Part shown: in pieces, positions 1-64,000 of the stretch
Numbering within the stretch: position 1 is the stretch's first letter
How the letters are laid out: each line of letters opens with the position of its first letter
From: a virus
Virus record (IMG/VR): IMGVR_UViG_3300037119_005106
Coordinates: 1-64,000 of that record
DNA: 64,000 bases
Reading direction: 5' to 3' (one strand)
Notes under the pieces: model-generated
Told to the model about the DNA's origin: nothing
Seen by the model: the letters and a program-made list of their open reading frames with translations, nothing else
Database searches by the model: none
Program-made: the position numbers and the translations under genes

Positions 1-79
1 AGATTTACAAAGGCTGGGGAGATTTCTCAAAACCACATAGACAATGGCCACATCTTTATAATCCTGAAAAATAATAATT

Positions 80-340
80 ATGAAAAAATTATTTATTATA
101 CCGATTCTTCTTTTTCTCATTGCTTGTGATTACCACAAAGATGAATCTATATACAATCCTATTTTTAGTGGAGAATCATATTATATGGTTAGAGTTTTTG
201 GACCACAAGGAATAACAAATGAAGGAGCACTTATAATTTACAAGTTACCAATGGAGTCTATTACAGATAAAAAAGTAGATAGCATAAATAAAGTAGCGGA
301 TAAGTACATAGAGAATTGTAAAAAATATACAAATGATTAA
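80..340 (+). CDS. small putative lipoprotein
   Basis: MKK + hydrophobic stretch + LIAC lipobox-like motif. Confidence 0.55.
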   Translation: MKKLFIIPILLFLIACDYHKDESIYNPIFSGESYYMVRVFGPQGITNEGALIIYKLPMESITDKKVDSINKVADKYIENCKKYTND

Positions 341-651
341 TGTATTAAGTAATACTAAATAATCATACTTCTTTTGTTAGATTTTGGATGCTAATGGATA
401 TAGTTTTCCCAAGGGAAGCAAGAGTAAAAACACCTCTTGAATCCTTTGGGAACTTCATCTTCTTCCGTTGAGTTTCGTCAGCCGAACAGATACCAAATTT
501 CGTTTAAGTTAATTCAGTTCACACACTTTCAACGCTTAAACATTGGCTCAACCATTGTGCTTTAGTTTGGTTCTTACTGCCGAGCTTCCCGAAGCTAACG
601 CTTCATTTTTTAGTAAGTTATAAGATTTTCGAAAACGAGCCATTCGGACAA

Positions 652-756
652 AAACAAAAATCCCTACACAAAGGACTCGAAACTTTGTATAGGGATTTAT
701 TTGTTTGAATATGGATGAACCCTAATTTTGCAATTAGGTTTCGAGTCCATATTGCA
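652..756 (-). ncRNA. structured leader/small RNA with alternative pairings ending in an intrinsic terminator
   Basis: Hairpin 708-753; terminator stem AAATCCCTA..TAGGGATTT (about 658-698) followed by a U-tract on the minus strand; 11-nt inverted repeat 673-683/738-748. Confidence 0.5.
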
Positions 757-761
757 TGTGA

Positions 762-794
762 CAAATGTATGAATGATTTAATATCATTTCCAAA
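762..794 (-). promoter_or_regulatory. Bacteroidota sigma-A promoter (-7 TACATTTG, -33 TTTG)
   Basis: caaatgta 762-769 and caaa 791-794, 21-nt spacing, matches TTTG-N19-21-TAnnTTTG. Confidence 0.65.
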
Positions 795-818
795 TAAAAA
801 TCAATAAAATTTCAAATC

Positions 819-1064
819 ATGAGTAATTACAGTATAAAAAAATATATTGATGTAGAAGTTCCTTTAAGGGAATTTATCGCCATACGCATCGTACAGCTTA
901 GAAAAGCAAAGGGATTGAATCAATCCGAACTATCTGATAAAATAACTATTAATCGGACTTCGTTATGCAATATAGAATCGGGCCGACAAACATTAATGTT
1001 AGAAAACCTTGAGGAAATATGTCAGGTTTTGGGTTGCAAATCCTCTGATATACTTCCTTTCTAA
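819..1064 (+). CDS. XRE/Cro-CI family HTH regulator
   Basis: LRKAKGLNQSELS..INRTSLCNIESG..LEEICQVLGC pattern. Confidence 0.9.
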   Translation: MSNYSIKKYIDVEVPLREFIAIRIVQLRKAKGLNQSELSDKITINRTSLCNIESGRQTLMLENLEEICQVLGCKSSDILPF

Positions 1065-1066
1065 AA

Positions 1067-4000
1067 TTACTGTTGCACTTGTTCTCCGTCACCCCTTGTC
1101 AATCCTTTCAATACAGACAATGCGGAACGAACAGATGGTGGCACAGTTTTCAACATCATTCTATCCGGATCGAACCAGATATTACTATCCGACATAACGC
1201 CACTTGAAATACTCGAAGCATCCGTTTTACTTCCAAGCATTTGACTTTGTTCATTTGAATTACCTGCTATCATCCCAAGCATGGTCATAAGAGCCATACC
1301 TCTCAACCCCGAGAGGAAGGCTTCTTTTTGATGTGGTTCCAATGAATTGTAATACTCCTTCGCTTTAGCTGGACTCATTCCATTATGGAAGAAATCACTA
1401 GCCGACTTTCCTACTTGTCTTAATGAACCGATGTATTTCTGTCCGTTCATATCAATATCTTCTTTAGCAAATCGCTCTCTAATTTGAGTAGGTATGTGTC
1501 TTGAGAACTGCATAAACATTTTACCCAAAGCATACTTATGCATTCTACTTTGGTCAATAGGACTAAACCCTTTACCATGTGCATTCTTCACTCTTTCTTC
1601 CAAAGCAGCTACTCTAATAGGACTTAACTGAACAGCACCAGCTTTATAATTACCATTCTCATCAAAGAGATTAAATTCTTCATCAGTAAGCATTCCCAAC
1701 ATGTGAACACGCTGAATCCAATCCTCAGTAACAGCCATCGGAGATAAAGCTATTTTGGTAAATATATTATCCAATCCTGATTTAGTTTCAATACTTACAT
1801 CATCATAAAAATCAGATTCCATATAGCCAAGATTGTTCAAAATATTACGGGCACGATTTCTTCTATCCAATAATTCAAGCGACACTCCTTTGTCAATACC
1901 CCAATATCTGGATTCTCCTATAGCCCAAGATTTTCCACCCTCACGCTTCATGTTCATGTACTTACCTACTGCTAAATTCCCAATAGCATAAATCCCTTTC
2001 CCTATTACCAATCCTTTGTACCCAAGAGCATACATTGTATTCCCTCTTACCAATCCATTGATTACAGCATCAGTCTTTTTATCAAAAGTCACTTGCTCTT
2101 TCTTCATTATCAATCCTTCCTTGTAAACTTCTTTGACGTAGTTATAAGCATTCTTATAACCGTTCTTATCATTATAAGCCATTACACCATCAATCATTGG
2201 CATCAATGCTTTAAAGCCCTGAAATGATTCGTCTCCATTAGTAAAAATACTTGAGTGAACATATTCTGTCAATGCTTTATTTAAATCCATTGAAGGCATT
2301 AATTCAGCCTTAACAGAACGAGAACTACTAAACCTACTCATAGGACTCATTCCAAGCAATGTTTCATTCTGCATATTGGAATATATTATTCGGGAACCAT
2401 CCTCATTCTTACCCGTTTTCTGCAATTTAGTTGCAGTCCTTTTTAATTTGTTGAAAGCATACAAATCTTTAGCCGATTGTTTTCCTGAAACAGCCAAAGC
2501 ATTGTACTGGCTTTTGATATCCCTGAACGACATCAGTTCATCCTTCCCATTAATATTAGTGTACACTTTCACATCCTCTATTACAGAATCAAGTCCTTTA
2601 CTGTTTACAAGCAATCCTAACAATCCTCTATTCGCATACATTTCAAAAGCATCCATTGAAGTATGTGGAATATATCCTTCACGCACTTTATCATTACCAT
2701 CAAAGCTTTTAAGGTGTGTAGTTATTTCTCTAAAAGTATTATAGAAATCTACCTCAGCTTTACTCAATTTGTTGGCTTTATAAAGTGCAGTAATCTCATC
2801 ATCCGTTTTAAATTTTAGATTTTTCTTTTCTACACCATTGGCATCTTTATACGTTTCTTTAGAAAGTAAATTACCATATAGTTGTTCGTAAACATCCTTT
2901 CTATTACGGAACAGAGATTGCCCTACTCTTTGTAAAGTGCTTATGATTTTGTTCTTACTTAAACCAAACTTTTCTTGATACAAAGCATCCGTAGCATGAT
3001 TGATTACTTTGATATACTTCCCTCTTTGTTGAACAAATTTTTTGTATTCATTATTAATCATTCGAACCAATCTTTGAGTTACTGGCTGATTGGATGATAC
3101 GTTGTTATTGTTCAACCAACTATCCATAAGAGTCATATCCTTACCATCCTCAATAGCACCTGTAAGTTCGCTTTGTTCTACTCCCATTCTATTTGCCAAC
3201 TCAATAGTTAATGGCGTTGTCAATATGGAATAGGCATAGATATCTTTTTGAGCAAAATTAGTATAGACATTTTTCAATTCATCATTACCCATTTGGGAAT
3301 AGGTAGTTTGATTGAATCTAGAAGTCAAGTCATTCGCTTCTTTTTTATCTTCCAAATACTTTTTGTAAACAAAAGCTTTTTGCTCATCACCAACAGAATT
3401 ATCATATTCCATAACGGCGTTAAACTCCCTTTGGTTTAAGGGAGTAACGTCATTATAATTATGGTAATCGATTCTTGAAGCATTACCTAAGTCCGGCTTA
3501 GCTTTTTTTTTTGAAGTATCTTCTGTTTTCTCAGCAGTAGATGGACGGCTTTTGTATAATGGTCGCCCAGTATCATCAGCCAAAGATATTGCTTCAAGGT
3601 TCACATCGCCTTGGAATACATTGTATGGTTTAATTCTACCACCAATAAGATTACCCATCATGTGAGTTTGCTCAGACCTGTCTTGGTAATCAGTTCTGAT
3701 TTTTTTCTTCTCAGCATCGGTAACACCATCATAGATATACGGTTTACCATCTACTTTGAATATCATACCACCACCCACACGCAAAGCTTTATCCAAAGAT
3801 GGATTATTCTCAGCAATATAAGAAAGTAAGTTATCGCCTTGCTTGTATTTAGTAGTAGGATTAGAAGCATTTAAAATACTAGGATTCTCTTTAAATTCAT
3901 TAGAGATAACCAAGTTCTCCAATTTATCCATTACGCTTTTGTTTATTGGAGTATTTTTGTTTTTAGCTTCGTGTGCTGCATAAGTAGAGATATCATGATT

Positions 4001-7000
4001 CGTTCCTTCATCAAATACATTTGACAAAGACAACTTACCAGTCAATCCATTTTTCATCAAATCCAAAGTAATTAATCCATCCTTGATTTCTTGTGGAAGC
4101 GCTTTCCATTCTTCTTGCACCGCTTTTCTATCTTCTTCAGTTAAGCTTTCATTGAAAAATCTAGGATTAGCAGAGATATAACTATTGTCGCTATAAACTC
4201 TTGCACCCATTGGAGTATTGGTTTGACCAGGAGCATGTTTAATATTCATATTCAATGCTCTGTTGAAAAGAACACTTTTATCCAAAGCAGTTGCTTTTCT
4301 ATTGCCCGGAACCATTTCTCCTTCAAGCTCATCCATGTATTTATTTACATCGCGGAACGCTTTATCCTTGATAGCATTTTTCTGAGCTGAAGTAGTATTA
4401 TTCAATCCAAGGATTCTTGACGTTTGGAAACGTTTCACGATATCAGAAGTACGTTCCATTTGCTTCTTGTCCATAGTATCATCAAAACCAATTTTTTGGT
4501 TTAAGGATTCTATCAATTTAGAAGTATTATCATTGTAGATAGGATTCGCTTTCTTCATGATATTCAAAATCTTCTCCGCATTGTCGTGATATGCTTTGAT
4601 ATCTGGATTGTTTTTAAAACTCTCAGGGAATGTAAGCAAAGCATTCTTTTTGTCGCTATTAACAACCGTATTGAAGTCTTTCAATTGTTGTTCCAAGATA
4701 AAAGGATTGTTTTCAATTCCTTTATGACCAGCCATGATTTTTGATACATGTAGGATATCAGCATTCATAGCTTCAAGGCTTTCCATCATTTGAACAATCT
4801 GTTTCATTTGCTCTTTGGTATTAATCATACCAGCATTTGTATTGATTGATACAGGACCTACCTTTTTATCATCAATACCTAATTCGTGAAGTATTGCTTT
4901 TTTAACATCAGCATTCTTCATTTTAGAAGCATAAGGATTTTGGTTATTGGCTTGGTGCTTATTCCAAACCTTAACCGCCTTAGAGTTCATAATATCATTC
5001 ACTTGCTGCAAAGAGAATCCCATATTGGTAAGTAAAGAGTATTGGTTAATGGTTTGGTCGTTCAATCCCAAAGCATCAGCAAAACCCCACTTCGCATTAT
5101 CCAATATGATATTGGCAAGCATAGCAGATTGATTGTTACGGCTATCTTGACCAACTTCCTTATCACTGAAAGCATCCACCCTATGACCATCAATATTGAT
5201 TGGATTATTCAATTTCACATTGTATGCTGCCAAGTAGTTAGCTATACGGTGTGTGTTGAATATGATACCAATATTTCTTTTAGAAATCATAGTATTGTTG
5301 TAGGCTTGTCTATGGTAGTCAGGACTCATAGGCATAGTTACCTTAGCCTTATTATTACCAATTACTTTCTTCACTTCTTTTTCGAATTCTATCTTCGCTT
5401 TGATTTGCTCTCTCATTCCTGGAGAAGTCCATAAGTCAACAGTTTTATCCAAAGCTTTGTTGAAGTTAGGAGTAGACTTGTCTTTTCTTTGAATAAACAA
5501 ACTATCTCCATCATAATCCGAACCAGCTATTTCTGAGAAATCTTCATGAACAATAGTTTGATTTCCTTCTCCTTCTAAATAATCAGTTGCTTCAAATGCT
5601 CCTGTAGAAGCTGGTCCATGCGAAGGAATACGCGTCCCAATAACACTATCTCCACGAACAAACCAGCCTGCAGGAACACCATTTTGATAATACTCTCCAA
5701 TATAGTCATTCACATCATACCCATAAGAACCCTCGTTACCCGCTTTAGGATGTCTTAATCTAGCTATCATCAAAGCTACTTGCTTCAATACAGCAGATTT
5801 AGCAACACCTCTTTGAGTTTCATCAGCAATAGCATTAGCCAAATCCATTTTACCTTGCAAGTCTTTATGAAGTCCGAAAACTCTTTTTACTTGTGGATCA
5901 GTTTCATTTAGATATTGTCTAAAATTTACCTTGTCTTTCATGTGATTTGGCAACACAATTTCCATAATCTGAGAACCAATACTACCATCAGCATTGTGTC
6001 TATTTTGGTGACCAGCTAAACCTTTTCTACCATTGATAGTAATACCATTTCTATATTGATAATGAGCGCTTGGTTTTTGCTGAGCAATAGTTCCCGCAGT
6101 TTTCAATTTGTTACCAGCTTGCTTCAATCGGTTAGCAAGTGTATTGGTAATGAAATCAGATACCGCTGGATGATTAAGATTGGTCAAAGATTCCTCAATC
6201 ATTAATCGTTGGGATTGATCCATGTTTTCCAAATCCAAATTTTTCAAAATGAAAGCTTTGTACTTGGAAGGATTCATATCTCCCAACTCATCAATAATAG
6301 CATCAAGGTTCTTATCCATATCAGTACGAATAAGTTTTTGAATTTCTTCACCCATAGCAAGGTTATTACCCACCATACCATTTACGATAACAGCAGACAT
6401 AAATTGAACAGGAGTAGTGGCTTGCTCAGTAACCTTATCCATTATTTGTTGTGGACCAAAGTTATTTGTAGCCAATCCCATGAACTCCCCGTTATCGCCA
6501 TAGTAAAGACTATCCAAAGCATTATGCATTTTATCCGTTTCAGATTCAGTAGAAGCAGAAGAACGGTTTCCAATATGGTTATCATAATCATTTTCAAGAT
6601 TCTCATAAGTGATTCCTGAAAGCACTTGTTTCTGTTCTGCAGAAAAGAAATCACTTTTGATAGCAGAATAGGGAACAGCGTAATTGATATAGTTATGCTC
6701 TCCGTTAGTTAAATCCAAAGATGGTTCTGTACCAAACTTGTTTTTATGCCAAGCATTATACACTTGCTCTCTCTCATTAAGCAAATTATATACACCTCTT
6801 AATCCAGGTTCCGTTACCAAAGTATCTTCATCAATGATGGTAGTGTACCCTTTGAAGTAAGCAGACTTCCCTTGGAAGTTTGGATTATCTCTCTCTACGT
6901 GATAATTCAATAGCTTTAATCCATTATTTAAGTCAAAGACACCTAAGCCTGCATCAACTATTTTTTGAGCTTGTGAGCGAGTCATATACATTCCTGAGTC

Positions 7001-10000
7001 GGTAGCACGTTTTACTTTACTATCATCAATCGGAATAGCTTCCATTTTTAAATTCTCATTTCCAAAAGAATTTACCGGAGAACTATTTCCTTTGTTACGT
7101 TTCACGATATCATTAAATGGAATACCCGGATTAAATACTTCTGCCAAAGCCATACCATTTACAGATTGATTAAATACAAACTCCGTAATCTTGTTTTGAC
7201 CTTTCAATGATAATTTACCATTCTCAAAGTAATCCGGCTTAACTGTTTTATTTGCTATCAAATCTTTTGCATTAGCATTCCATCTTTGAATTTCATCATT
7301 AACAGATTGCTTAAATTTATTGATATATTCTTCTTGAGATTTAATAGTTTTTGATTTCTCAAACTCATTCAAGTTCTCATTTGATTTATCGTAAATTCTC
7401 CAAGAACTTTCAAGCATTCTATTCCCTTTGGTAGTCAATTCAATCTTATCAGTCATGTTAGGACGAGCCTTAAATGCTTCATCGAATTTAATACGAGAAA
7501 CAGACATAAGGAACTTTCTAGGACTATCAGCCATAGCGCTTAATGTTTGCATATAACTAGCAGCATTCTCAACTCCTGAGAACATCATAAAGTCCTCGAT
7601 AGTTTGAGTAAAGTCCGTAGAGTTTTTATACAATGAATTGCTACCGCGTTGCAAATGGCTAAGACCTACATACTGAGTAGCAGTTGGACGAAGCACACCA
7701 TTCTTAGCATTGTCATAGATTCCTCTAAGAACAGGATTTTCATGAGTTCTGTTCGCTGGATCAGATAAGTGAGCATACTTTTGTTTGAATGATTTGAATG
7801 TAGGGAAGTTGCCTTTAGTGTCTTTTACTAAAAACTCATTCATTCCATTAAGTTCAGACATTAAGTGATTGTTTGTAATCTTACTTGGTTCCATATTACC
7901 CTCGGCATTCTGAACAACAGAATACGAAGTGTATTTTCTATTGCTATCAACAATAGCTTCGATAAATGGTTTGGCACCATAAACATAAATCTTATTTGGA
8001 TCTCTTGGATTCTCCATTGCTTTAGAACGAACCATTTTATCAATAAGAGTTTTTACGTTTACATTGTGGCCACGCATATTGATAGTTTGGTTATTTACCA
8101 ATGCAGAGAAGCGAACACCTCTTGGAGCAAGATATCTCAATACAGCCAAGTAATCCTCATTAGTTTGATTACCTGATTTAATATTGTTGTAAGCATCCAA
8201 AAAGTATTGGTGGTTCTGAGCGCCTGACTCCGTAAACTTACCGTTGTAATGTAACTTCTCTTGTTCTTCCAATTTGGAAAGGTGTCTTTCTGTTTTGTTT
8301 CTTTCTGTTTCAGATAAAGCATTTTGAGTTTCCCACTTCCCTTCTGAGTTTACTACAGACTTGATAGCACTTATGGTTTGTTGGTTACCCATAACATAAG
8401 CCATAGAAGATAGATACATCATCTTTTCATTTGGATGCATTTTATTCATGTACTGATTGAACTGCCATACTTCTTCAGTACGACTATTTTCAATAGCCGA
8501 AATAAATCCATTGGTATCTCCTTTGTTTTCAAAAGCAAGGTTGTAGAACTCAGAAACTAATAAATCTCTATCGATTAAGTTTTCTTCATTAAAATCAGAA
8601 GCCAAAGCACCACTCTCTGCAAATTTTTTACGTTTCACATAGTTAAGGCTTTTGGTAAAACTATTTAGAATACGGGTAGCACCACGAAAGGTAACTTGCT
8701 TAGCTGATTCATAATCATCAAAAGCACCTTCTTCCAACATTGCATTTTCTAATTCATTCAATTGGAAGTCTATTTCATCCTGACGTTCTTGCTCGGAGAA
8801 GTCTTTCATCTTAACATCAACATCCTCTTGGATTTTCTTAACCAATCTATCATAAGTAGTTTTTCTATTGGCTTGCTTAGTAGCAATCGGATCATAGTTT
8901 CTACGTTGTTCAATTTTGGCATCAGTAATCCTTTGATGATTGTCTTGTTCTGCTTGGTCTTTCATATCAACCTTTGAAGCAAAACCACCACCATCATAAG
9001 CAGCTTTATTACCGGCAGAAGATTTTACAAAGTTGGTCATGATATGTTCCATCAAATCACTTGTAGGAACAGGAATACCATCATTCAATTTCTGAACAAC
9101 ATCAACCGCATAAGGTTCATAAGTAACCGTTTCTCCTTTTACCCAATTCCACCATCCTTTCGAAACCTTTTGGCGACCTCTCTCTTTGATTGGATCAAGT
9201 GTGTAATTGAAGTTTTTTGCTAATGGCCCTTGAAGATAATGAGTGAATAATTCCTCATTTATAACTGATTGTTCTTCATCCGGAGCTTTGAAAATTTCGA
9301 AAGAATTCAATAAGTTTTCCAACCCACCAGCTTGAGTTACTTCTGCTTCAAAAGCTGCAACAGCTTCTTGTTCTGTTTGTCCATCAGCAGGAGTAATAAA
9401 ATAATCCACAAGTCCTTTCAAGAATGTAGTAGTCTTACCATCTTCCAATAAGTAAACTATTTTATCCTCGTAAAGCTTTTCTATTTTATCAACTAATTTT
9501 TGATCTCTCCTGGCTTCTTGAACAACAGCTTTTGTAGCAGCACTATCTTTTGTTAATCGGTAATTAACGTGAGCCATTTCATGCATGAATATCTCAGGTT
9601 GTTCCCAAGTATTTTCATCAATATAAATGGTACTTGCTAAAGCATAACCAACAGCCGGAGTTCCCACCAAAGAAAATAGATTGCTTGCTGAAACAACATT
9701 GATATCAATACCTTTTGCTTTAAGCATTCTATTAATAGTACGTTGCTCATCAACCACTCTTGGTCCATATTTAAAAGCAGCAATCTTTGTATCTAAATAA
9801 GCATCCAATTGTTGTTTGGCAATCGTAGCATCAGGATTATTGGCATTGTTTCTAGCTGGAGCAGTATGGTAAGCATTCTCCATAATAGTTCTACGCATAG
9901 AGTCTTGTGCCATATTTTGCTGAATGGTTTTTCTTTTTTCAGCTTCATTCATTTTAGCTTGAACAAACTCTTGTCCTTCTTCTATAGCTTCGCCACCTTT

Positions 10001-12964
10001 ACGAACCAATCCTTTGAAAAGCTTACCACCTAATTTAAACCCACCAACAACACCTTTAGCACCAAGCTTCAATCCTTTACCGGCTAAACCAAAAGCATCA
10101 CCGACAATGGAAGCATTACCTAAATCCTTTTTAGCAGAAATAGAAGTAGAATAAGTTTTACCACTAGGATGAGGTTCTCCCGTTTGAGTATCTACAAGAG
10201 AATACTTTCCAGTTGCTTTATCTTTTACAGGAGCATAGGTAGGTTCTGTTTCTCCATCGGTAGCAGCTTCATCAATTATGGGATTACCTTGTTCATCATA
10301 TTGCACATTACCCAATTCTTGCTTTCTAAATTCTTCTTCGGCAGCAGCCGTTCTTCTCGCTTCTGCTTCGATAGCAGTTTCTAATCCAGCATCTTGATAT
10401 TCTTGTTCGAAAGCATTCAATCCTTCCTCTTTTGCAGTAGGAACTTTTTCAAGGTTATCAGATACCTTTTTATCCAAAGCAGTAGTATCTTCTTCCATGA
10501 TTGGATTTCCATACTCATCAACAGCCGGAGTTCCATCAGCATTCATTTTGGCTTTCATTTGAGCGCCAAAGGTTTTTGTTTTGGCTAATACTTTTTCGTA
10601 TAAAGCCTTACCTTCTTTACCCATGTTTTTAAGCATATTCAAATGATTCTCTTTGGCAGCTTCATAAATCTCATCATCACTCATTTTAACAAATTGGTCA
10701 TACTGAGCATCACTAAGTCCGGCAAGAACATCGCCTTGAGATTGAGCCATTGTTAATTGGTCCTCTGACATTTTAGATGGATCTACAATAAGTTCTCTTT
10801 GACCACTAATTTTTGCAGTCTTATTACCAGACTCATCAGTGATATAAGCTATCTCATTTCCGTTCTGATTTGTCCAAAATTTAATATTCAATGGACTAGC
10901 AGTTTTACCAGAGATAAGATTCAATCGGTTTGCTTGTGCTTGTGCCAAGTTCAAAGAAAGCATTTCTATTTGTTGCTCATGCTCTGCTTTTAACTTAGCA
11001 AACTTTTGTTGAACAGCAGAATTACTTCTGTCAGCCATACTTTGTTTCAAAGCAGTTATATTGGCTTGTATTTCAGGACTTGGATTAGCAAGCATGTTCT
11101 CATTCAATTGTTTCAATTGAACCTTTTCTTCTTCGTGTAATACGGATTCATCAGATTCGCCAAACTCTTTTTTAAGAACAGTTACTTTTTCATCATAAGC
11201 AGATTCTTCATCTTGAATAAAACGCTCCAAAGATTTTGCTTGAATAGTATTATTTGCCAAAGCATGTTTACCAGCAATATTCAAAGAAGCAGAAGCATTG
11301 TAATCAGCACTTACATCATGAAACTCTTGTTGGTATTCAGCAACTTCTTCAGGAGAAATATTTCCTCTTGAAAGTTGGTCGGATATAAAAGCATCAAACT
11401 GATCAGTTTTTTTATCATGAAGCATATCAACCATTGTATTTCTGATATGCCAAGTTCTAGCAGACTGACCACCCTTATCAGAAGCATCAATAGAAGCTTT
11501 TAATGTTTCCATACGATTCATATAGTCCACACCTTTCTGAGCAGACTCGTTGAATTTAATATTCATAGCACCACCCATAAGAGCACCCATAGCAAATGAA
11601 GCAACCTTTGTATTTTTATTAGCTTTAGAGAAATAGTAATCCCAATAATCAGGAGCTTTCTCACCGGTTACTTTTTCATTAGCTTTTAACTGCGCCCAAT
11701 CCTCATACGTTTCTTGAAAGGTTTCTTCCGTTCCTTCCAAAACACCATGAGCACCAGCTTTAGCCAATCCTTTCAAGAATGGAACAGCTACCTTTGAATA
11801 AGTAACGGCAGCATCTTTAGAAACTTGCTCAATAGATTTTAATCCTATTTTCTTAGAGATTCCAGCATATGCTTTTTCTCCCGCTTTACCATAAGACAAT
11901 CCCCAAGAAATCATATCAATTGGAGCATACCACATATTCTGCATCATACTTGCAGCAGCTACACCCGACATATCATCATCAGAATATCTTGGCGGTTTAC
12001 CATTGGCTTTATCTTCCTCATTCAAGGCTTGCATGGTTCTATTATAATCCATAGCATTGGTAGCACCCGTAAGTAAGTTGTTTGCCATACCCGCACCTGA
12101 TGCATTAACAAACTCATTACTGAACTCTGACATTTTTAAAACACCATTCACATCACGAGTAAGATACTTGGCTAATCCTTTTCCTGTTCCCGTAATATCC
12201 TCAGCAGTTTTTAAACCGGTAGCCATTGCTTTAGCAGTATTGTTTACTGTTTGAACAGATTCTCCCAATAGTCCACCAACTCTTGATGCTCTAGCAGCAC
12301 CCATCAATTCGGATTCTAAAAATAATCCCATTCCTTTTTTGGCAGCACTACCAGCACCAGCACCAGTAACCATAAATTCAATAGCCATTGGAATCATTTC
12401 CGCTACATTGGTACTCCAAAAATCAGGATCCAATAATGAACCCCAAGTAAGTTCTTGCCCTTCTAATTTCTTTTTTAAATAAGTAGTATGCTCATTACCG
12501 ATATCATCGCCATACTCTCTCAATGCTCTACCCAATTGATTTCCTTCTGCAAGAGTAAGACCAGGAACAGCAGCACCAACCAAATTGATAACATCACCCG
12601 TACTACCAATAACAGTTTCTCCAACACCTTTCATAAATGATTCTTGAAATTGGGAAGCCCAGTTTCTATGGATATCATTCTGAGTAGGATTTGGCGCTTC
12701 GATAGAACCAGCTTGATTGGTATTGACTGTATCTATTCCACCGAACTCTTGTTCAATTGTGGCTTGTCCAGAGTCTTGTGTAGCAACATCAATATTAGGA
12801 CTTTGTTCTTGTTGTTTTTGAGCCAACATATCTTGCGTTTGCAAATCAATTTGTTGTTGACTTGTTTCTTGCATATCAAGAAACTGAGCTTGGTTTTGCT
12901 CAGGTGTTGGTATATTAGTTTCGCTTGGATCTATACTGTTATTTCCTTTGAATAATTTAGCCAT
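1067..12964 (-). CDS. giant virion-packaged RNA polymerase polyprotein (crAss-like vRNAP) with N-terminal membrane/ejection region and zincin protease domain
   Basis: GTRIPSHG and GSDYDGD two-barrel RNAP catalytic motifs (D2483-D2487), HEMAH zincin motif at about residue 1128, Gly/Ala-rich hydrophobic N-terminus, position at the end of the virion module. Confidence 0.9.
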   Translation of the reverse strand: MAKLFKGNNSIDPSETNIPTPEQNQAQFLDMQETSQQQIDLQTQDMLAQKQQEQSPNIDVATQDSGQATIEQEFGGIDTVNTNQAGSIEAPNPTQNDIHRNWASQFQESFMKGVGETVIGSTGDVINLVGAAVPGLTLAEGNQLGRALREYGDDIGNEHTTYLKKKLEGQELTWGSLLDPDFWSTNVAEMIPMAIEFMVTGAGAGSAAKKGMGLFLESELMGAARASRVGGLLGESVQTVNNTAKAMATGLKTAEDITGTGKGLAKYLTRDVNGVLKMSEFSNEFVNASGAGMANNLLTGATNAMDYNRTMQALNEEDKANGKPPRYSDDDMSGVAAASMMQNMWYAPIDMISWGLSYGKAGEKAYAGISKKIGLKSIEQVSKDAAVTYSKVAVPFLKGLAKAGAHGVLEGTEETFQETYEDWAQLKANEKVTGEKAPDYWDYYFSKANKNTKVASFAMGALMGGAMNIKFNESAQKGVDYMNRMETLKASIDASDKGGQSARTWHIRNTMVDMLHDKKTDQFDAFISDQLSRGNISPEEVAEYQQEFHDVSADYNASASLNIAGKHALANNTIQAKSLERFIQDEESAYDEKVTVLKKEFGESDESVLHEEEKVQLKQLNENMLANPSPEIQANITALKQSMADRSNSAVQQKFAKLKAEHEQQIEMLSLNLAQAQANRLNLISGKTASPLNIKFWTNQNGNEIAYITDESGNKTAKISGQRELIVDPSKMSEDQLTMAQSQGDVLAGLSDAQYDQFVKMSDDEIYEAAKENHLNMLKNMGKEGKALYEKVLAKTKTFGAQMKAKMNADGTPAVDEYGNPIMEEDTTALDKKVSDNLEKVPTAKEEGLNAFEQEYQDAGLETAIEAEARRTAAAEEEFRKQELGNVQYDEQGNPIIDEAATDGETEPTYAPVKDKATGKYSLVDTQTGEPHPSGKTYSTSISAKKDLGNASIVGDAFGLAGKGLKLGAKGVVGGFKLGGKLFKGLVRKGGEAIEEGQEFVQAKMNEAEKRKTIQQNMAQDSMRRTIMENAYHTAPARNNANNPDATIAKQQLDAYLDTKIAAFKYGPRVVDEQRTINRMLKAKGIDINVVSASNLFSLVGTPAVGYALASTIYIDENTWEQPEIFMHEMAHVNYRLTKDSAATKAVVQEARRDQKLVDKIEKLYEDKIVYLLEDGKTTTFLKGLVDYFITPADGQTEQEAVAAFEAEVTQAGGLENLLNSFEIFKAPDEEQSVINEELFTHYLQGPLAKNFNYTLDPIKERGRQKVSKGWWNWVKGETVTYEPYAVDVVQKLNDGIPVPTSDLMEHIMTNFVKSSAGNKAAYDGGGFASKVDMKDQAEQDNHQRITDAKIEQRRNYDPIATKQANRKTTYDRLVKKIQEDVDVKMKDFSEQERQDEIDFQLNELENAMLEEGAFDDYESAKQVTFRGATRILNSFTKSLNYVKRKKFAESGALASDFNEENLIDRDLLVSEFYNLAFENKGDTNGFISAIENSRTEEVWQFNQYMNKMHPNEKMMYLSSMAYVMGNQQTISAIKSVVNSEGKWETQNALSETERNKTERHLSKLEEQEKLHYNGKFTESGAQNHQYFLDAYNNIKSGNQTNEDYLAVLRYLAPRGVRFSALVNNQTINMRGHNVNVKTLIDKMVRSKAMENPRDPNKIYVYGAKPFIEAIVDSNRKYTSYSVVQNAEGNMEPSKITNNHLMSELNGMNEFLVKDTKGNFPTFKSFKQKYAHLSDPANRTHENPVLRGIYDNAKNGVLRPTATQYVGLSHLQRGSNSLYKNSTDFTQTIEDFMMFSGVENAASYMQTLSAMADSPRKFLMSVSRIKFDEAFKARPNMTDKIELTTKGNRMLESSWRIYDKSNENLNEFEKSKTIKSQEEYINKFKQSVNDEIQRWNANAKDLIANKTVKPDYFENGKLSLKGQNKITEFVFNQSVNGMALAEVFNPGIPFNDIVKRNKGNSSPVNSFGNENLKMEAIPIDDSKVKRATDSGMYMTRSQAQKIVDAGLGVFDLNNGLKLLNYHVERDNPNFQGKSAYFKGYTTIIDEDTLVTEPGLRGVYNLLNEREQVYNAWHKNKFGTEPSLDLTNGEHNYINYAVPYSAIKSDFFSAEQKQVLSGITYENLENDYDNHIGNRSSASTESETDKMHNALDSLYYGDNGEFMGLATNNFGPQQIMDKVTEQATTPVQFMSAVIVNGMVGNNLAMGEEIQKLIRTDMDKNLDAIIDELGDMNPSKYKAFILKNLDLENMDQSQRLMIEESLTNLNHPAVSDFITNTLANRLKQAGNKLKTAGTIAQQKPSAHYQYRNGITINGRKGLAGHQNRHNADGSIGSQIMEIVLPNHMKDKVNFRQYLNETDPQVKRVFGLHKDLQGKMDLANAIADETQRGVAKSAVLKQVALMIARLRHPKAGNEGSYGYDVNDYIGEYYQNGVPAGWFVRGDSVIGTRIPSHGPASTGAFEATDYLEGEGNQTIVHEDFSEIAGSDYDGDSLFIQRKDKSTPNFNKALDKTVDLWTSPGMREQIKAKIEFEKEVKKVIGNNKAKVTMPMSPDYHRQAYNNTMISKRNIGIIFNTHRIANYLAAYNVKLNNPINIDGHRVDAFSDKEVGQDSRNNQSAMLANIILDNAKWGFADALGLNDQTINQYSLLTNMGFSLQQVNDIMNSKAVKVWNKHQANNQNPYASKMKNADVKKAILHELGIDDKKVGPVSINTNAGMINTKEQMKQIVQMMESLEAMNADILHVSKIMAGHKGIENNPFILEQQLKDFNTVVNSDKKNALLTFPESFKNNPDIKAYHDNAEKILNIMKKANPIYNDNTSKLIESLNQKIGFDDTMDKKQMERTSDIVKRFQTSRILGLNNTTSAQKNAIKDKAFRDVNKYMDELEGEMVPGNRKATALDKSVLFNRALNMNIKHAPGQTNTPMGARVYSDNSYISANPRFFNESLTEEDRKAVQEEWKALPQEIKDGLITLDLMKNGLTGKLSLSNVFDEGTNHDISTYAAHEAKNKNTPINKSVMDKLENLVISNEFKENPSILNASNPTTKYKQGDNLLSYIAENNPSLDKALRVGGGMIFKVDGKPYIYDGVTDAEKKKIRTDYQDRSEQTHMMGNLIGGRIKPYNVFQGDVNLEAISLADDTGRPLYKSRPSTAEKTEDTSKKKAKPDLGNASRIDYHNYNDVTPLNQREFNAVMEYDNSVGDEQKAFVYKKYLEDKKEANDLTSRFNQTTYSQMGNDELKNVYTNFAQKDIYAYSILTTPLTIELANRMGVEQSELTGAIEDGKDMTLMDSWLNNNNVSSNQPVTQRLVRMINNEYKKFVQQRGKYIKVINHATDALYQEKFGLSKNKIISTLQRVGQSLFRNRKDVYEQLYGNLLSKETYKDANGVEKKNLKFKTDDEITALYKANKLSKAEVDFYNTFREITTHLKSFDGNDKVREGYIPHTSMDAFEMYANRGLLGLLVNSKGLDSVIEDVKVYTNINGKDELMSFRDIKSQYNALAVSGKQSAKDLYAFNKLKRTATKLQKTGKNEDGSRIIYSNMQNETLLGMSPMSRFSSSRSVKAELMPSMDLNKALTEYVHSSIFTNGDESFQGFKALMPMIDGVMAYNDKNGYKNAYNYVKEVYKEGLIMKKEQVTFDKKTDAVINGLVRGNTMYALGYKGLVIGKGIYAIGNLAVGKYMNMKREGGKSWAIGESRYWGIDKGVSLELLDRRNRARNILNNLGYMESDFYDDVSIETKSGLDNIFTKIALSPMAVTEDWIQRVHMLGMLTDEEFNLFDENGNYKAGAVQLSPIRVAALEERVKNAHGKGFSPIDQSRMHKYALGKMFMQFSRHIPTQIRERFAKEDIDMNGQKYIGSLRQVGKSASDFFHNGMSPAKAKEYYNSLEPHQKEAFLSGLRGMALMTMLGMIAGNSNEQSQMLGSKTDASSISSGVMSDSNIWFDPDRMMLKTVPPSVRSALSVLKGLTRGDGEQVQQ

Positions 12965-12965
12965 T

Positions 12966-14996
12966 TTATTTTGAATTTAAAAGGTTGTAGAATTTAAGCC
13001 AAGTTGCCGTTACCTCTTGGTTAGCTGCAATATCTTCTGGATTATCTCCAGCTGTAATGTCGCCCATTAATTTAATAAAATCAGTATCAGAATATTTGCT
13101 CTTACTAATCAAAGCTTTTTTGATTTCTGGATGATAATTTACAGCGTTGGTAAAGTTATTAGGATTTCCCTTTTTATAATAACCATCAGACAACATTAAA
13201 TTAGGATTAAAGGTTCCTTTGTTTCTTCCGTTACCTTCCGTTAAATAAGAAAGAGCCATGTAATAAGATTTCACAGCTTTGTATCTATCAGAACCATCAC
13301 CTACTCTTGTACTTTTAGCATCTGCCTTAAACTCAGGAGTAGAGAATACGCCATTAGGACCAGAAGCAATAGCAGCATATTGTTTTGTTACTTTAGCATT
13401 ATATTGTTTGCTTATTTCATTATGTGCTTTCAATTCAGAACTTTTTTGACGTCGCTTAACAGCAGTAGTAACATTATCATAATCGCCAATAGCTAAAGCC
13501 AAATCACTCTCTCCTTTGATATCATTAGCATCTAATCGTTGGTAGTATTTATGACCATCAGCAGTTGTAATAACAGCAAACATTTCGTGTCTTAAGTTTC
13601 CTGAATAACCAGCCATGTGGTCGCGTTCTTCTTGAGTCAATTGATACTTACCATTTTTATCTGTTTTACCCAAAGACTTACCATTACTATCACGAACCTG
13701 AGTAACCATATTATTTTTATCATCCACATAAGCAGTTATCAAACCACCAAACTGACCACCTTTATCAGCGCCAGCTTTAACCATTGATTGTGCTACATCA
13801 GAAGGTAATAGATTTCCATTAGGAGAATATATCATACCATTGGTTAAAGGAATAGCAATATCATTAGCAGAAGTACTTCCCGGATAAAGATTTTCAACAA
13901 CACCTTTAAGATTACCAACTTTCACATGAATAGCACTTGCTGGAGTGTATTTCTCATTCATGCCTGTAGTTCTTTTTACAGCACCCCACAATCCACCTAA
14001 TAAATTATCATCATTGTAATTGGTATCAGCAGCAACATAAGGATTTATGTTACCCATAACACCTGATAATTCTCGGTTATTAATAGCAGTTTTTTGAATA
14101 AAGTTTACAGGTTCCATTAATTTAGAAATAGTAGCTGGATCAGAAGAAGATTGTACTTGGTTCAATACTTCATTACTAGCAGCAACATAAGAAATAGGAA
14201 TTTCATCTTCTTCTTTTGTTCCAGCAGCTTTCACCGCTTTAGCTTGCTTATCATATTCCTGTTGAGATAAGTCATGTTGGTATTTCATCATATTAGTTCC
14301 TTGACCATAATGGTTTTGGATAGTATAATTCAACAACTCATCTTCTAACTGAGGTCCTGTCAATCCATTCATTTTAGGATTATCCATTAACCAGTTATTG
14401 TAAATCTGCATACGGTTACTTGCTAAAATAACAGGAGCAGGAACTTCTTGACCATAGTTATAATATTTCTCAGGAATAGTAACTTCCGACTTCATACCGC
14501 CATAAGTAATTTTACCATCACCAATACCAGCATTATAATTGTCAAGATTTTGTTTATCCATATCTGAAAGTAAATGACCTTTATTATCAGCCATTACTTT
14601 CATAATAGATTCCATGTTCTTTTTGTTATCGGTATAAGAAAGAGTTTCCGGAGAATTTAATACATCCGATTTATATTGTGATAATAAAGCAATACCACCA
14701 TTTTCAAAGAAAGCTTTACGAGAACCGTATTCTTCAATCTTATCGCGTATATTTCTTTGAAGTTCTAAGGATTTATTTTTAATCTTGATTCTATCAGGCT
14801 CAAGCAATTCAGCAGCTTTTGCAGATATTTCCTCATACTGCTTAGATTCAAGTTCCTGAGCAACCATACTGGCTTGCTTATCAGCCTGGATTCCTTTCTC
14901 AACATTTTCCATTTGAGCAAATTCCCGCTGATTCTGAGCAACATAATCAACACTCTTGCTAAGCCCTGTAAGTCCAGCTATACTACCTAATTTCAT
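12966..14996 (-). CDS. internal virion (ejected cargo) protein
   Basis: 676 aa, helical N-terminus, lies between vRNAP and the transglycosylase cargo gene. Confidence 0.6.
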   Translation of the reverse strand: MKLGSIAGLTGLSKSVDYVAQNQREFAQMENVEKGIQADKQASMVAQELESKQYEEISAKAAELLEPDRIKIKNKSLELQRNIRDKIEEYGSRKAFFENGGIALLSQYKSDVLNSPETLSYTDNKKNMESIMKVMADNKGHLLSDMDKQNLDNYNAGIGDGKITYGGMKSEVTIPEKYYNYGQEVPAPVILASNRMQIYNNWLMDNPKMNGLTGPQLEDELLNYTIQNHYGQGTNMMKYQHDLSQQEYDKQAKAVKAAGTKEEDEIPISYVAASNEVLNQVQSSSDPATISKLMEPVNFIQKTAINNRELSGVMGNINPYVAADTNYNDDNLLGGLWGAVKRTTGMNEKYTPASAIHVKVGNLKGVVENLYPGSTSANDIAIPLTNGMIYSPNGNLLPSDVAQSMVKAGADKGGQFGGLITAYVDDKNNMVTQVRDSNGKSLGKTDKNGKYQLTQEERDHMAGYSGNLRHEMFAVITTADGHKYYQRLDANDIKGESDLALAIGDYDNVTTAVKRRQKSSELKAHNEISKQYNAKVTKQYAAIASGPNGVFSTPEFKADAKSTRVGDGSDRYKAVKSYYMALSYLTEGNGRNKGTFNPNLMLSDGYYKKGNPNNFTNAVNYHPEIKKALISKSKYSDTDFIKLMGDITAGDNPEDIAANQEVTATWLKFYNLLNSK

Positions 14997-15007
14997 ATCT
15001 TCCTTTT

Positions 15008-17596
15008 TTAATGTATCAATGTTCCAAGCGTTCCAGCTTCTCTTAAAGCATTATTGGTTATTCTGTCAATAGTTTCATCTTGCTTCTTTGACCTGTCTAA
15101 ATACTCCAAAGCCTTTTGCTCTAAACTTTCCCCTCTACCATTACCTAAACCATAGTCAAGAGTATTCACTCCTGTAGGTTCTCCATTAGCACCAGCAACC
15201 AATTGACTAACTAAAGTCTTTTCTGGAACGGGAGAATTAGTTACTATCGCTCCACCTACTTTTGGTTTATCAGGAGCAGATTGCCCAGGAGCAAGAGTAG
15301 TAAGTTCAATACGAGATTGCCCTGGCTCTACATATTTCTTTTCAGTAACAATAGGTTGTTTATCAGCTTTACCCGTTACCTCATCTGAAACTTCTTGTGT
15401 TTTGGCAGTAGTCAATTCACTAATTCCTTTTTCTTCTGTAAACACTTGTTTTGCTACCTTACTACCAGTTACTTCATCATAATGATTTTTCAAATCATCA
15501 ACAGAAGCATTCTCATTTTCCATCGGGTCCAAGTTAGGATTTTTTGAGAGAATATCACTAAGAACATTACGTTCTTCCATGTTCATTGTCTTAATCCAAC
15601 TACCCATTGATTCTTGTGTAGTTTTCTTCGCTTGACTCTTAATCTTAGCAGCTTCTTTGAACTCCAAACTTCCCGGAGCGCCAGGCTCTGCATTTGGTAA
15701 TAATCCCGTAGCATGAAATTGAAACAATTGTCTACGCATATCATTCATAGAACCCGGAGCATTCTCTTTAGCATTTTCAATACCAGCGATAAGATTGCTC
15801 ATTCCTTGTTGAGCCAAATTAGAAGCAGCAGCTCTATTCATTTGGTCCTCTGAATACTTTCTTTCATTGTTGGCAATATCCCTTCTAGAATCAAAATCAT
15901 TTATGTATTTCTGAACTTCTCCAAAGGTAGCCATTGCTTTATCACTACGATCAATATCCATAGCGGTTATTGCAACAATACCTTCCATTCGTGCTTTATC
16001 CAATTGCCCTTGATTACCTAACACAAGATTTCTATTACCACCAGAAGCACGAACAATATTTTCAAGTCCTGTTTGGTAAGCATCAGCAAGCTTCATTTTT
16101 AATCCACCCTCAATAGCTGGATCCAATCCCATATTTTTAATCTTAGCTAAATCTTGTGCATAAAGAAGCATTCCTTCAGATACTTTTTCATCACGATATT
16201 TAATCTCAACAGCATTGGCAGCAGCCATACCCATAAGACCAGTTGTTGCGCCAATAAGAGCATCAAAAGGAATATCCATCTTACCCGGCTTATATTCAAA
16301 CTGAGCATCCGTAAATAAACCAGGATCAGTAAACTTATCAAGATTATCAGTAGGCTTATTCTTTTCTGCCAACATTCTAGCACCTCTTTCCTTTTCAGCA
16401 GCTTCAACTTTTAATCGTGCTGCTTTTTCTTCCGCTGTTTCTCCACCCGTAGCAGTACCATTTTCTATATCAGAAGCAATACCAGTATCAACAGGAATGT
16501 TCTTAGAAACCTCATCATCATACTCGTTTTTGGTTTTACCATATTTAAGAATACCTCTTTCAATAGGCATTGGTGGGGTTAATTTATTTACTCTTTTTCC
16601 AATTTGACTTTTCAAATCTTCTAAATCAAAAGAAGTAGTAGAGCCATGAGAAAAACTTGTTTTATCATCTATCTTATTAGCTTTTGGAGTTAATCCAAGT
16701 TCTTTGTATAAAGCGATAATTTCCTTATCCCCTATTACTTTTCCAGTCTTAGGATTTCTTTTAACAAGTTTACCTGTTGCATCATCAACAATAGAAGGAC
16801 GATCATTGAATTCAGCAACACGTTCTTGAATATTTTTGATTTTATTCTCATGATCTAAATAGGTTTTATTGGTTTGGCGAATATTTTCATTAATGGCCAA
16901 CAACTTCCCTTCTCTATAAAATTTGCTTTTTACCTGATTCTTTTGCTTTTCTTTTTCTTCATCTGAAACAACTTTAGAATCTTGAGCATTTATAGCTCGC
17001 AATTGTTTAAGATAATCTTCTTTGTATTTCTTAATATCTTCAGGATTTTTAGACAAGTTTTTTTCATTCAATTCAGCATAGCCTTTATTTATTTTCGCTC
17101 TGGCAGCTTCGTTAGAATTCATGTAATTCATAACTGTAGATAATGGCTTTGCTTTTTGAGGTTTATTGTTTTTACCTTTCAAAGCACTTACTCCACTAGC
17201 ATCTTTTGGAAGAGCAGCCCATACAGGAGCAGCAGAATAAATTGCTTTATCTAAATCTCCATTATCAATATGAGCCAAAGAACCTTGTTTCTCTAATAAT
17301 GACAATGCAGCGATATCTTGTTCTTCAGGTGAGAATCCTGTAAAGCCAAGGTTACTAGAAAGAGTATCCCAAGTTTCATTCATAAACTGATACTTTCCAT
17401 GAGCATTAGAAGTTCCGTCAGAAGCTCTATCTTTTCCTTTTCTCCAATCCTTCTTCTTTCCACCAAACTTTGTAGAATAGGCATCAGCACCCCAAGTACC
17501 TTCTGCTTTGGAAATAGCATCAAGCATTACCTTGTATTGAGGATTACTTTCAAGCAATCCTTTTAGTCGTAAGTATTCCGCATTTGTATTTGGCAT
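15008..17596 (-). CDS. internal virion protein with N-terminal lambda-R-type lytic transglycosylase
   Basis: LDAISKAEGT...AHGKYQF..TW....LGFTGFSPEEQDIAA resembles lambda lysozyme; coiled-coil remainder. Confidence 0.8.
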   Translation of the reverse strand: MPNTNAEYLRLKGLLESNPQYKVMLDAISKAEGTWGADAYSTKFGGKKKDWRKGKDRASDGTSNAHGKYQFMNETWDTLSSNLGFTGFSPEEQDIAALSLLEKQGSLAHIDNGDLDKAIYSAAPVWAALPKDASGVSALKGKNNKPQKAKPLSTVMNYMNSNEAARAKINKGYAELNEKNLSKNPEDIKKYKEDYLKQLRAINAQDSKVVSDEEKEKQKNQVKSKFYREGKLLAINENIRQTNKTYLDHENKIKNIQERVAEFNDRPSIVDDATGKLVKRNPKTGKVIGDKEIIALYKELGLTPKANKIDDKTSFSHGSTTSFDLEDLKSQIGKRVNKLTPPMPIERGILKYGKTKNEYDDEVSKNIPVDTGIASDIENGTATGGETAEEKAARLKVEAAEKERGARMLAEKNKPTDNLDKFTDPGLFTDAQFEYKPGKMDIPFDALIGATTGLMGMAAANAVEIKYRDEKVSEGMLLYAQDLAKIKNMGLDPAIEGGLKMKLADAYQTGLENIVRASGGNRNLVLGNQGQLDKARMEGIVAITAMDIDRSDKAMATFGEVQKYINDFDSRRDIANNERKYSEDQMNRAAASNLAQQGMSNLIAGIENAKENAPGSMNDMRRQLFQFHATGLLPNAEPGAPGSLEFKEAAKIKSQAKKTTQESMGSWIKTMNMEERNVLSDILSKNPNLDPMENENASVDDLKNHYDEVTGSKVAKQVFTEEKGISELTTAKTQEVSDEVTGKADKQPIVTEKKYVEPGQSRIELTTLAPGQSAPDKPKVGGAIVTNSPVPEKTLVSQLVAGANGEPTGVNTLDYGLGNGRGESLEQKALEYLDRSKKQDETIDRITNNALREAGTLGTLIH

Positions 17597-17598
17597 GA

Positions 17599-18315
17599 CT
17601 ATACGTTTTTAGAGTTATAATTGGAACCCAATATTCCCATTTGAGATTTTAGGATATTTTTCTTAGCCTGAACTTGTTCTCCAGCATCATAAAGTTTCTG
17701 AGCTTCTTCCCTATCAGTAACTTGTTTTTGATAAGCAATAGCTTCTGCTTCCTTATTTTTCTTTCTCAATTTCTTTTCATCACCCATATGGCTAAGATAA
17801 CCAGTTGCTCCACCAATAACAGCACCAGCAGCACCACCAATAAGAGTACCAACACCCGGAATAACACTACCAATAGCAGCACCAGTTGAAGCACCTTTAG
17901 CAGCCATTTGCATTGTATTGGCTTTTCGTTCCTTTCCGGTTAAAAGTCCTTCATTTGCTTTAGCAGTTATTGCCATATCCAAAGCACCCGAAGCACCCGC
18001 CATTACACCAGCACCAACAGCATTACCAGAAGCTAATGATTGACCTGTAGAAGAAGCATCTTTTAATGCATTAGTCTTTGTATCATCAGCATAAGTAGAA
18101 CCTACAACATTAGAGCTTTTATTGGCTTGATAATCATTAGAATTATCAACTTGATTTTTAGTCAAAGCAATCTTATTACCACCAAGTTCTGTGTCAATGT
18201 CTGATACATCTGGATCAGTTGGAAGAACAGGTTTTTTAAGTAAAAGTTTCTTTTTTAAATCTTCAGCAGATTCAGTTCCATCGTCGTCTCCGACTGCATA
18301 ATTAGATTGTATCAT
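17599..18315 (-). CDS. glycine-zipper internal virion/ejection protein
   Basis: GASTGAAIGSVIPGVGTLIGGAAGAVIGG. Confidence 0.65.
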   Translation of the reverse strand: MIQSNYAVGDDDGTESAEDLKKKLLLKKPVLPTDPDVSDIDTELGGNKIALTKNQVDNSNDYQANKSSNVVGSTYADDTKTNALKDASSTGQSLASGNAVGAGVMAGASGALDMAITAKANEGLLTGKERKANTMQMAAKGASTGAAIGSVIPGVGTLIGGAAGAVIGGATGYLSHMGDEKKLRKKNKEAEAIAYQKQVTDREEAQKLYDAGEQVQAKKNILKSQMGILGSNYNSKNV

Positions 18316-18323
18316 AGTCGTTT

Positions 18324-21300
18324 TTATTTATAAGATTGTCTAAAATAGTTTATAATGGAAAACAGTTTAATTTTAGTATTTGATACTGAATTTATCTCTA
18401 ATTCAAAAGAACACCATTCCCCTCTTAAATCATCATAATCATCTGGATTCTTAGCAGGGAAGGTATGAAGTCCTTCTCTGATTTTATACCAGTGGTGCGT
18501 TCCGGGAACAACTCTTGTTTGCCCTAACGAAGTTATGAAAGTAGTCTTTAATAAAGGATAATTTGTACTTAAAATAACTCCAAGACCTTTATTGATTTTT
18601 GTTTCAAAAAAATCTGGAGCTGAAATAACTTTTAATTTTAAGTTTTTCTGAGATTCAAATAACTCCAATTCATTACCACTATTCAATTCTCCTAGTTTCT
18701 GAGAGGATTCATAAGGAGCAATTACTTTGTTTTGAAACATAAAATACAAATCATTATTGTATTCTATTTTACCATTAAAAACTTCCAACAACTCATTGTA
18801 TGAAACAACAAAGTTAATATCATTTTTGGTTCTAAAACGTATATTGGTTTCTTTAAATTCATCATCATAATATCCTTCAGCAGAAACAACATCATTGTCT
18901 TTAAACATTCTCAATATTTCTAAAGCCAAAAAATTATCAACCAATAAAGGTTTTACTATTTTAACGATTTCTTTTTTCAAATCATCATAAAACACAAATC
19001 CAAAAGGACTTTCAATTATAGCCCTTCTAAAAGACGTTCCGTAATCGCTAAGTACTTCATGTCCACTTATTGATTTTCCATCGCCTTGAGCAATCTGAAT
19101 AGCCGAACCACCCTTATCTGGAGTTATAAACGATCTTTCATCTATAAGTATTTTAGAAGTTTGCAATCCTTGAACAGCATAGATTTCATCTTTGTATTTT
19201 ATGATGTTTAAAACAGAACCTTTGTTCTTATCCAATTCATAAAACTCATTTGTAGAAAACTTAGACCAAGCATCAATACTATCTCCATTCAACTTAGTAT
19301 TGGACACAGCAATCACATTATTTAGAATAGGCTCATCTTTAAAATCATAAGGAACAGGAATAGATTTTCTTAAATCATTTTCTTGAAGATATCCAGAATT
19401 ATAAAGTTCTTCATATTTAAAATCAATACTACTACTGAATAAATAGAATTCTTCTGAATTGGCTAATCTTGGCTCGATAGTACTTTCTAATACAACACTA
19501 TAACACCAAGCGTTGTATTTATTGTATTGATATCTTCTTTCATCTTCATTACCACCATGACCAGGAAAGTTATCCCAATGCATACCAATTGAAACAGGAG
19601 TTTGAGAACCTCTATAAGAACTTTTGTTTCTTAGATAAAGACTGCAATAACTATCTCCTTCAACATAAAATATTTGAGAAACAACTAATTCTTTAGTAAC
19701 TGGAATAACATCACTCAAAGGAATGTATTCATTTGAAGCATAAGCAAATTCTGTTCGACCACCATAAATAGAATCTTGGATATTTCTTTTTAGATTAGAA
19801 ACAATATAGGAATCACGGCCATATAAAGAATCTTCATTTCTATATCCCCAATCACCAAAATTAACTCTACTTTTTATAAGATATTGCCTTTGAGAAATAT
19901 TAGTTTCGTTGAAGAAATTGAACTTTGTTTTTATAAAAACACTTTTTCTTCCACCAGCAATATTATTTACTCTAAAAATTGTTTGCTCTCTATTATTTCC
20001 ACTTCTTGCAGAACCACAATAAAACCATCCTGGACAACCTAAAGTAAACGCATGATTTGCATAATCAAAAGTATCATTGAATTTATATCCAGACAATATT
20101 TGTCCTTCTCCTATTTCAGAAGCTTTATCAATTTCATAAACATTACCAGAACTTGGTGTATTTTGGAAACTAGTATAAGATCTTCTTCTTAAAAGATTTG
20201 AAAAAACACTAACATTTACATAAAAAGGTCTTGTTTTGGAATCTCCAGCCAATAAGTTAGATGGTATTTTTTGAGAAAATTTTGGACCGCCAAAAGGAAC
20301 AGGCCCATTAAAATTAGAGCCACCATCAGAATAATAAGCCATACAACCTGGATTGTCACGATCATATCCACATGTTGCTTCGTTATAACCACCAAGAATA
20401 TTATATCTATCATGATCGGTAGATATTGATTCAATGTATTCTAACTGACATGAACTAGCTAACTTTGAAGATATTTTATTGTGAACAAAATCAGGACTAT
20501 CAAAGTAAAAAGATTTTCTATTAGTAATTACAAGTCCAGAATTATTACTTGCATTATTCATATTAGGATCGGTATCAAAATTTAATATACCTCTATGGTC
20601 ATAAACTGGACCTCCATTACTAGGCAACGCCCATTTGTCTACCATTTCAGGTTCAAAACCTAAGTTTTCATCAGGACCACCCAAATTTCCAAAATTAACT
20701 ATTCTTTCTAATGGACCAGAAATACCTTGCGCTAAAATCGTTCTATTGTTTTCATTACGCTCAACATATACGATTTGATAAGAATCTATTTCTTTGGAGA
20801 ACTCACAATTAATACGAACATCAAATTGAAGTTCTATCTTTTCAGCATACATTTCATTACCTACAACACTCCAATTTTTATAGATATCAGAATTTAAAAT
20901 AATATTACCTGTTTCATCAAGTTCCCTTTTTACTTGACCGATATCAGGTATTTTCAAATCTCCAAGAATGATAGTAAACAATCTATTTCCATTCTTATAA
21001 CACTGAATTCCTAATCGATATATCTCCCCTTTCATTACACACTTACGAAGAGAAGGTTCTTTGATTTGTAAAGGTTTTGAACCACTTACCATCCAATCTG
21101 TATTTTTTGAAAGAACATTCTCTTTAACACTATGCATAGTAACTTTCACACCATTACCATTATACCATCCATTAGATACACCACCGTAAACTAAAGAAGC
21201 GTTTTTTGCCGCATCAGTTGTCGGCCAAGGAAAACTTCTTTTCTCAGTATCATTTTCTAAATCAATAATAACTTGATTGGTTGAAAAGGTCAAAATGTAA

Positions 21301-23024
21301 TTGTAGAAATCTGTAATTACCAATTCATCAATTGGCTCAAACAATATTTTAGAACTGGAAAGTCTTATTTTAAGATTTGGAAATTTTGTATTAAAATCAA
21401 CATCTTCTTGACATACTAACAAAAATGCAGCAATTTCCTCAATACGATTAACGTATTTATAAGAGATATCAGAAATAGAAAGTTCATAGGATTCAGAAGT
21501 AAGACTATTGAATAACTTCATGCTAAAATTACCAAAAACCTCTATTTTACGATACAATCTTCTTTGAACATAAAAGAATGATTGTGTAAAATTATTATTG
21601 ATTAAATTGTATTTAACAGGATCCGGATTAAGCAAACAGTCATGCGTTTCTCCTAAATGAGAAAAACCAGCCAAAGCAAAATCCAAAGCAACATTTTTGG
21701 AATTAATAAATGAAGGATCATTACGTAAAGAAGACGCAATAAGTTTATTGTTTTTTGTTGTAAAATCAGAATTATATTTCCATGTAATAGAATTGGCATA
21801 GATATCAGCTAAAGTAACATTTTCTTTAAACTCAGGTTCAGAACCAACATGTTCAAAAGAAACTATAGCATCAATCTTTTTCTTTCCAATAACACGAATA
21901 GCGCTAGGAACATCCTTTGCTTCATACTCAATAGCAACTAATTGTACTTCTTTAAAGTTTTTATAATCCGGAATATAACATTCAATAATTACAGATTTAT
22001 TAGTGGACTCACTAATATCTCCACCCTTGAGTTCATTACCACTTCCTTCAGTTATTTTTAAACCTCTTGATAAAGCAGAGAAGTCTGTTATCTGACCATT
22101 TTCAGTAATCAATCTCATTACATAAAAAACAGTCATTGCTTTTAAACTTCCATTTTCTTGAACTGATTTTACTCTTGGATTCAATAAAGTACCAGTTGGA
22201 GAAATATTAAAATCATTAGCTTTTCTTGTTGAAAGTTTTGGATCCTTAACATTTACAACTCTTGAGTAATTGTAGTAGTCGGTAAAATAAACTCTTTTGT
22301 AACTTGCGTTTTCATCAACTCCTTCTGTACAAATTACAGCATCCATAGGAATATTCAAATAACCAACCCATAATTTTCTTCCAAGAAGTATTCCAGATGA
22401 ATTATACTTGAAAGACATAATAAAATCAGTTACATCGTCTTGATTGTTTATAGGTGGAGTAATTCCTTCAATCTCGCAAACAATAGGATTGGAAGGCATA
22501 TAGGTAAGTGTTTTAAATAATCCACCATAAGTAACATCAATTACTGTTGGTCCATCATCCTCAGTCATATTTTGACTAAAATCATCCTCATCAATTGGCT
22601 CAACAGGAACAGTAATAGTAGTTTCACTTTCTACAAAATGAGTAGAGAAAGGAATTCCGGTTACAGTATTTACATTGGAAACAATATTAAAATTATCAAC
22701 AACAACTTGTATAACTGTTTGTTCTTCTGTTTCTCCAACTTCAATTGGAAAAGTACTTTTACCAAAAACAATAAGTTCATCCTGAAAAGCATAATAACCG
22801 TTGTATTTTAATATCTGGTCATTATTGTAAACCATCTTAGAACCATTTACCGAAACGAAAGCTAATGTTCCATCCTCGCTATAAAGTCTACCATTCCAAG
22901 CATCAGCATATCCTTTAGGATTTTCAGCATGATTATCTAAGTCAACACTCCATCCCTTAGAAAATTGATGAATTTGAGCATCATTTAAATTAGGTATTTT
23001 TTTAGAATCATCTTCGGCGGCCAT
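18324..23024 (-). CDS. tail stabilisation/muzzle protein (P22 gp10-like, crAss muzzle family)
   Basis: 1566 aa, beta-rich; KRVYFTD, GEIYRLGI, YGGRT, EGDSY, LRGEW motifs typical of the crAss muzzle family; synteny. Confidence 0.75.
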   Translation of the reverse strand: MAAEDDSKKIPNLNDAQIHQFSKGWSVDLDNHAENPKGYADAWNGRLYSEDGTLAFVSVNGSKMVYNNDQILKYNGYYAFQDELIVFGKSTFPIEVGETEEQTVIQVVVDNFNIVSNVNTVTGIPFSTHFVESETTITVPVEPIDEDDFSQNMTEDDGPTVIDVTYGGLFKTLTYMPSNPIVCEIEGITPPINNQDDVTDFIMSFKYNSSGILLGRKLWVGYLNIPMDAVICTEGVDENASYKRVYFTDYYNYSRVVNVKDPKLSTRKANDFNISPTGTLLNPRVKSVQENGSLKAMTVFYVMRLITENGQITDFSALSRGLKITEGSGNELKGGDISESTNKSVIIECYIPDYKNFKEVQLVAIEYEAKDVPSAIRVIGKKKIDAIVSFEHVGSEPEFKENVTLADIYANSITWKYNSDFTTKNNKLIASSLRNDPSFINSKNVALDFALAGFSHLGETHDCLLNPDPVKYNLINNNFTQSFFYVQRRLYRKIEVFGNFSMKLFNSLTSESYELSISDISYKYVNRIEEIAAFLLVCQEDVDFNTKFPNLKIRLSSSKILFEPIDELVITDFYNYILTFSTNQVIIDLENDTEKRSFPWPTTDAAKNASLVYGGVSNGWYNGNGVKVTMHSVKENVLSKNTDWMVSGSKPLQIKEPSLRKCVMKGEIYRLGIQCYKNGNRLFTIILGDLKIPDIGQVKRELDETGNIILNSDIYKNWSVVGNEMYAEKIELQFDVRINCEFSKEIDSYQIVYVERNENNRTILAQGISGPLERIVNFGNLGGPDENLGFEPEMVDKWALPSNGGPVYDHRGILNFDTDPNMNNASNNSGLVITNRKSFYFDSPDFVHNKISSKLASSCQLEYIESISTDHDRYNILGGYNEATCGYDRDNPGCMAYYSDGGSNFNGPVPFGGPKFSQKIPSNLLAGDSKTRPFYVNVSVFSNLLRRRSYTSFQNTPSSGNVYEIDKASEIGEGQILSGYKFNDTFDYANHAFTLGCPGWFYCGSARSGNNREQTIFRVNNIAGGRKSVFIKTKFNFFNETNISQRQYLIKSRVNFGDWGYRNEDSLYGRDSYIVSNLKRNIQDSIYGGRTEFAYASNEYIPLSDVIPVTKELVVSQIFYVEGDSYCSLYLRNKSSYRGSQTPVSIGMHWDNFPGHGGNEDERRYQYNKYNAWCYSVVLESTIEPRLANSEEFYLFSSSIDFKYEELYNSGYLQENDLRKSIPVPYDFKDEPILNNVIAVSNTKLNGDSIDAWSKFSTNEFYELDKNKGSVLNIIKYKDEIYAVQGLQTSKILIDERSFITPDKGGSAIQIAQGDGKSISGHEVLSDYGTSFRRAIIESPFGFVFYDDLKKEIVKIVKPLLVDNFLALEILRMFKDNDVVSAEGYYDDEFKETNIRFRTKNDINFVVSYNELLEVFNGKIEYNNDLYFMFQNKVIAPYESSQKLGELNSGNELELFESQKNLKLKVISAPDFFETKINKGLGVILSTNYPLLKTTFITSLGQTRVVPGTHHWYKIREGLHTFPAKNPDDYDDLRGEWCSFELEINSVSNTKIKLFSIINYFRQSYK

Positions 23025-23040
23025 AGCTATATATTTTCAA

Positions 23041-23080
23041 CAAATTTAAACAAAAAAAACACACCGTTTAAAAGTGTGTT
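23041..23080 (-). promoter_or_regulatory. terminator (aacacac/gtgtgtt + U-tract) followed by -7 promoter TAAATTTG for the muzzle-cargo-RNAP operon
   Basis: caaattta 23041-23048; hairpin 23058-23080 with A-tract on the plus strand. Confidence 0.55.
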
Positions 23081-23321
23081 ATAATTGTGTTTTAATAAGA
23101 TAGTAAGCCATTAATCTGTCAAAGTGAGGTTTAGCTATTAAAAGTCTTGCTCGGTTGTTAGCGTGTGTAGGTGGATCTACTTTGGGATATCTATCCACTA
23201 CCGCTATATGGCTTTTCAAAAATAGTGCTTCATCAATTATCGTATCATGCCTTGCCACTTTTACAGGTTGGTCAGACAATGTTAAATTCAATAAAGCTTC
23301 TTTTAGTTGTGGCCAAGTCAT
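23079..23321 (-). CDS. small conserved Bacteroidota protein (DUF6965-like)
   Basis: TIIDxxxFLKSHI..PHFDRL pattern; own -7 box (caaatcta 23339-23346) and terminator. Confidence 0.45.
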   Translation of the reverse strand: MTWPQLKEALLNLTLSDQPVKVARHDTIIDEALFLKSHIAVVDRYPKVDPPTHANNRARLLIAKPHFDRLMAYYLIKTQL

Positions 23322-23359
23322 ATAGAAATTGTTTACTACAAATCTACAATATTTTTTGA

Positions 23360-24034
23360 TTATTTAACTATTAGAAATCCAGTTGCTATAATGGCTGCTG
23401 CAGCCACACCTTGCCAAACTGTTTTCTTTGTCTTTTCTTTCCTGACTGCCTTTTCTGTATTCTTTATAATATCCTTCTGCTTATTACTTATGCTATCGTA
23501 TTCAGAAACTACTTTTCCAAAATTGCTTATAATGGTATCTTTTACAACTCCTTTCTGCTCTTCTATATGGAGCTCGTCTTTTAATAATGAGTTTTCAGAA
23601 ACACAACCATCGTATTGTACAATCTCTATAATATTCTTTTTTGCAACATCATCAGATAGCGTAGTTCCGTATTGAGTGATTGTAATAGGTAATTTGTAGC
23701 GCTCTTGATAGAATTTTGCTATTTGCTTAGTATTTAGTCCTATTACTTTTTCAACCTCTCTATGAGTCTTATTTTCAACTTCTACTATTTTAACCTTTAC
23801 CTTTTGCTTTATCTTATTCAAAGAATCTAATTTTACCAATAAATTCTCGTTCTTATTCAGTAAAGAAGAAACCCGATGCTCTCCATCAACAACTTCTTTC
23901 TTGAGTAATTTATTAGTGAGCTCTAATTCTTTTCTACCATTACAACTTCCAATAAGCAACAAGGAAAGAAGAAAGATTATAATATATGGCACAATTCTAC
24001 TCCAATCAATTTTGTATATATTAAACTGTTCCAT
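23360..24034 (-). CDS. putative spanin (lipobox + coiled coil + C-terminal TM)
   Basis: LLIGSC, coiled coil, C-terminal hydrophobic helix; directly after the endolysin. Confidence 0.6.
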   Translation of the reverse strand: MEQFNIYKIDWSRIVPYIIIFLLSLLLIGSCNGRKELELTNKLLKKEVVDGEHRVSSLLNKNENLLVKLDSLNKIKQKVKVKIVEVENKTHREVEKVIGLNTKQIAKFYQERYKLPITITQYGTTLSDDVAKKNIIEIVQYDGCVSENSLLKDELHIEEQKGVVKDTIISNFGKVVSEYDSISNKQKDIIKNTEKAVRKEKTKKTVWQGVAAAAIIATGFLIVK

Positions 24035-24035
24035 A

Positions 24036-24584
24036 TTAAATCATGTTTTCGTAACGTTGAATAATCTCTGCATGTGCTATAGCCAATTTATGCTTATTGG
24101 AATGATAGAGTTTCAAATCGTTTGCATTGGAGATAAAACAAAGTTCTTGTAGTGCAACAATACCTAATTCTCTCATCAATCCTAAACGCCCTCTATGGCT
24201 TTCTGATTCGGCTTTAACACCACGATTCTTGATACCAAGAATTGAAGAGGTTGTATCAGCCAACTCTTTACCAAAAGCTTTGTCTAATCTGTCAGCATCA
24301 TCCCCAACTAATGAAGTTGTTCCGGTTGCTGTTGGTGAATCCGCAGCATCAAAATGATATTCTATTACTACCGAACCACTACCAGTTTTAATACGTTCCA
24401 GATACGTTCCAAGACGCTCGTCATCTTTATCCTGAATTACTTTAACACCTCTTCTAAGAAGGTCTGTTATTACCAAATCACGAAACTCTACTGTTAGGTC
24501 TGCTTCATGATATCCATTTCCAATTGCTCCTGGATCTGGTTTAATTCCTTTTGGGTTATGCCCCGCACTAGCAAATACTGTCAT
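24036..24584 (-). CDS. endolysin, N-acetylmuramoyl-L-alanine amidase (Amidase_3)
   Basis: SAGH, DPGA..E, HFDA, ELCFISN Zn-binding/catalytic motifs. Confidence 0.93.
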   Translation of the reverse strand: MTVFASAGHNPKGIKPDPGAIGNGYHEADLTVEFRDLVITDLLRRGVKVIQDKDDERLGTYLERIKTGSGSVVIEYHFDAADSPTATGTTSLVGDDADRLDKAFGKELADTTSSILGIKNRGVKAESESHRGRLGLMRELGIVALQELCFISNANDLKLYHSNKHKLAIAHAEIIQRYENMI

Positions 24585-24589
24585 AATTA

Positions 24590-25276
24590 TTATTTTATTG
24601 GTTCTTGTTCTTTTTCTTCTACTTCTTCATCAAATCCATCATCTTTCTCTTTCTTTAAAAAAGCAGCTAGTCTTGGTTCAAACATACTTTCTACTATGGG
24701 AAAGATGGGTGGTTTTTTACCATAAACATATTCTATATTTCTACCAATGGATTTAAAATCATAATACCAGAAAAAAGCTATTGGCGCTTTAACAACTACT
24801 CCTGATGCAAAGCCCATAAGAACAGCAATAGAACTATCGTCTTTTTGATACTCCATTATGTGATTGGCGCAGAATAAATAGAAGATAAGCGTTAAGCATT
24901 TGAAGAAGGTAAATAATAGTTTCTTTGAATTAAATTGATATCCTCTGTATAGCCGAATAAACCTTGCTCTATTTGGATCATCTGATTCTAATCGCTTTGC
25001 TTTTCTGTAATAAGTATGTGATTTTTTAATCGACCTCTGGACTCCAAATACAGCATCAATGAGAACAGTTCCTATAACAATCAATAGAATAAAATTAGAT
25101 ACTCCAAAATACTCTCGTTCATAAAAAGTAGACAAACACTGATGAATAGTAGCTAGACTAACTGTTTTAAAATACAAATCAAAATCATTGGCCGACACAA
25201 GTATATTCACCTTTTTTATATAAAGATGAATTGGTTTAAAATATGTCGTAAAGCAAGTGTACATAAATAACGTCAT
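24590..25276 (-). CDS. putative holin
   Basis: About 3 TM segments, D..FGV and KSIGRN motifs, charged C-tail, adjacent to the endolysin; start uncertain. Confidence 0.65.
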   Translation of the reverse strand: MTLFMYTCFTTYFKPIHLYIKKVNILVSANDFDLYFKTVSLATIHQCLSTFYEREYFGVSNFILLIVIGTVLIDAVFGVQRSIKKSHTYYRKAKRLESDDPNRARFIRLYRGYQFNSKKLLFTFFKCLTLIFYLFCANHIMEYQKDDSSIAVLMGFASGVVVKAPIAFFWYYDFKSIGRNIEYVYGKKPPIFPIVESMFEPRLAAFLKKEKDDGFDEEVEEKEQEPIK

Positions 25277-25348
25277 TAGATACTATTATTTTTCTGATTA
25301 TTAATTGGTTTAAAGTTAGGTATTATTTTTTAATATTTAATTAAACAG

Positions 25349-26125
25349 TTATTTCCAATTCCATTCTACAAACCTGACAAGAGGTGAATTTGCCACAGTA
25401 TATAGTTTTTTACCATCATTTCTAAACCACAACCCTAAAATTGCACCAAACTGTGATCTGTTTTCTGTTCTAAAAAGAGTTAGTGTTGACACATCCCAAG
25501 GAGTGGAGGCTTTGTACTGTTTTATTACTTGTATAGCACTGGGTAAATAAAAATTAATACCGTCAGGTGAAATCCTAATATCTTGAAAAGTTGTACTGTC
25601 TGCGGATAAATCTTTAGATGTTATTAATGTTTTCGTAGAAACGTCCCATGCCGTACTTAGAGAGTAACTGTACATAGTGGTGGCGGTCATAATGAATAGC
25701 AATGTTCCATTACTATTAAACTCTATTCCTCTACCATTTGCAGGAATACTAGTTGTTTCCGCTGTTGTTTTAACAGAAACATCCCATGCAGTAGTTAAAT
25801 TAAAAGCTTGTATTAAATTCGATGTAATATTTACTAGATATAATTTTGTACCGTCATTTTTTAAAGTTAATCCTTGCTGACTTCCTGTTTGACTTTTGTT
25901 TATATAATTAAGTGTACGGGTTGATATATCCCAAGGTATGCTTAAATCTCCTTGTGATAGCTCATTGTTGTCCGCACAAGTGTAAACTCTAGTGCCGTCA
26001 GGTTTAAAAAAAATACCTGATTTCCTTTGTGATTCTGTACCAGCTGTAATTTCAAGACCAGCTTTAACAACTAAATTAATAAGATTCCAAGTAGCTTTAA
26101 ACAGATATGGGTTTACTAGATTCAT
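25349..26125 (-). CDS. beta-propeller tail adhesin / receptor-binding protein
   Basis: Likely start MNLVNPYLF; five G-x-x-F/L-x-x-[DN]G-x-x-x-[YF] blades, four ending in WD[IV]S. Confidence 0.65.
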   Translation of the reverse strand: MNLVNPYLFKATWNLINLVVKAGLEITAGTESQRKSGIFFKPDGTRVYTCADNNELSQGDLSIPWDISTRTLNYINKSQTGSQQGLTLKNDGTKLYLVNITSNLIQAFNLTTAWDVSVKTTAETTSIPANGRGIEFNSNGTLLFIMTATTMYSYSLSTAWDVSTKTLITSKDLSADSTTFQDIRISPDGINFYLPSAIQVIKQYKASTPWDVSTLTLFRTENRSQFGAILGLWFRNDGKKLYTVANSPLVRFVEWNWK

Positions 26126-26163
26126 TTGTCTATATTTTTTGTAAACATTATAGATCGGATTAA

Positions 26164-26715
26164 TTAATTTCTCTCCCATCCTTCATCAATATTAGGTTCT
26201 TGACCATTTGTAACTTGAAGGACTTTTATGTTTCTTGTGTCAAGATTTTTAGCAAGCTTTACATTGATAGATGATAATTTATTTAAATGCGCTTGCTCTT
26301 CATCTGTTAAAGCAATATTTGAAGCTTCTTTACGAACACTATTAATCATAAACAACGTTTCGTCTTTATGTACGGATTCACTCCAAATAGAAGCATTTGC
26401 ATCTTTTTCAGCATTTTCAATTGCCATTACAATCTCCGCATTAGGTCGTTTGATTGGATTGTAGGTGATTCTATACTCTCTTAATCCTGGATAAGATGGA
26501 TGTTGTCCAAATTCTAGCAAATGCTCCAAGTCAGGAAGATTAGTTTGAAGAAGAAAAATTCTAGAATCATAATCTGGTTCAGGATAAGGAATGTTTTTTA
26601 CCAACCATTCATAATCGGGATCAATTCCCTCAACCGGAAGCATATCTTCGCGAGGATATAAATCGTGTTTAATAATTTCTTTTGTGCTTTTACGAACTAA
26701 AACTGATGGTACCAT
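26164..26715 (-). CDS. tail fibre-associated/assembly protein
   Basis: Between fibre and adhesin; YPR.D..P..G.DPD.EWL motif. Confidence 0.45.
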   Translation of the reverse strand: MVPSVLVRKSTKEIIKHDLYPREDMLPVEGIDPDYEWLVKNIPYPEPDYDSRIFLLQTNLPDLEHLLEFGQHPSYPGLREYRITYNPIKRPNAEIVMAIENAEKDANASIWSESVHKDETLFMINSVRKEASNIALTDEEQAHLNKLSSINVKLAKNLDTRNIKVLQVTNGQEPNIDEGWERN

Positions 26716-26735
26716 ATTTGTTTTTTATTAATTAG

Positions 26736-28808
26736 TTAAACTTTTTTTCCTATGAATAATATTTTCAAACCTGCTCCAGCAACTCCACTACCTATTTGAG
26801 TTACACTTACTATAATCTCTGAATCATTTGCTAAATTAACATCAGAGATTACAGCCGGAACCGCTGCCGTAACACTTGTTTTCTCTGTAGCATCAATGCT
26901 TAGCAATGTACTAAATATTGACACACCATTTTCTTTTACATTAACAATTAAACTAGATACTGTTGGAGCTGTATTAAGACTTGTTCTTACCTCAGATAAA
27001 GTCATAGCAAATGGAACTCTAAATGTTATTACATCACCTACCATTAAAGGAGAAAACTCATCGCTACACGCATAAGCAATCTCTGTTTTTGAAAGAGGAT
27101 CGCTAGTTGATAAATTACCTGATGAATCGGCTACAACAACTCTACTGCCAGTTCCAGCAAGATTAGGAACATTAAGACTTCCGTCTTTATTTACTTTTAC
27201 TTTTATAGAAATAGTACCGTCAGAATTTCTAGTTGCAAAATTCATTGAAACAGCATTGGTATTGGTTCTTTCGTCAGGCGTATCAATATAAGCAACTTCA
27301 ACACTATTGGAAGCGAACCAAGACAATCTTCTGCTTTTTGGTGATGCAGTTGTGCCATCACTATCAACCATTATTCCTAATACAGAACCAAGACTACGTA
27401 TTAAAAACTTAGACAAATTAAATATATTGGTACCAATAGAGATTCCGCCATATCTAAAAATATGGTTTGTTTTATTATTTCCCGCATCTACTTCCGGTCC
27501 AGCCAAAAGAAAATTTGATATTTCAGAAGTAATTACTTCAGGTTCATAAAGACTAGTAGAAGAATTATAAACCCAAGTTGAATTATTATTACCTATATAT
27601 AAATTTTGACTATCTAATCTTAATGAATCATCATTTACAGTAGGAGGATTATTTAAATCAAATATTGTTGCTGAAAGAGAGTTTGGATTTGTGAAATTGA
27701 AAAAAACATTTTTAGCATATGTTTTTGGTATCTTATCCAATTCTTCCTCTAGACCTTCTATATCTGAAATAGTATTTCTTAGAATACCAACGAAACATAA
27801 AAAATAACTATTCCAAGCCGTTTGTCTTGCTTTGAAATGAGCTATTTCTTTATACTTCATAACAAGATCTTTCCCTTCAGTAAAAGCAAATTTATACGCT
27901 CCACCAGAAAAAGGAGAACTATAATCATATATTGTAAAAGGAGCACCAGTATAGTTGAAAACATAAAAATCTTTCCATTCATACATTTCATCCAAACCTT
28001 CGTCAATAATATTTACCCCTCCTAAACTTGTTGCCCCTCCAGCTATTTGGATTAAAGATTTTTCGGTAGGAATATCAACAAAAGGAACATGTCCATAACT
28101 AACAGGAAAATCAAAAATAATTCCACCTTTTGAAGTTTTAGTTATATAATTGTCACCAATTATAGGCATAATAGGTTCACTAATACCGGTATCTGTTACT
28201 TTTACCCAAGTAGCATAAATTCCACCATTAGGAAGAACAGGAGCAAATGGTTCTCCTAAAGATTCTTCGCCAGATATCATATCAAAACTATTGCTTACAT
28301 TAGGAACAAAATAAACAAGTCTTGAGTAATCGGTTGATGACAAAGGAATAGTTATAGTTTCTTCAACAGGATTGCTATAAGGTATATTTGCTATTATCCA
28401 TTTCCATTCCGGATTAAAAACAATATCGTTACCCGTAACATAAGCTCCAGTAGCTTCTGTTATTTCATTGATAGTACTAAATAAATCCTTAGCTTCAGTA
28501 AGCTTGTAAAAATTATATTCTTTACCAGAGTAATTAACATCATCAACAATCCATCGAAGAGGATAAGTAAAATTCTGAGCAACAAGACCTACCTCTGCAA
28601 CAGTTCCTACTCTCCATTCCCATTTAGTATCTTCTTCTCTACAATGAACAATAAGTTTGTCATAATATGTAAAAGCTAGATTGTCATTAAGCCCTAAACT
28701 AGACAAAATACTTTCCGAAGGACTATACTTTATGTAATCTAATGGTATTTGTGCCGGAACAGATAAGCCGGTTTGTATATCAGTTTTATTAGGATTGCTG
28801 CTAGACAT
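26736..28808 (-). CDS. tail fibre protein
   Basis: N-terminal PLD..LAFTYY anchor, LAGTGSRVVVADSSGNLS repeat, C-terminal adhesin-docking beta domain. Confidence 0.7.
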   Translation of the reverse strand: MSSSNPNKTDIQTGLSVPAQIPLDYIKYSPSESILSSLGLNDNLAFTYYDKLIVHCREEDTKWEWRVGTVAEVGLVAQNFTYPLRWIVDDVNYSGKEYNFYKLTEAKDLFSTINEITEATGAYVTGNDIVFNPEWKWIIANIPYSNPVEETITIPLSSTDYSRLVYFVPNVSNSFDMISGEESLGEPFAPVLPNGGIYATWVKVTDTGISEPIMPIIGDNYITKTSKGGIIFDFPVSYGHVPFVDIPTEKSLIQIAGGATSLGGVNIIDEGLDEMYEWKDFYVFNYTGAPFTIYDYSSPFSGGAYKFAFTEGKDLVMKYKEIAHFKARQTAWNSYFLCFVGILRNTISDIEGLEEELDKIPKTYAKNVFFNFTNPNSLSATIFDLNNPPTVNDDSLRLDSQNLYIGNNNSTWVYNSSTSLYEPEVITSEISNFLLAGPEVDAGNNKTNHIFRYGGISIGTNIFNLSKFLIRSLGSVLGIMVDSDGTTASPKSRRLSWFASNSVEVAYIDTPDERTNTNAVSMNFATRNSDGTISIKVKVNKDGSLNVPNLAGTGSRVVVADSSGNLSTSDPLSKTEIAYACSDEFSPLMVGDVITFRVPFAMTLSEVRTSLNTAPTVSSLIVNVKENGVSIFSTLLSIDATEKTSVTAAVPAVISDVNLANDSEIIVSVTQIGSGVAGAGLKILFIGKKV

Positions 28809-28819
28809 ATCAGTTTTTG

Positions 28820-29074
28820 TTATTGATTAAATAAGAATAATGCTGCTGCTTTGTTTAAATAATCTTTAAGGTCTGTAGAGCCCAGTTTATCAGATATTTC
28901 AGAATACAAAATAAAAAGAGTAGGCTCACCATGTATTTTCACATGAAGAACATTACCTCTTAATAAAACATTTGTCAATTGATTTATCATATAAAATTCT
29001 GGAGTTCCTGTACCATCAACAACTTCAATCATTGTTGCTTTCCCTACTTTGGTAATATTTATTACTCTACTCAT
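28820..29074 (-). CDS. hypothetical tail-module protein
   Basis: ORF in operon. Confidence 0.5.
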   Translation of the reverse strand: MSRVINITKVGKATMIEVVDGTGTPEFYMINQLTNVLLRGNVLHVKIHGEPTLFILYSEISDKLGSTDLKDYLNKAAALFLFNQ

Positions 29075-30039
29075 GGCGTTGGTGTTATTGGAATTATTAA
29101 TATAAGTTGATTCAATAATGGATTGACATTTAATGGATCCCCATCAACATCATTAAGCGTAATCGTAATACTATTTTCAACAACCGTATCTGTATCTTTT
29201 ACTATTCGAACATAATAAACAGTTTCTCCATTATCATCAAGAAAAAAGTCAATTACAAAAAGACCAGAAGTATTAATTATTCCTTCCGGATAATCTCTTT
29301 CGGTTATACCAACAATATCCAAAGGATTAATTCCTATTGTTGGATAAAGAGTAGTATCTATTCCTATTTGATATGAAGCACCTACAATACTGTTTTGTAT
29401 TTTAAATGAATAGTTAGTTGTTTCTACCAAAGTTGTTGGATCCTGTTCCGAACTTGGTCCTGAAACTAATACCAATTCAGCACCATTCAAAGAAGAAGTA
29501 TTCACTGTAATCGTATTGGTTTGTCCATGATTTCCAAGTATGCTTTCAGTATCCCAAGTGAATACAGCATAATCATCCATGTTGCCAGGATTATCAGCAA
29601 TGAATTTCAAATTATTCACAAGGTCATAATAGAATATGGTTTGGCCAACAAAAACAATATTACCATTTAAAGTCCAAGAACCTCTGCCTTCAATATTCGT
29701 TATTGTAATTCTATCATAATGCGCTTCCGGAGCAACAATATCACTAAAGAAAAAAGAATCCGTAAAATGAATATCTTGAACAATTGTTAATATCGGCGGA
29801 ACTCCTGTTTTATTGGTAGCAAAAGAAACCCGAACAGTTCCGGTATTTACAGAAACCTTACCATCTTTTGTTACTTTATATTTGAAAGAATCAAATGGTT
29901 CTCCTAGGAACGGAGTTGCATTATGAAGAACCGTTGCCGACTCTAAAGCGATATCATATTGCGTTCCAACAACAACCTCAATGCCTGATACGGTCATTAA
30001 GGTTCTAATTGGTTTTTCTGTTATCTCAAAAGTTGTCAT
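29071..30039 (-). CDS. putative structural (tail/Ig-like) protein
   Basis: T/I/V-rich beta composition, cadherin-like segments. Confidence 0.5.
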   Translation of the reverse strand: MTTFEITEKPIRTLMTVSGIEVVVGTQYDIALESATVLHNATPFLGEPFDSFKYKVTKDGKVSVNTGTVRVSFATNKTGVPPILTIVQDIHFTDSFFFSDIVAPEAHYDRITITNIEGRGSWTLNGNIVFVGQTIFYYDLVNNLKFIADNPGNMDDYAVFTWDTESILGNHGQTNTITVNTSSLNGAELVLVSGPSSEQDPTTLVETTNYSFKIQNSIVGASYQIGIDTTLYPTIGINPLDIVGITERDYPEGIINTSGLFVIDFFLDDNGETVYYVRIVKDTDTVVENSITITLNDVDGDPLNVNPLLNQLILIIPITPTP

Positions 30040-30041
30040 GA

Positions 30042-31046
30042 TTACGGTGTTTCTATTTTAGTATTTAAAGTAGAATAGGTATATACGTTTTTAGATACAT
30101 ATAATTTCGTTCTAGTAGCAGCATCATAATTTACATCAAAAGCATTAGTGATATTACTCTCAAAAGTATCTCTCAAAATATAATTAATATCTTCAGTATT
30201 TCTTATACAGAAACATATTCTACCGATAAAAGTATAAACAACATCCTCTCCATCAGCAAATATTCTCAACGGAACATTTTGTTTGGCATCTAGGTAAGTA
30301 TTATTGATCAATGGAATTACATCATTGATATCATCCGTTAAACTATTTAATTGCCAGTAAGCAAGTGATGCATCTACAATTGCAGAACCTTCACAAACTA
30401 CATCTTCATACTCCGCACAATAATCATAAGAATGAACTGTTTGATCAATCAATAATCTTCTGTCCGTATAAGATAACTGTCCAAGAGCATTCCACTGTTC
30501 TAACGTTGGGAAAGCATCATCACCGCGAGCTTCTAACAGAGCATTGATAAAACTTTGCTCATAGTTTTTATTAGCATTCATATTTCCTATTCCTAAGAAA
30601 ATCTTAGAAGAATACAATTTCCAAACAATAAAAGCAACAACAGCTTCTTCATGATTTCGGGTTACCATCGGATAACCTTGCTCATCTGTTCTTATTCCCC
30701 AATATAAAACAACGATATCTTTAGTTTGCTTTTCTTTGAATCGAATCCCCTCAGCAGTTGGTGTATATTTAAACTCCGGAACAATACAGCAATTTACTCC
30801 AACACCTTCCAATTCTATAAAATCTTCAGGGAATTTAAAAAACTTTCCAAAGTTGCAATCGCCTGTAGAACCGACAACAATATATGTTTTTTTCTTTAAC
30901 TCAACCGAACCACCATATCCTATTTCTCTCTCTCCGCGAAACATAAGTCTACGTAACTTTTCGTAAAAAGGCCTTAGATTCTCAAGACCAGTTTCATCTT
31001 TTACAGACTGAACAATTTCTTCAAAAGGTACTATTCCTGATATCAT
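30042..31046 (-). CDS. tail ring protein
   Basis: FPEDFIEL, LYWGIRTDEQGYPM motif of crAss ring proteins. Confidence 0.65.
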   Translation of the reverse strand: MISGIVPFEEIVQSVKDETGLENLRPFYEKLRRLMFRGEREIGYGGSVELKKKTYIVVGSTGDCNFGKFFKFPEDFIELEGVGVNCCIVPEFKYTPTAEGIRFKEKQTKDIVVLYWGIRTDEQGYPMVTRNHEEAVVAFIVWKLYSSKIFLGIGNMNANKNYEQSFINALLEARGDDAFPTLEQWNALGQLSYTDRRLLIDQTVHSYDYCAEYEDVVCEGSAIVDASLAYWQLNSLTDDINDVIPLINNTYLDAKQNVPLRIFADGEDVVYTFIGRICFCIRNTEDINYILRDTFESNITNAFDVNYDAATRTKLYVSKNVYTYSTLNTKIETP

Positions 31047-31555
31047 GGTATGAAGTTATTTTTATGGATTCTTTGCTCTTCGATAGCATCTTCAAAATTA
31101 ACAATTAAATTAACATCAAAATTGTTTTTATATATTTTTTCTATCTTAGGTAAAATATTAGTAGAACCAGTAAGCTTCTTTAATTTACAACAAAGGAAAA
31201 ACAATTCAGAAGGCCTTTGGTACCACATAAAACCAATAGAAGCATTCACTACTTTTTTGACTCCTTTATTCATAATAACTCTTGGACGATATTTTACTTT
31301 AGTCAAAGAACCTGTATAAAGGAAATAGGATGGTCCATCTAAAAAATATATCTCTTTAAAGTAAATATCAAAGTATTCTTTTAATATTTTTCCGTAAAGA
31401 GATATACTGACTTTTTTAGGTGTTACACCTTTCTTCTCTCCAAGCATTTTAGGAGGGTATTTATTAGGGAACATAGAGTAGAAGTAATTTAATCCAAAAA
31501 CTTCCTTAAACTTAGTTCTGTTGGTTTTGGGTTGGCTTGGCGCTGCTTTCGTCAT
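31043..31555 (-). CDS. IHF/HU-like protein of the crAss structural module
   Basis: Basic, YGKILKEYF..GSL..VK pattern; conserved crAss position among ring genes. Confidence 0.5.
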   Translation of the reverse strand: MTKAAPSQPKTNRTKFKEVFGLNYFYSMFPNKYPPKMLGEKKGVTPKKVSISLYGKILKEYFDIYFKEIYFLDGPSYFLYTGSLTKVKYRPRVIMNKGVKKVVNASIGFMWYQRPSELFFLCCKLKKLTGSTNILPKIEKIYKNNFDVNLIVNFEDAIEEQRIHKNNFIP

Positions 31556-32225
31556 TTGAATCAGTTACTTTATCTTGTCGCACATTTAAAATCACATTGT
31601 ATTCTTTGGCTAGAATTTTGGTAGTTATTTCCTCAACCAAATCCGAAGGACAAGGATATGGATCCTTAGTCCAATCATAATCCTCAGCTTCATCAGGATT
31701 ATCCAAAACACCATAAACATCAATATTTATGAACTCATTTTCATTCTCATAAATCTGATCTTCAAGTTCATCAATTATAACATTACTCTTTGGTCTTTTC
31801 TTTCCATCAACAACTTTATATTCTCCAGTGTAAATAAGGGCATTGTTGCCACTCATTTTAGCTTTGGGAAGATTACCATTCATTATGCTTTTCATTGACA
31901 AATGGAATTCTTCTGAATTTAATACCGGAATACTTTCTCCAGAAATCTCAAAGTAAAAACCTGAGCGATTGTTTAACTGAATGAATTTTGGAAGCTTTCT
32001 TTCAAACTTTCTATTACTCAATTTAACAAATGGAAGAGAACCTAAGAACTGAAAACATTCATCACTAATTATTTGCCCGGACATAGAATACTTTCCAATA
32101 GCAGCAGCTCTATACTTTTGCAAGAAAGCACGAATAACTCTTTCATCTATTTTAGAATCATCAGTTAGGTTTCCTTTCTGAACCGTTTCAATAATCGAAT
32201 AAACTATTTTTTCTTCAGTTTCCAT
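31512..32225 (-). CDS. tail ring protein
   Basis: DDSKIDER..RA, GVLDNP, YPCP motifs. Confidence 0.65.
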   Translation of the reverse strand: METEEKIVYSIIETVQKGNLTDDSKIDERVIRAFLQKYRAAAIGKYSMSGQIISDECFQFLGSLPFVKLSNRKFERKLPKFIQLNNRSGFYFEISGESIPVLNSEEFHLSMKSIMNGNLPKAKMSGNNALIYTGEYKVVDGKKRPKSNVIIDELEDQIYENENEFINIDVYGVLDNPDEAEDYDWTKDPYPCPSDLVEEITTKILAKEYNVILNVRQDKVTDSNDESSAKPTQNQQN

Positions 32226-32872
32226 TATTTGTTTCTATAAGTTTGATTAAGTTTAAAATCTGCCATTGCGCTAGGTTCACCAGTTTTCTGTCTTAAAGAA
32301 TTGGCTGTTTCTGCAAACAAGTATTCGCAAACCGCATCTGGAAGATTTACTATTGGATTGGTAGATACCGAGCCAAAGGTAGGTTGCTTTACGTATATCA
32401 GGATAAGCTTTGATGGTTGTACTGTAGAATTTAAAGCAAGTCCTGTATGCACATTAAAATAATTAGAGAACTGTTGAATCAATGGATACATTCTCTCAGG
32501 TTTTTTAAATGGACTCGTCATATTGGTATTATGCTCCCCATGACGTTCTATTGTTGGTTTTCTAGCCTTTATACCATCATTATACAAAACGTTTATTGTG
32601 AGCTTTGTGTGATAGTCATTCGGCAAGGTAGCCATCTTCTCAACAGCACTATCAGGATTATTTACAAACGGAATAAGAACCGAAGCCAAGAGAGGTCTAA
32701 TATCATCAGTTATCTCTTGATTCAATTCAGCTTCTTTAGCACGCGCTCCTACGAAACTTAACGTTTCTTTCTTGAAAGCTTTAAGAACTTGAGGAAGGGT
32801 AAAGTAGTCTGAACCTAATTTATCCGCTTCCTCTAGTACTCTATTATAGCCCTCCGTTACGGTATATGGCAT
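32225..32872 (-). CDS. tail ring/adaptor protein
   Basis: DDIRPL, LPNDY, PFKKP, YVKQP, LPD motifs. Confidence 0.65.
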   Translation of the reverse strand: MPYTVTEGYNRVLEEADKLGSDYFTLPQVLKAFKKETLSFVGARAKEAELNQEITDDIRPLLASVLIPFVNNPDSAVEKMATLPNDYHTKLTINVLYNDGIKARKPTIERHGEHNTNMTSPFKKPERMYPLIQQFSNYFNVHTGLALNSTVQPSKLILIYVKQPTFGSVSTNPIVNLPDAVCEYLFAETANSLRQKTGEPSAMADFKLNQTYRNK

Positions 32873-32881
32873 AATGATTTT

Positions 32882-33769
32882 TTATTTAAAAGTGAATCCG
32901 TCAGCTTTTAGCCTTGGATATAATTCACCTACCATTTCGGTGTAAATCTCCAAGTTAGTTTTCAACCAATTGATTACACTATCTTCATTACTTCCGATAG
33001 GTACATTGTTGAATTTATAAATACCATTGGCTTCACGAATGATATCATAACGCAACATTTCTTTGAACTCATAAGAGTATTTCAAGTTGTCGATATCATC
33101 GAATACTTTGCCAATAAGAGAAGCATTTAACTCGCCACCAGCACTTGTACCTCTAGCAAAGTTTTTAATCTTCTGACGAAGTAATTTCTTCTCAGTGGTT
33201 TTGTTCTTAATCCAACGAATGTCAAAATATGGCAAATTGAAGTGAGCTAATAAATATCTCAATCTTTCCAATGATACGCCAGTTTTTGGATTATCATCTG
33301 ACAACTTACCAATGATAACATCGATAGTATCTTGATTATCGATTTCAGACAACTCTTGTCTATCAACATTCTTCAATGTGATAGTTGGATTAGACATTTT
33401 TTTAATCTTCACAAGGTCGGTTAATTCAATTCCTTGAACACCTACTTCTGGATGAGCAATCAACCAATCAACAATTCTTCTATCCATTGGATTAGAATCA
33501 GGCTGTAATCTCATTGTAGGCTTGTCAATCATATAACCAAGAGTTTCTTGATTATCTAAATCGATAAGCGGAACACGAGTACCTGTCCATGGATGAATAT
33601 AAGTTGTTAATCTTCTACCACCAAATGCTTTTGTTCCTTGAGAGTTTGATAACTCAATCTTCAATTCCCAAACACCTTGCATTTTTTTAGGATCAAGAAC
33701 GACAGCTTTTAAATACTTATCTCTTCCTGATTCTACTTTCTCTTCTTTTAATTCTAACTCGTTTCCCAT
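32882..33769 (-). CDS. conserved crAss-like protein downstream of MCP
   Basis: Synteny; C-terminal IG.NEDSVINWLK pattern. Confidence 0.55.
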   Translation of the reverse strand: MGNELELKEEKVESGRDKYLKAVVLDPKKMQGVWELKIELSNSQGTKAFGGRRLTTYIHPWTGTRVPLIDLDNQETLGYMIDKPTMRLQPDSNPMDRRIVDWLIAHPEVGVQGIELTDLVKIKKMSNPTITLKNVDRQELSEIDNQDTIDVIIGKLSDDNPKTGVSLERLRYLLAHFNLPYFDIRWIKNKTTEKKLLRQKIKNFARGTSAGGELNASLIGKVFDDIDNLKYSYEFKEMLRYDIIREANGIYKFNNVPIGSNEDSVINWLKTNLEIYTEMVGELYPRLKADGFTFK

Positions 33770-33790
33770 TTTATTTGTTTTTTAATTTAT

Positions 33791-33826
33791 AAAAAGTGCG
33801 AGAAACTTAATGAATCTCGCACTTTT
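33791..33826 (-). terminator. intrinsic terminator after MCP
   Basis: aaaagtgcgaga/tctcgcactttt inverted repeat. Confidence 0.75.
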
Positions 33827-33836
33827 AAATTTAATA

Positions 33837-35519
33837 CTAATACAAGAATTTCGCTGCTTGATGCGTTCCTTGAGTAATAGCGTTGCCAGACAATGCTCCA
33901 CCGTTGTATTTGGTAGTCGCTTTGATAATAGCACAACTTCTTACATCATAAAGAATTGGCAACAACTCAGACAATGTATGTACTGAACATCCATCGAATC
34001 CTGATGATGCAACATCGCCAGCTGATTCTTGGAATGATTCCATACCATTTTCATACTTACGTTTCAACTCTCTTCCTGAACGAGCAAATAACTCAAAGTT
34101 AGATACACCATCAACAGAAGAACAGTTTAACACGTAGATATTACCTGTTCCAGTAACACCACCACTTGTATTGAACAAACCTGGATTGTTGTTCAACTCA
34201 TCTTCAAGGATAACAAATTTGTTTCCAAGATAGTTGTAAGTAGTGATTTCAAATCCAATTTCATTTTCTTTACCTGTAGAGATATCGACAATGTTTGAAT
34301 TCATAGTTCCTGCAGCAGAGTTTGCAGCATGGTTACCAAAACCAATCAATTTCTTGAAAGCTGCATCGATTACAGAACGTCCAATAGTATCTGTAACACC
34401 TACGAAAGTGTTTCCAGAAGAACCTACAGGAGAACGTTGTCCAAGAATCATCATTAATGACTCTAAAGCCAAATAAGATAATCCAGCATTTGGATCATAA
34501 TCAATAGTCAAGTTTTCTTGAATTTGTGGAATCCAACCATCACCCAACATCGGAGCAGTTAAACCTGACTCTGCTTTAAACCCTGTAAGAGTTAATTTGT
34601 TGGTACCATAGTTTTCAAACCATGAGTGGTCAGTAGCATCCATAGAAATACGAGAATATCTCAATGCAAGTTCGTTTTGCATGTGAAAGATTCTATCGTT
34701 TTTCAAGATTTCATCATACTCCCATAACTTACCATCTGTTTCTGGATTACTAATCCAAGCAATTTTCTGTTTCTTAGCAGAACCAGTCATTGTAACAGTA
34801 GAACGGTGAATTGAAGAATAGTTGATTCTCCATTTGTTACGGTTGTAACGTTGCCATCCTCTAAGAGAACCTTCCCCGAAGTAGTTACCACCTTCTGTCA
34901 TAACTTCTCCAGCAGCCAAATACTCGACTTTGAATAAGTTAGCAGTACCAACAAACTTACCATCAAGAACGTAGTGGCTTCCGTCAACTGAACGTCTTGG
35001 GTGTTGTTGAATGATAAACAAAGAACCCATACCTTGACCTAAAATGATAGAGTCGTTAGGATTGAATTTGTCTCCGTAGATTTCATTGTCCGGATCGTGC
35101 TCAATAGAGATACTTCCAGGAACATCGGTAATTACGGTTGCAGCAGTAATACCATTGGTAAAAGTAACTGTAACTACAGCACCCATATCCGGTTGGCTAT
35201 TACCAGCATCAAACCATGAACCGATTTGCGCTCCACCTTTCGCATACGCAGGAAGCAATAAAGCTCCTTCATACTGAATACGGTAAGCGTTGTCCATTAA
35301 CGTATCTTTAGCAGCGCTCATAACCTTTCCAGATTTTGCACCACCATTAACACGCCCTGAAGCAAACATAAACGAAGTAAACTTCGTATAACGAGCAAAC
35401 AAATCCATAGACTTTCTACGAACTTCAAAGTGTTTGTTCATCTTAGAAGTCAACGAATTGGCTTCTGTGTGGATTTGAGGGTTGAAATTCTCTTTCGTTC
35501 CTCTAATTAAAATTGACAT
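33837..35519 (-). CDS. major capsid protein
   Basis: 560 aa, biased codon use, MTGSA, GDGWIPQI, GFEITTY, ASSGFDG motifs; portal-scaffold-MCP synteny; terminator. Confidence 0.85.
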   Translation of the reverse strand: MSILIRGTKENFNPQIHTEANSLTSKMNKHFEVRRKSMDLFARYTKFTSFMFASGRVNGGAKSGKVMSAAKDTLMDNAYRIQYEGALLLPAYAKGGAQIGSWFDAGNSQPDMGAVVTVTFTNGITAATVITDVPGSISIEHDPDNEIYGDKFNPNDSIILGQGMGSLFIIQQHPRRSVDGSHYVLDGKFVGTANLFKVEYLAAGEVMTEGGNYFGEGSLRGWQRYNRNKWRINYSSIHRSTVTMTGSAKKQKIAWISNPETDGKLWEYDEILKNDRIFHMQNELALRYSRISMDATDHSWFENYGTNKLTLTGFKAESGLTAPMLGDGWIPQIQENLTIDYDPNAGLSYLALESLMMILGQRSPVGSSGNTFVGVTDTIGRSVIDAAFKKLIGFGNHAANSAAGTMNSNIVDISTGKENEIGFEITTYNYLGNKFVILEDELNNNPGLFNTSGGVTGTGNIYVLNCSSVDGVSNFELFARSGRELKRKYENGMESFQESAGDVASSGFDGCSVHTLSELLPILYDVRSCAIIKATTKYNGGALSGNAITQGTHQAAKFLY

Positions 35520-35638
35520 AATTTCTCTTGTTTTAAGATTTTTAAAAAATAAATTATTGTACTCAAAACATTGTTGGTTTTTACCGTTGGCTAAAACCTT
35601 CTATGCATAAAAATAACTTCTCTCAATTAGTCCTTGAC

Positions 35639-36670
35639 CTATCTCAAGAAGTTGTTTAAATTATCGTCGGCGCTACCTGATGATGCTGAGCCATTGGCTT
35701 GTGTGACACTTCTACGTCGCTTTTCACCATTACCGGCTAAAGTTTGGAACGCACTTTTAGTGTTGTCACTGTGAGTTGGTCGATTGGCTGTTTTTGAAAT
35801 TTCTTTTTCTAATTCAGCGAATAATGCCAACTTGGCAATCATTTCCTGGCTGTTGTTAACACTCTCGAAAAATTTATTTGTTCTAACGCTTTGATACGCT
35901 TTTTGTATAATTTCTTTGGTAACCGTAACACCCATGAATTCTTGTTGGGTGAATATTTCTGCAAAAGCATCCTGAAGGTCACTTGTATTCTTTTTAGAAA
36001 TAGCATTTTGAGTTTCTATTCTTTTGTTGTCAATCTTATCAATAGAAGATTGTGCTTTCTCTTTGTTTGAATTAAGATTCGCTCTTAGAGTATTTGCATA
36101 ACCATCCAATTGGTTAAGGTCAATCATTCCCTGAAGTTTTTCTTCAATCTCATCCAATACATCCGTATCAGTGATATCTCTTTTCTCGCCTTTAGCTTCC
36201 GAAATTAGTTGCTCTCTGATTAATTCCTCATTAGACAACTGAATGTAACGGTCATACAATCCAACTTTATTGGTAAGTGCTTTGTATTCGTTTTCTTCTT
36301 TCTGAAGATCTGATTCTTCTTCTTGAGATTTAAGACTGTTTTTTAAATCATCAACTGTTTTGAAGTTGGTACCTAACTTTTTGTTAAGAACGGTAAGTTC
36401 TTCTTCTTTGAATTCGGCATCATCTTCTTCTTCGTTTTCATCATCATCTTCCTCATCCGGAAACATTTTATCTTCTTCTTCCTCTTCCTCGTATTCTTCT
36501 TCTTCAAATTCTTCTTCAAAACTTTGAAAAGGTTTGTCGATATTTAAAAGTTCATCTTCATCATCATCGTGATCATCAAGACCATCTTGTAATGTTTGAA
36601 ATAAGTTGTCCTCAGTATGCAAAGCATCAGAACCTCTATTTTCTTCGAAATCTTCTTCTTCTCTTGCCAT
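35639..36670 (-). CDS. acidic scaffold-like protein
   Basis: D/E-rich N-terminus, between portal and MCP; -7 box caaatgta 36702-36709. Confidence 0.65.
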   Translation of the reverse strand: MAREEEDFEENRGSDALHTEDNLFQTLQDGLDDHDDDEDELLNIDKPFQSFEEEFEEEEYEEEEEEDKMFPDEEDDDENEEEDDAEFKEEELTVLNKKLGTNFKTVDDLKNSLKSQEEESDLQKEENEYKALTNKVGLYDRYIQLSNEELIREQLISEAKGEKRDITDTDVLDEIEEKLQGMIDLNQLDGYANTLRANLNSNKEKAQSSIDKIDNKRIETQNAISKKNTSDLQDAFAEIFTQQEFMGVTVTKEIIQKAYQSVRTNKFFESVNNSQEMIAKLALFAELEKEISKTANRPTHSDNTKSAFQTLAGNGEKRRRSVTQANGSASSGSADDNLNNFLR

Positions 36671-36713
36671 GATATTTTTCCTTTTTAATTATTTATTTTA
36701 ACAAATGTAAAAA

Positions 36714-38969
36714 TTATTTTGATGTTTCAGACCTTTTCTGCTCAGCCAATAGCAAATCTTTTTCTATATCAGCTAGTTTGACTTTTTCAGAAGAAGCATT
36801 TTTATTCATTTCACGTACCGCCTGGCCATTAGTTTGAATAGTAGCAACATCAATATTGTTTTTGAATTCTTCACGTTTCAAGTCAGCTTTATCACTCTCA
36901 ATTTTGGCAGTAGCTTCTTGTGCTGATTTTTGAGCATCAGCAGCAGCTTGAGCTTCTTGTGCTTTTAATTTTTCCAAAGCTTTTACCGCACGCTTGAATA
37001 TTGCTTCACTCTCACCAGCAGTATCAGCATTTAATGTTTCAATCAATGACAATATTAAATCCGGAGTAGCCGCATTTGATAAAGCTTGAGTAGCAGCTTG
37101 GTCGATAACTGATTTTTTCTTTTGCTCAGCAAAGTTATCAGCGATATACACACCAACATCCTCTTGGAAGTATTCCGGATATACTTTGAAAAATGAAGTT
37201 TTTAAATCTCCAAAAATATATTGGGTAACTTCTCCTTCTTCGTAAACATGCTTTCCTTTCATCAATACCTTATCCAAAAGGTATTTTATAAACGATTCAA
37301 AAGGTTTTACATAAATCTCTGTTCTCGCTGTCGATTGGCTTACAGCACGCTCTGTTCCTGTAGCACTTTCATACTGGTCAATATTACCTTCACGCTGTGG
37401 AGATAAACCTAAAAACTTACCCGCCAATTCTTCAATAAGTCCAAGCATATTGAATATGTCTTGCATCAATCCTTTGGTAGATAAATCTAATGATGTAAAC
37501 TGATTGAAATTATAACGGGATTGTTTATCGGCTGAATTAATAATCAAGAACTGATCCTTTTTGGCGTGATGCATTACTCTATTAATTGCATTACTATATC
37601 CACCTGATTTCAAGAACTGCTTCGGAACTTGTGCAGCATCATATACCAACACTCGGCCATTATTTCTACGCATGGCTAAACGTAGTTCAAAAAGACACTC
37701 CGAAGCAAAGTCTTGTAACTGTAATAATTTATATGCTGCAGAGCGCATTTGCATATTACTTAAATTATTGTTTCTTCTGATTGCTGCAACAAAGATAGAA
37801 TCTTCTTTAGGATTATCAATACGGGAAGCTCTTTCATTATCTACTCCCCATTCCAAAACTAGATTAGGACCACACATTAGACAATGGCGTTTTTCTTGAA
37901 CCCATATAGATTTTACATCATCCCCTTTTCTAGCCTTATAGCCATCTGGAATACTTTTGTATATTTCTTTTCCGGTTTTCTTATTGATAGAAACTTTTAC
38001 AGATACTCTTTTTTGAGATATCCATACCATTTCAACACAACGAATACGAAGATTGTTTTTATCTCCCTGAATCCAATTGGAGTAATTGGTATCTAAACCA
38101 CCCATTCCCATACCACCAAGATAATCTTCATCCATCATAGAAGAACCGATAGGATTTACTTGCATATAGCTTTGAAGCGTTTGAGTTTCTTCATCGGTAA
38201 GTTCGTATGTATTGATTATCTCATTGTAACCAAGAACTTTGTTGAAGATAAGATATTGTGGATTGTCTTGTATTTCAGAATCCGGATTAAAATCCATTTC
38301 CGTTTCAAAAATATTCAGTTTTCTAATATTCGGACTTCCATCCTTTTCATCAATATAACCAATACACTCATCATACAAAAGGAAGTCAAGGTATAAGTCT
38401 TTGATTTTGTCAATATTCTTTTTACTGATAAGAACTTGATTTAGTATGGTATCAGAAACCTGCTCTGAAATTGTTTTGTAACCTTGCTCAAAGAATTCTT
38501 CGATATTTGGTGGAAGTTCTTTATCTGGAGAAGCAGTTTCGGGAGTAAACCCTAATTGTGGTTCCAATTGCTTATTGACTTCACGAAGTAGTTCTTCGGA
38601 AACCATATCAAACAATTCATTTAACTTAGCTGTCTGAGCCTTTTTATTTATAACATAGGTTTTGCGCTTAATACCACGAGTCATAAACTCACCCACCATT
38701 TGCTCCAACTTACTTTCTACAAGAGGATAGTCAATCCATTCCATTCCCAAACTCATAGCGTATGGATGTGTGACTGGCATGGTATTTCTATTATGCTCTT
38801 CACTTTGCTGACAGCTATAAGCTCTCCAACATTTTAACTGCATAGCCTTTCTTTCGGAAAGAGTTCTAGAAGAATCAAAATTTACAAAATTCACAACATG
38901 TGCTTTGTGCCACTCCTTGTCTTTCTCTTTTTCTGAAATCTTCTGATTGGTAAGAATGTATGAGTTCAT
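36714..38969 (-). CDS. portal protein
   Basis: QKISEKEKDKEW start, FNQFTSLDLS, GLSPQREG, ATGTERAV motifs of crAss portals. Confidence 0.9.
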   Translation of the reverse strand: MNSYILTNQKISEKEKDKEWHKAHVVNFVNFDSSRTLSERKAMQLKCWRAYSCQQSEEHNRNTMPVTHPYAMSLGMEWIDYPLVESKLEQMVGEFMTRGIKRKTYVINKKAQTAKLNELFDMVSEELLREVNKQLEPQLGFTPETASPDKELPPNIEEFFEQGYKTISEQVSDTILNQVLISKKNIDKIKDLYLDFLLYDECIGYIDEKDGSPNIRKLNIFETEMDFNPDSEIQDNPQYLIFNKVLGYNEIINTYELTDEETQTLQSYMQVNPIGSSMMDEDYLGGMGMGGLDTNYSNWIQGDKNNLRIRCVEMVWISQKRVSVKVSINKKTGKEIYKSIPDGYKARKGDDVKSIWVQEKRHCLMCGPNLVLEWGVDNERASRIDNPKEDSIFVAAIRRNNNLSNMQMRSAAYKLLQLQDFASECLFELRLAMRRNNGRVLVYDAAQVPKQFLKSGGYSNAINRVMHHAKKDQFLIINSADKQSRYNFNQFTSLDLSTKGLMQDIFNMLGLIEELAGKFLGLSPQREGNIDQYESATGTERAVSQSTARTEIYVKPFESFIKYLLDKVLMKGKHVYEEGEVTQYIFGDLKTSFFKVYPEYFQEDVGVYIADNFAEQKKKSVIDQAATQALSNAATPDLILSLIETLNADTAGESEAIFKRAVKALEKLKAQEAQAAADAQKSAQEATAKIESDKADLKREEFKNNIDVATIQTNGQAVREMNKNASSEKVKLADIEKDLLLAEQKRSETSK

Positions 38970-39002
38970 TGGATATTATTTTTATGTAAAATTATTACTT
39001 TT

Positions 39003-41180
39003 TTACGAGTGTTCAATATTTTTTAAAATTTCTTGTTGGATTAAATCCTCAAAGGATGTTTTTCGCTTGCCTTCATACTCTTTTTTAAGGGATTCAAGAT
39101 TCTTTTTATCCTCAGCACGCTTACGTGTAATCTCTCGTCGGTCATAATCAGTAAGATGGATATCGGGATTAAATGTTTCCAACATATCTAAGTCTTGACC
39201 ACTATATGTTTTTACAAGAACGTTTCCTTTCTTATCCACATCATAATAAGCCATTGCATCAAATATGTTTTGACCATCATCATAATCATCATCATCTTCC
39301 TCTACTGTCATTTCAAACATTTCCAGTTTGTAAAGTAGAACGATCATGTAAGCCATAGCGATATCTGTATTGGTATCTCCAAAATCGATAAGGTCAAGCA
39401 ATATATTTTTGAACCAAATATTTTCAGAATTATTCTTAACCTCGGCTTTAAGTAATTTGGTACCCAATACTTTTACATCGGTAGTCATACGTTGACCAAA
39501 TTCATTCTTGGCTTTGGTAGGACCTAAATCTTTTCTTAAATCAGGACGTATTTTCAAATACTTCTCAGCGCCTACATCCTTGAAGTAACTTTCGATAGCA
39601 ATTTTAGAATATTCAAAAAGCAATTCATAATTGTAATAGATAGCCAACTTCACATTATTCTCATAAAACGTATCATCATTACTTGAATCGCCACGTTCTG
39701 CCAATACCGCTATTGGTAGATTGAATTCTCTTGATGGTCCAGCATAGGTTCTAAAAACAACTGTAGAACCATCGGAAGCCGTTTTGGAATCTTCCTCTAC
39801 TTCCTCATCATAACTATCACAACCAGCGATATCAGGTTTGTGGTCCATATCATCATGATTAATAGGATCCGCTATTTTCTGAATAACTCCATTCTCATCA
39901 TCGAACCAACGAAGCTTGGATTTGTTTTTAATACGGAGTTTTGTTTTCTCCTTGGTATCTTTACATTTCTGCAAAGATTTTATAGTACGTTCATCATCTA
40001 CCCATTCTAGGCGACCTCTCCTAACATCATAAGGACAAAGCCCTTCTTCTATTACCATCAACTGATTGTTCAGTTTAACGCGGTCAAGAATACCCCCTTT
40101 GGTTTTAATGAAAATCTCAGATTCTTTAATTGGATAAGACTGTATGTGTTTGGTAATACCATCTTTGGATTTGGAAGCAATTTTACGTTGGTCAATAATA
40201 TGCTTTAACGCTGCTTCTTGGTTTGTTCTACCGGTTCTAATATCAAAGAACGATGGCTGTTGAACACCTGTTTTGGCATCAGTTTCTCCATCCCCTGGAT
40301 AATATTCATAAGCCGGAATAAATACTTTTTCAAGATTGTAGGCTTTGTGGTTCTCCCACATTTCCATATAACCTTTTGAACCTTTTTCAATCTGTCCACC
40401 GGTACCATAAATCAATGGAGTTCCAAATTGTATCGCTCCATCTTTAAAACAAGGTTCTGTTGATTTATAGGAAGCAATTAGATTACCAAATAAACCCGCT
40501 TCCTCAAAAATAACCAAAGACATAGAAGCACCCTCGAATCCAGCACTATCAACAAACATGGTTCGGATAAGCATTTCAGATTCTAAACCACATTCAATAG
40601 ATTGCTTATTTACGATATCGCTATATCCTAGTTTCAGCAATTTATCATTTTTCAATAATCTGGCAGAAGCATACTCAGGTCTTATGTTTTTAAGCAAGGA
40701 CATTACTTTGTCTACAAAACCATCAACCTTGTCTTGCTTACCAGCACATACACCAATACGGTTACGCAAGTGCATGATGAGTTCATATTCAGCCTGACAA
40801 GCTCCAAACTCTGATAAACCAACCCTACGAGGTTTACCAACAATTAAACCATAACGATGTTTCTTGGCATCATAGGTAATTTTAAATAATCTATTATCAA
40901 GTTCCCGATAGTACGGTGAATGGAGTTTCTTTCTTGAAGCACCTTGTGGAAGCATTTCAATTTGATTCATATTTAAATGAAAGTAATGCTCTCCAGTAAT
41001 ATCGTTCATTCCTCTTGGCTTGAAACCAAAAAGACATCGATCATCTTGTTCATCCCAAAAATCATCATAAGCTAAAGTTCCTGGTCTAAGTGAATGGGAA
41101 TACTTTATGACTTTTTCATCATAAACAAGCGGACTAAAACGCTGAGCATTGTAGGTGTGATCAAGAATTGTAACAGCCAT
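39003..41180 (-). CDS. terL: terminase large subunit
   Basis: ITGEHYFHLN, KPRRVGLS (Walker A), IFEEAG (Walker B), YGTGG, AGCDSYD nuclease motif, DIAMA. Confidence 0.93.
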   Translation of the reverse strand: MAVTILDHTYNAQRFSPLVYDEKVIKYSHSLRPGTLAYDDFWDEQDDRCLFGFKPRGMNDITGEHYFHLNMNQIEMLPQGASRKKLHSPYYRELDNRLFKITYDAKKHRYGLIVGKPRRVGLSEFGACQAEYELIMHLRNRIGVCAGKQDKVDGFVDKVMSLLKNIRPEYASARLLKNDKLLKLGYSDIVNKQSIECGLESEMLIRTMFVDSAGFEGASMSLVIFEEAGLFGNLIASYKSTEPCFKDGAIQFGTPLIYGTGGQIEKGSKGYMEMWENHKAYNLEKVFIPAYEYYPGDGETDAKTGVQQPSFFDIRTGRTNQEAALKHIIDQRKIASKSKDGITKHIQSYPIKESEIFIKTKGGILDRVKLNNQLMVIEEGLCPYDVRRGRLEWVDDERTIKSLQKCKDTKEKTKLRIKNKSKLRWFDDENGVIQKIADPINHDDMDHKPDIAGCDSYDEEVEEDSKTASDGSTVVFRTYAGPSREFNLPIAVLAERGDSSNDDTFYENNVKLAIYYNYELLFEYSKIAIESYFKDVGAEKYLKIRPDLRKDLGPTKAKNEFGQRMTTDVKVLGTKLLKAEVKNNSENIWFKNILLDLIDFGDTNTDIAMAYMIVLLYKLEMFEMTVEEDDDDYDDGQNIFDAMAYYDVDKKGNVLVKTYSGQDLDMLETFNPDIHLTDYDRREITRKRAEDKKNLESLKKEYEGKRKTSFEDLIQQEILKNIEHS

Positions 41181-41198
41181 AGATTGTAATTTAAAATA

Positions 41199-41233
41199 GA
41201 AACAGCTTTCGCAAATAAATGGAAAGCTGTTTC
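41199..41233 (-). promoter_or_regulatory. hairpin immediately upstream of terL (terminator/attenuator)
   Basis: gaaacagctttc / gaaagctgtttc 12-bp inverted repeat. Confidence 0.55.
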
Positions 41234-41277
41234 AGAACAAATAAAAAAGAAGGACTTTTCAGAATGTAAATACAGAA

Positions 41278-41709
41278 CTATTCCTCTATTTTATTCAGTT
41301 TCTCAAGCTTGTCCGATAACGCATCACGTTGAGCAATTGCTTCGATAAGTTGCGTTCTTAAACTTTTAATTGTTTCTTGATTTGCTTTTAGAACCGTTTT
41401 GAAATGGTCTTTCTCAACCGCAGTAGCAGGTTTAGCAAATACATGTTCTTCTTCTTCCGGAACTTCTTCCTCTGATGCTGGAATTTCCTCATCAGGAACT
41501 TCTGAACTTGGCGCTCCTTCTTCTGGAACAACAGTATCAGGAAATTTTTTCTCAAAAACTTTGTCCACATCTTCTGAAGAAGCTTCAGGAGGTAATGGCG
41601 TTTTTAATAATTCTAAATCTGTTTCAGCTTTCGGTGCTTCCGGAATCTGACTCTCTTGCTTTGGCAAGTTCTCGTTCTCTTGCTTCGGCTTCTCTTTTTT
41701 GTCGTTCAT
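41278..41709 (-). CDS. acidic low-complexity protein with C-terminal coiled coil
   Basis: E/P-rich ORF overlapping the upstream gene. Confidence 0.55.
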   Translation of the reverse strand: MNDKKEKPKQENENLPKQESQIPEAPKAETDLELLKTPLPPEASSEDVDKVFEKKFPDTVVPEEGAPSSEVPDEEIPASEEEVPEEEEHVFAKPATAVEKDHFKTVLKANQETIKSLRTQLIEAIAQRDALSDKLEKLNKIEE

Positions 41710-42247
41710 AATAGAATGATTTTTTGTCTAGAATTTTTACTTCCAAACGGGTTAATTTATATCCATTTCTAACAGGACTCTCAGCAAACTTTTCCTTATT
41801 CCCATTCTTTTTATCAAAAGCATCATGAAGATCGTTGATATTGGAAAGTTCTTTTAGCAAAGAAGTTTTCTGAAAGGTTGTTTCGGCATTCTTAATTTCA
41901 TTCAGCTTATTAATTCTAAGCTGCTCCATCAATCCCTTTTCTTCCAAAGATGGATTGTATTGAAGTTCTTTATAATTGATACAAGCAAGCTGTATTTCAT
42001 CACAATTCCAATTCAAAGCCTTTCTATTGTTAAAAACAATATTCATTGCTTTCAATGGTTTTTCCTTCTCGCTGTAGTTGTTAATTATAGAACCATAATC
42101 AATCACTAAAGCTACACAAGTTAAGGCTTGAATACCATACCCTTCTTTGTTTACCAAATCCCTAAAAGATTCAATAGCCATCCAATTGTCTAATTCATCA
42201 TCATCTTTTATCAGTCCAGTAATCGGATTTAATTGCAATAGATACAT
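41624..42247 (-). CDS. conserved protein near terL, possible terminase small subunit
   Basis: Helical, position upstream of terL. Confidence 0.4.
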   Translation of the reverse strand: MYLLQLNPITGLIKDDDELDNWMAIESFRDLVNKEGYGIQALTCVALVIDYGSIINNYSEKEKPLKAMNIVFNNRKALNWNCDEIQLACINYKELQYNPSLEEKGLMEQLRINKLNEIKNAETTFQKTSLLKELSNINDLHDAFDKKNGNKEKFAESPVRNGYKLTRLEVKILDKKSFYYERQKREAEARERELAKARESDSGSTES

Positions 42248-42258
42248 CAAAAGTATGT

Positions 42259-42627
42259 TTAATTTTTAATAAATACACTATATTTTTTCAAACCATATTC
42301 ATTAATCAGATTGAAATATTGTCTTTTCTCTACAAAAATATCAAATCTTTCCATTACTGCTTTAAAAATATCTTTTTTTAATACTTCTGGAAATACCTTA
42401 GAAAACAATTCATTAAGATATCCAACCTTGTATTCTGATTTTTCTTTATTCAAAGTGATGTGTTCTGGAATATAAACTTTAGGATATTTTAAAAAAAGGA
42501 CATCCCTTAACGAAGCGGTTTCTTGCTCCGTTAAAAGGGATGGATCTTTTATATATTTTCCATTAAGTATTATCATCACTTGCGATTGACAAATTAGAAA
42601 CATTTTCTTCCGAAATACGCTTGGCAT
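42259..42627 (-). CDS. hypothetical protein
   Basis: ORF in operon; start uncertain. Confidence 0.45.
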   Translation of the reverse strand: MPSVFRKKMFLICQSQVMIILNGKYIKDPSLLTEQETASLRDVLFLKYPKVYIPEHITLNKEKSEYKVGYLNELFSKVFPEVLKKDIFKAVMERFDIFVEKRQYFNLINEYGLKKYSVFIKN

Positions 42628-42973
42628 CCTCGGCTAACTTTTTGTTCTCAGCTTCAGCTGCATTATTCTTAGCAGAGATAAAAGCATCAAACTCCTTGAT
42701 GATGGATTGGCTACGACGAACACCGAACTTCATTCCCAAGTCCTTTTTAATTCTCATATCCAATTCCTTTTGCACTTCTGCATAAATCTCATCAGCTTCC
42801 GTTCTAGCATCAATTGATTTGTAAACAATTTTCTCTATTTCTTCTTTGGTACAAAAACCGCCAGAAACAGCTCTTTCCGCTTCGCCTTGGATTTCAATAT
42901 TAGTAGTGATGATATTCTCCAAGATGGTAGAATAGTTCAATAAATCTGAGGTAGTTAACTTTTCTAAGTTCAT
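42563..42973 (-). CDS. hypothetical helical protein
   Basis: ORF immediately downstream of groEL. Confidence 0.55.
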   Translation of the reverse strand: MNLEKLTTSDLLNYSTILENIITTNIEIQGEAERAVSGGFCTKEEIEKIVYKSIDARTEADEIYAEVQKELDMRIKKDLGMKFGVRRSQSIIKEFDAFISAKNNAAEAENKKLAEDAKRISEENVSNLSIASDDNT

Positions 42974-42977
42974 AATT

Positions 42978-44525
42978 TTATTGGTTGTGTGTTTCCACGA
43001 TTAGACATTCGGTTGACAGAACAGTAAGAGCAATACTTACCGCATTAGTAAGTCCATTGATAGAAACACTTATTGGATCCACAATACCTGATTCATAAAG
43101 ATTCTCAAACTTTCTTGTTTTGGCATTATATCCTTTTTCGAAAGAAATAGCATTTCCAATTTTAAGTATTTCATCATCATTATGAAATGAGTTCTTTAAA
43201 ATTTCAGCAAAAGGTCGACAAATAGATGAATAAAAAATAGTTTGAAAAGGATCAGGATTTCTTATATCTTTTGAAAGCAATACCAAACTCTGACCACCAC
43301 CTATAATCACATTGTCTTTCAATGCAGCTTTACAAGCTTTATAAGCATCTTCCACACGATGCTTCTTTTCCTTGATTTCAATATCACTAGCACCACCAAC
43401 ATAGAAAGTAGTAATACCATTTTTCATCTTGTCAATACGCTTGAGCATCGATGTAGAATGATAAGCTGATTTTTCTTCTTTAGAAGCCATTTCCAATAAG
43501 AACAGATATTCATCCAATAACTCTTTTCGAGTTCCTTCAACTTCTCCAAAAACGGTATAACCTTGTTTTACGACAACATTATTGGCTTCTCCAAACTCAC
43601 TATCATATTCATTGAAATTCTGAATAATATCAGCTCCAGTGTATTGAGATAGGTCATTCATGTAATTCATGTACTCATCATTTCTGAATTGGTTTTTAAT
43701 CAAACAGATTTTAATTCCTATACGGTCCATATTGTTGAATTCAACAATACTTTCCACGTCCTTTGAGAAATCTTTGGCAAAAATGATTATAGGCAATGGA
43801 TTTACTTTTGAACCAGTGTCTATCAATCGAATGATTTCTTTTTTATCGGTAAACTCATTGTCATACAAAATAACTTTACATTTATCCGCTTCAAAGTATC
43901 CTGTTATCGGATTGTTGGCATACTTTCTGTCACAATACCCCATTTCAACAACATATCCTTTGATGATATCCACATAACTTTTACCAGTCATGGTTTCAAG
44001 GATATTGATATAGCCATCTTCTTTGGCGTTGTTAAAAGCTTTTTGGAATAGGTTAGCAATTTCCAAATCATTGTTAGCTGAAGTAAGCGCTACTTTACCA
44101 ATTTCTGCTAAAGGAATTTTTACCGAATTCTTTCTAATAGCATTAACGATATATTGCAATTCAGCATTAATAGTTTCTCTGAAAAGATGTTCATTAAATC
44201 CTGATTTAGAACGAGCTTCCATTCCTAATGCAATTAAGGTGCGACACACAACTGTAGCGCTTGTGGTACCATCACCCGAATCCTCATCGGTTTTACTAGC
44301 CACCTTTTTTACCATCTGAATACCTACGTTAATCACTGGATCGGGATGATTCATTTCCATAGCAACAGTAACACCATCTTTTGTAGCAAAAGGATCTTCT
44401 CCGGCATTCGCTATAATTACAGTTTTACCACTTGGACCAAGTGTGCTTTTAACAGCGTTGTAAAGAAGGTCTACCCCTTCCATCAACTTGTCCTGACTAT
44501 CGTTTAAGTATATCCTTTTTGACAT
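42978..44525 (-). CDS. groEL: phage chaperonin GroEL
   Basis: KSTLGPSG, TKDGVTVA, GDGTTSAT, VGGASDIEIKEKKHRVEDA, GIVDP. Confidence 0.95.
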   Translation of the reverse strand: MSKRIYLNDSQDKLMEGVDLLYNAVKSTLGPSGKTVIIANAGEDPFATKDGVTVAMEMNHPDPVINVGIQMVKKVASKTDEDSGDGTTSATVVCRTLIALGMEARSKSGFNEHLFRETINAELQYIVNAIRKNSVKIPLAEIGKVALTSANNDLEIANLFQKAFNNAKEDGYINILETMTGKSYVDIIKGYVVEMGYCDRKYANNPITGYFEADKCKVILYDNEFTDKKEIIRLIDTGSKVNPLPIIIFAKDFSKDVESIVEFNNMDRIGIKICLIKNQFRNDEYMNYMNDLSQYTGADIIQNFNEYDSEFGEANNVVVKQGYTVFGEVEGTRKELLDEYLFLLEMASKEEKSAYHSTSMLKRIDKMKNGITTFYVGGASDIEIKEKKHRVEDAYKACKAALKDNVIIGGGQSLVLLSKDIRNPDPFQTIFYSSICRPFAEILKNSFHNDDEILKIGNAISFEKGYNAKTRKFENLYESGIVDPISVSINGLTNAVSIALTVLSTECLIVETHNQ

Positions 44526-44778
44526 GTTCTGCTTTTAAATGACACTGAATTTCTGCAGTGTTGATTATACAATACGTTTCTCCTTCAAAGCTTTGTTCAT
44601 TGTAGAAACGGTGATTGAACTTTACCAAATCTCCTTTGGCGTATTTCTCATTCCCATTCACTACTTCAAAGAATATGTCCGAAGTATCCTGTGGATCCCT
44701 TTTTTTACTGGTTTCATATTTGACCTTTCTTGTCAAAATATTGCCATTGTCCATTTCCAACAATTCTGCTAGATTCAT
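44497..44778 (-). CDS. groES: GroES-like co-chaperonin (in frame with an upstream TM peptide starting at 44949)
   Basis: KGDLVKF...EGETYCIINTAEI resembles the GroES C-terminal half; overlaps the groEL start. Confidence 0.65.
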   Translation of the reverse strand: MNLAELLEMDNGNILTRKVKYETSKKRDPQDTSDIFFEVVNGNEKYAKGDLVKFNHRFYNEQSFEGETYCIINTAEIQCHLKAEHVKKDILKR

Positions 44779-44948
44779 AATTTTCTTGTCTTTATTTATT
44801 TCTTTTTTTTTCACTAATCCCATAACTACAATCGAAATGAACATAGTTGCAATTAGGCAACCATAAAAAAAGTCCAAAGGAGTGGTTCTCCTTATCGGAC
44901 TTTCTTTAATAGTTTCTTCAACAATTTCTGGATTGAATAATCTAGCCA

Positions 44949-45194
44949 TTAAACTACTTGTTTAAAATTTTTTCCAGTCTTGAATTTATTGAACCAATCT
45001 TTGAGAACTACTCCTGGAGCAAAAGCTTCATTAAATTCTTTTGCAGTAACCGGCCAATAATCATAAGAAGCACCTCTTTGAAATTCTACACGAACAACAG
45101 AACTTGGTTTGCCATCAATAGTTTTGTTATGCCATCCAATAGATTTTAGATTGGAACTTTGAACTTCGTGCTGAATATTTATCTCTTTTGCCAT
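44949..45194 (-). CDS. KTSC domain protein
   Basis: VQSSNLKSIGW...VEFQRGASYDYWPV....F. Confidence 0.85.
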   Translation of the reverse strand: MAKEINIQHEVQSSNLKSIGWHNKTIDGKPSSVVRVEFQRGASYDYWPVTAKEFNEAFAPGVVLKDWFNKFKTGKNFKQVV

Positions 45195-45196
45195 GA

Positions 45197-45658
45197 CTAA
45201 TCTTTTTGAGTTGATACCCCTTTGAACTCCGCAATACGATTGGACAAAACAGAGAAGTATTGTCGCATCACCAACAACTGCATTTTCAATCGGCATCGTT
45301 CTGCAGGTGGAATATTTTCAAAAATTGGATTAGATTCTATAAAGTCATGCAACTTCACAATCTTATCATGCAATTCATTTGCTTCCCAAATAACTCTTTG
45401 CTCATGAGAGAATTCACTTCCAATATCAGCAAGAGTATCAACAGGTTTGATGTAGGCTTCCTCAAATTGCTTCTTAGGACTCCAAGAGATATAACCCGTA
45501 TGATTTACGTGATTTGAAGTATCTCCTTTGTATTCTACCAAATACCCCTCATCTGAACCATTCTCATCAGAAGGCAATTCCCAACCTCTATAAAGATTGT
45601 ATTCTTCTCTGGTCATTGGCGTAGCTTCAATCTCTCTTGTTCCGATATACTTTTCCAT
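45197..45658 (-). CDS. two-domain protein (YIGT..GYISWSPK..FEEAY domain + crAss001_48-like helical domain), candidate immune-signal sponge
   Basis: Recognisable motifs of both domains; next to the Acb2/Tad1-like gene. Confidence 0.6.
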   Translation of the reverse strand: MEKYIGTREIEATPMTREEYNLYRGWELPSDENGSDEGYLVEYKGDTSNHVNHTGYISWSPKKQFEEAYIKPVDTLADIGSEFSHEQRVIWEANELHDKIVKLHDFIESNPIFENIPPAERCRLKMQLLVMRQYFSVLSNRIAEFKGVSTQKD

Positions 45659-45675
45659 TTTTACAGTTTTAAGGA

Positions 45676-45888
45676 TTATACAAATAAAGCTTTTACAGCA
45701 TACATACATGATGTTTCTGCATCAGTTTGAGCGATAGAGATTTCTCTACCATTGCGCTCATTTCTACTCTCTTCCAGATTATCAATTAGCGTTGCATAAG
45801 CTTCCTTAATATTCTCCACTTGTGGATTTGCTGACGGATTGAAGTTTCTCTGAACTCTCTTTTGTCCTAACGTGATATTCTCAGCCAT
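45676..45888 (-). CDS. Acb2/Tad1-like hairpin protein (candidate nucleotide sponge)
   Basis: FNPS...IK...LID..REISIAQTDAETSCMYAVKA parallels the Acb2/Tad1 helix-pair signature R..(A/S)IA.T..(E/Q)...M...(K/R)A. Confidence 0.65.
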   Translation of the reverse strand: MAENITLGQKRVQRNFNPSANPQVENIKEAYATLIDNLEESRNERNGREISIAQTDAETSCMYAVKALFV

Positions 45889-45935
45889 AATAGTTGCAGC
45901 ACTTTACCTTGCCATCGGTTCCTTTAGTTTATTTG

Positions 45936-46727
45936 TTATAGTTTGTTCAAAAATTCAAATAATTGCTTGTTCCATCTTGCATCCTCAATAGCATTGTGTG
46001 ATTTGGATGGATCTTGTTTTGGATAATCAGTCATTTTTTTAATATAGTCTAATACTTGACTTTGATTTTGCCAAACAGTGTGAGGTAAATATTTATCTGC
46101 TTTATCATCCAAAATCTGCTTCAAATCCTTGCAATACATCGGAAATCCTTTTGGTAAGTCCATCATTTTTCCAAACAACCAACAGAATACTACCCAGTCA
46201 TAATCGGCGTAGTAGGCGTAGAATTCAATTGGATGATTTTGCAAACTTCTTCCAGAATCTAATGTATTCCAAAAATGACAAAACTCTTTAACTTCTTCAG
46301 CAATTTGATTGTTGGTTTTTCCATAGCGAAAAAGCAATCTTTCAAATAATGAGAATCCTGATTCATGTCTTTCCATATCACCCATGAAATTACCAAGATT
46401 ACCATAAACTTCTTTTGATTTATTAGGATAATCCTTTTGATACAATTCCCAGAAGATAGGATACAACACATTCTCACGAAGCCAGTATTCTTTATATCCT
46501 TCTGGACGATGGTTTCTCATATCTCCAGAATACTGCTTCATATCATATCTATTCCAAGCTTCTTTCAAATTAAAGTCTTTGGAAATAGCATAGTATTCTC
46601 GACCATCCTCAGCCACTATACCAATCGATATCAAATCAATTGTCGGTTTGGTTTCTCCAATGGTAAACCCTAAAAAAGTTTTCTTTTGTGGCCCTTCAAG
46701 GAATTCTGTATCTATGAAATAACGCAT
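45936..46727 (-). CDS. DEDDh 3'-5' exoribonuclease (Rv2179c/RNase AS-like)
   Basis: FIDTEF, LISIGIV, YYADYDWV, PMYCKDL, HNAIEDARW. Confidence 0.88.
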   Translation of the reverse strand: MRYFIDTEFLEGPQKKTFLGFTIGETKPTIDLISIGIVAEDGREYYAISKDFNLKEAWNRYDMKQYSGDMRNHRPEGYKEYWLRENVLYPIFWELYQKDYPNKSKEVYGNLGNFMGDMERHESGFSLFERLLFRYGKTNNQIAEEVKEFCHFWNTLDSGRSLQNHPIEFYAYYADYDWVVFCWLFGKMMDLPKGFPMYCKDLKQILDDKADKYLPHTVWQNQSQVLDYIKKMTDYPKQDPSKSHNAIEDARWNKQLFEFLNKL

Positions 46728-47470
46728 ATTTTTTCTATTTTATAGTTATATAATTTATTATTTAATCTTATTGCATTTGAAATAGATCCTTGTTTTACTT
46801 TTTCAAAACCTATTTTATTAAAATATTCAACAACTTCTTGATGTGAATGAAATTTTTTTGAAAAATTATCTTTAGATATTTTTATATTATGCTTACCTAA
46901 TCTATTTTCTCTTTTAATTAATTTTTCGGAAAAAGACCACCTAAAACCAAAAGCACTAAACGTAATTCCTAAACAAGATTGTGATATATGAGAAGAACCA
47001 TTTTTTGTTTTTTCTAAAAATTTTAATGCTTCAATAATTGAATTGTGTTTTTGAATCAATTCCCCTTTTTTAGAAAATTGAAATACTTTTTTTGATGTAT
47101 GATGTAATCCACCAACTATAGTTCTTGTCTTTGAATTTTCTGAATGTTTTAATCCTAATAAACTTCCTGCCACTAAACAACTATTATAATCCGTTCCTTT
47201 ATTTATAAAAAATTGTTCTGTTACAATACAATCTTCTTTTGAGCATATTGAAATAATTTCAAATTTAAAATTTTCAAATCCATATTTCTTAAATGCTTTA
47301 AACAAAATAGGTTGGTTACACAATTCTTTCTTATAAGCTGAGCAATATTGAAGGTATCTTTGTCTAAAATTAGTACTTGTACTGCCAATATAAATTTTAT
47401 TGTTTATAGTATTTATTATAGAATATACTCCGGTTTTTCTCCAATTAGATTTTTCTACATCAAAATTCAT
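46712..47470 (-). mobile_element. free-standing GIY-YIG homing endonuclease with NUMOD-type repeats
   Basis: GVYSIINTINNKIYIGS, VFQFSKKGELI..SIIEA..AFGFRWS; very AT-rich; own -7 box caaatgta 47491-47498. Confidence 0.88.
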
Positions 47471-47534
47471 AATAAAATATTTTATAGATACAAATGTATT
47501 AATAAATATCAATAAAATATTTCATACCTTCTTT

Positions 47535-47960
47535 TTATTTATTTCTGTCAAACGGATCAAACTTGAAAAACTCTTCTGGATTGAATTCATTCCTACTTTG
47601 TTGCATTCTTTCCATAAAGGATTTTCCCATAACCGGAAATGGACCAGCTTCCTCATAACCAGTAGGAATAAAAACATGATTCAAATCCTTTCCTCTACCA
47701 GCTTCTAACCAATTGTAATAATCAGCACTATGATTACCACCCGTTCCAAAAATCATTGGAATACCAATTACACGAGAACCAGGACGTCTTGCTTTTAACA
47801 AAATCATTTCCTTCATAGCTTCATCAATCTCTGGTGAATTTGGTGGATACACAACAAAAGTTTTCTTCTCTTTAGATAAAAAAATATCTTCTAAAGCTTT
47901 CTCTATACCTTCTTTGGTGAGATTTGGATATACCATCTTCTTCTTATCACGCTTTGCCAT
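47535..47960 (-). CDS. collapsed terminase-ATPase-like mini protein
   Basis: LKARRPGS + GIPMIFGTGG + VFIP segments match TerL motifs. Confidence 0.6.
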   Translation of the reverse strand: MAKRDKKKMVYPNLTKEGIEKALEDIFLSKEKKTFVVYPPNSPEIDEAMKEMILLKARRPGSRVIGIPMIFGTGGNHSADYYNWLEAGRGKDLNHVFIPTGYEEAGPFPVMGKSFMERMQQSRNEFNPEEFFKFDPFDRNK

Positions 47961-47963
47961 AAC

Positions 47964-48173
47964 CTACTTCTTATAGTTCGTAAAATCAATCTCCACATGT
48001 GCCTGAGCCAAAGCCAAAGAACGATGCTCATTAGCAATACGCAAAGAAAGAGCATCATGAATCAACACAGGAGAAGCAACCATCCATATAGCAGTAAGAT
48101 AGAAATAAATCTCAACTGCATCAAATCCCTTGCACTCCATCTTCCATATCAATTCTGACAACGTGTTATTCAT
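47964..48173 (-). CDS. hypothetical protein (69 aa)
   Basis: ATG 48173 after an AT-rich leader. Confidence 0.5.
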   Translation of the reverse strand: MNNTLSELIWKMECKGFDAVEIYFYLTAIWMVASPVLIHDALSLRIANEHRSLALAQAHVEIDFTNYKK

Positions 48174-48312
48174 AATAAATTGTTTTTTATTAATGGCGGG
48201 CAAGGCTGGGAGCCTTACATCTCCCTTAACCCCTCCCAATGAATAGCATTCCAACTACCATAGCTCGGACTTCAACCGGCATTTCCCTACTAGAAGTGTA
48301 GAGCGATATTCG

Positions 48313-48446
48313 TGGAGGATGCAGGACTCGAACCTACGACTTACTCATACAACTTTTACGGCTTAATAATTATGGCGCCTTAATGTTCATCACTCCGCTT
48401 CACATTACTTGTACTTTCACACTTTAACCAACTCAGTCAATCCCCC
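48313..48446 (-). ncRNA. tRNA-like RNA (Ala-type acceptor) with about 80-nt insert replacing the anticodon arm
   Basis: GGGGGAT/ATCCTCC-A acceptor, D-arm ACTGAGTTGGTTAAAGT, T-arm GTAGG-TTCGAGT-CCTGC. Confidence 0.75.
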
Positions 48447-48498
48447 CAGTGTGGGCTACTCTCCCCGCGCTTGTCCTCTCCATCGGAGGTTAATACTG

Positions 48499-48606
48499 TG
48501 GAGAAGAACGGACTCGAACCGCTGACCATTGAAAGGATTTGAGCCATATGCAAGATACGCTAACTACTGTTCTTTCAACTACTCTAACCAACTGAGCTAC
48601 TTCCCC
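48499..48606 (-). ncRNA. tRNA-like RNA (Ala-type acceptor) with extended anticodon arm and no canonical anticodon loop
   Basis: GGGGAAG/CTTCTCC-A acceptor, D-arm GCTCAGTTGGTTAGAGT, stem GTTGAAAG/CTTTCAAT, GGTC variable loop, T-arm AGCGG-TTCGAGT-CCGTT. Confidence 0.8.
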
Positions 48607-48698
48607 ATTCGCCCAAACAGCTTCCAGATAGTTTCCTCCGTTCTCTAAATTAATAATCTAACACAATATCATTTAAACAAACCACTGTTTGGACTTTA

Positions 48699-48706
48699 CA
48701 AATATA
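48699..48706 (-). promoter_or_regulatory. -7 promoter box TATATTTG driving the tRNA-mimic/accessory operon
   Basis: caaatata on the plus strand. Confidence 0.6.
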
Positions 48707-48867
48707 TGCAATTATTGCACACTACCAAACCATAATATAAAATAATTAAAAAGAAATTATAAAGTAGATATCCACACACAACTATACCGAACAAATTATA
48801 GATAGGTAATTATTGCATATGATGGAACAGGATGATATAAATTAACCGAGGGTTGCTTATATACAAA

Positions 48868-48905
48868 AGCCCCCGGCCTACTTCTAAACTTCGAAGGCGG
48901 GGGCT
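48868..48905. other. GC-rich hairpin at the strand-divergence point
   Basis: agccccc-g-gcct ... aggc-gggggct. Confidence 0.6.
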
Positions 48906-48960
48906 ATAAAACAAATTAAAAATTCAGTAAGATTTAACAACCCTCTTACTCTTAAACAAT

Positions 48961-49233
48961 ATGAATACAACTCAAGAAGCTACAGCAGTAGCACCAGCAA
49001 TCAACGGTAAAGACGTTGCAGTACACACAGTAAAAACAATCACTAGTGCAGCACACATAGGCTTCACGGTATTAGCTGACCTATGCATGTATGCAGGAGC
49101 ACACATCGTAAACAAGATAGATAACACACAATCTGTCCAAGACACAGTAGACTATGTACAAGCCAAAACAGATACCAAGCTAAACCCACTTAGACAAAAG
49201 CTATCTGGATACAAACCAGCACCAACTAAGTAA
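48961..49233 (+). CDS. early hypothetical protein, paralog of 50994..51512
   Basis: Shared AV..VK.I...AH......ADL.......N.ID.T pattern. Confidence 0.65.
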   Translation: MNTTQEATAVAPAINGKDVAVHTVKTITSAAHIGFTVLADLCMYAGAHIVNKIDNTQSVQDTVDYVQAKTDTKLNPLRQKLSGYKPAPTK

Positions 49234-49679
49234 CAACCAAGCACGCCTAATACAGTGTGCCCTAACAAAAGCTGAAACCATAACAGCCAATAGACCAAAC
49301 CATAGCAATATGGACTATAACTGTTCAATCATCAGCTATTAATCAGCCAAAGGACAAGCCAAAGGCAGAGAATGTTGTACACACTTCCATGGTCACAATA
49401 TGTCAGCATCACTGTTCAGGTCACTGATACAGGTATTATTCATTATTCATGGTTCGGCTCAAGGTCGGCAATATTCGGATTTTATGCGATAAATATCGAA
49501 AGTAGGATAGAAGGAGTAGAATACGTGAGTTGTAAAGTATGGTAGAGAAAATGGCATATTTAAGTTGCATGTGATTGTCAAAGGGTAGTTACTATAGCTC
49601 TCTAAACAATAATAAGCACAGAATGTTCAAAAAGTCTTGATGGGGTTAGTGGTATCAAGGGTTAACAAGGATTTGTACT

Positions 49680-49731
49680 ACTACGAAAAATCGTAGTCTG
49701 CAGGGCTTTAAACTACGATTTATCGTAGTTT
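49680..49731. repeat. two tandem palindromes ACTACGA-N4-TCGTAGT
   Basis: 49680-49697 and 49712-49729, 32-bp period. Confidence 0.8.
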
Positions 49732-49823
49732 TAGTGTAAGAATAGTTATTTGTAGGATACAATAATAAAACAAATTAAAGAATAGATGGAAGACCTCATC
49801 GCTAAATATAGGCATTAAATATT

Positions 49824-50048
49824 ATGGAATTAGCAACAGTTATTAGAGGGAGTATTGTAGAGTTCAATGAATTGAACAAACTATTAGAGCAAGACTTATG
49901 TGATGTTAATATGGCTATTGAGAAGCTATTGAATAGCGTTAGTGATGTCAATGATGTATTGGATGATTTCAACATGTTGAATAAGCTCAAGAAAGAGATC
50001 TTAATAGATTTACAAATATGGCAATTAAATAGAGTATTCAACAACTAA
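49824..50048 (+). CDS. hypothetical early protein
   Basis: ORF track. Confidence 0.5.
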   Translation: MELATVIRGSIVEFNELNKLLEQDLCDVNMAIEKLLNSVSDVNDVLDDFNMLNKLKKEILIDLQIWQLNRVFNN

Positions 50049-50059
50049 ATATAAATATC

Positions 50060-50263
50060 ATGAGAAATAGAATCACCACCATCGATACGGCTACACAGAC
50101 TCAAAGAATCATCAGAGTATTATCAGAACTATATGATATCAGCTATGCTGTAGTCAGAGCGTATTATTATCGCTATCAAGAGGATGTACAAGCAACTAAG
50201 TTAAAGCTTAAACTCATCTATCAAGTAGGCTTGGAGTTGGAACAATTAGAAATCATAAATTAA
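50060..50263 (+). CDS. hypothetical early protein
   Basis: ORF with ATCATG start context. Confidence 0.55.
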   Translation: MRNRITTIDTATQTQRIIRVLSELYDISYAVVRAYYYRYQEDVQATKLKLKLIYQVGLELEQLEIIN

Positions 50264-50274
50264 ATATATAGATC

Positions 50275-50589
50275 ATGAAAGACAGAAGAATGAATATACT
50301 CATCTATGGCGGGATGCTATTAGGTGCAGTAGTAATTGGTGGGAATGTAGTAGGCTATGCATTCTCCGGACTGATCACATTGTTATCATTTGTATTCCTA
50401 GTAGAATCCATACCAGCATTAAAATGGTGTGTTGCTAAGACAACATACCTCATCGACATTGTATTATTCATATTCGCTGTATATGCTAAGGTACACTTCG
50501 GTGTTACCTTGGCTATGGCATTGATGTTTGGTACAATTGGATTCACATTATTATACGCACCTTATGTGCGTGAAACCTATGATAAATAA
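50275..50589 (+). CDS. small multi-pass membrane protein
   Basis: 3-4 hydrophobic helices. Confidence 0.65.
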   Translation: MKDRRMNILIYGGMLLGAVVIGGNVVGYAFSGLITLLSFVFLVESIPALKWCVAKTTYLIDIVLFIFAVYAKVHFGVTLAMALMFGTIGFTLLYAPYVRETYDK

Positions 50590-50672
50590 CAAGCTATGAG
50601 AAAATTTATAGAATTCGTAAAAGGCGTGGGTTATATATTCACCAACAATTGGAAAAACTTAATACAATAATC

Positions 50673-50774
50673 ATGAAATACAATTTCAGAACAGATAGCT
50701 ATATCTTGGTAAAGATGACTATCATATTATTAGCAATATTATCAATACTTGATGTATTAGGTTACATCAGTTAA
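50673..50774 (+). CDS. 33-aa membrane peptide
   Basis: MKYNFRTDSYILVKMTIILLAILSILDVLGYIS; ATCATG context. Confidence 0.45.
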   Translation: MKYNFRTDSYILVKMTIILLAILSILDVLGYIS

Positions 50775-50785
50775 AAACAAAAATC

Positions 50786-50941
50786 ATGAACAACGAAATA
50801 TTAATTCCATTTATAATAGCAAATACTGTAGCCAGCTTTATAGCTGCAGAAGTATTTGAAAGCAAATTCAAAGCAGATAAATACATTTTATTTATAGCGT
50901 TTTTCATTGCTTATTCAGCAGTATTTTATTTCATCAGTTAA
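50786..50941 (+). CDS. 51-aa two-TM peptide
   Basis: MNNEILIPFII...AVFYFIS; ATCATG context. Confidence 0.5.
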   Translation: MNNEILIPFIIANTVASFIAAEVFESKFKADKYILFIAFFIAYSAVFYFIS

Positions 50942-50993
50942 AAACAAATTCAACAATTAAATCAATTCAATAAACAATCTAAATTATATCATT

Positions 50994-51512
50994 ATGAAAA
51001 CTATCAACAAACAATCAGTACAATCAGCAGCGGTAACAGCAGTAAAAGTAATTGTTTATCCAGCTCACTTGGTGGCTCAAACAACAGCAGACCTATTGAA
51101 TATTGGTCAAGCTAAAGCAATCAATTTGATTGATGGCACAGAAATATATGAGTCTATGATGAATCAACAATCGTGGACACAACAACAACAGGCTACTGTT
51201 GTGGAGAAAGCTATGACTATCAGAGAGAAGATGCAAGAGCAACGTCTATTCAATAGACAACAAGACATTGACAAGTTAAAATCCAAATTGGATAAACTTG
51301 AAGGAGTAGAGCACATCGATAGTACAGAACCTACTGCCACTAACACAGAAGCTCCAGCTGTAACAACAGAACCTATTGCTGTACCAACACCACCAAACAT
51401 GGTGATTGAACCACCAAAAGAGGATACTACTGGCGAAGCGGTACCATTTGTACCAATCAACCAACGTAAACCAAAAGCTAAAGACGTGCCATTAATGACA
51501 CCAAAAGAATAA
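50994..51512 (+). CDS. early hypothetical protein, paralog of 48961..49233, with coiled coil and P/T-rich tail
   Basis: See paralog. Confidence 0.65.
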   Translation: MKTINKQSVQSAAVTAVKVIVYPAHLVAQTTADLLNIGQAKAINLIDGTEIYESMMNQQSWTQQQQATVVEKAMTIREKMQEQRLFNRQQDIDKLKSKLDKLEGVEHIDSTEPTATNTEAPAVTTEPIAVPTPPNMVIEPPKEDTTGEAVPFVPINQRKPKAKDVPLMTPKE

Positions 51513-51579
51513 ACAATAAGCATTGGAATGTCCTATGGGATGGTTACCCTTGTCGAAGGATGAAACATAAATAACCAAC

Positions 51580-51620
51580 GGACGAATAGGCAATAGCGGG
51601 TTCGATTCCCGCATCGTCCA
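51580..51620 (+). ncRNA. tRNA minihelix (acceptor + T arm only)
   Basis: GGACGA...GCGGG-TTCGATT-CCCGC-ATCGTCC-A. Confidence 0.6.
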
Positions 51621-51688
51621 CTAACCAAGTCCTGATATCAGGCACTAAAGCAGTTCATTGCTCTGGATAACAAAAGCAATATCATATT

Positions 51689-52042
51689 ATGAATACAGTA
51701 AACTTCATCGGAAACGCAGGACAAGAGCCAACAATCAAAACTCTTGACAATGGTACAATCGTAGCTAAATTCAATGTGGCTACAAAAGAAACGTACACTG
51801 ATAAAGAAGGTGCTCCAGTAGAGAAAACTACTTGGCACAGAATTGTAGCCTGGAATAAAGCAGCAGAAGCAATAGCTAAAACGGTTCACAAAGGTAGTTT
51901 CATTCATATCAAAGCTAAAGTAGTTACAAATGAATACGATAAAGTAATCAAGGTGCCTATCTCAGCTAAGAAAACTATTGATCATACCATCAAAGTCAAA
52001 GGCACAGAGTTCCAAGCATTCGAAGTAACAGTGCTTCGTTAA
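51689..52042 (+). CDS. ssb: single-stranded DNA-binding protein (OB fold, no acidic tail)
   Basis: MNTVNFIGNAGQEP..VAKFNVAT..TTWHRIVAWNK.AE....VHKGS. Confidence 0.92.
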   Translation: MNTVNFIGNAGQEPTIKTLDNGTIVAKFNVATKETYTDKEGAPVEKTTWHRIVAWNKAAEAIAKTVHKGSFIHIKAKVVTNEYDKVIKVPISAKKTIDHTIKVKGTEFQAFEVTVLR

Positions 52043-52057
52043 ACTCCATAAAGAAAT

Positions 52058-52100
52058 AATAATCTCTCGGAACAAATACTCTGAGAGGTTATTATATTTG
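52058..52100 (+). promoter_or_regulatory. hairpin overlapping a -7 box TATATTTG 4 nt before the repL-like ATG
   Basis: aataatctctcgga/tctgagaggttatt; tatatttg 52093-52100. Confidence 0.55.
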
Positions 52101-52104
52101 TATT

Positions 52105-52626
52105 ATGAAAAAGGAAGTAAAACGAATCAATGAAAAAAAGATTATTGATATCAGCCAATATCATAATTCAGAAACAGGAGAACTCCTATCATCAGAAATG
52201 AAAAAAGGCACATCAATAGTAGTTAATGAAGCTACTTCAAAAGTAACTATTGACTACGAGAACTACGCTACAGTATCCACCAAGGCTATAATGGCATTGG
52301 TAGAGATACTGAATAACTCTGACTTGGCTAATGCATTGAAAATGTCATTTTGTGCTAAAGGGCCATTGAGCTTATTGTACAATGAAAACAATCAATTGCA
52401 TTCCAATAAAACACTACAAGACTATCTAGATATATCCTCTGAATCCACATACTTCATTCTAATCAACAAATTAATTAAAGCAGGTGTATTGTATCAGATA
52501 AAAGGAAATATCTACGGAGAAGTCCGAAAAGTGTATATGCTTAATCCATTCCTTAGCAAGAAACGTAAAACGTTTGATGAGGAAGTCATTAAAATATTCA
52601 AATCATTCGATCAAAAAGAAAAATAA
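52105..52626 (+). CDS. RepL-like winged-helix replication/maintenance protein
   Basis: NSETGEL start, HTH, LIKAGVL, YMLNPF motif. Confidence 0.7.
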   Translation: MKKEVKRINEKKIIDISQYHNSETGELLSSEMKKGTSIVVNEATSKVTIDYENYATVSTKAIMALVEILNNSDLANALKMSFCAKGPLSLLYNENNQLHSNKTLQDYLDISSESTYFILINKLIKAGVLYQIKGNIYGEVRKVYMLNPFLSKKRKTFDEEVIKIFKSFDQKEK

Positions 52627-52991
52627 TGGAACTATGTACCGCCTGTAAAACATATCAAGCAATTAAAGGACATCATCATTGCGAAAGCTGTAAAGGATTA
52701 TTTGAACACTCAATAATACCAGGCATCAAAAAGAAAATTATTTACATCAAATTCCGAGGTATAGATGATTGGCATAGAGCTGTATTTAAAGATATAAATT
52801 CAGCAACTTATTATGGTGATTGTGATGCTAATAAAACTGGTAAGCCGGAAGATGTTATTGAATATTACAGAAATAATATCAATAAGCTAGAATACTTTGG
52901 AAACAGCTTTAACTGTGAACCCAATGGAGGATTGAATCCTAATCATCAACTTGAAATACTAACAACCAATGAGAATATCAATTCAAAATAA
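52626..52991 (+). CDS. hypothetical protein with N-terminal Zn finger
   Basis: CTAC..HHHCESC. Confidence 0.55.
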   Translation: MELCTACKTYQAIKGHHHCESCKGLFEHSIIPGIKKKIIYIKFRGIDDWHRAVFKDINSATYYGDCDANKTGKPEDVIEYYRNNINKLEYFGNSFNCEPNGGLNPNHQLEILTTNENINSK

Positions 52992-55554
52992 ATCAGGACC
53001 AGCTGGCGAACAAGCACTAATGGAATTTGATTGTGAAGATACTATTACTCAAGAAGAAAATAGTAACGAATTCTTATACGCTGATATCGACAACATTCGT
53101 AAAATGTTACCTATACTTTATCCTGGACAACACGACAACATACTCTTCGCAGAACAAAGATTTCTAGAAGGTAAAGGAGTAATGTTTACTGACGGGACTG
53201 GAACGGGAAAAACTTTTACAGGATGTGGAATCATTTATAGATTCTTTTATCAAGATAAAAGAAATATCCTCATCATCGTTCCAACCGATCAGAAATGTAT
53301 TGATTGGATAGAAGAAGCACAAAAGTTAGATTTAAGCATGTACCAATTAATAGGCATTCAAGATGCTGGACATGATATAACCGTAACCACTTATGCTAAC
53401 TTTTATCAAAACAATGCATTAAACAAACGCGCTTGGGATTTAGTAATCTACGATGAATCCCACTACCTCTGCCAAAACCAACAAGGAATACAGACTAGCT
53501 ATTTTGAACAACACAAAAGCATAGTCAATCTACCATCATCAGCAAGGGATAAAGCCAAGGAGCTTAACAAATTCCTAAAACCTGAATGGGACGGAAGCAG
53601 AGAATATTATCAAAAGCTAGAGCATTACGAAGATGCTATTCATAGAGCAGTAGAGAAACTAGTTCTAAGAACAAAGGTTGTATTCCTATCAGCAACGCCA
53701 TTTGCTTATCATAAATCGATTAAATATGCAGATGGCACACTAATAGACATCGAAGAACAAATCGTTGTTAGAAACAAAGCTACAGGCGCTTACAATGAAG
53801 CACCACCATTCGGAGATTTTCTAATAGAGAATTTCGGTTACCAAATGAAATATAACAAGGTCACTATCCCAGAAAGCGGAGTGGATGTTAATCTTATGGA
53901 ACGCGAATTCTTTGAGAAGATGAAGAAGAATGGTATTATCAGCACACGTATGCTTGAACTAAAGCACGATTATTCAAGAGATTTTGTAACCATAGATTCA
54001 GAAATTGGAGATAGAATCAACGAAGGAATGGAATTATTCTATGAAGAATCATTCAAGAAAACATTCCCAACACTAGCAGAAAAGTTTAGTAAAAAATACA
54101 ATTACATGTATGTAAACCAACTGCTAGAATGTATCAAAGCCAAAGAGATTCATACTCGTATTCAACAGCATTTAGATTTAGGCAGAAAGGTAGTTATCTT
54201 TCACAGCTACAATCATGCTGCAGTAGAGCATCCCTTTCATTTTGATCCATACAAATTGATTGAAGCCAAGCAAGAATACATTCTTCCAAGATTGGAACGA
54301 GAAATAAAACTATTTGAGAAACTATATCCGGAGTATTACAATCTGGATTTATCTCATCTAGAAAATACTCGTGATGCTATACTTCGACACTTTCCTGAAA
54401 CCAAACAATTCAATGGTACCATTAGCAAAAAACTAAGAAGTCAATATCTTAAAGATTTCAACAGCGATCATGGTAATACCAATATTTTGTTGGTTCAACA
54501 AAAAGCGGGTAAAGAAGGTATCAGTTTGCATGATAGAACTGGAAACTTCCAAAGAGTTCTTATGCAATTAGGACTACCAACAGAACCTACTTCTTGTATT
54601 CAAATCGAAGGCAGAACGTACAGGGATGGAGTTAAGAGCAATGCTCCTTATGAATACATGACTCTTCAAACCACCTTTGAACGTATTGCTTTTGGTACAA
54701 AAATAGCGGAGCGTTCCCGAACAGCCGAGAATCTAGCAATGGGAAATCTAGCTAGAGATTTAGAAACTTCATTCAAAGAAGGATATCTAAACTCTAGTTA
54801 CAAACCACCATCAATAGAACAAGGAATAGGCGGTAAGCAAATGGATAAATTCAATAACAATACTACCAAGTTTGACAAAGCCATTTCATACTACTTCTCC
54901 AGAGCCAAAAGGAATTCTAAAAACAAAGCTAAAGAAGGTGGCGATTACTACGCTACTCCCGAACCGTTAGGGTTAAAAATGGTAGAGTGGTTAAACCCAC
55001 AACCTGACGAGAATGGATTAGAACCAAGTGCTGGACATGGTGCAATAGCAAGATGGTTCCCAGGCTTTACCAACAATCATTTTGTTGAAGAGAATATCAA
55101 TCTAACTGGAGAACTCTGTATCAATTCCATTGGACAAGTTCGTATAGGTAAGTTCGAAGACCATAGCAGTATTAACAAATACAATTTCATAGCGATGAAT
55201 CCACCATTTGGAACATCAGGAAAAACAGCTATGGAACATTTGCAAAAAGCATTAGTAAGACATAGTGATCGATACGACACAAGGCTAATAGCAATTATAC
55301 CCGCTGGACCATCAATGGATAAACGATTGGAAATGTTTCTCAACTCGGAGAAAGGAAAAGACTTTTATGTGAGAACACAAATAAGACTTCCATCATGTAC
55401 TTTCGAAAGAGCCGGAACATCGGTATCAACTAAGATTTTAGAAATCAGAAAAATGAGTTATATTAATAATCGACCTCAAACGAACTATATAGACTTGTCT
55501 TATATTCAAACCATTAAGGACTTTTTCGAGGAAATCAGAGATTTAAAAATATAA
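52969..55554 (+). CDS. strawberry-notch-like SF2 helicase fused to an amino-methyltransferase (DarB-like)
   Basis: DGTGTGKT, DESH, SATP, AGKEGISLHD, QIEGRTYR; DYYATP, LEPSAGHG (motif I), MNPPF (motif IV). Confidence 0.85.
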   Translation: MRISIQNKSGPAGEQALMEFDCEDTITQEENSNEFLYADIDNIRKMLPILYPGQHDNILFAEQRFLEGKGVMFTDGTGTGKTFTGCGIIYRFFYQDKRNILIIVPTDQKCIDWIEEAQKLDLSMYQLIGIQDAGHDITVTTYANFYQNNALNKRAWDLVIYDESHYLCQNQQGIQTSYFEQHKSIVNLPSSARDKAKELNKFLKPEWDGSREYYQKLEHYEDAIHRAVEKLVLRTKVVFLSATPFAYHKSIKYADGTLIDIEEQIVVRNKATGAYNEAPPFGDFLIENFGYQMKYNKVTIPESGVDVNLMEREFFEKMKKNGIISTRMLELKHDYSRDFVTIDSEIGDRINEGMELFYEESFKKTFPTLAEKFSKKYNYMYVNQLLECIKAKEIHTRIQQHLDLGRKVVIFHSYNHAAVEHPFHFDPYKLIEAKQEYILPRLEREIKLFEKLYPEYYNLDLSHLENTRDAILRHFPETKQFNGTISKKLRSQYLKDFNSDHGNTNILLVQQKAGKEGISLHDRTGNFQRVLMQLGLPTEPTSCIQIEGRTYRDGVKSNAPYEYMTLQTTFERIAFGTKIAERSRTAENLAMGNLARDLETSFKEGYLNSSYKPPSIEQGIGGKQMDKFNNNTTKFDKAISYYFSRAKRNSKNKAKEGGDYYATPEPLGLKMVEWLNPQPDENGLEPSAGHGAIARWFPGFTNNHFVEENINLTGELCINSIGQVRIGKFEDHSSINKYNFIAMNPPFGTSGKTAMEHLQKALVRHSDRYDTRLIAIIPAGPSMDKRLEMFLNSEKGKDFYVRTQIRLPSCTFERAGTSVSTKILEIRKMSYINNRPQTNYIDLSYIQTIKDFFEEIRDLKI

Positions 55555-55604
55555 ATTATTCATACCTTTGAAATTCAATTAGTATAAATCTAAAATCAAA
55601 CGCT

Positions 55605-56030
55605 ATGCCGGATCCTAAAAACACTGTTCCTGCTCACTCAAGAAAAGGAATATTAACCCAATCCAATTTAGATGATATAACCAAAACATCTGAAGAAAAC
55701 ACCAAGAGAAGAGGTGTAGAAGCTATGGCTTCAAAAGACAGCATTGTTGCTTCCAACAAAGCAAAGCTATTTGGTAAACCTAAAGACCAACAAGGTACTG
55801 AAGGGAATCAAGCAGCCAATAGAACTAGAGTTGCTGGAGGTAATCCAAAAGTAATTCAATCTAAAAGCGTTACCAATAACGCAAGGATTGAAGGCGACAA
55901 CTACACTTCTAAACCAGTAAAAGCAACACTGTCTTACAACAGAGAAGCACCTCTTGAAAAAGAAATGCCAAAAGCTAAGTACAAAAGAGTAGAGCCATTG
56001 GACAATGCAAAGAAATTTGTAGGTAAGTAA
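55605..56030 (+). CDS. basic disordered protein in a stand-alone transcription unit
   Basis: -7 box tacctttg 55563-55570; terminator 56056-56083. Confidence 0.6.
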   Translation: MPDPKNTVPAHSRKGILTQSNLDDITKTSEENTKRRGVEAMASKDSIVASNKAKLFGKPKDQQGTEGNQAANRTRVAGGNPKVIQSKSVTNNARIEGDNYTSKPVKATLSYNREAPLEKEMPKAKYKRVEPLDNAKKFVGK

Positions 56031-56055
56031 AACCTTCAACACTTAAAAACAAATT

Positions 56056-56083
56056 AAAGCCATTGATATTCAATGGCTTTTTT
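56056..56083 (+). terminator. intrinsic terminator
   Basis: aaagccattga-tat-tcaatggcttt + T-tract. Confidence 0.8.
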
Positions 56084-56109
56084 ATTTCAACACCCTAAAC
56101 AAAATCATC

Positions 56110-56439
56110 ATGAAAAATCTATTAGTAGTATTAGCATTCGTAGTATGTGGAACAATCAGTGCTCAATTCAAAACAGGTAAATTCTATATTCTTTATGAAA
56201 AAGAAATAAGCTTATGCAAAGAGGAAGCCAATAGTTATTGGTTCTTCTATGTTCAGAAAGACGATGGAAAAGAATTATTGGTAAACCAAGCATTCTTTGA
56301 TAAAGACTCTCGAGAGTTTTATTATAACGAAAACAAATTAGAAAAGGTAGACAGAAAATACCTTATCAAACACATGAACAGTGAAATACTACCAGTGTAT
56401 ATTGATGAAGGAAATTTATATATTCCTTTGTATAAATAA
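56110..56439 (+). CDS. secreted hypothetical protein
   Basis: Signal peptide MKNLL..ISA-Q. Confidence 0.6.
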   Translation: MKNLLVVLAFVVCGTISAQFKTGKFYILYEKEISLCKEEANSYWFFYVQKDDGKELLVNQAFFDKDSREFYYNENKLEKVDRKYLIKHMNSEILPVYIDEGNLYIPLYK

Positions 56440-56481
56440 AAACAAATTCAAAAATTAGTATTAACCTTAAATTCAAAATTT

Positions 56482-56715
56482 ATGACTGAATATGAATTGT
56501 ATCTATTTTTTATGGGAGCATCCATAATATTATTAGCAATAGCCACATGGTTTGGTTTTATAATTTTACTGAAGGAAAAAGAGATCTCAAGATTGTTAAA
56601 TGATAATATAAAACTTATCAAAGAAACTAATAAGCTTCGAGATAAACTCATCGATAAAAACAATATTATAATCAAAAAAAATGAAGAGCTAATTGAATTT
56701 ATGAAAAATAACTAA
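56482..56715 (+). CDS. TM + coiled-coil hypothetical protein
   Basis: ORF track. Confidence 0.5.
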   Translation: MTEYELYLFFMGASIILLAIATWFGFIILLKEKEISRLLNDNIKLIKETNKLRDKLIDKNNIIIKKNEELIEFMKNN

Positions 56716-56915
56716 TGGCAAGAACTTCACCAAAAATTGATATCTACCCTTTGGAAGCGGTAGAGAAACGAATCACTTTCTATAAACAAAGAGAGTTGGA
56801 ATTGAACGCAAACAAGGGCACCAAAGAAGCCTTGTTGATTAACAAAAATCTATTATCATTCTGGATAACTTATAAATCAAAAAACTATGGCACAGAAACC
56901 GGAACTCCTATTTAA
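56715..56915 (+). CDS. hypothetical protein
   Basis: Translationally coupled (TAATG). Confidence 0.5.
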   Translation: MARTSPKIDIYPLEAVEKRITFYKQRELELNANKGTKEALLINKNLLSFWITYKSKNYGTETGTPI

Positions 56916-57096
56916 AATTAGTGAGGAAATTATTCAAAAAGAAACTAAAGCAAAAAATCCTCAGATTCTAAAAATAGAATACATCGACTACACCAGAAAT
57001 GTTTACATTTTTGAAGAACCTTGGATCCACAATCTTTCACAAATGAAGTCAGTAGACTTTACCAAAACACATGAACAATTTAAATTAAAGGAATAA
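56887..57096 (+). CDS. hypothetical protein
   Basis: Overlapping operon ORF. Confidence 0.5.
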   Translation: MAQKPELLFKISEEIIQKETKAKNPQILKIEYIDYTRNVYIFEEPWIHNLSQMKSVDFTKTHEQFKLKE

Positions 57097-57413
57097 TGGG
57101 AACTTGTTTAACAATAGCCATTTTTATAATTGCACTCTTGCTTCGACAGTTACACTTTCAAAATAAAAAGTTAGCAGCTATCAAGTATCAAGAATACAAT
57201 TGTAAGAAGCTGGAAGAAGTTAATGATGCACACTCAAATCAAATCGATTATTATAAAAATAGAGTAAGGCATCTAACAACCATCAATTTAAAATTAGCCT
57301 TAGAATACAATCGTATTCGGGAATCAACTATTGATGTACCACTCAAATCAGGACGATTCTTTTATGTCGTTCCGGAAGGAGAAAAAATACTAATGAACTT
57401 TTCAGAAAATTAA
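57096..57413 (+). CDS. hypothetical protein with N-terminal TM
   Basis: Coupled ORF. Confidence 0.5.
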   Translation: MGTCLTIAIFIIALLLRQLHFQNKKLAAIKYQEYNCKKLEEVNDAHSNQIDYYKNRVRHLTTINLKLALEYNRIRESTIDVPLKSGRFFYVVPEGEKILMNFSEN

Positions 57414-57442
57414 AAACAAAGTCCTGAAACAAGGCAACAAAA

Positions 57443-58456
57443 ATGAGTACACCAAAATTCGATTTAGAAGAAGTTTTGAATTTACTGCCAACAACTACTT
57501 CATTGTATTATGTAGAGTATCGTGATGATTTAGAAAATCATTTACAAGAACTCCAAGACTGCATTCACGCTAATAACTGGGAAGCTATAGAAGATCAAGT
57601 TTGTGATTGGTACAACGAACAAGTATCCGGTAACGAACTAGACTATAAAAAACAACTTCGTAAAGACTTTCAATCGAAATACGATATCTCAAAAGAACAC
57701 GCTAAAGACATTGTGGATTATTACGAAGATCATATTTATGATGAAATTCACAGCCGATGTAATGACACACCTGTAAAAGATTTGCTTCGCAACACTTGTA
57801 AAGAATCAATTTACTTTGACACTTGCTATTACATGGAAGCAGACTCTTGGAATTGGGATGCTCGTAGAGTAAAACGAGAAGTTAACGAAATCAAGAAAGT
57901 TCTCAAGATAAAAGCATCAGACAAAAGACATAATGATGCTTTGGCTATGATGATACAACAAGCTTCTTATGGCGGTCAATTGGTATTGTATTTTAGACCG
58001 TCTTGGAATGAACTTATCTCCGAAGGAGAACAAGACTTTGAAACAATATCATTCAAAAATCCAACCATTGCCATTACTAATACTTCAAATGGCTCTGGAG
58101 ATAGTTGTCATTTAAGCGATATTGAAATCACTTTACCATTCGTTAGAGAGAATCTATTCATTGACAAGCTTGACAAATACAGCTACGTATATCAAGTATG
58201 TGGCATGTGTTCAGATTGGTGTGATGGAACAGATGCTACGCTATCTATCAAAAAACGTAGAGGTAGAAAAGCCAAAGCTGGAACAAGTGACACCTATGAC
58301 ATCAGACAACGTGATGCTGAATTGGATAAAGTATTCAAATCAGGTTCTTGTACTCCAGGCGATAGGGATTCTTCCAGACATCGAAATACGTTTTATCGAA
58401 ACGATTACCCTTGTGGAACAAAATGTAGTGATTGTGGAACTTTTTGGATAGACTAA
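57443..58456 (+). CDS. hypothetical protein with C-terminal Cys/His Zn-binding motif
   Basis: GSCTPGD..RHR..YRNDYPCGTKCSDCGTFWID. Confidence 0.65.
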   Translation: MSTPKFDLEEVLNLLPTTTSLYYVEYRDDLENHLQELQDCIHANNWEAIEDQVCDWYNEQVSGNELDYKKQLRKDFQSKYDISKEHAKDIVDYYEDHIYDEIHSRCNDTPVKDLLRNTCKESIYFDTCYYMEADSWNWDARRVKREVNEIKKVLKIKASDKRHNDALAMMIQQASYGGQLVLYFRPSWNELISEGEQDFETISFKNPTIAITNTSNGSGDSCHLSDIEITLPFVRENLFIDKLDKYSYVYQVCGMCSDWCDGTDATLSIKKRRGRKAKAGTSDTYDIRQRDAELDKVFKSGSCTPGDRDSSRHRNTFYRNDYPCGTKCSDCGTFWID

Positions 58457-58458
58457 TT

Positions 58459-58797
58459 ATGAAAAATACAAGAAAAGAAATAGACAAATTCCTTGATGTT
58501 TATAGCGAGGAACAATTAAAAACCATCCTTGAAATCATGCGTACATTTGTTAATGGAGGTTGGAATAAAAGCGATATCATGGATATTGTGTACACTAAAG
58601 AAGAAAACAATAAAATTGATAGTGCATTACCTTGTGATTACGTGAAAGCTATTCAAGAAGTATATCCACAATTTAATTGGATATTCAATGTGTACAATTA
58701 TAACGAGCCAAACTCGATGGGAGCAATGGATAATATTGCAGAGAAATTTATTAAACATTTAGCAAATACACTTAATTATAATAATCTCAAAGAATAA
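58459..58797 (+). CDS. hypothetical protein
   Basis: ORF track (start MKNT). Confidence 0.5.
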   Translation: MKNTRKEIDKFLDVYSEEQLKTILEIMRTFVNGGWNKSDIMDIVYTKEENNKIDSALPCDYVKAIQEVYPQFNWIFNVYNYNEPNSMGAMDNIAEKFIKHLANTLNYNNLKE

Positions 58798-59078
58798 TGG
58801 AAAAACCAACATCAGAAGAATGGAAAGCAATAATGGATTACATTCAAGAAAATATTCCTTATCCAGTATTAATACCAGAACATTTGGGAGAATATATGAT
58901 TGACCACTTTACGAACTGCCTACCACCATTATTATGGAATAGCCATGCAGTACTTTGCTCAGAACCATATGATCATGATGGTGCTAGAGGATTCGCAAGA
59001 TACATCGGATTCTACAAAAACAAGGAGGGATATCATGGAGTAATAACAACAATTGATGAATTTAAAAAACTAAGCTAA
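58797..59078 (+). CDS. hypothetical protein
   Basis: F.NCLPP..W.....CSEPYDH motif. Confidence 0.55.
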   Translation: MEKPTSEEWKAIMDYIQENIPYPVLIPEHLGEYMIDHFTNCLPPLLWNSHAVLCSEPYDHDGARGFARYIGFYKNKEGYHGVITTIDEFKKLS

Positions 59079-59080
59079 TC

Positions 59081-59254
59081 ATGACCAGACTCTTAACCAT
59101 ATCATCCGTATTCCGTAAAAGAATGTGGATGAAGCCAACCATCAAGCCAAAGCTTACTATTCAAGGAGAATGGTTTGAAAAAGCTGGATTTAATATTGGA
59201 GATAAAATAGAACTCCAAGTAATTAACGATCAAATAATAATTCAAAAAGTATAA
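59081..59254 (+). CDS. SymE/AbrB-fold small protein (not in ORF track)
   Basis: 57 aa, PKLTIQGEWFEKAGFNIGDKIELQV. Confidence 0.7.
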   Translation: MTRLLTISSVFRKRMWMKPTIKPKLTIQGEWFEKAGFNIGDKIELQVINDQIIIQKV

Positions 59255-59256
59255 TC

Positions 59257-59652
59257 ATGACACTAGGACAAATCAAAAAACAACAAGAAGAAAAGCTAAG
59301 CCAACTCTTCAAAGACAATGGCGTATTCTTCGCATTTAGCGATGAACAATTTGCAGAAAATAAAACACCATTAGAGCCTGGAGATACATATTCTAGCTTT
59401 TATGCTGGAGGTTATCTTCCTAAAAAGAATTTCAAGCAAGCAGAAAAAGGACTAAACGATATCATGAATTGGAAGGAACAAGCCATTCAAGACAACGGAC
59501 TTCGAGAACAGCATATCTGCTACGAACTATCAAATCACGAAGCATTCTATACTTACGAAATAGAAGATACGTTAGATGCTTTAGGTGGAGATTATACACG
59601 TGAAGAAGTGTGGGAAGTATTCAATAAAAACAAAGACAAATACGACGAATAA
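59257..59652 (+). CDS. conserved phage/MGE hypothetical protein
   Basis: FFAFSDEQF..YELSNHE..YT. Confidence 0.65.
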   Translation: MTLGQIKKQQEEKLSQLFKDNGVFFAFSDEQFAENKTPLEPGDTYSSFYAGGYLPKKNFKQAEKGLNDIMNWKEQAIQDNGLREQHICYELSNHEAFYTYEIEDTLDALGGDYTREEVWEVFNKNKDKYDE

Positions 59653-59945
59653 TGAGAACAGTAAAATTTTTAGGATATACTTGCAACATCGAAGAAGGAC
59701 AATATTCCAACGGTAGAATAGCTTTGGAATTAGTAGATGCCAAAACAGGAGAACCAGTAGCGGTAGCCACTGTAAACATACCAAAGGAAGATATCGAGGA
59801 AGGAGAAGTAATTATAAAAGACTACTCCGAAAACGAAGGAATCTATCAAGTATTACTTGATGCAAAAATCATTGGGCCAAAAAGAAGAATAGTTAATACG
59901 GGATGGAGCTATTCTAATGTATGTCATTACTTTAAAGAGAAATAA
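59652..59945 (+). CDS. DUF4313-like protein
   Basis: YSNGRIALEL...GEPVAVATVN..IKDYSENEG. Confidence 0.6.
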   Translation: MRTVKFLGYTCNIEEGQYSNGRIALELVDAKTGEPVAVATVNIPKEDIEEGEVIIKDYSENEGIYQVLLDAKIIGPKRRIVNTGWSYSNVCHYFKEK

Positions 59946-59946
59946 T

Positions 59947-60099
59947 ATGAAGAAGTATCAATTCACAATCATTCACGATCAAGGACAACACAAGCTATCT
60001 ACTTATGCAAAGAACCTAAGTACCGCATTAAAATTAGTTATGGATGCAGAGCGTTGCCCTGAAGGTGCAATTATTAATATTAAAATCACAGATAAGTAA
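59947..60099 (+). CDS. hypothetical protein
   Basis: HDQG..E.CPE.AI. Confidence 0.45.
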   Translation: MKKYQFTIIHDQGQHKLSTYAKNLSTALKLVMDAERCPEGAIINIKITDK

Positions 60100-60302
60100 T
60101 GGCAACAATAACTGAAAAGAAATACAAATGCACTCAATGTGGTCATGAAGTTTTACAAAATACAAATCACTTCGGGCCAACATGGAGTTTTGGCAGAACA
60201 AACGTTTGTCCAAAATGTCCACCTTATAAAAAATATTCAGAATTTGGTGGACAAACAATTTGGGAATGCATGGAAACGAAACCCGAAGAAGAAAAAGAAT
60301 AA
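60099..60302 (+). CDS. zinc-ribbon protein
   Basis: YKCTQCGH..TNH..CPKC. Confidence 0.6.
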   Translation: MATITEKKYKCTQCGHEVLQNTNHFGPTWSFGRTNVCPKCPPYKKYSEFGGQTIWECMETKPEEEKE

Positions 60303-60304
60303 TT

Positions 60305-60508
60305 ATGAATTATACTAAAAAATACACAGCCATTCAAGTAAAACAAGAAGGATGTAAAATAAAATTCTACTTTAGAAAATTTGCTAAATATTTAGCAGAT
60401 GAACCACAATCAGTATTTGATACTGAAGAAGAAGCATTAGAATCAGCATACAAAGAAAATAAATATGGAACATGGTTAATTGTTCCTATAATAAAATTTG
60501 ATATTTAA
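60305..60508 (+). CDS. hypothetical protein
   Basis: FDTEEEALE motif. Confidence 0.5.
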   Translation: MNYTKKYTAIQVKQEGCKIKFYFRKFAKYLADEPQSVFDTEEEALESAYKENKYGTWLIVPIIKFDI

Positions 60509-60541
60509 TTAAACAAAGTCCTTTATAGGCAACTAGAAATT

Positions 60542-61021
60542 ATGAAAACATATAACAAATCAGCGATAATGAAAAGAGCATGGAAAATGATTAGAATATC
60601 TTCCAGCCTTACTTGGTCAAATGCATTAACTCGTTCTTGGGAAATAGAAAAAGAAAACATCAATAGTCAACCTATTTCGCCAGCTATATTGAACAAATTC
60701 CTTAACGGGCTACGAACCTTCAACCGTTCCAGAACAACAGCAGAGAACAAGCCATTGATGGCTGGAACCCAAGAGCATTTCAAAATCCTTAATTCAAAGA
60801 TGGGTAGAAAAATAATGAAACTACCAATCGAAAGCGATTCCAAAGAAATGTTGGAAACAGGAGAACTGTTCGCTCAGGATATCATCCACCAAAGAAGAAA
60901 AGAATCCAAGCACTTTACTAAGCCAACTGCTAAGAAGAAAACAGTTTTCAGAAACAGAATTATTAATCCGGAAACTTGTGTTTCTATAAACATCGAAGAA
61001 TACATTAATGGAAACAGCTAA
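60542..61021 (+). CDS. hypothetical early protein
   Basis: YNKSAIMKRAW..ALTRSW N-terminal motif common in Bacteroidota phages. Confidence 0.6.
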   Translation: MKTYNKSAIMKRAWKMIRISSSLTWSNALTRSWEIEKENINSQPISPAILNKFLNGLRTFNRSRTTAENKPLMAGTQEHFKILNSKMGRKIMKLPIESDSKEMLETGELFAQDIIHQRRKESKHFTKPTAKKKTVFRNRIINPETCVSINIEEYINGNS

Positions 61022-61301
61022 CAACGCAGAACTACTAGAAGTAGGAGAAGTCAAACTGTCTAAGTCTTGGACAAATCTATATATGAAATTTAGATTTGAG
61101 AATGGGGATGAACGATGGCTATACTACTCGGAACATAAAGACAAACCTATTCCATTAAAACAAATAGAAGATTTTGTTTATCCTGAGAAATATAAGCCAG
61201 GAACAAAAATGACAGTCAATTACAAAGTCACTCAATCGCCTAACAAATCAACCAAACTGGCTATTATAAACATAGCCAATATTGGTTTTAATAACAAATA
61301 A
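61008..61301 (+). CDS. hypothetical protein
   Basis: ORF track. Confidence 0.5.
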   Translation: METANNAELLEVGEVKLSKSWTNLYMKFRFENGDERWLYYSEHKDKPIPLKQIEDFVYPEKYKPGTKMTVNYKVTQSPNKSTKLAIINIANIGFNNK

Positions 61302-61396
61302 TATATGGAAACTATAGGAATGCTAATCGGAGTTGCTGTACTAGCTGGATTAATATTTATAGTGATTGAAGTGATAAACTCAATAAATAAATAATT

Positions 61397-61618
61397 ATGA
61401 AAAGTATTTTTCTTATTGAAAAAGGATGGATTGATCCAATGGAAAATAGAGTAGCCGATGGTTATAATCCATTTGGATATAAATTAACCGAACAAGAAGC
61501 CAGAGAATTCTGCGAATCAAAAGGATATTGGACAGATAAAGATTGCTATTCTATTGCATTTATGCCAAACAAAAGAATGGCAAAATACACATACAGAGAA
61601 ATTAAATATTGTCCATAA
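61397..61618 (+). CDS. hypothetical protein
   Basis: ORF track. Confidence 0.5.
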   Translation: MKSIFLIEKGWIDPMENRVADGYNPFGYKLTEQEAREFCESKGYWTDKDCYSIAFMPNKRMAKYTYREIKYCP

Positions 61619-61681
61619 TATTAATAAACATAAATAACTATCTTTGAAGAGTATAACTAAACCCTTTAAAACATAGAAATT

Positions 61682-62362
61682 ATGAGCGCAGTACCACAAG
61701 ACAAGCTTTCTGATCACCAAGCATTCTTAATGAATATTGGTTATCTAGCAGTAATCAACGGAAGAGGTCCATTCTCTGGAATATTTCCTCAATCCGCAAT
61801 CGGACAATTCAACATTCGTGAAAACATTAAAGATGTCGCTCTTGGTGATGATGCTTTTAATGGAAATGAATGGGGTAAAGTAACCGCAATAGCTGGCGAT
61901 GCAGTAAACGGATTTACATTCACTGTAAAATACACTCACACTGTATTACCACAAGGAATAGACCATGCATCATGGAATCCAACAAGAACAAAAACATATG
62001 CTTCTATGTTACCCGCAGCGGGAACCGTAGCTGGATTAGTAGAAAACAATGCTTGGCAGAAATTAGCAAGTATTGGAGTAATTGTTGTTCAGAATTCAAA
62101 CCCAATTCCAATTGAAGTTAAGTTAGAAAGTGCAACACCCGTAATCGTACAAGGTGGAGCAGCAACAACACTTGACTTTAGTGTAGCTGGAGTATCTGTT
62201 CAGAAACTTGTAAATGATGTAGCATCGGGAGCACCCGTTGTTGCAAATGGTTCAGGTGTTGCAGTAATTCCAAATGGAAATACTACTGGACAAAAAATTA
62301 AATTTGCTGTTTCTTCTGGCGGTAAACTAGTAGGCACATGGGGGCCTTATACCGTAGGATAA
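61682..62362 (+). CDS. putative auxiliary capsid/decoration protein
   Basis: G/A/V/T-rich beta protein with Ig-like C-terminus; -7 box tatctttg 61639-61646; terminator 62385-62423. Confidence 0.5.
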   Translation: MSAVPQDKLSDHQAFLMNIGYLAVINGRGPFSGIFPQSAIGQFNIRENIKDVALGDDAFNGNEWGKVTAIAGDAVNGFTFTVKYTHTVLPQGIDHASWNPTRTKTYASMLPAAGTVAGLVENNAWQKLASIGVIVVQNSNPIPIEVKLESATPVIVQGGAATTLDFSVAGVSVQKLVNDVASGAPVVANGSGVAVIPNGNTTGQKIKFAVSSGGKLVGTWGPYTVG

Positions 62363-62384
62363 CTTAAAAACAAATTCAATATTA

Positions 62385-62423
62385 AAAAATGCTATCATTT
62401 ATATGGTAGCATTTTTCTTTTTT
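62385..62423 (+). terminator. intrinsic terminator, followed by -7 box TACATTTG (62429-62436)
   Basis: aaaaatgctatcat/atggtagcattttt + T-tract. Confidence 0.75.
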
Positions 62424-62463
62424 AGTTATACATTTGTACCCTACACTGTATAAATAAAACAAA

Positions 62464-62751
62464 ATGACTATAGAAGATATTGCTAAAAAAGTTTCCAAAG
62501 AAACAGGAGAACCTGCTTATAAAATAAGCATAATATTAAAATCTACTTTCGAAGTAATACGAGCAGAAATACTAAAAGCTCAGATTATTAAAATCCGAGG
62601 GCTTATGTCTTTATTTATAGACGTGCTCCCCGAAGTAAAAAGGTATGATTTAATTGCTCAAGAAGTAAAAATACTTCCAAGAAGATTTACATTAAAAGTT
62701 GTTCCAAGCAGAAGACTTAAAAAAGAAATCGATGCGAAAAAAACATACTAA
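62464..62751 (+). CDS. HU/IHF-like DNA-binding protein
   Basis: MTIEDIAKKVSKETG..IKIRGL..P.R..LK.VPS..LK. Confidence 0.8.
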   Translation: MTIEDIAKKVSKETGEPAYKISIILKSTFEVIRAEILKAQIIKIRGLMSLFIDVLPEVKRYDLIAQEVKILPRRFTLKVVPSRRLKKEIDAKKTY

Positions 62752-63055
62752 GAATTCGGTTTTTGAAAAAATATATAAAGACCATGAACTACAGAACCAC
62801 ATCATCAAGCACGTTGACAACAGCAAGTTTGATGAACATTGTGAACAAGTAGCCAAGAATCTTAATATAGATCCTATTGTTGTAAAAGAACTGCTATTAA
62901 ACAATTCCTTCGTTGTATTATCCTTAATACAGAAGTATGTCAAAAAGAATGAAGAAATCAAGATAAATATAACAGGATTCTTCAGCTTCATTACCACCTT
63001 AATAAAATACAAAATATCCCATTTACAGAAATTGACAAAGGGAAGAACTTATTAA
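62732..63055 (+). CDS. second HU/IHF-like protein (degenerate)
   Basis: VAKNLNI..V..LL....I....INITGFFSF. Confidence 0.5.
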   Translation: MRKKHTKNSVFEKIYKDHELQNHIIKHVDNSKFDEHCEQVAKNLNIDPIVVKELLLNNSFVVLSLIQKYVKKNEEIKINITGFFSFITTLIKYKISHLQKLTKGRTY

Positions 63056-63076
63056 ACAATCCTTAAATTTTATATC

Positions 63077-64000
63077 ATGTCACACACACCAATGACGGCT
63101 CCGGCTCAAACAAGTAATTTCCCTAAGAAAGAGAAAAATGAAAACCTACAATTAGTTCCTATGGGAATGCACCCAGCTATTATTTATGGCGTAGTAAATG
63201 TAGGCACACAAGATGGAGAATGGCAAGGGAAAGCCACTTCTTCCAATAAGCTAAAAGTACTTATTGAATTTCCACAACATAGACAATTGTTTTGGAAAGA
63301 AGATACAGTTCCTACTCCATCAGCATTGATTATGGATTTCAATTACAGTGTTTCTAAAAATAAAAAGACTGGAAAGAAAAGCAACTTGTTGATTTTAATA
63401 GAAAGCTTATACGGGCCACTTCAAGAATCTCAATATTTGAATTTTGACATTTCCCAATTGGCAACCATGAAAGTATTCGCTAACGTTCTTCACTATGTAA
63501 AACTAGATGGAACAACGGGAGCGAAGATTACAAACCTTGCACCATTCAATGCAAACATGGTGGATCCAAACTCTATTCAGTTAACAAACGAAGTACAAAT
63601 CTATTCTGTTCAGATGGGATATGAATGTATGTCTTTTGCAAAACTTTCCTATTTCTACAGAAACTTGATAAAAGATTCTCACGAAGGGAAAGCACATATT
63701 GCTAAGGGTGGAAGATTCACTAAATTGAATGAAGCTGGAGAAATGATTATCGATGATGGTTCTGATAATTACACAGCAGCGCCTATGGGTAAAATTGTAA
63801 TGCTAGGAGATTTTAGCTATGATCAATTGAAAGGTGCTGGATGGACTGACCAAGCCATGATTGATAATGGTTATGCTAGGAGAGAAGCAGCTGCTCCCGT
63901 TCCTACACCAGCACCACAAATGGCACCAACACCTGTTCCACAAGCACAAGGAGTTCATCCAATAAACTTAACTCCTTCATCGAATCCAGCACATCAACCA
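63077..64000 (+). CDS. phage replication/SSB-like protein (runs off the window)
   Basis: PMGMHPAIIYGVVNVGTQ..LIEFP N-terminus, SYDQLKGAGWTDQAMIDNGY motif, P/A-rich tail. Confidence 0.6.
   Translation, partial: MSHTPMTAPAQTSNFPKKEKNENLQLVPMGMHPAIIYGVVNVGTQDGEWQGKATSSNKLKVLIEFPQHRQLFWKEDTVPTPSALIMDFNYSVSKNKKTGKKSNLLILIESLYGPLQESQYLNFDISQLATMKVFANVLHYVKLDGTTGAKITNLAPFNANMVDPNSIQLTNEVQIYSVQMGYECMSFAKLSYFYRNLIKDSHEGKAHIAKGGRFTKLNEAGEMIIDDGSDNYTAAPMGKIVMLGDFSYDQLKGAGWTDQAMIDNGYARREAAAPVPTPAPQMAPTPVPQAQGVHPINLTPSSNPAHQP

What the first reader, a model, noticed from the sequence alone, without database searches (positions are those of the whole stretch)
44497..48706. One host-promoter operon combining RNA mimics, a protein mimic, sponges and RNA-handling proteins
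Seen: from the TATATTTG box at 48699-48706 the minus strand reads tRNA mimic x2, 69-aa ORF, mini-TerL, HEG, DEDDh exonuclease, Acb2/Tad1-like, two-domain sponge candidate, KTSC, GroES, GroEL, mostly tightly packed. Inference: a decoy island. The RNase AS-like 3' exonuclease and KTSC (single-stranded nucleic acid binding) might mature or bind the tRNA mimics, and the unknown ORFs (47964-48173, 42259-42973) become anti-defence candidates by association.
Basis: inference. Interest (0 to 1): 0.7.

Follow-up and report, generated by a model that had tools for sequence, protein, structure and literature searches.

The report
Mosaic accessory block heading a phage arm
The stretch is the first 4 kb of the long packaging and structural gene arm of a soil crAss-like phage: the genes listed are real, but relatives show a conserved backbone with independently inserted extras, including two alanine-type tRNA look-alikes, rather than one co-adapted decoy operon.

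Summary
There are two tRNA-like RNAs, a 69-aa ORF, a 141-aa TerL-like mini-protein, a GIY-YIG homing endonuclease and an Rv2179c-like DEDDh exonuclease. There is also an Acb2/Tad1-hairpin protein and a crAss001_48-domain protein. The KTSC-like and GroES-like calls rest on weak matches; the GroEL call is strong. The promoter box is backed by conservation in three relatives.

The "decoy island" reading holds only in part.
- Conserved in close relatives (TerL 77-82% identical): orf69, hairpin protein, KTSC-like, GroES-like, GroEL and onward to TerL.
- Variable between them: the tRNA-like RNAs, the homing endonuclease, the exonuclease, the p141-like gene and the crAss001_48 protein.
- The alanine-type tRNA look-alikes belong to a wide family in Bacteroidota phages. 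Its members sit in unrelated gene contexts, in genomes without the exonuclease, and share no phage protein with this phage.
- So the proposed link of exonuclease or KTSC to the mimics is not supported. ORFs 42259-42973 are core genes.

One coupling is supported: the 141-aa protein, the crAss001_48 domain and the Acb2-like hairpin are fused into one protein elsewhere.

The scan had already noted anticodon-less alanine-type tRNA mimics in other phage genomes.

The parts
48867..48925 (-). GC-rich hairpin followed by UUUUG, upstream boundary of the block
   Evidence: Seen in the sequence; the inner part is called terminator-like. The same hairpin plus TTTTGTATATAAGCAAC is conserved in L052.
48699..48729 (-). 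Bacteroidota-type promoter-like element: TTTG, 19 nt, TATATTTG, with the palindromic core TGCAATAATTGCA
   Evidence: Conserved at the equivalent place in L049, L052 and L054. Single occurrence in the window. Transcription start not measured.
48499..48606 (-). tRNA-like RNA 1 (108 nt): alanine-type acceptor GGGGAAG/CUUCUCC with A73, normal D and T arms, and an 8-bp extended stem plus distal hairpin in place of the anticodon stem-loop
   Evidence: Rfam tRNA 47.9 bits; model R1 60.6 bits; not called by ARAGORN; fold. The orthologue L049:3530-3637 has the same length, two compensatory acceptor pairs and an 8-bp stem of different sequence.
48313..48446 (-). tRNA-like RNA 2 (134 nt): acceptor GGGGGAU/AUCCUCC with A73, a weakened D stem (3 of 4 pairs), a T arm, and a 76-nt insert
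   Evidence: Rfam 36.8 bits; R1 30.4 bits; table. The insert has no significant fold. No orthologue was found in relatives.
47964..48173 (-). orf69, a small protein of unknown function; a leading ORF of the arm in relatives
   Evidence: 51-56% identical orthologues in L048/L049, L052 and L054. No Pfam family; phrog_7619 at E 0.002 only.
47535..47960 (-). p141, a TerL-derived mini-protein (invariant G.PMIFGTGG motif)
   Evidence: 16/45 identical to own TerL residues 246-290. Six cluster representatives, the query's own included, in an exhaustive HMMER search. Fused to an Acb2 hairpin in L052. Fused to crAss001_48 plus an Acb2-like hairpin in P0004. Homologue L049:3772-4350.
46712..47512 (-). 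GIY-YIG homing endonuclease (likely start ATG at 47470; a TAnnTTTG box lies at 47498-47491)
   Evidence: PF01541 4e-8; phrog_314 4e-17. Absent from all relatives examined. Box position.
45936..46727 (-). Rv2179c-like (RNase AS-like) DEDDh 3'-5' exonuclease
   Evidence: PF16473 31.2 bits (cut-off 27); phrog_2259 3.5e-50. DTE at residues 6-8 and H-x4-D at 253-258 read from the translation. Present in L048/L049, L054, L001-L005 and L059; absent in L052.
45676..45888 (-). 70-aa Acb2/Tad1-hairpin-domain protein
   Evidence: PF24729 1.1e-9. Orthologues at the same place in L049 (C-terminus of a 237-aa protein), L052 (fused to p141-like) and L054; also next to the exonuclease in L001. No PDB sequence match.
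45197..45709 (-). Two-domain protein: N-terminal domain (phrog_872) plus a C-terminal crAss001_48 helical domain (likely start 45658)
   Evidence: PF21825 5.4e-17; phrog_872 8e-26. C-domain 49% identical to P0004 residues 219-286. Not found in relatives' loci.
44949..45296 (-). KTSC-like small protein (likely start 45194)
   Evidence: PF13619 below cut-off in all five orthologues, E 3e-5 to 0.18. Always directly upstream of the GroES-like gene.
44497..44949 (-). p150, a probable GroES-like co-chaperonin with an N-terminal hydrophobic segment
   Evidence: Atlas structure look-alike: GroES cluster, TM 0.58. L054 orthologue hits Cpn10 at E 0.054. Always overlaps the GroEL start.
42978..44525 (-). 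GroEL-type chaperonin
   Evidence: PF00118 1.2e-44; phrog_5725 2.9e-103. Conserved down to relatives with TerL 45-48% identical.
39003..42973 (-). Core genes p136, p122, p208, p143 and TerL that continue the same arm
   Evidence: TerL phrog_6681 9e-51. p208 next to TerL in nearly all 36 relatives; p122 in most. Every ORF of 250 aa or more from 1067 to 47512 is on the minus strand.

Best explanation
The stretch is the promoter-proximal 4 kb of the 47.6-kb leftward (chaperonin, packaging, structural) arm of a complete 80.5-kb soil crAss-like phage. It is a mosaic, not a co-adapted decoy operon.

Shown
- A backbone is kept in close relatives: orf69, a helical-hairpin protein, KTSC-like, GroES-like, GroEL and on to TerL. 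A p141-like TerL-derived gene is kept in two of the three.
- p141, the crAss001_48 domain and the Acb2-like hairpin belong to one functional module, because they are fused into single proteins in other phages.
- Independent extras sit in this backbone: two alanine-type tRNA-like RNAs, a GIY-YIG homing endonuclease and an Rv2179c-like exonuclease.

Inferred mechanism
- Host RNA polymerase starts at the conserved TTTG-N19-TAnnTTTG promoter.
- The two tRNA-shaped modules in the leader are cut out by host RNase P and 3' processing and receive CCA.
- Because they keep exactly the acceptor marks that alanyl-tRNA synthetase reads, they can probably be charged with alanine. Without an anticodon loop they cannot decode.
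- They therefore act on host factors that read the top half of tRNA-Ala. Examples are competition with tmRNA or tRNA-Ala-dependent processes, or acting as a decoy for tRNA-directed immunity. They do not act with proteins of this block.
- The exonuclease, the homing endonuclease and the chaperonin pair work independently of the RNAs.
For: Genome and arm
- Complete 80.5-kb virus record, with about 110 nt of terminal overlap.
- All large ORFs from 1067 to 47512 are on the minus strand.

Synteny
- L048/L049: orf69, one tRNA-like RNA, p141-like, exonuclease, hairpin fusion, KTSC.
- L052: orf69, p141-hairpin fusion, KTSC; no exonuclease, no RNA.
- L054: orf69, an ACP-like gene, exonuclease, hairpin, KTSC; no RNA.
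- Relatives with TerL 40-50% identical: many keep GroEL, most keep p122, and nearly all keep p208 beside TerL.

tRNA-like RNAs
- A covariance-model search of 745 kb from 50 loci of relatives found them only in the window, L001, L002 and L048/L049.
- The RNA family is found by its 3' half in 19 viral and 13 bacterial loci.
- 22 of 24 members keep G3:U70 and 23 of 24 keep A73, while the D loop ranges 7-52 nt and the middle 14-140 nt.
- Most sit in a different, syntenic siphovirus-like group, upstream of canonical tRNAs, TerL and portal.
- PF16473 is absent from four such genomes that are 88-100% complete.
- No relevant protein is shared with this phage.
- The middle region is conserved within a subfamily (75-95% identity) while the flanks are not alignable.

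Other
- Fusions.
- Promoter conservation.
Against: - No transcript data exist: no RNA run holds this DNA, so the operon structure, the processing and the stability of the RNAs are all inferred.
- Within the crAss-like clade every locus with a tRNA-like RNA also has the exonuclease (window, L049, L001, L002). A local association therefore cannot be excluded. However, L001-L005 were found through the exonuclease, and the window and L049 are close kin.
- The L052 fusion could be a by-product of deleting the exonuclease gene.
- The genomic context of the triple fusion P0004 is unknown.
- Aminoacylation is untested, and RNA 2 has a weakened D stem.
- The RNA family was collected with an exact 22-nt 3' pattern, so constancy of the 3' half is partly by construction. 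The 5' half and the D arm were not in the pattern.
Confidence: 0.6

Rival explanations
1. One reading: one host-promoter operon that forms a co-adapted decoy island. The RNase AS-like exonuclease and the KTSC protein would mature or bind the tRNA mimics, and the neighbouring unknown ORFs would be anti-defence genes by association.
For: - Tight co-directional packing behind a conserved promoter.
- An Acb2/Tad1 hairpin domain.
- In the crAss-like clade the four loci with tRNA-like RNAs all carry the exonuclease.
Against: - KTSC, GroES-like and GroEL persist without any tRNA-like RNA in L052, L054 and L047.
- Mimic-bearing genomes that are 88-100% complete lack the exonuclease family and share no relevant protein with this phage.
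- The exonuclease stands alone in L003-L005 and L059.
- p136, p122 and p208 are core genes beside TerL.
Confidence: 0.1
2. The tRNA-like elements act in cis. They would be RNase P / RNase Z punctuation marks that trim the leader and set a stable 5' end for the long mRNA of the arm; the excised RNAs would have no function of their own.
For: - They lie in the leader or between ORFs, on the coding strand, in the window, L049 and L001.
- An intact acceptor and T arm are what RNase P needs (established knowledge).
Against: - Punctuation does not require G3:U70, A73 or G1-G4:C69-C72. These are kept across three different acceptor stems in the window and L049, and in 22 of 24 family members.
- The middle parts are conserved within subfamilies.
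- In L020 the element sits directly behind its own promoter box, like a separate small RNA gene.
Confidence: 0.15
3. The two RNAs work like the tag-less (tRNA-like-domain-only) tmRNA of mycobacteriophage DS6A. Charged with alanine, they would enter stalled ribosomes or bind tmRNA partners and so inhibit host trans-translation.
For: - Alanine identity set, T arm, and a long helix replacing the anticodon arm.
- PMC11915505 states that the CDS-less DS6A form inhibits endogenous tmRNA in E. coli.
- No phage-encoded partner is shared among carriers, which fits a host target.
Against: - Both RNAs keep a tRNA-type D stem and D loop rather than the stem-less tmRNA D loop.
- ARAGORN finds no tmRNA, and the best Rfam clan member is tRNA.
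- SmpB binding is untested, and the bulky, variable middle parts may clash with it.
Confidence: 0.15
4. The tRNA-like elements are decaying remnants of former phage tRNA-Ala genes, and the block is an ordinary run of unrelated small genes.
For: - Presence is sporadic among close relatives.
- RNA 2 has a weakened D stem and an insert without a significant fold.
- Canonical phage tRNA-Ala genes with the same 3' half exist (L029, L033).
Against: - Decay would erode all parts alike. Instead the top half stays 86-100% identical while the flanks are unalignable.
- Acceptor changes are compensatory and spare the alanine identity pairs.
- The inserts keep their length and stem architecture between the window and L049.
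Confidence: 0.08

Closest known systems
Variable accessory / counter-defence gene slots in phage genomes, for example the T-even tRNA region with the GIY-YIG endonuclease SegB (PMC13096335)
   Same: A promoter-proximal slot whose content differs between close relatives. tRNA-type genes lie beside a GIY-YIG homing endonuclease, with small proteins of sponge-like families nearby.
   Different: The RNAs here cannot decode. No defence system or counter-defence activity has been shown. Much of the block (orf69, hairpin protein, KTSC-like, GroES-like, GroEL) is conserved backbone rather than cargo.
Tag-less (tRNA-like-domain-only) tmRNA of mycobacteriophage DS6A (as described in PMC11915505)
   Same: A phage-encoded small RNA with an alanine-type acceptor and T arm and no decoding function. 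A host-directed action is plausible.
   Different: The RNAs here keep a canonical tRNA D arm. They carry long, variable structured inserts at the anticodon-arm or D-loop position. They are closest in sequence to Bacteroidota tRNA-Ala, not to tmRNA.
Canonical phage or host tRNA-Ala of Bacteroidota (for example L039 tRNA-Ala(GGC); L029 and L033 tRNA-Ala(UGC))
   Same: Near-identical acceptor 3' strand and T arm, G3:U70 and A73, and no encoded CCA.
   Different: No 7-nt anticodon loop. The region between the D and T arms is 57 and 83 nt, against 22-23 nt in a tRNA.
Acb2 and Tad1 signal sponges (PMC10312549; bioRxiv 10.1101/2023.11.15.567273)
   Same: The 70-aa protein matches the Pfam Acb2/Tad1 hairpin domain above its cut-off.
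   Different: Only the hairpin is matched. There is no sequence match to solved Acb2 or Tad1 chains. In relatives the hairpin is a C-terminal module fused to other domains (p141-like, crAss001_48), which may point to an oligomerisation role.
Rv2179c / RNase AS family of DEDDh 3'-5' exoribonucleases (PF16473)
   Same: Pfam match above cut-off; DEDDh motifs are present.
   Different: It carries about 90 extra residues. The substrate is unknown, and no link to the tRNA-like RNAs was found.

Membership tests
Single operon (one transcription unit) | One promoter at the head, conserved in relatives | tested here: met
   TTTG-N19-TATATTTG at 48729-48699. Equivalent elements in L049, L052 and L054.
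Single operon (one transcription unit) | No internal promoters or terminators; one continuous transcript | not testable with these tools
   No clear terminator inside the block, but a TAnnTTTG box lies just upstream of the endonuclease ATG. No RNA run holds this DNA. The arm continues for 47 kb.
Co-inherited functional island | Components co-occur across relatives | tested here: not met
   tRNA-like RNAs, endonuclease, exonuclease and crAss001_48 protein vary independently. Only p141, crAss001_48 and the hairpin are linked, by fusions.
Canonical tRNA | Acceptor stem, D arm and T arm with a UUCRANY loop | tested here: met
   Rfam tRNA 47.9 and 36.8 bits; table. RNA 2 has 3 of 4 D-stem pairs.
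Canonical tRNA | 5-bp anticodon stem with a 7-nt loop (U33, anticodon, purine 37) | tested here: not met
   42 nt replace the 7-nt loop, and 76 nt replace the arm. ARAGORN calls none. No removal of an internal segment gives a loop with U33 (read from the sequence).
tRNA-Ala identity (AlaRS substrate) | G3:U70, A73, G2:C71, G4:C69 | tested here: met
   Present in both RNAs and in the L049 orthologue, although pairs 5-7 differ.
tRNA-Ala identity (AlaRS substrate) | Actual charging with alanine; CCA end | not testable with these tools
   CCA is not encoded, as also in the host-type tRNA-Ala L039. An in vitro aminoacylation assay is needed.
tmRNA / tRNA-like-domain-only tmRNA | D loop without a stem, helix 2 and pseudoknots, tag reading frame | tested here: not met
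   Canonical D stem; ARAGORN finds no tmRNA; the best Rfam clan member is tRNA.
Acb2/Tad1 sponge | Hairpin domain | tested here: met
   PF24729 38.7 bits against a cut-off of 27. Orthologues also hit it.
Acb2/Tad1 sponge | Full-length fold with ligand pockets; binding of cyclic nucleotides or gcADPR | not tested
   No PDB sequence match at E up to 1. No structure model was made for it; a binding assay is needed.
Rv2179c-like DEDDh exonuclease (PF16473) | Profile match above cut-off and DEDDh motifs | tested here: met
   31.2 bits against 27; phrog_2259 3.5e-50; DTE and H-x4-D read in the translation.
KTSC domain (PF13619) | Profile match above cut-off | tested here: inconclusive
   12-24 bits against a cut-off of 25, but the match recurs in all five orthologues.
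GroES / Cpn10 | Cpn10 profile or fold | tested here: inconclusive
   No Pfam hit for the window protein. L054 orthologue E 0.054. Atlas structure look-alike: GroES cluster, TM 0.58. The gene always overlaps the GroEL start.
GroEL / Cpn60 | Cpn60_TCP1 profile | tested here: met
   PF00118 1.2e-44; phrog_5725 2.9e-103.
TerL-derived protein (mini-TerL) | Significant similarity to the terminase ATPase region | tested here: inconclusive
   45-aa local match to own TerL, pairwise E 5e-5. The motif G.PMIFGTGG is invariant in the family. The structure model was too poor to compare (pLDDT 38).
GIY-YIG homing endonuclease | GIY-YIG catalytic domain; sporadic presence | tested here: met
   PF01541 4.4e-8; phrog_314 3.9e-17. 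Absent from all relatives.

The most novel reading that the evidence does not exclude
The two RNAs would belong to a widespread, undescribed class of Bacteroidota-phage RNAs built on a tRNA-Ala scaffold. The class would have a constant, AlaRS-readable top half that carries diverse structured modules, conserved within subfamilies, in place of the anticodon arm or inside the D loop. They would need no phage protein partner and would act on host machinery, for example by blocking trans-translation or by blunting tRNA-directed immunity such as the tRNA-cleaving type VI-B Cas13b systems of Bacteroidota (PMC13692257). In parallel, p141, crAss001_48 and the Acb2-like hairpin would form an oligomeric TerL-fragment display that acts as a decoy for terminase-sensing immunity.
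Probability: 0.2. Interest if true: 0.8.

Novelty: new variant of a known kind. Interest (0 to 1): 0.45.

Why it matters
- It turns an attractive but over-connected "decoy island" idea into testable pieces.
- The tRNA look-alikes are host-directed and independent of the neighbouring proteins. This narrows the search for their target to host factors that read the top half of tRNA-Ala.
- The fusions point to one concrete multi-protein module: the TerL-like mini-protein plus two helical hairpin domains. That module can be expressed and assayed.
- The hairpin occurs here as a module fused to other domains, so a match to the Acb2/Tad1 hairpin domain alone should not be read as proof of a nucleotide sponge.

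Tried and rejected
Searches that found nothing
- Public phage records: megablast and blastn gave no match.
- RNA evidence: no RNA holder is listed for this DNA. Only soil metagenome DNA runs hold it.
- Intron reading of the inserts: no cut leaves a loop with U33 (sequence). Rejected.
- Antisense or guide reading: the inserts have no complementarity beyond 12-nt chance matches in the phage genome.
- Conserved RNA downstream of RNA 2: nothing convincing.
- PADLOC: no hits for ten proteins of the block.
- PDB sequence search for the two hairpin proteins: nothing meaningful.
- Pairwise similarity between the Acb2-like protein and the crAss001_48 protein: none.
- Word-index homologue search for p141: only itself.
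- Literature: four searches found no paper describing this RNA family in Bacteroidota phages.

Runs without a usable result
- Structure model of p141: pLDDT 38, unusable, so no fold search was run.
- Complex prediction of p141 with the Acb2-like protein: no verdict.

Checked and not informative
- Sigma-70-type promoter scan: at background level, and not the right promoter type for Bacteroidota.
- The bare TAnnTTTG motif is not enriched.

Full report
**What the DNA is**

The window lies in a complete 80.5-kb virus record whose ends overlap by about 110 nt. It was recovered only from soil metagenome DNA runs. Gene content is crAss-like:
- a 3,965-aa virion RNA-polymerase-type polyprotein;
- a TerL matching phrog_6681;
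- a crAss001_48 domain protein.

Every ORF of 250 aa or more from 1,067 to 47,512 is on the minus strand. The finding is therefore the first 4 kb of a 47.6-kb leftward arm. That arm runs through GroEL and TerL, then a further run of large co-directional ORFs, to the polymerase polyprotein. The genome has no canonical tRNA gene.

**Observation**

All listed features are present.

Regulatory region:
- The box TATATTTG lies at 48706-48699, with TTTG 19 nt upstream.
- The bare motif is not enriched (75 found, about 85 expected).
- The same TTTG-N19-TAnnTTTG element, with a palindromic core, heads the arm in relatives L049, L052 and L054. The GC-rich hairpin upstream of it is also conserved in L052.
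- The element is unique in the window.

The two tRNA-like RNAs:
- They score 47.9 and 36.8 bits with Rfam tRNA.
- ARAGORN does not call them.
- They carry 42 nt in place of the anticodon loop and 76 nt in place of most of the anticodon arm.

Protein calls:

| Protein | Evidence |
|---|---|
| GIY-YIG endonuclease | PF01541 4e-8 |
| Rv2179c-like exonuclease | PF16473 above cut-off; phrog_2259 3.5e-50 |
| Acb2/Tad1 hairpin protein | PF24729 1e-9 |
| crAss001_48 protein | PF21825 5e-17, plus a phrog_872 N-terminal domain |
| GroEL | PF00118 1e-44 |
| KTSC-like | weak but consistent |
| GroES-like | structural lead only |
| 141-aa protein | 45-aa local match to the phage's own TerL |

Genes overlap or are 2-64 nt apart. 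No clear terminator lies inside the block.

**Relatives anchored on TerL**

Close relatives have TerL 77-82% identical. They keep orf69, a hairpin protein, KTSC-like, GroES-like, GroEL, p136, p122, p208 and then TerL. A p143-like ORF is detectable in most of them, and a p141-like gene in two of the three.

| Phage | Content of the variable part |
|---|---|
| This phage | two tRNA-like RNAs, p141, endonuclease, exonuclease, crAss001_48 protein |
| L048/L049 | one tRNA-like RNA (after orf69), a 192-aa p141 homologue, exonuclease, a 237-aa protein ending in the hairpin |
| L052 | p141-like fused to the hairpin; no exonuclease, no RNA |
| L054 | an acyl-carrier-like gene, exonuclease, hairpin; no p141-like gene, no RNA |

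Among relatives with TerL 40-50% identical, many keep GroEL, most keep p122 and nearly all keep p208 beside TerL.

A covariance model built here was run over 745 kb from 50 loci of relatives. It found tRNA-like elements only in the window, L001, L002 and L048/L049.

**The tRNA-like RNAs**

RNA 1, RNA 2 and the L049 orthologue have three different acceptor stems. All three keep G1-G4 paired with C69-C72, including G3:U70, and keep A73. Only pairs 5-7 change, and those changes are compensatory. This is the acceptor set read by alanyl-tRNA synthetase (established knowledge). RNA 1 and its orthologue share a total length of 108 nt and an 8-bp basal stem of unrelated sequence.

A scan for the 3' half found 19 viral loci and 13 bacterial loci, the latter in Flavobacteriia and Sphingobacteriia genomes or MAGs. 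Among 24 distinct members:
- 22 keep G3:U70 and 23 keep A73;
- the D loop ranges from 7 to 52 nt;
- the stretch between the D and T arms ranges from 14 to 140 nt, against 22-23 nt in a tRNA.

Canonical tRNA-Ala genes with nearly the same 3' half also turned up. The family therefore derives from, or imitates, Bacteroidota tRNA-Ala.

Within one subfamily the middle region is 75-95% identical while the flanks are unalignable. The middle is thus functional, yet it differs between subfamilies.

Most members lie in a different, syntenic siphovirus-like phage or prophage group. There they sit between a methylase region and small ORFs that precede TerL and an SPP1-type portal, and often directly upstream of canonical tRNAs.

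**Test of the proposed links**

- Four mimic-bearing genomes of that other group, 88-100% complete, lack the Rv2179c-like family.
- They share no relevant protein with this phage.
- The exonuclease occurs without a mimic or hairpin neighbour in L003-L005 and L059.
- KTSC stays glued to the GroES-like and GroEL genes whether or not a mimic is present.

So the exonuclease and KTSC are not partners of the RNAs in any general way. One caveat remains. Inside the crAss-like clade all four RNA-bearing loci also have the exonuclease. This is a small, phylogenetically dependent sample, and part of it was collected through the exonuclease itself.

**A link that does hold**

An exhaustive HMMER search found six cluster representatives for p141, the query's own included, all with the invariant motif G.PMIFGTGG.
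- In L052 the p141-like domain is fused to the Acb2/Tad1 hairpin.
- In P0004 one 372-aa protein joins three parts: a p141-like domain, a crAss001_48 domain 49% identical to the one here, and the start of an Acb2-like hairpin.
- These three proteins therefore most likely act together. In this phage the mobile endonuclease and the exonuclease lie between their genes.

The hairpin may be an oligomerisation module rather than, or as well as, a ligand sponge. The context of P0004 could not be retrieved.

**Comparison with known systems**

- As a locus, this resembles variable accessory slots of phages. One example is the T-even tRNA region with the GIY-YIG endonuclease SegB, which amplifies tRNA genes against a tRNA-cleaving defence (PMC13096335).
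- As RNAs, the closest described thing is the tag-less tmRNA of mycobacteriophage DS6A, reported to inhibit endogenous tmRNA (PMC11915505). The RNAs here keep a tRNA-type D arm and fail the tmRNA tests.
- Bacteroidota hosts carry type VI-B Cas13b systems that cleave tRNAs to make immune messengers (PMC13692257). That is a plausible but untested context.
- Earlier notes of this scan record anticodon-less alanine-type mimics in many other phages. This window extends them to crAss-like and other Bacteroidota phages and adds the variable-body pattern.

**Verdict**

- the conserved promoter, the variable accessory content and one fusion-backed protein module stand;
- the single co-adapted decoy operon, the exonuclease/KTSC link to the mimics, and guilt by association for the core ORFs do not.

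Function of the RNAs remains inferred.

Noticed in passing
window 51580-51620 (+), between ORFs 50994-51512 and 51689-52042: A 41-nt acceptor/T-arm minihelix (GGACGAA ... GCGGGUUCGAUUCCCGC AUCGUCC A) with no D or anticodon arm and no G3:U70. L049:5-64 (-) sits about 10 kb upstream of TerL, as this element does. It carries the same T stem (its T loop differs at one base) and a different, fully compensating acceptor (AGGCAAU/AUUGCCU; Rfam 30 bits). This is a third, conserved tRNA-like element in the rightward arm.
   Followed up: partly
L001:2328-2409 (+) (same contig as L031): An 82-nt tRNA with the alanine-type acceptor GGGGAAG/CUUCUCC and A73, a normal-size anticodon arm whose loop reads CUUUUAA (UUU, lysine-type), and a hairpin inserted in the D loop. 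ARAGORN calls it Tyr using another fold. It could be a decoding tRNA with mixed identity.
   Followed up: no
L002:2253-2358 (+): A 106-nt tRNA-like RNA with the same extended-arm architecture but a non-alanine acceptor (A1-U72, U3-A70, discriminator C). Its insert contains CUCUAAU. So the enlarged-arm design is not restricted to alanine identity.
   Followed up: no
P0004 (372 aa): A single protein that joins a p141-like domain, a crAss001_48 domain and an Acb2-like hairpin. Its genomic context could not be retrieved.
   Followed up: partly
window 48808-48825 (+) and 48867-48925: The divergent control region holds a second, oppositely oriented copy of AAT(A/T)ATTGCATAT and a GC-rich hairpin. 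The hairpin is conserved in L052. Together they look like an operator-like repeat at the switch between the two genome arms.
   Followed up: partly
L015-L046 (for example L017:1420-9372): A syntenic siphovirus-like phage or prophage group of Flavobacteriia and Sphingobacteriia. The order is DNA methylase, three small ORFs, the Ala-type tRNA mimic, often canonical tRNAs (Met, Phe, Tyr, Glu, Lys, Cys), then TerL and an SPP1-type portal.
   Followed up: partly
L041:800-821 and L044:155-176: Only the 3' half of tRNA-Ala(GGC), from the anticodon loop onward, abuts AT-rich DNA. This looks like attachment-site duplications left by elements integrated into tRNA-Ala.
   Followed up: no
L054:4370-4624 (+): An acyl-carrier-protein-like gene (PF00550, 1.4e-7) occupies the variable slot of a close relative.
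   Followed up: no
genome G000, first and last ~110 nt: The record's ends repeat each other, which fits a complete, circularly closed or terminally redundant assembly although IMG/VR classes it as linear.
   Followed up: no

Follow-up and report, generated by a model that had tools for sequence, protein, structure and literature searches.

The window analysed here, a stretch of 64,000 nucleotides, is part of a single 80,499-bp contig from a divergent crAss-like phage of soil and encodes a 141-residue protein, mini-TerL, that is very probably an inactive derivative of the ATPase domain of a phage-type large terminase subunit (TerL). This assignment comprises both the ancestry and the loss of activity and was deduced from sequence comparison. 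As to the function we propose, tentatively and with more doubt than confidence, a role in counter-defence: mini-TerL would be a look-alike that titrates a TerL-reading factor of the host, and we infer that it would do so by binding a sensor. Among the public sequencing runs, three soil-metagenome DNA runs contain the stretch and no RNA run is listed.

Relationship of mini-TerL to the terminase ATPase domain

The original prediction had pointed to the motif GIPMIFGTGG of mini-TerL, which agrees at 7 of 10 positions with GTPLIYGTGG (40395-40424) of the TerL encoded by the same phage, and to a second pair at similar spacing, DLNHVFIPTGY in mini-TerL and NLEKVFIPAY in TerL. Coordinates and identity of the first pair proved correct, and both pairs are joined in one BLASTP alignment between the two proteins (16/45 identities, 36%; 29.3 bits; pairwise E 5e-5). 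In a comparison with the 278 stop-to-stop ORFs of at least 60 aa of the 80.5-kb genome, TerL was the best non-self match of mini-TerL (E 0.003), and a genome-wide search with the pattern [ILV][FY]GT[GAS]G found only TerL and the mini-TerL ORF. Taken by itself, this similarity of a single protein to TerL is modest; it is the match at the level of the whole family that settles the relationship.

An hhalign comparison of the family with 12 crAss-type TerLs, the profile check that had been suggested, was significant (94.5%, E 8.1e-8) and placed residues 45-114 of mini-TerL opposite residues 233-316 of TerL. As controls, reversed TerL gave E 0.32 and 20 column-shuffled family alignments gave E 0.35 or worse, and the match was unchanged when the 141-aa protein was left out. 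With a sub-alignment of the longer members the values were 95.7% and E 8.4e-9 over 104 columns, corresponding to TerL 238-357 and ending at the motif YPxTPxEAF, which leads into the nuclease domain. Three of the 19 members independently matched phrog_6681, annotated 'terminase large subunit'. With the family HMM, the TerLs of this phage's clade scored highest (28-29 bits), those of another environmental crAss clade lower (22 bits) and those of the gut Suoliviridae lowest (4-13 bits), a ranking in keeping with a partial duplication in this phage lineage as the origin of the family. Judged by the 36% identity over 45 residues, the copy is old. TAG recoding has already been described in some crAss-like phages; the TerL genes of the Suoliviridae cr273_1, cr124_1 and cr130_1 (L008, L009, L010) contain 3-6 in-frame TAG codons each, which were read as Q for the alignment.

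Mini-TerL and the crAss-type TerL ATPase (phrog_6681) share a collinear and significantly similar series of elements, namely the helix after Walker B, the C (coupling) motif strand with GTGG, the next helix and the FIP strand; in the long members of the family the lid region and the YPxTPxEAF linker follow. The G, F, G and T of the coupling strand are invariant in the family. In contrast to TerL, mini-TerL has no equivalent of the N-terminal 230 residues with Walker A and Walker B; its own N-terminus is different, and it is 141 instead of 725 residues long. At the position aligned with the Walker A P-loop, which has the deviant form K-x-R-R-x-G-x-S in crAss-type TerLs, it reads FLSKEKKTFVV. 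No counterpart of Walker B and the catalytic glutamate (hhhhEE) was found, as the homology begins after TerL residue 233, downstream of IFEEAG. The RNase H-like nuclease domain is missing as well: mini-TerL stops at residue 141, and no family member reaches into this domain. Since the P-loop, Walker B with the catalytic glutamate and the nuclease domain are absent, the protein should be unable to hydrolyse ATP or to cut DNA.

A Walker A remnant had been proposed at ILLKARRPGS, together with a junction left by the loss of about 140 TerL residues. This segment and Walker A of TerL do have the letters K-x-R-R-x-G in common, but in the alignments of the family with TerL it stands opposite EPCFKDGAIQ of TerL, contiguous with the GTGG strand, so that there is no deletion junction; most homologues read PK[LM]RR.N at this position. 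Many homologues contain a more N-terminal Walker-A-like element, 'LK.RRGG', which is collinear with the deviant crAss P-loop. Its equation with the TerL P-loop was not significant (E 0.19 over 11 columns), and the element is degenerate in the 141-aa protein. An apparent match of 'FDQNGN.HW' to 'DKNGN' of TerL found no support in hhalign. The capsid helix suspected at the N-terminus could not be substantiated either, as no capsid match was obtained among the 278 ORFs of the genome. Of the inactive mosaic envisaged originally, the inactive TerL ATPase derivative thus stands, whereas the assembly from Walker A, C-motif and capsid helix has to be replaced by a contiguous copy of the post-Walker-B part.

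Structure prediction gave no confident fold. AF2 returned a b-a-b-a-b-a-b pattern with a pLDDT of 45 for the single sequence; using the 19-row family alignment, pLDDT was 58.6 and pTM 0.26, with no strands and values below 50 in the motif region. The folder used for complex prediction also reported an uncertain fold for mini-TerL, and the score of 0.00 for its combination with the Acb2/Tad1-hairpin protein of the same genome speaks neither for nor against an interaction. Foldseek searches of the PDB with both AF2 models, suggested as a further check but uninformative with models of this quality, yielded no match at E 0.001 or better, and the weak P-loop ATPase rows obtained with the single-sequence model were not taken as evidence. 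The low confidence of the models may be due to nothing more than the shallow alignment; the lack of a confident autonomous fold would also be compatible with a partner-dependent or strand-donating protein.

Table 1. Coordinates of the features of the window that are referred to in the text. L001 and L020 are viral contigs of two related phages.
Feature	Position	Strand	Evidence or remark
mini-TerL ORF, 141 aa (P0001)	47535..47960	minus	ORF list and about 19 homologues with intact frames
Stop codon of the mini-TerL ORF	47535-47537	minus	
Basic N-terminus MAKRDKKKM, residues 1-9, family-specific	47934..47960	minus	near-invariant across members that are otherwise ~30% identical
Segment homologous to TerL, residues 45-114, in the order helix, C-motif strand, helix, FIP strand	47619..47828	minus	hhalign
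GIPMIFGTGG, copy of the strand with the C (coupling) motif in TerL	47736..47765	minus	G66, F71, G72 and T73 invariant in the family
DLNHVFIPTGY, probable copy of the TerL strand NLEKVFIPAY	47655..47687	minus	BLASTP and hhalign
C-terminal motif FFKFDPFDRNK	47538..47570	minus	common to the 'FFEYDPNGRNK' subgroup (alignments)
Small conserved 'ECKGFD' ORF directly upstream of mini-TerL	47964..48173	minus	homologues in L001 and L020, 44-56% identical
GIY-YIG homing endonuclease (HEG), free-standing, between mini-TerL and exonuclease	46712..47512	minus	PF01541 and phrog_314
RNase H-like / Rv2179c-like 3'-5' exonuclease	45936..46727	minus	phrog_2259, E 3.5e-50; found in L020 too
Acb2/Tad1-hairpin protein, 70 aa, three genes downstream of mini-TerL	45676..45888	minus	PF24729, 38.7 bits
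crAss001_48-type protein, 170 aa	45197..45709	minus	PF21825, E 5e-17
Cpn60/GroEL-type chaperonin	42978-44525	minus	PF00118, E 1e-44
Full-length phage TerL, 725 aa	39003..41180	minus	phrog_6681, E 9e-51; tblastn to Crassvirales TerLs, ~27% identity
Probable parent segment, TerL residues 233-316	40233..40484	minus	hhalign
Rfam tRNA match, 134 nt	48313-48446	minus	36.8 bits
Rfam tRNA match, 108 nt	48499-48606	minus	47.9 bits
TTTG-N19-TAtaTTTG	48699-48729	minus	fits the Bacteroidota-type promoter consensus

Homologues, gene neighbourhood and divergence

A word-based homologue search with the single protein retrieved only mini-TerL itself. Using an exhaustive phmmer search four true relatives were found, a profile search raised the number to 17, and the viral contigs L001 and L020 added two more, so that the family has about 19 members with intact frames and identities of 25-40%. 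Two further candidates, the TPR protein P0003 and P0019, were treated as false positives. Searches of Pfam, PHROGs and NCBIfam assigned the 141-aa ORF to no family, and with PF24729 in particular the protein showed no match, this hairpin being present only in fused relatives. Neither the protein nor the family profile found anything in sequence searches of the PDB, tblastn of mini-TerL against 50,697 phage records gave no match, and the ESM Atlas returned only sub-threshold unrelated rows. A metagenome scan revealed only L013, which equals L001, and TerL genes, and a viral scan with the 'MGRSRKC...' subgroup detected none.

Two parts of the protein characterize the family: the pattern G.P[MI]IFGT.G, which is invariant, and the basic N-terminus, which has no counterpart in TerL and occurs nowhere else in the genome. 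Outside these regions the family is patchy, with whole segments gained or lost between members. The ending FF.[YF]DP..RNK is common to mini-TerL and five other members; it probably goes back to the linker motif 'YPxTPxEAF' of TerL, an equivalence that we infer for the 141-aa protein. As the C-terminal motif is common to the subgroup, the mini-TerL ORF was not truncated by the homing endonuclease gene (HEG) that follows it. The family is rare: each member is known from 1-3 contigs. These data make it well supported that crAss-like phages of soil and environmental origin have a small family of accessory proteins, so far without a name, to which mini-TerL belongs.

The mini-TerL gene is part of a minus-strand string in the order small 'ECKGFD' ORF, mini-TerL, HEG, RNase H-like exonuclease, Acb2/Tad1 hairpin, crAss001_48-type protein and KTSC protein. 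Four nucleotides separate the stop codon of the small ORF from the ATG of mini-TerL, and 22 nt lie between the end of mini-TerL and the HEG. The synteny showed that the two related phages, L001 and L020, have no HEG at this position, and it is therefore probably a recent insertion. The true start of the crAss001_48-type protein is probably the ATG at 45658. A neighbourhood of sponge-like genes had been predicted, and it was indeed found: the PF24729 and PF21825 genes lie in one co-directional string with mini-TerL. Between this accessory string and the packaging genes a chaperonin gene is located, which is kept in L001 and L020, and the portal gene comes after TerL.

Just upstream of the mini-TerL string are two tRNA-like genes with long inserts. 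Both exceed the Rfam gathering score of 29 for tRNA, and ARAGORN called no tRNA at either position. A promoter-like sequence is well placed in the 700-bp divergent intergenic region heading the string; its pattern is not enriched in the window, with 3 occurrences seen and 3.4 expected by chance.

The genomic context was compared for three family members, those of the window phage, L001 and L020. L001 and L020 each retain a family member in the corresponding position, the variable head of a leftward gene string that continues into the chaperonin, TerL and portal genes. Among the three phages, identity is 77-79% for TerL, 71-74% for the portal, 56-64% for the chaperonin, 31-56% for the small neighbours and about 30% for mini-TerL. 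Of the syntenic genes compared, mini-TerL diverges fastest, and it varies in architecture as well. As the three DNA copies are only about 30% identical, dS is saturated. The L001 homologue (254 aa) is a fusion of mini-TerL with an Acb2/Tad1 hairpin (PF24729, 28.3 bits, above the cut-off), and the L020 homologue (about 105 aa) is without the basic N-terminus. In the same variable region of L020 (3617-3871, plus strand) lies an 84-aa ORF with the acyl-carrier-protein-like motif 'LGLDSLD'.

A second fusion is P0004, a single ORF of 372 aa that combines mini-TerL, a crAss001_48 domain and an Acb2-like hairpin. Its residues 219-286 are 49% identical to residues 98-165, the C-terminal half, of the 170-aa crAss001_48-type protein of the window (E 3e-17), and its C-terminus matches the Acb2-like hairpin with an hhalign E of 4.4e-6. 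What the window encodes as three separate genes is thus a single polypeptide elsewhere. The source of P0004 is a contig of 1259 nt, a size at which a chimeric assembly is possible. Fast divergence and fusion to sponge modules fit an accessory or counter-defence role.

Related phage proteins and possible functions

The closest known proteins to mini-TerL are vs.8 of phage T4 and the proteins Ksap1 and Ksap2. vs.8 is a stand-alone homologue of the ATPase domain of T4 TerL with intact Walker motifs (Evans et al. 2026, PMC13601566). All three are terminase-ATPase-like and engage Avs2, which they activate and do not block; an anti-defence role has been floated by the authors (PMC13601566). For Ksap2 a weak structural likeness to a TerL ATPase was described (Bechon et al. 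2024, PMC11564622). With mini-TerL, the KpAvs2-stimulating Ksap1 and Ksap2 share the small size, the restriction to a lineage and the terminase-ATPase-like core, and they are discussed as possible anti-defence proteins (PMC11564622, PMC13601566).

Like mini-TerL, vs.8 is a small, lineage-restricted phage protein from the phage's own TerL ATPase domain, and its gene is followed, a few genes downstream, by a sponge gene of the Acb2 family. In T4 (NC_000866, 63078-64912; L022) vs.8 and vs.4 lie in one leftward cluster, with vs.8 four genes upstream, and vs.4 belongs to PF24729 (E 7e-20). Whereas vs.8 (219 aa) retains both Walker motifs, A and B, and a complete ATPase-like fold, the mini-TerL family corresponds to the post-Walker-B half and would be catalytically dead. 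A sequence relation between the family and vs.8 was not detectable (hhalign E 0.35), which argues for an origin independent of vs.8, from a crAss-type TerL. The Acb2/Tad1 sponges (PF24729) are encoded in one string with mini-TerL and form a single polypeptide with it in L001 and P0004, but the 141-aa protein itself is without the hairpin domain. Small phage proteins derived from the terminase ATPase are a recently recognised kind; new in the case of mini-TerL are the half-domain, the absence of Walker motifs and the repeated fusion to sponges.

If mini-TerL is a look-alike, it would display the most immutable inner elements of TerL without its activity and would occupy the host factor that reads TerL, for which terminase sensors of the Avs1-3 type or the Upx type are candidates. 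It would act together with the Acb2/Tad1-type signal sponges, to which it is physically joined in some phages. Hydrobacter is a genus of the Bacteroidota. The Upx sensors include a Hydrobacter homologue and, according to modelling, sense TerL apparently by threading its unfolded core strands (beta1, 4, 5, 6) through the sensor by beta-augmentation, and Avs1-3 read a large shape-complementary surface of TerL including the ATP site (PMC13601566). Because the ATP-site surface read by Avs2 and Avs3 is missing from mini-TerL and its best-kept part is a core strand, a decoy specific for Avs is less likely than one directed at an Upx-like or other target.

Several observations speak against the look-alike. 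The known small TerL-like proteins activate Avs2, so that such a protein may be a liability instead of a decoy. A protein without Walker A and Walker B can hardly reproduce the surface read by Avs1-3, and the strand that is conserved most strongly lies in the interior of folded TerL. Chance deletions within a compact accessory region could have produced the fusions, P0004 stemming from a contig of only 1.26 kb, and the family is rare. We regard as improbable a more far-reaching version, the 'unfolded-terminase mimic', in which mini-TerL would be a deliberately fold-poor string of TerL core strands (C-motif, FIP and, in some members, a P-loop-like strand) that plugs sensors and is welded in some phages to cyclic-nucleotide sponges as a multi-target anti-immunity protein; T4, with vs.8 next to vs.4, would then be an independent invention of the same pairing. 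Its targets would be sensors that recognise nascent or unfolded TerL by beta-augmentation (Upx-like) or the active-site face (Avs1-3).

An alternative that seems unlikely, though it deserves consideration, is that the half-domain modulates packaging. It would bind the TerL of its own phage or of a co-infecting relative, or the portal, and act as a timing brake or as a dominant-negative competitor in motor assembly; its purpose would be competition between phages and not anti-immunity. The homologous part of TerL includes the lid region, which contacts neighbours in the motor, and small TerL-targeting proteins exist; a phage satellite, for example, manipulates the packaging motor (PMC11417361). 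The gene lies on the same strand as the chaperonin-TerL-portal string and upstream of it, but it is 6.3 kb away from TerL, in the variable head of the string and among accessory genes. Fast divergence could likewise be caused by phage-phage competition; however, mini-TerL is only about 30% identical between phages with nearly 80% identical TerLs, and its motif shows no co-variation with the TerL of the same phage. The fusion to sponge modules would also be unexpected for a packaging factor.

These fusions, two different ones with Acb2/Tad1-hairpin modules, would also be explained if the TerL remnant served as an N-terminal module of Acb2/Tad1-type sponges. By assisting ligand binding, oligomerisation or stabilisation it would help to sequester nucleotide immune signals, with no mimicry of TerL involved. 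Tad1 itself consists of an N-terminal domain and a C-terminal hairpin, the same layout as in the fusions, and the gene neighbourhood in the window and in L020 points in this direction. The descent from a nucleotide-binding domain would suit such a module, but the P-loop is lost in the 141-aa protein and degenerate in other members; most members are stand-alone proteins, some of them away from a hairpin gene. We consider this explanation rather improbable. Least of all do we expect a decaying duplicate, a non-functional partial duplication of TerL that is still open and was possibly spread by homing-endonuclease traffic: the GIY-YIG gene directly downstream, the many deletions with the patchy family architecture and the lack of a confident fold are set against the intact frames of about 19 homologues, which are 25-40% identical and have in common the invariant residues of the motif and a conserved N-terminus that has no relation to TerL, against synteny in three phages, two of them without the HEG, and against a C-terminal motif that recurs in five other members and so excludes truncation by the HEG.

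Significance

Terminase is a main trigger of bacterial pattern-recognition immunity by Avs1-3 and Upx, and small terminase-like phage proteins such as vs.8 and Ksap1/2 have been described only recently. The mini-TerL family would add a catalytically dead example from a different phage order that can be traced by sequence, and the part retained in this family is the post-Walker-B half around the coupling motif. Taken together with the parallel in T4, the two gene fusions provide the first comparative link found between terminase look-alikes and Acb2/Tad1-type sponges.
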